Assembly: GCA_016839445.1 (NCBI GenBank)
Contig: JAEOUG010000081.1
Span: 1 to 10,169 of the forward strand
Source of the DNA: Candidatus Thorarchaeota archaeon
GTDB lineage: Archaea > Asgardarchaeota > Thorarchaeia > Thorarchaeales > Thorarchaeaceae
Reading direction: 5' to 3'
Length of the DNA stretch: 10,169 nucleotides
Shown here piece by piece: positions 1 through 10,169 of this stretch. The translations under genes and the position numbers were made by a program. A model generated the notes under the pieces. The model ran no database searches, was not told the origin of the DNA, and saw only the letters and a program-made list of their open reading frames with translations. Every line of letters starts with the position of its first letter. Within the stretch, counting starts at the first letter, position 1.

Positions 1-217
1 CATCGCCGCCTGAGATTCCGTAGATTGGTATGCCCGAACCTTCAAACAGCGTGTAGCTGTCTCTTAGCGAGCACGCCTCCATAGTGCATCCTACGCTGTT
101 GTCTGCAGGATAGAAGAACAGGACCAACTTAGAACCGCGATGGTCACGCAGTCTGAACTGGTTGCCAGATTCATCAGTGGTCTCGAAGTCCGGAGCCTCG
201 TCTCCAATCTTCAGCAT
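1..217 (-). CDS. bcp: Peroxiredoxin, BCP/PrxQ family (paralog 2; 3' end runs off the window)
   Basis: Not in the ORF track. Translated by hand from ATG at 217: MLKIGDEAPDFETTDESGNQFRLRDHRGSKLVLFFYPADNSVGCTMEACSLRDSYTLFEGSGIPIYGISGGD. It has the PxxxS/TxxC active site with CxxxxC. A GGAG RBS overlaps the upstream gene's TAG. Confidence 0.93.
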   Translation of the reverse strand, partial: MLKIGDEAPDFETTDESGNQFRLRDHRGSKLVLFFYPADNSVGCTMEACSLRDSYTLFEGSGIPIYGISGGD

Positions 218-228
218 TGGTGAGTCTC

Positions 229-711
229 CTAGATCTTCAGATTCCAGACCTTCATCACTTGGTCCGCATGTTGCTTGGTGTTGACCTTCTCCACGCCCTC
301 AGGTCCGCCTATAATAGACTCGATCTTTCCCTTCTCGTCTATGAGGAATGTCGTGCGTACGATGCCCATGTACTCCTTCCCATACATCGACTTCTTGGCC
401 CACACACCGTACTTCTTGGCTATCTCATTGTCTTCATCCATGAGGAGCGGGAATTGGAGGTTGTTCTTCTCCTTGAACTTCTGGTGGGTACTGGAGGTGC
501 CGGGTGCAATGCCGAAGACCTCTACATTCTGACCTGCGAAGTCGTCGTAGCTGTCTCGCATTGAACAGAGCTGGGCCTCACAACCACTTGTGTTGTCCTT
601 GACATACCATACCAAGGCCACCTTCTTGCCCTTGTAGTCACTGAGCTTGAATCCCTCTCCTGTCTCAGTAGTTGTCGAGAATGCAGGAGCCTTATCGCCT
701 ATCTTCAACAT
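229..711 (-). CDS. bcp: Peroxiredoxin, BCP/PrxQ family (paralog 1)
   Basis: N-terminus LKIGDKAPAF; WYVKDNTSGCEAQLC (peroxidatic Cys with resolving Cys 5 residues later); YGVWAKKSMYGKEYMGIVRTTFLID is a typical BCP signature with the conserved Arg. RBS GAGAGGT lies upstream. Confidence 0.95.
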   Translation of the reverse strand: MLKIGDKAPAFSTTTETGEGFKLSDYKGKKVALVWYVKDNTSGCEAQLCSMRDSYDDFAGQNVEVFGIAPGTSSTHQKFKEKNNLQFPLLMDEDNEIAKKYGVWAKKSMYGKEYMGIVRTTFLIDEKGKIESIIGGPEGVEKVNTKQHADQVMKVWNLKI

Positions 712-753
712 TGTCGTTACCTCTCATCATAAACAATAGTTAATTCTCGCTGG

Positions 754-778
754 TATAATTGCGCTATTAAAGCTTCGC
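754..778 (-). promoter_or_regulatory. Putative BRE/TATA promoter of the bcp pair
   Basis: The minus strand reads GCGAAGC-TTTAATA (TATA-like at 771-765) in an AT-rich intergenic region, about 53 nt upstream of the ATG at 711. Confidence 0.5.
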
Positions 779-795
779 TTCCACCGCACACATTC

Positions 796-809
796 AGCAA
801 GCCTTAAAG
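796..809 (+). promoter_or_regulatory. Putative TATA-like box for the membrane-protein cluster
   Basis: AGCAAGC-CTTAAAG (core 803-809), about 38 nt upstream of ATG 848. Confidence 0.45.
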
Positions 810-847
810 ACGGCAGGGTGTGCTCCAGTCATTGTAGGGCGAAGAAG

Positions 848-1861
848 ATGAGCGAGAAGTCCGTTATCATCAGGACACAGTCCTCTAGGGTCCTCTATGT
901 GATCACCTTCATGGGGATGGTCCTTCTGCCGGTCTTGGGTCCGATTCTCAGTAGAATCTTCGTGCCCACGACTGAATGGGACTGGTTTTCCTTTCTTGCT
1001 GTCTTCTTCGGATTTCCTGCCCTGGTTGCCGCTGTTGCGTATGTTGCAGGCTGGTACACCAAGAAGAGGAGTTGTGAGTACCACGCCCCAGACTGGGAGT
1101 ACAAGCCGGTCCAGATGTCGATTGAGGACGCAGGGCAGTTGCCTCGAAGGTACAATCGAGAATACCGTGCACTTGTGGCGAACAGCAATTACTGGATGTT
1201 CTTTGTGCCCATTCTGATCATCATGTACCTGATTGGACTGCCTGTCTATATCTACACAGTCGACCCAGGTCTTAGCAGCAACGTTGATCTCCTGTTCACG
1301 GGTCCGCTGTTAGTCCTGTTCTTCGTTTCGCTGTTGAGCGGCTATCTTGCGACCTCCAATGCAGCCTCAGAGGACTTCACCTTGCCATTGGTCCGGGAGG
1401 CCGTGAAGCTGGCTCACAAGCAGACCAAGGTTCCTGGGGCTACGCATGTATACATCGTGATGGACAAGGCTGAGCACGAGGGCTTCAAGATCTATTCGGA
1501 CCCTCGGGTCCTCTTGCGAGTCAGCGGTCTTGAGGATAAGGGATACGTAGAAAGCTGGAGCGGCGAGATAGGTTCAGTCTGGAGAATGCTCTGCAGGCTG
1601 TATGAGTCTGAGGGTCATCCTCAAGTCGTGTGGTGGTGGGTAGCACATGACCGTACTTTCAGGAAGTACGTCTTCCCCGATGAATCTGGTTACTATGTCA
1701 AGTTTCCAGTACGTTCCATGACATCGGAGCCGGGAGTGAAGGATGTTGAACTTCTCACCAAGAACGCCGTCGCCATCCTTGTACGTGAGGAGATCCACAG
1801 GTCCAAGTCTAGTGAAGCCTTGGAGAGCCTCATGGACGAGCTGAACGCCAAGGTTGATTGA
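848..1861 (+). CDS. Uncharacterised 4-TM membrane protein with C-terminal soluble domain (paralog A)
   Basis: Long ORF. I prefer ATG 848 (MSEKSVII) over GTG 818 because the putative TATA box at 803-809 is too close to 818. Two hydrophobic hairpins are separated by a ~45-aa polar loop and followed by a ~160-aa soluble domain. Confidence 0.85.
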   Translation: MSEKSVIIRTQSSRVLYVITFMGMVLLPVLGPILSRIFVPTTEWDWFSFLAVFFGFPALVAAVAYVAGWYTKKRSCEYHAPDWEYKPVQMSIEDAGQLPRRYNREYRALVANSNYWMFFVPILIIMYLIGLPVYIYTVDPGLSSNVDLLFTGPLLVLFFVSLLSGYLATSNAASEDFTLPLVREAVKLAHKQTKVPGATHVYIVMDKAEHEGFKIYSDPRVLLRVSGLEDKGYVESWSGEIGSVWRMLCRLYESEGHPQVVWWWVAHDRTFRKYVFPDESGYYVKFPVRSMTSEPGVKDVELLTKNAVAILVREEIHRSKSSEALESLMDELNAKVD

Positions 1862-1879
1862 GCCAGGAGGCTGGGCTCT

Positions 1880-2818
1880 CTGTCGCAGAGTGACTCTGGT
1901 TCCGACTTCTCCGGACCCTCGATTTCTTACTATGTGGCCATATTCGCTATCATCCAGGTCTGGGCTGTGATGACTTACGAAACAGCCCAGTATCAGCTTC
2001 TGTTCGTGTTTGAGGCACCGTGGGTGTGGGCACTGTGGGTGCTCGTCCTCACAGGATTACTCCTTCCTGCTGTTGGAATGGTCATTTGGAGGGCGAAGCA
2101 ACAAGTGGACATTCCCACCCTCGAATGGTCATTCAGAGAACGGGATGTGACTCCACTCGAGTTCAAGAACATGACGCGCCAGTACGCAAAGGACTACCAG
2201 TACTTGGTGTCCAGAGTGGACTATCCACTGGCTCTTCTTGCCATCTCGGTGGGAGTGACTCTGGTTGGAGCCCCCATTCTCTTGATGAGAACCAACGCAT
2301 TTGTCATCTCTATTACACCAATCATTGCCGGATTCCTGATGATGGTGTTCGGTGTCTTGGTGGCGACGAGCCTCTTCCGGTCTATGCCCGGACCATTGTC
2401 AGACGAGTTTCCTCCCCACTCATACAGGCGAATGAGGAGGGGGCTTTCACAGATTGGCGACCTGCCGGGAACCTCGTGGGTAGGGGTACGCCTCACCATT
2501 GGAGAGTCACACGGCTACTTCACCATTCGGTCCCCCCGACCTGAGGTTCGTATCGAGGACATCGAGAGCGTGGCAAGAATCGAATGCGAAACTGATAGGA
2601 CAGGAAACATAACCTCCGCAAGCGCTGTTCTTGAGGTCGAAGATGGTCGTGAAGAGACCGTGGCAGCAGCTCACTCTGATGTTAATCGTCTTGAACTCAC
2701 TCTGCTTGTGAAGAGGCTCTTGGAGGCTTACGTGCAGAAACGTGGTGAGGAGAGCTATCTCGACGAGATACAAGAAGAAGTACAGCGTGCCATTGACTCC
2801 CTCAAACGAACTGATTAG
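1880..2818 (+). CDS. Uncharacterised 4-TM membrane protein with C-terminal soluble domain (paralog B); start uncertain (CTG 1880 or GTG 1934)
   Basis: The frame is open from 1862 to TAG 2816-2818. A strong AGGAGG at 1865-1870 lies 9 nt before the in-frame CTG at 1880. GTG 1934 falls inside the first hydrophobic segment. Architecture and motifs match both neighbours. Confidence 0.8.
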   Translation: MSQSDSGSDFSGPSISYYVAIFAIIQVWAVMTYETAQYQLLFVFEAPWVWALWVLVLTGLLLPAVGMVIWRAKQQVDIPTLEWSFRERDVTPLEFKNMTRQYAKDYQYLVSRVDYPLALLAISVGVTLVGAPILLMRTNAFVISITPIIAGFLMMVFGVLVATSLFRSMPGPLSDEFPPHSYRRMRRGLSQIGDLPGTSWVGVRLTIGESHGYFTIRSPRPEVRIEDIESVARIECETDRTGNITSASAVLEVEDGREETVAAAHSDVNRLELTLLVKRLLEAYVQKRGEESYLDEIQEEVQRAIDSLKRTD

Positions 2819-2876
2819 AACTCAAGCGATGCTCTTATCTCTGCTCACGTAGACCTGAGCCGCGGAGGTTGAAGCA

Positions 2877-3851
2877 GTGGATGAACAAGGAGTCATAGAT
2901 TACAGTAGACAGGGACGTGTCAACAGGGCCTTTGGTCTATTGCTCCTCTTGATGGTCGTCGCTGGGACACTCGTCCATCACTTCACCTTGGTGAGCCCTT
3001 CGCTAGAGGTGGTATACATCGCCATCCCTTTTGCACTTCTCCTTCTATCATTGGCAATTGGCATGGCTTCGAAACGAGCCATAGACTACATCCCTGGTGA
3101 ATGGGAAAAGAAGAAGACCTTCGTGAGCTTCAGAGAGTATGAGCGAATGATTGAGGAATACGAAGACGCTTACGGCGACCTCGTTGCACACTCAGGCGAC
3201 ATAATGACTTGCTGTTGCCTGCTACCTGTTCTAGGGGCCTTGGGCTACATGACCATTCTATTTCAGGGTCTGGGTACAGTACTGATTCATCCCTTTGTGG
3301 ACACACTTCTCCTCACTGCCATTCTCTACAGCATCGTGGGTGTTTCAGGCTTCATCTTGGGCTTCAGGATTCCTGCCATTGATGCGGATGAGTTCTTCAC
3401 GACTCCCATGAAGGGCGGTGACACCTACGACTTCGCCTGCCAGTTGGGGGGCGTACCCGGGATTAAGGCTGGAATGACTGTGGAACTAGGAGTCCGATCT
3501 GGAGTCCAGACAATACTTGGCTCTGAGGTCAAGGCTGGAGTTGAAGGTCTTCCGGATACTGTGAGGATAGGAGTCCAGGTCTCTCACTCGGGCTTTGCAT
3601 ATCCATATCTGGTTGGAACTGTCTACAAGGGCTCCTTGATTCCATCTCCTACCGAGGAGCGATATCGCCTGGGAACCCGCTACCCTGCACTCCTTGAGTC
3701 TTCCATGGATGACGATGTAGCCGTCATTGTTGCCAGGTTCGATATTCCCAAACGCACAAGCAGTGTCCCCAGCATTTCCTCTGGTGACTTCAGGAAGCTG
3801 GCAAGACTCCTATGCGATAAGCTCAGGGAGAACTACGAAGGCTCTCTCTAG
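2877..3851 (+). CDS. Uncharacterised 4-TM membrane protein with C-terminal soluble domain (paralog C)
   Basis: GTG start with GGAGG at 2864-2868 and a CTTATC TATA-like element at 2834-2839. Same 2TM-loop-2TM-soluble layout as the two upstream genes. Confidence 0.87.
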   Translation: MDEQGVIDYSRQGRVNRAFGLLLLLMVVAGTLVHHFTLVSPSLEVVYIAIPFALLLLSLAIGMASKRAIDYIPGEWEKKKTFVSFREYERMIEEYEDAYGDLVAHSGDIMTCCCLLPVLGALGYMTILFQGLGTVLIHPFVDTLLLTAILYSIVGVSGFILGFRIPAIDADEFFTTPMKGGDTYDFACQLGGVPGIKAGMTVELGVRSGVQTILGSEVKAGVEGLPDTVRIGVQVSHSGFAYPYLVGTVYKGSLIPSPTEERYRLGTRYPALLESSMDDDVAVIVARFDIPKRTSSVPSISSGDFRKLARLLCDKLRENYEGSL

Positions 3852-3854
3852 TAC

Positions 3855-4160
3855 TCAGTCAAAGGTTGGCTTCCGAGTAGCGACCTCGATGTCCTCTTCT
3901 CGGAGTTTGTGCTGGAACGGTCTCCCCTGACCGTAGATGTCGGGGTCTTCGTCCTTCGTCTTCTTCATTATCACGTAGAAGCCTGAAACCTGAATCACAA
4001 TTGACACAATGGAGATGAGGAACACCTCTAGGAAGTAGTCGTGTGAGAAGATCTGGAATATCCAGACAGCAGGATAGACTATGATCTGAATGGCTATGCC
4101 TACCATCAACATCATGACCCATTTGTTTGTCCAGTTCTCTCGTGCCATTTTTCTCGTCAT
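3855..4160 (-). CDS. Small 2-TM hypothetical membrane protein (start ATG 4160 or 4148)
   Basis: Two clear TM segments (WVMMLMVGIAIQIIVYPAVWIF; FLEVFLISIVSIVIQVSGFYVIM) and a charged C-terminal tail. The tracked TTG at 4196 overlaps a TATA-like CTTTAATT (4202-4195), so it is an unlikely start. Confidence 0.75.
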   Translation of the reverse strand: MTRKMARENWTNKWVMMLMVGIAIQIIVYPAVWIFQIFSHDYFLEVFLISIVSIVIQVSGFYVIMKKTKDEDPDIYGQGRPFQHKLREEDIEVATRKPTFD

Positions 4161-4208
4161 CCTGTTGTGTCTGTCTTGGGCGCCAATTCGCCGCAATTAA
4201 AGATACCT

Positions 4209-5075
4209 CTATCCTCCTATCCCAAAGAGACCGAGTAGCCAGCTGATGAACTGCTCAATTGCTAGCCGCGATGGTACATGTTCAGGAATGAATCCTGGAA
4301 TCCATTGGTTCATGAGCGGCAGACTTGGAGCAAGGAATACAGCACTTAACAGCAGCAAAGCGAAGGTGATCGTGTGCACTGCTGTCACGTACGTGTAGTA
4401 GGGCCGAATGTACGAGTAGAAGGCGAATGCTGGGATGGACAGAGCAACCATTGCCATGATCTCTACGGGATCGAAGAAGAACGGCATGGATATTGGCCAC
4501 AGGAAGTAGAAGATCCAAGTGATTTTCTCACTCGAAGTTTCATGATGTGCAATCTTGTGGATGCCATCAACGCCCTGTGCCAAGAAGAACACAGGAATGA
4601 ACAGCCACCACTGGAGGCCCACAAAGAACATGGGTCCGGCATAGAATAGGAGGTCTCCTAAGCTCTCTACACGCTCCCAGAACGGGTTCCGTGAGATGAA
4701 CTCAGTCATCTCTGTCATGTAGTAACCTATCATCTGCATGAGCACAAGTACAGGTAGCAGACAGAAGGAGATGACAATCATTATCACGGCGGCCTTGGGG
4801 AGCTCGGGAATCTTGCCCTCATGGTAGTTGTCCAGCGGGTATATGCCATGAAGAGTGAAGGCCGCGATTAGTACCAGCCATCCACTCGGGATGAAGAAGA
4901 GCGGTTGAAAGAAGTATTGGAAGACTCCGAAGCCACTATACACGTTTCCCGTGAGTGCCTCCTCCTTGAGATACCAAACACCAAAGACAACCAAGAGCTC
5001 CGGAATGAGCATCTTGAGTCGGTAGTCCTGTACGAACTTCATTATGAGACCGGGTTCCTTGGTCTGCTCTTCCAT
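4209..5075 (-). CDS. Polytopic (~7-8 TM) hypothetical membrane protein, possibly a degenerate CPBP/Abi-like fold
   Basis: Many hydrophobic segments. ATG 5075 (MEEQTKE) has an AAGGTG RBS. The tracked start at 5120 overlaps a CTTAAG TATA-like box (5120-5125). Confidence 0.8.
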   Translation of the reverse strand: MEEQTKEPGLIMKFVQDYRLKMLIPELLVVFGVWYLKEEALTGNVYSGFGVFQYFFQPLFFIPSGWLVLIAAFTLHGIYPLDNYHEGKIPELPKAAVIMIVISFCLLPVLVLMQMIGYYMTEMTEFISRNPFWERVESLGDLLFYAGPMFFVGLQWWLFIPVFFLAQGVDGIHKIAHHETSSEKITWIFYFLWPISMPFFFDPVEIMAMVALSIPAFAFYSYIRPYYTYVTAVHTITFALLLLSAVFLAPSLPLMNQWIPGFIPEHVPSRLAIEQFISWLLGLFGIGG

Positions 5076-5146
5076 GGTAGCACCTTCTGCGTACGGCTTG
5101 GCAACCCCGACCGCCCTCACTTAAGCCTATCCCCTGTGTTCGACAA

Positions 5147-6184
5147 TTAACGAACTGCTTTCTCGACTAGCTCTAGGAATGTCGATGTGAACTCACTGGT
5201 TTTGGCGTGGATTTCTCGCGTGAGCTCGATACCTGCACCGGAGAGGCCGCACTGCGTTGAGACCATTGCGTTTCGCGCGAGTCGGCCGATGTCCACACCA
5301 CTTGTGTCAAGCATCTCTAATGCGGAGCTGAGGTTGTCTCTGAAGGTGTCAAGTACCGGCTTGGTGAAGGAGTCGTCCAGATTCGGCAGGACTCCAAGAG
5401 CGATTCCTCCTCCTCGACTAAGAAATCGGTTCACTTTCTCGGCCTGCTCGGGGTTGACCTTCGGAGGGTACCTCAACATGTCAAGATGCAGAATCTTCGG
5501 TCTGGAGTCCCAGAGAGCATGCCAACCATTGACCTCAAGTTCTCGCCAGTCATCGCAGTAGTGATAGGCTGGGATAACATCATCCGGGAAGATGGAGTCT
5601 GTTCTCGCAATCATCTCTTGAAGGTACAGATCTGGAGCTTTCTGTTGGTCGATAAGATTCTTGACATGCCCAATGCCTGGGTCATCTTGGCAGAAGAGAA
5701 TCGTGTCACAGTGCTTCCTTAGTATCTGCATCTGACCCTGGGCGATTCTGGACATCAGACGGCAGTAGAAATGAAAGAGCTGCTCTGAGAGATGCTGTCT
5801 TCCTGATGAATCTCTTATGCTGAAGGCCATTGTTGCAGGCGCAGTCTGCTGCGTCTTCATGAACTCGTAACGCGCCCCATCGAATAACGAGTAGAGGCTC
5901 TGGAAGTGCTCCCTGTCAACGAGAATGGATGTGTCATCGCTCGTCATGCTTCTGAATGTTTGAATGTCAATGTCCAACACGAAGTCGCCATGTTCTTCGA
6001 ATCCCTCGATAACGGAACCGAACTGCCGAATCATGTCCTCGCTCCGATTTGCTGGAACTTGGAATGTGTAGGGAACCCTCAGGGCCTTGATGTATGACAG
6101 AGCATCGCTGTGATTCTTCTCACCGAGGCTGCCGACGCCGAAAAACTGCCCCGCCAACTCCTCAGGCAGCAGAGGGCTTCCCAT
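5147..6184 (-). CDS. Core (cobalamin-independent, MetE C-terminal-like) methionine synthase / UROD-MetE TIM-barrel Zn enzyme
   Basis: Motifs in the expected order: GVGSL, QQTAPAT (cf. QxTGPxT), QDDPG (cf. DEP), H208-Y-C210, LHLD235, GGGIALGVLP, VSTQC312GL. These include the H-x-C...C zinc ligands. Single barrel of 345 aa. An AGGTGA RBS overlaps the upstream stop. Confidence 0.8.
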   Translation of the reverse strand: MGSPLLPEELAGQFFGVGSLGEKNHSDALSYIKALRVPYTFQVPANRSEDMIRQFGSVIEGFEEHGDFVLDIDIQTFRSMTSDDTSILVDREHFQSLYSLFDGARYEFMKTQQTAPATMAFSIRDSSGRQHLSEQLFHFYCRLMSRIAQGQMQILRKHCDTILFCQDDPGIGHVKNLIDQQKAPDLYLQEMIARTDSIFPDDVIPAYHYCDDWRELEVNGWHALWDSRPKILHLDMLRYPPKVNPEQAEKVNRFLSRGGGIALGVLPNLDDSFTKPVLDTFRDNLSSALEMLDTSGVDIGRLARNAMVSTQCGLSGAGIELTREIHAKTSEFTSTFLELVEKAVR

Positions 6185-6190
6185 TTCTTC

Positions 6191-7906
6191 TCACCTAGGT
6201 GTACGTTCTCTTCGTCGCCTAACAATCTTGTTGCATGATTGGATTGCTGGGCATCCTTCGCAATCTGTCGGCACATCTTCTACAACCTGCTCTCCACCGT
6301 AGTGCAGGAAGTGCTCAGCGACCTCAGAGTCCTTCGTCTTGACCTCTTCTCCCTTCTCTGACCGTTTCTCCACCATGCACTTCAGGTCTTTGAGTTTCTC
6401 TGAGAGTTTCTCGATGTCTCCTCGGACAACTACTGCTGTGGGCCCAACCTGTCTTATGACGTTCTTCTTGAACTCAGGCTGTATCATCATGTTGTCCATG
6501 TCCTTCTTGCTCTCTGTTTCGAATAGGGTCACCTCGCTTAGAGTAGCAAAGGTCGTTTGAGATGTCCAATCCTGTATCGACCGAGCGACATTGCGGGGTA
6601 CTGGCTTGCTGCTCTCTCTCTCAAGGAAACCGAGGATATCATCAGCCCGGAGACCTAGTTCTATCGCTTCAAAGACTGATTTGCCAGTTATCTTGAAGGA
6701 GCTAACCACATCAGTGCGCACGGGCTCAGTAATCAGCATCAGTCTATACAGGTTCTCGTACTTCATTTCGGCCGTGAAGACAGTTACATCGAAGTTGGGC
6801 TGTACGAAGAAGGTCTCATCCACCGGGGGTCTCTCTGGCTTCTTGTTCAGAAGAACAGCGGCTCCTATGTCAGTCAACCTGACTGCCAGCAACTTCTTTC
6901 CTCGATATGCACCCTCAATGATTCCAAGAAGCAATGGCGTTTCGAGAGAAAGCTGTACTCTTTCTTCATTGACCTGTATCCACTTCAGAGGTTGGTTGTC
7001 GATGAAGAGCTCGCTTCTGATCCAGTCGCGTAGCTCCTCCAGACTTACCCAATCTTCAGCTTTGCTCTCCCGAAGCCTGCAGATGGCAAGATTCAACGTG
7101 TATTCGGTGGGCTGGTCCGGGGTTGCCCAGATTGCCCTAGTCCTCCCGAGAGATGCAAGCAAGATTCGGCGAGCCACCTGATGCTGCTCTCCTGAGAAGA
7201 GAACATCTGGGTTGTTGGCGATGACATGGTCTTCTTCAACAATCGAGTAGGCCCCTGCTTTCCGAGCTGTCTTCTGAACTAGCTCGAAGCGCTCATCGGT
7301 AGGATTGGACATTGCGGCCTTGATTTGGTCGATCTCTCTTCTCGGGAATTCCCATGCCGATGTCATCCTCACCTCGTTCTTAGAGATATGCGCAATTAGG
7401 AGAAGCATGTCAATTAGCAATGCATCTCGCTCATTCTCCACCGTCTTTGTCTTCTTGGGCTTCTCCGGCTGTGGCTCGGGCCTAGCAGAGAAGTGTTCCT
7501 CAAGGTGTGGCATGAAGTAGTCAAGCACTTTGAACTCTGCGACCTCTCTTCCAAACTCAGTCACTCGGCTCATCATGCGTCGGATGATGATTCCTTTTCT
7601 GCGGAGATCCTTCTCCGTCTGGTTGAGCTGTCCATAGCTGTAGATCTTCCTGAACGGCTTCAGCCTGTCGTAGCTCATTGCCCCATCATTCAGCACAAGC
7701 ATTCCCAGAAGATCGCGTTCAATGTCCGAGAGTGAACCGAAGATGCGTTCTCTGGCCTCAGGATTCCGCATCCTCTTAGCTAGCATCTTGATTAGAGAGT
7801 CTCCGCTGTCCTTGCCTGTGACCTCGATATCCCAATACTGGCAGGCGTACAGCAGGTCCTCTCGAAGAATGTGTTCAATCTCACCCTCTAGCGATTCCTT
7901 AGGCAT
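6191..7906 (-). CDS. Helicase-associated domain protein (XPB/Ssl2-NTD-like, Helicase_C_3); Tfb2/p52-like architecture; no helicase motifs
   Basis: aa 366-447 (nt 6811-6566), FFVQPNFDV...FKITGKSVFEAIELGLRADDILGFLERESSKPVPRNVARSIQDW, is a typical Helicase_C_3 pattern. The N-terminal region is helical and wHTH-like. No Walker A or DExH motif. C-terminal CEGCPAIQSC. Confidence 0.85.
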   Translation of the reverse strand: MPKESLEGEIEHILREDLLYACQYWDIEVTGKDSGDSLIKMLAKRMRNPEARERIFGSLSDIERDLLGMLVLNDGAMSYDRLKPFRKIYSYGQLNQTEKDLRRKGIIIRRMMSRVTEFGREVAEFKVLDYFMPHLEEHFSARPEPQPEKPKKTKTVENERDALLIDMLLLIAHISKNEVRMTSAWEFPRREIDQIKAAMSNPTDERFELVQKTARKAGAYSIVEEDHVIANNPDVLFSGEQHQVARRILLASLGRTRAIWATPDQPTEYTLNLAICRLRESKAEDWVSLEELRDWIRSELFIDNQPLKWIQVNEERVQLSLETPLLLGIIEGAYRGKKLLAVRLTDIGAAVLLNKKPERPPVDETFFVQPNFDVTVFTAEMKYENLYRLMLITEPVRTDVVSSFKITGKSVFEAIELGLRADDILGFLERESSKPVPRNVARSIQDWTSQTTFATLSEVTLFETESKKDMDNMMIQPEFKKNVIRQVGPTAVVVRGDIEKLSEKLKDLKCMVEKRSEKGEEVKTKDSEVAEHFLHYGGEQVVEDVPTDCEGCPAIQSCNKIVRRRRERTPR

Positions 7907-8066
7907 ATCAAACAGCTCAACATGAGTCTTGAAATGGCAAGGGCCCAGCTTTTTTGTGTTTAAGATGCTTTTGGTCTATGTGCCATGAGCTTGTCCTTTT
8001 GCTCGCTCGGAGGAAGAAACAAGCTTATGTACTGTCCTCCTGTCAATAGACTTCAGGGTATTCTCA
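7907..8066. promoter_or_regulatory. Divergent promoter region between the XPB-NTD gene and the RFC gene
   Basis: 160-bp intergenic gap with CTTAAAC on the minus strand (7964-7958) and a purine-rich GAAGAAACAAG followed by CTTATGT on the plus strand (8024-8030). Confidence 0.5.
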
Positions 8067-9173
8067 TTGGAACCTCTTCTCTGGTGTGTCAAGTATAGGC
8101 CACGTTCATGGGATGACTTCGTAGGTCAGGACAGGGCAATCAACCAGCTTAGGGGGCTGGCTGCGTCAAAGACACTCACCAACATGATCTTCTATGGACC
8201 GGTTGGGACCGGGAAAAGCGCGGCAGCCGAGGTCTTCGCCAGGGAGTTACTTGGAGCGAGTTACGACTCCAACTACATGATGCTAAACATTCGTGATGTG
8301 TGGGATACGCCGGCTTCAAAGGCCAAGAGATCAGTCCAAGACCTGGCAAAGATCGAGAGAGGAAAGCGAAGCCGTCTAGACGAATACATGTCTGTCATCT
8401 ATCGAGAGGCCAAGGCGGCGAGAAGCGCACGAGGACGCTCTGGAGAGCCAACTCGAACCCAGCTTGTTCAAGAAGCAATCCGCTTCTTCGCCTCGACTGC
8501 GACGGTGTCTGACTTCAGTGTGAAGCTTCTCGTCTTGGATGACGCTGATGCGCTCACCTTCAGCCTGCAACAGGCTCTGCGCAGAACCATGGAGATGTAC
8601 AGTGACATCTGCAGGTTCCTCCTGATCACTCCTTCACTAGCAGGATGGAGTCCTGCTATTCTCTCCAGGTGCAATATAGTCCGGTTTCCGGGAGCCTCTG
8701 AGGATGACGTTTCTTCACTTGTCGAGGGGATTGCCAAACGTGAGAGTGTGAAGGTTGATGAAGGTGGCATCCGGGCAATCGCAAAGGAGTCCAATGGAGA
8801 CATGCGGAAGGCAATCAATCTGCTCCAAGTAGCTGCTGCCGCAAGTCCCGTAGTGAACGAGGACGCTGTCTATGAGAACTCGGAGACCCTACTTGCATCA
8901 ACGGTGAGGAAGATTGTCAGCAGTTCCATCGCTGGGGACTATGACTCCGCAAGGAAGAACCTGCGACGCCTGCTGGCTCTTGAAGGGTACTCTCCGCAGG
9001 AGATCTGTCTTGAGATAGAGCGGGACATCGTGAAGCGTCCTCTCGAGCCCCGTCTCATGGAGCAGATACTGGATCGGATCGCGGAGATTGACTTCAGGAT
9101 GACACAGGGCAAGAACGCTTTCATTCATCTGACGGCACTGCTCGCCTCAATACGGGCAATGACTGCGAGCTAG
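8067..9173 (+). CDS. rfcS: Replication factor C small subunit, atypical (RFC-S2-like) clamp-loader AAA+ protein
   Basis: WCVKYRP (RFC box II), Walker A GPVGTGKS (aa 44-51), Walker B variant VLDDAD (DDAD at aa 158-161), QQALRRTME, SRC arginine finger (aa 200-202), GDMRKAINLLQ sensor 2 and a C-terminal collar domain. TTG start. Confidence 0.9.
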   Translation: MEPLLWCVKYRPRSWDDFVGQDRAINQLRGLAASKTLTNMIFYGPVGTGKSAAAEVFARELLGASYDSNYMMLNIRDVWDTPASKAKRSVQDLAKIERGKRSRLDEYMSVIYREAKAARSARGRSGEPTRTQLVQEAIRFFASTATVSDFSVKLLVLDDADALTFSLQQALRRTMEMYSDICRFLLITPSLAGWSPAILSRCNIVRFPGASEDDVSSLVEGIAKRESVKVDEGGIRAIAKESNGDMRKAINLLQVAAAASPVVNEDAVYENSETLLASTVRKIVSSSIAGDYDSARKNLRRLLALEGYSPQEICLEIERDIVKRPLEPRLMEQILDRIAEIDFRMTQGKNAFIHLTALLASIRAMTAS

Positions 9174-9175
9174 GC

Positions 9176-9463
9176 TTAGACAAGTGGCTCGACATCCTCT
9201 CTGACGCTCACTTTTCCACCCAGACTGGCAGTAAGATTGTAAGGGAGCTCTTGTTCTGAGTAAACGAACTCGGAACTGAGTCTGCCATTCTCGCTGCTAA
9301 CCATCTCGTTCTCCAAGGCGAGCGTCAACATTCGCCTGATGTCCGATGGGCGGCCGTACCTGCAACGGAACGAGAGGAAGTCAACGGCATCTTCCACATG
9401 GATCGGATTTCCCATCTTGCGAAACATGTGAGCTAGGAGCAGGAGGATGTGCCGTCCGTTCAT
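9176..9463 (-). CDS. DUF2240-like small archaeal protein (winged-helix-like)
   Basis: LSFRCRYGRPSDIRRMLTLALENEMVSSENGRLSSEFVYSEQELPYNL matches my recollection of the DUF2240 N-terminal pattern (LS.....f.P.....l...A....l......l...Fd......P). Family assignment needs an HMM check. Confidence 0.65.
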   Translation of the reverse strand: MNGRHILLLLAHMFRKMGNPIHVEDAVDFLSFRCRYGRPSDIRRMLTLALENEMVSSENGRLSSEFVYSEQELPYNLTASLGGKVSVREDVEPLV

Positions 9464-9513
9464 GTCCGTTTCGCAGCTCGACAGGCTTTTAGAGGTTGCC
9501 GAGCAGGCCTCGC

Positions 9514-10169
9514 ATGGCGATGAATGGCGCGACTGACGTTGTGCACGGTCACACTCTCATGGAGCTAGCAGCCCTACTTGAGGAGACATGGCCCGGGATT
9601 CACGCCAGACCCAGTCTGAGCCTGTCCGGCAGCAGAGGCCTATCCAACGTCAATCTCCTGGGAGAGGTTGATGGTCTTCGATTCGTCTTGAAGCTCCCAT
9701 GGAGAATGGGATTCTCTGATTCAGATCCATATGCAGTCCTCAATGATGTCTCTTCCCACGTGGCCGGGAATGGCCTCGGGCCTAGACCATTGGCACACGG
9801 CCGCTTCTCGGATGATAACCGGACTCCCTTCATTGCCCTTGAGTATCTTGATGGACTCACGGTGAGTTCAGTTCAGGAGCTTGCTCCAGAGCGAATTCAA
9901 GAATTGTGTACTGCTCTGGCGAGGCTCAAGTCGTTGAAGCCTCCAAGAGCCGTGTTGTATGAAACGCCTAGAGCGTACGTCGATTCTCTATATGGTCGCC
10001 TGCACGGTTATTCGCAAGACGCATTGGTGGCTGATGGCTTGGCAATGGAGTTCAACTGTGTACAGGACGACCTCTTGGATTTCTCCTCTGAGATTCAACA
10101 ATGGTCAGGTCTCTTTATGCATGGAGATCTTCATGAAGGGAACATTGTGTTCACTGAAGGCGGTGTTCG
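9514..10169 (+). CDS. Aminoglycoside phosphotransferase/choline kinase-like (APH family) kinase, partial (3' end runs off the window)
   Basis: Not in the ORF track. Frame 1 is open from ATG 9514/9520 to the window end: ...RGLSNVNLL...FVLKLP...GLGPRPL...FIALEYLDG...FMHGDLHEGNIVF. The Brenner motif HGDxxxxN is at 10120-10143. Confidence 0.9.
   Translation, partial: MAMNGATDVVHGHTLMELAALLEETWPGIHARPSLSLSGSRGLSNVNLLGEVDGLRFVLKLPWRMGFSDSDPYAVLNDVSSHVAGNGLGPRPLAHGRFSDDNRTPFIALEYLDGLTVSSVQELAPERIQELCTALARLKSLKPPRAVLYETPRAYVDSLYGRLHGYSQDALVADGLAMEFNCVQDDLLDFSSEIQQWSGLFMHGDLHEGNIVFTEGGV

Follow-up and report, generated by a model that had tools for sequence, protein, structure and literature searches.

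A p52-like protein of Thorarchaeota is a probable partner of a long-type XPB

The window analyzed here, a stretch of 10,169 nucleotides (contig JAEOUG010000081.1, positions 1 to 10,169, assembly GCA_016839445.1) from a Candidatus Thorarchaeota archaeon, contains the gene under study and the following neighbors:

5147..6184, minus strand: gene for a 345-aa product, starting 6 nt after the stop codon of the p52-like gene; no Pfam, NCBIfam or PDB sequence match.
6191..7906, minus strand: p52-like "helicase-associated" protein (P0001), whole gene with its stop codon; from the ORF list and translation, relatives, AF2 and Foldseek.
8067..9173, plus strand: replication factor C (RFC) small subunit, the divergent neighbor; NCBIfam NF001679 (268.9 bits) and Pfam Rep_fac_C.
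9176..9463, minus strand: 95-aa DUF2240-like gene, lying between the p52-like gene and the XPB gene; Pfam DUF2240 matches weakly (E 0.0014, under the cut-off).
9496..10169, plus strand: 5' portion of a gene for an APH-type phosphotransferase, continuing beyond the window; Pfam APH, E 3.9e-12.

The open reading frame at 6191..7906 begins with ATG and encodes a product of 571 aa. Among its 194 relatives with E ≤ 0.001, 120 full-length ones are listed, and since these are numerous and share 62–90% identity with it, the frame is a real gene and no chance ORF. The named relatives belong to Candidatus Thorarchaeota, Sifarchaeia or Promethearchaeota. The RFC small-subunit gene adjoins the p52-like gene in all five related loci inspected, and a homologue of the 95-aa gene is found in three of them (L020, L021, L022).

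In eukaryotes, p52 is the part of TFIIH that keeps hold of the XPB DNA motor and turns it on. In the Pfam search, the 571-aa protein matched Helicase_C_3 (PF13625, the XPB N-terminal-domain family) over aa 368–456 with E 1.4e-11 and 44.9 bits, above the cut-off of 34.2. Tfb2 (PF03849) matched aa 366–432, covering only the clutch domain described below, with E 1.9e-4 and 20.9 bits, which is below its cut-off of 34.5; the matched part of this profile (positions 291–356 of 358) is C-terminal, and the Tfb2 score in a genome-wide profile search was 15.8 bits. The Pfam families Tfb2_C and Tfb5 did not match, nor did helicase/ATPase families, ResIII or Helicase_C, and nothing of use came from running Pfam separately on the last 132 aa and the first 365 aa with E allowed up to 10. 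From the rad25 and XPB models, just the N-terminal 40–130 positions matched, with 17–23 bits versus cut-offs of 329 and 610. Judged from its sequence, the protein lacks the two RecA-like lobes and the SF2 motifs, and for this reason it is not an XPB/Rad25 helicase. Among PDB sequences, the thorarchaeal profile matched XPB N-terminal domains only (E 5e-4), p52 and p8 being absent from these matches.

The AF2 model of the protein (mean pLDDT 88.7, pTM 0.78) has helices and winged helices in its N-terminal part, as far as about aa 355, followed by an alpha/beta domain at aa 361–453 and a small alpha/beta domain at aa 455–511. A preliminary description made from the letters alone had proposed a helical, wHTH-like N-terminus, a domain like the XPB N-terminal domain (NTD) and a small alpha/beta segment, with no ATPase motifs; AF2 and Pfam bear out each of these where it had been placed. 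The gene can accordingly be divided as follows:

6842..7906, minus strand: N-terminal helical region and winged-helix modules, aa 1–355; from AF2 secondary structure and VIA, collinear with the NTD and MD1 of p52.
6548..6826, minus strand: "clutch" domain, a copy of the XPB NTD, aa 361–453; from Helicase_C_3, VIA and hhalign.
6374..6544, minus strand: small alpha/beta C-terminal domain, aa 455–511; folded alone, VIA and Foldseek, no Pfam match.
6194..6379, minus strand: Thorarchaeota-specific tail, aa 510–571, with four cysteines (C510, C549, C552, C558) and a basic end; from the alignment and AF2.

When the whole model was searched with Foldseek, ranks 1 to 19 were all p52/Tfb2 chains (E 5e-11 to 1.9e-5, 333–562 aligned columns), the best being 9pd3_D with E 5e-11 over 523 columns. 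VIA aligned 382 of the 434 residues of 8ebu_D with a Z of 15.1, model 42..511 corresponding to chain 26..461. The p52/Tfb2 domain order suggested in the preliminary description thus finds support at the level of folds in the AF2 model, whose domains follow those of p52 in order, beginning with the winged helices of the N-terminus and ending with the C-terminal domain. Domain order and folds agree with p52 while their arrangement does not, because superposition over the whole length gives an rmsd of about 20 Å and a TM of 0.25–0.34.

The N-terminal part (aa 1–355) matches no Pfam family. Its best counterpart in p52 is the N-terminal half of that protein, 6tru_D, which VIA aligned with a Z of 10.1 over 219 residues (model 58..354, chain 41..318); the single winged-helix regulators QsrR, HxlR and MarR reach Z values of about 9–10 against the same part. 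The clutch superposes on the NTD of human XPB (7egb_6; model 362..452, chain 72..164) with a Z of 16.8, an rmsd of 1.1 Å, 91 aligned residues and 24% identity, and on XPB in 8ebt_A with a Z of 14.8 over 93 residues. It is nearer to the XPB NTD than to the clutch of p52. With hhalign, the protein was matched to the host's own XPB at 95% probability, aa 399–494 corresponding to XPB 47–145.

Modeled alone, the small domain folds with a pLDDT of 89.8 in the order beta-beta-alpha-beta-beta-alpha (strands 460–463, 483–488 and 491–494, helices 467–480 and 498–507 in AF2). Only two of 48,161 chains reached a VIA Z of at least 5 against it, XPB 8ebt_A (6.9) and Tfb5 7o4i_5 (5.7), and in a further comparison all ten chains with Z ≥ 5 were either XPB (6.1–7.6, from residue 172 onward) or Tfb5/p8 (5.0–5.3). 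For Tfb5 the Z values were 5.7 and 5.3 (rmsd 2.1–2.3 Å, 55 residues aligned), for p8 3.8–5.0, all below 8, a range that for a 69-residue domain can reflect a common arrangement alone; the C-terminal domain of p52/Tfb2 gave 3.1–3.9. The 15 top Foldseek matches were all p8/Tfb5 (E 0.07–0.6), none of them at E ≤ 0.001. The resemblance is therefore greatest to the domain that follows the NTD in XPB, then to p8 and then to the p52 C-terminal domain. Because the matches with Z ≥ 5 are confined to the XPB post-NTD domain and p8/Tfb5, the earlier proposal of a p8-like C-terminal segment holds weakly at the fold level, with the qualification that XPB itself provides the nearest structure and that Foldseek E-values stay at 0.07 or above. 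All 18 aligned thorarchaeal proteins (18 of 18) have the four cysteines of the tail, and P0121 and P0123 possess them as well. The AF2 model of the tail has low confidence at 519–540 and a helix at 555–568, and the cysteine pattern suggests that this Cys4 tail probably binds a metal.

Taken together, the model shows a predicted winged-helix array, a clutch paralogous to the XPB NTD and a C-terminal domain with the fold shared by the next domain of XPB and p8/Tfb5. The order of winged helices, a middle helical/winged-helix part, a clutch of XPB-NTD fold and a C-terminal domain of putative p8-like fold is common to the thorarchaeal protein and p52/GTF2H4/Tfb2 (6TRS, 6TRU, 6NMI chain D, 8EBU chain D, 7ZS9 chain 2); both are non-catalytic, and in both cases the genome also holds an NTD-bearing XPB. 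The two differ in that their identity is only 11–14%, with the Pfam Tfb2 match below the cut-off, and in that the thorarchaeal protein is about 110 residues longer and bears the Cys4 tail; we know of no such tail on p52. Moreover, the p8, p34 and p44 families, to which p52 bridges, were not found in the host genome (89.8% complete): the best Tfb5 profile matches in it had E-values of 0.16 and 0.47, below the cut-off, and the Tfb4 and Ssl1 profiles had no match. Control genomes were likewise silent for Tfb4 and gave no matches over the cut-off for Ssl1 and Tfb5. The N-terminal and DRD-like domains of human XPB (residues about 71–300) appear as a paralogue of the C-terminal 150 residues of the thorarchaeal protein, in which, unlike in XPB, the two-domain unit is not trailed by RecA lobes or helicase motifs.

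The statement in the preliminary description that no XPB gene lies in the window is literally true; such a gene is found about 300 bp past its right end. The end of the window and the reverse-complemented end of contig C188 (position 67654) share an exact overlap of 127 bp, and both sides of the junction match a single ORF of 366–369 aa in genomes G140 and G075. The 3' part of the APH-type gene lies at the end of C188 and is directly followed by XPB (C188:65512..67230), which places XPB 2.56 kb upstream of the p52-like gene on the same strand. An NTD-bearing XPB is thus encoded in the genome, and it is of the long type: NF045503 matches over the full length with 875 bits, far above the 363 bits of the rad25 model, and Helicase_C_3 matches the N-terminus with 125.3 bits. 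The thorarchaeal XPB scores 299.8 bits against yeast Rad25, but only 157 and 129 bits against short archaeal XPBs. Of the 43 genomes of the order with the p52-like gene, 37 have XPB 1.7–5.8 kb upstream of it, sharing its contig and strand; in the remaining six, the host included, the genes fall on separate contigs (tallied by hand from coordinates). Three genes, two of them on the opposite strand, separate XPB from the p52-like gene in Thorarchaeia, which do not have them as an operon. Two outcomes had been set beforehand as speaking against the proposal: the lack of an NTD-bearing XPB did not occur, and a p8-unlike C-terminus is made less likely by the weak resemblance at the fold level.

To place the pair within Asgard archaea, 201 genomes were surveyed, comprising 43 of family f1, one of family f2 and 157 of 25 other families. 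Helicase_C_3 was present in 42 of 43, 1 of 1 and 0 of 157, respectively, and matches to full-length XPB and to the p52-like partner gave identical tallies. Within f1 and its sister family, the p52-like gene is recognizable down to 36% identity with conserved synteny. In this sample, the XPB and p52-like pair was found only in one order. Bax1 (PF05626), the partner of short-type archaeal XPB, showed the opposite distribution, being present in 86 of the 157 other Asgard genomes and in 3 of the 43 of f1, and it was not found in the host genome. Each of the three f1 genomes with Bax1 (G016, G069, G075) has a second XPB-like match, and in G069 and G075 this match sits, by its coordinates, beside the Bax1 gene. 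Bax1 resembles the p52-like protein in being a dedicated partner encoded with an XPB, yet it is a nuclease of unrelated fold. There are two cleanly split XPB systems, long XPB with the p52-like partner and short XPB with Bax1.

Beyond Asgard archaea, the family comprises 2256 representatives, many of them bacterial. Only 6 of 1.84 billion representatives reached E ≤ 1e-30, and the best relatives outside Thorarchaeota are 18–25% identical. Atlas neighbors come from Bacillota, Spirochaetota, Planctomycetota and Chloroflexota, with one named member from Planctomycetota. The "helicase-associated domain-containing proteins" defined by Helicase_C_3 (PF13625) include the thorarchaeal protein, which passes the profile cut-off and has no helicase motifs; it aligns over its full length with P0126, P0132, P0172, P0202 and P0220. 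The winged-helix core, the clutch and the small alpha/beta domain (aa about 306–510) are shared, the clutch being the best-conserved part across the family, and the link to an NF045503-type XPB is shared as well. Helicase_C_3 was detected in all 41 relatives scanned. Eight of these carry a C-terminal WYL domain where the thorarchaeal branch has its Cys4 tail. Alignments of the diverse family contain no conserved stretch of 7–10 columns.

The XPB and p52-like pair is also present in other archaea and in bacteria, where family genes sit beside that of a long-type XPB as they do in Thermoplasmata. In the Thermoplasmata sequence CP070751.1, the gene for a 570-aa XPB, 60% identical to the thorarchaeal XPB, extends over the start of the gene for a 418-aa family member in an operon, whereas the thorarchaeal gene is three genes from XPB; the same layout is found in CP070739.1 of Methanomassiliicoccales. 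The Thermoplasmata members differ further in ending directly after the clutch, without the small domain. The protein is therefore a member of a broad prokaryotic family that travels with long-type XPB, as short-type archaeal XPB travels with Bax1. Against the Tfb2 profile, P0133, P0172 and P0202 reach 36–39 bits, while thorarchaeal members reach 20.9 bits or give no match, and by these sequence scores the thorarchaeal branch stands no nearer to Tfb2 of eukaryotes than do other branches of the family. In a quick LG+G4 tree of 128 rows, built with no outgroup and no eukaryotic sequences and with taxon names on a minority of rows, the thorarchaeal proteins and P0123 formed a clade (starred in the tree) with an SH-aLRT of 98, outside a large group of 77 rows.

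We consider it probable, at roughly 0.65 for the reading as a whole, that the p52-like protein, built like p52/Tfb2 and without catalytic function, is a partner of the long, NTD-bearing XPB encoded by its host. Its architecture, the linked XPB gene, the co-occurrence of the two genes and the Thermoplasmata operon argue for such a partnership, as does a weak score in complex prediction. Speaking against it are the three genes that separate the pair in Thorarchaeia, the Tfb2 match below its cut-off and the missing Tfb2_C and Tfb5 matches, the search of PDB sequences that found XPB in place of p52, the low Z values and poor Foldseek E-values of the small domain, the domain arrangement unlike that of p52, a complex score in the range where a pass is weak, and the p8, p34 and p44 families not found in the genome. 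The predicted complex of XPB and the p52-like protein scored 0.56, while the best of three controls scored 0.00; three runs agreed in at least 88% of contacts, and the pLDDT of the partner was at least 80. Of 157 solved complexes, 116 pass the mark applied, as do 2 of 215 mismatched pairs, but only 18 of the 157 solved complexes pass with scores of 0.60 or under, as do both of the passing mismatches. As complexes of XPB with p52 have been solved, the pass may come from structures that the predictor had learned, and the prediction lends weak support to XPB binding. By analogy with TFIIH, the beta-sheet of the clutch would pack on the NTD of XPB as a pseudo-symmetric pair and the small C-terminal domain would lie against the second RecA lobe, so that together they might hold XPB in an ATPase-competent shape, while the winged-helix array could bind DNA or other factors.

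Several other explanations have to be weighed against this reading. The protein could be a winged-helix DNA-binding or regulatory protein working without XPB, for example with the RFC subunit, its XPB-NTD fold serving as a structural module only. The divergent RFC neighbor of the five inspected loci would fit such a role, and a 2022 paper notes this adjacency in a family that is probably the p52-like one; several of the winged-helix modules resemble MarR/HxlR-type DNA binders, and the gene layout in Thorarchaeia indicates no co-transcription with XPB. However, co-occurrence with long XPB was strict in the sample, family members overlap XPB in the Thermoplasmata operon, conservation is highest in the clutch, and the predicted complex passes its controls, if weakly, which together make a function apart from XPB doubtful. 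That the gene came recently from bacteria by horizontal transfer and has no settled archaeal role would be in line with the size of the family, its many bacterial members and its absence from the other Asgard families sampled. Yet the few and distant relatives outside Thorarchaeota, the position of the thorarchaeal proteins with P0123 outside the 77-row group and the presence of the gene in 42 of 43 genomes of its family and in the sister family, with synteny kept down to 36% identity, render this very improbable. No bacterial relative more than 50% identical, atypical composition (window GC 0.49–0.54) or mobile-element flanks were seen. A placement inside a bacterial clade, as expected of a recent transfer, which the preliminary description had named as evidence against its proposal, was likewise not observed in the 128-row tree without outgroup, where the thorarchaeal proteins stand as a separate deep clade.

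That the pair was inherited vertically as the Asgard ancestor of p52, the XPB-p52 module reaching eukaryotes from the archaeal host and being lost in other Asgard lineages, is suggested by the Asgard affiliation of the host, the whole p52 domain order with its p8-like end, an XPB far nearer to yeast Rad25 than to the short archaeal XPBs and a deep clade outside the bacterial groups. Against this stand the restriction of the pair to one order among the 201 genomes sampled, with none in the 157 genomes of the 25 other families, the better fit of the thorarchaeal XPB to NF045503 than to rad25 and its 60% identity to the Thermoplasmata enzyme, and the higher Tfb2 scores of P0133, P0172 and P0202. 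We therefore regard it as unlikely that the XPB-p52-p8 lobe of TFIIH descends directly from the thorarchaeal pair, and direct ancestry of p52 is unproven. If it did descend from it, the p52 clutch and C-terminal domain would have begun as a duplicate of the NTD and DRD-like domain of XPB, p8 would have arisen later as a free copy of the small domain, and XPB would already have been a regulated motor in the archaeal host of eukaryotes before TFIIH came about. The particular bearing on how TFIIH arose that was first attached to the protein is weakened by its confinement to one Asgard order, by a family widespread outside Asgard and by Tfb2 scores lower than those of some other prokaryotes. Since its distribution is narrow within Asgard archaea and wide outside them, its value for eukaryogenesis is limited.

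According to reviews and papers, PMC13153155 among them, archaea have XPB and XPD without the remaining TFIIH subunits. Family fam18955 of PMC9258230 is a candidate for the p52-like family. In the literature found on archaeal and Asgard TFIIH, on XPB and on its bacterial homologues, no prokaryotic p52 is described. The partnership with XPB proposed here concerns a protein from an Asgard lineage that has the complete p52 domain order and whose gene lies near that of a long XPB resembling the eukaryotic one. How a clutch partner regulates XPB thereby becomes testable in a prokaryotic system of two proteins, and the partnership offers a concrete hypothesis for the origin of p52 and p8, namely duplication of the N-terminal two-domain unit of XPB.

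The 345-aa gene downstream of the p52-like gene was considered as a third partner and set aside, being present in L021, L022 and L024 and missing from L020 and L023. Among its atlas neighbors, which serve as a lead only, are "methionine synthase family" clusters and others resembling the MetE C-terminus (score 0.94); these alone point to a protein of the MetE C-terminal type, and the gene is probably a variable neighbor unrelated in function.

The window is one entire contig (10,169 bp) of a 2.9 Mb assembly that is 89.8% complete. The protein under study is encoded by an ORF with an ATG start:

6191..7906, minus strand: p52-like gene, 571 aa

The preliminary description had assigned to this protein an XPB-NTD-like domain (aa 366-447) lacking ATPase motifs, set in the domain order of p52 (Tfb2), a subunit of TFIIH. 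In Pfam, Helicase_C_3 (PF13625) matched aa 368-456 above its cut-off (E 1.4e-11, 44.9 bits; cut-off 34.2), no helicase or ATPase family was matched, and the final 66 positions of the Tfb2 profile gave a sub-threshold match (20.9 bits vs a cut-off of 34.5). The rad25 and XPB models of NCBIfam were matched solely over their N-terminal 40-130 positions. The best 120 of 194 relatives (E <= 0.001) are full length and 62-90% identical to the protein; those with names are annotated 'helicase-associated domain-containing protein' and come from Candidatus Thorarchaeota, Sifarchaeia or Promethearchaeota. Judging from these names, the host belongs to the Thor lineage of Asgard archaea. The adjoining RFC small subunit (Pfam, NCBIfam) is consistent with an archaeal host.

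An AF2 model of the protein, calculated with 128 aligned relatives as input, had a mean pLDDT of 88.7 and a pTM of 0.78, with pLDDT below 50 only at residues 257-262 and 519-540. When this model was compared with the PDB using Foldseek, ranks 1-19 were all p52/Tfb2 chains of TFIIH (E 5e-11 to 1.9e-5, 333-562 aligned columns), followed by XPB chains with ~160 aligned columns and 18-20% identity. The chains of the cryo-EM entries are those that we take to be p52 from their length and residue range (up to 461), whereas p52 is named in the titles of 6TRS and 6TRU. VIA-align placed model residues 42..511 on 26..461 of 8ebu_D (Z 15.1, 382 of 434 residues aligned), 158..508 on 151..458 of 7nvv_2 (Z 14.8) and 58..354 on 41..318 of 6tru_D, the N-terminal half of p52 (Z 10.1). 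However, whole-length fits to p52 chains gave an rmsd of ~20 Å and TM values of 0.25-0.34. As far as the model shows, the agreement with p52 thus lies in the order and folds of the domains and not in their mutual arrangement. The clutch (aa 361-453; p52 domain names follow the available text of PMC6422496 and PMC7708078) superimposed closely on the N-terminal domain of XPB in 7egb_6 (Z 16.8, rmsd 1.1 Å, 91 aligned, 24% identity), and on 8ebt_A, named XPB in the PDB sequence search, with Z 14.8. The preliminary observation on this gene was confirmed.

The key question for the C-terminal segment was its proposed likeness to p8 (Tfb5), another TFIIH subunit. Residues 452-520, folded on their own with 123 aligned rows (pLDDT 89.8), matched just two of 48,161 representative chains at Z >= 5 in VIA, namely XPB 8ebt_A (Z 6.9, 65 aligned, starting at residue 171) and yeast Tfb5 7o4i_5 (Z 5.7, rmsd 2.1 Å, 55 aligned). 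Lower matches were p8 6trs_D (Z 4.1), p8 2jnj (Z 3.8) and the Tfb2 C-terminal domain 3dgp_A (448..508; Z 3.9). The first 15 Foldseek hits were all p8/Tfb5 (E 0.07-0.6), none of the matches reaching E <= 0.001. After re-alignment of this list, all ten chains with Z >= 5 were XPB or Tfb5/p8, the domain that follows the XPB N-terminal domain (from residue 172) outscoring Tfb5/p8 (Z 6.1-7.6 vs 5.0-5.3), while p52/Tfb2 C-terminal domains reached Z 3.1-3.8. Since XPB structures are matched in this way and a profile-profile comparison with the host XPB aligned aa 399-494 with XPB 47-145 (probability 95%), the final 150 residues are a paralogue of the XPB N-terminal domain plus the start of the following DRD-like domain. 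The small C-terminal fold is common to p8 and the C-terminal domain of p52. Because the matches are strikingly specific but all have Z < 8, the p8-like character of the segment is weakly supported by the models at the level of the fold, short of proof.

An XPB with an N-terminal domain, which the preliminary description had asked for, is encoded in the host genome. The second Helicase_C_3 match of the genome (125.3 bits) lies within a 572-aa ORF on another contig, C188, which fits the XPB equivalog NF045503 along its full length (875 bits) and scores 299.8 bits against yeast Rad25 vs 157 and 129 bits against short archaeal XPBs. This ORF ends 424 bp from the contig end, and the final 127 bases of the window (10043..10169) are the exact reverse complement of that end. 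An APH-type kinase gene truncated at the window end resumes on C188, spanning the break. The two contigs are therefore adjacent, and 2.56 kb separates XPB from the p52-like gene, which follows it on the same strand. In 37 of the 43 gene-bearing genomes of the order, XPB likewise precedes the p52-like gene by 1.7-5.8 kb on one contig and in the same orientation (coordinates counted by hand); in the remaining six, the two genes are on separate contigs. The gene order XPB, APH-type kinase (opposite strand), DUF2240-like, RFC small subunit (opposite strand), p52-like gene was found again, with gaps, in five inspected loci. The pair is thus linked in the Thor lineage without forming an operon.

We also surveyed 201 genomes of the phylum (43 of the host family, one of its sister family and 157 from 25 other families). 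The p52-like partner, a full-length XPB and any Helicase_C_3 match were each present in 42/43 host-family genomes, the partner count including one 71% complete genome (G197) with a match to the XPB domain only, and in the sister-family genome; none of the three was found in the 157 others. Bax1 (PF05626), listed together with XPB for Asgards in the available text of a 2026 review (PMC12993045), showed the opposite pattern, occurring in 86/157 genomes of the other families vs 3/43 of the host family, and was not found in the host genome (89.8% complete). A second XPB-like match is present in every one of the three Bax1-bearing host-family genomes (G016, G069 and G075); in two of them it is short and adjoins Bax1 by coordinates (G075:C4:9672-11319 and G069:C63:12896-14520; Bax1 of G016 is on C202). 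Accordingly, the long XPB with its p52-like partner and the short XPB with Bax1 can coexist in one genome.

Beyond the observed architecture, paralogy with XPB, linkage and co-occurrence, analogy with TFIIH suggests that the clutch would dock on the N-terminal domain of XPB and that the pair would tune the XPB ATPase. Complex prediction for full XPB with aa 355-520, a check proposed in the preliminary description, gave a score of 0.56, while the best of three controls gave 0.00; at least 88% of contacts agreed between runs and the partner pLDDT was at least 80. Among solved complexes, 116 of 157 attain the mark used, as do 2 of 215 mismatched pairs, and scores <= 0.60 comprise only 18 of those 157 and both passing mismatches. 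The prediction thus weakly favours the pairing, and the pass may reflect memory, since XPB-p52 complexes have already been solved.

Outside Asgard, the Thor profile retrieved 2256 representatives at E <= 0.001, only six of them at E <= 1e-30. The common core of the family spans about aa 306-510, and named members belong to Thermoplasmata, a 'Euryarchaeota' bin and Planctomycetota. Among 41 relatives scanned with Pfam, Helicase_C_3 was present in all, a C-terminal WYL domain in eight and Tfb2 in 20 at E <= 0.001, three of them (P0133, P0172, P0202) over its cut-off; the two Thor-clade representatives had no Tfb2 match. In both Thermoplasmata CP070751.1 and Methanomassiliicoccales CP070739.1, the partner gene begins before XPB ends; the XPB of the former has 570 aa and 60% identity to Thor XPB. 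A core tree of all 128 aligned rows, none dropped (LG+G4, quick search, no outgroup), united the 19 Thor rows with P0123 in a single starred clade (SH-aLRT 98). A group that includes the named archaeal members stands next to this clade, which is separate from a 77-row group; this argues against recent transfer from bacteria, and the nesting in a bacterial clade that the preliminary description had considered did not occur. The tree cannot place eukaryotes. Taken together, the p52-like reading is supported as to architecture and a likely partnership with XPB. Relevance to the origin of TFIIH had been proposed should the host be Asgard; a special relevance of this kind is weakly supported.

According to the available text of a 2026 perspective, the other TFIIH subunits are absent from archaea (PMC13153155), and that of a 2012 paper reports no p52 homologues in bacteria (PMC3353954). 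In the literature searched on TFIIH, XPB and p52 in archaea, Asgards and bacteria, as far as its text was available, no description of a prokaryotic p52 was found. The accessible part of Meheust et al. (2022) describes a 'TFIIH-like' family, fam18955, annotated ERCC-3 with distant similarity to RAD25, from three Asgard and three Theionarchaea genomes (20-23% identity between groups), which adjoins the RFC small subunit in Asgards and is not linked there to p52 (PMC9258230). This description, the only basis of the match, fits the p52-like family.

Four cysteines (C510, C549, C552 and C558; window 6233..6379, minus strand, aa 510-558), three of them in a C-x2-C-P-x4-C motif and the fourth on the final strand of the small domain, are strictly conserved in 18/18 Thor proteins, retained in P0121 and P0123 and missing from the remaining aligned relatives. 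They probably form a clade-specific candidate metal site.

Several minor observations were made. Atlas neighbours of the p52-like protein are bacterial clusters (leads only). At the CP070739.1 locus, one ORF upstream of the partner (6187..7017) covers just the last 214 aa of XPB; a different frame may encode its N-terminal part, or the gene may be interrupted. A 345-aa gene (5147..6184, minus strand) begins 6 nt past the p52-like stop and occurs in 3/5 related loci; it had no Pfam, NCBIfam or PDB sequence match, and the clusters near it in the atlas include some that are MetE C-terminal-like or labelled 'methionine synthase family'. Residues 132-365 of the RFC small subunit (8067..9173, plus strand, 368 aa) match positions 84-317 of NF001679, suggesting that ~48 residues are inserted in its N-terminal ATPase region. 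Predicted membrane proteins with weak, sub-cut-off Pfam matches (MFS_1, TauE) are encoded in succession at 818..3851 (plus strand) and 3855..5120 (minus strand); this series is syntenic in related genomes, a 303-aa gene being inverted in one of them (G140).
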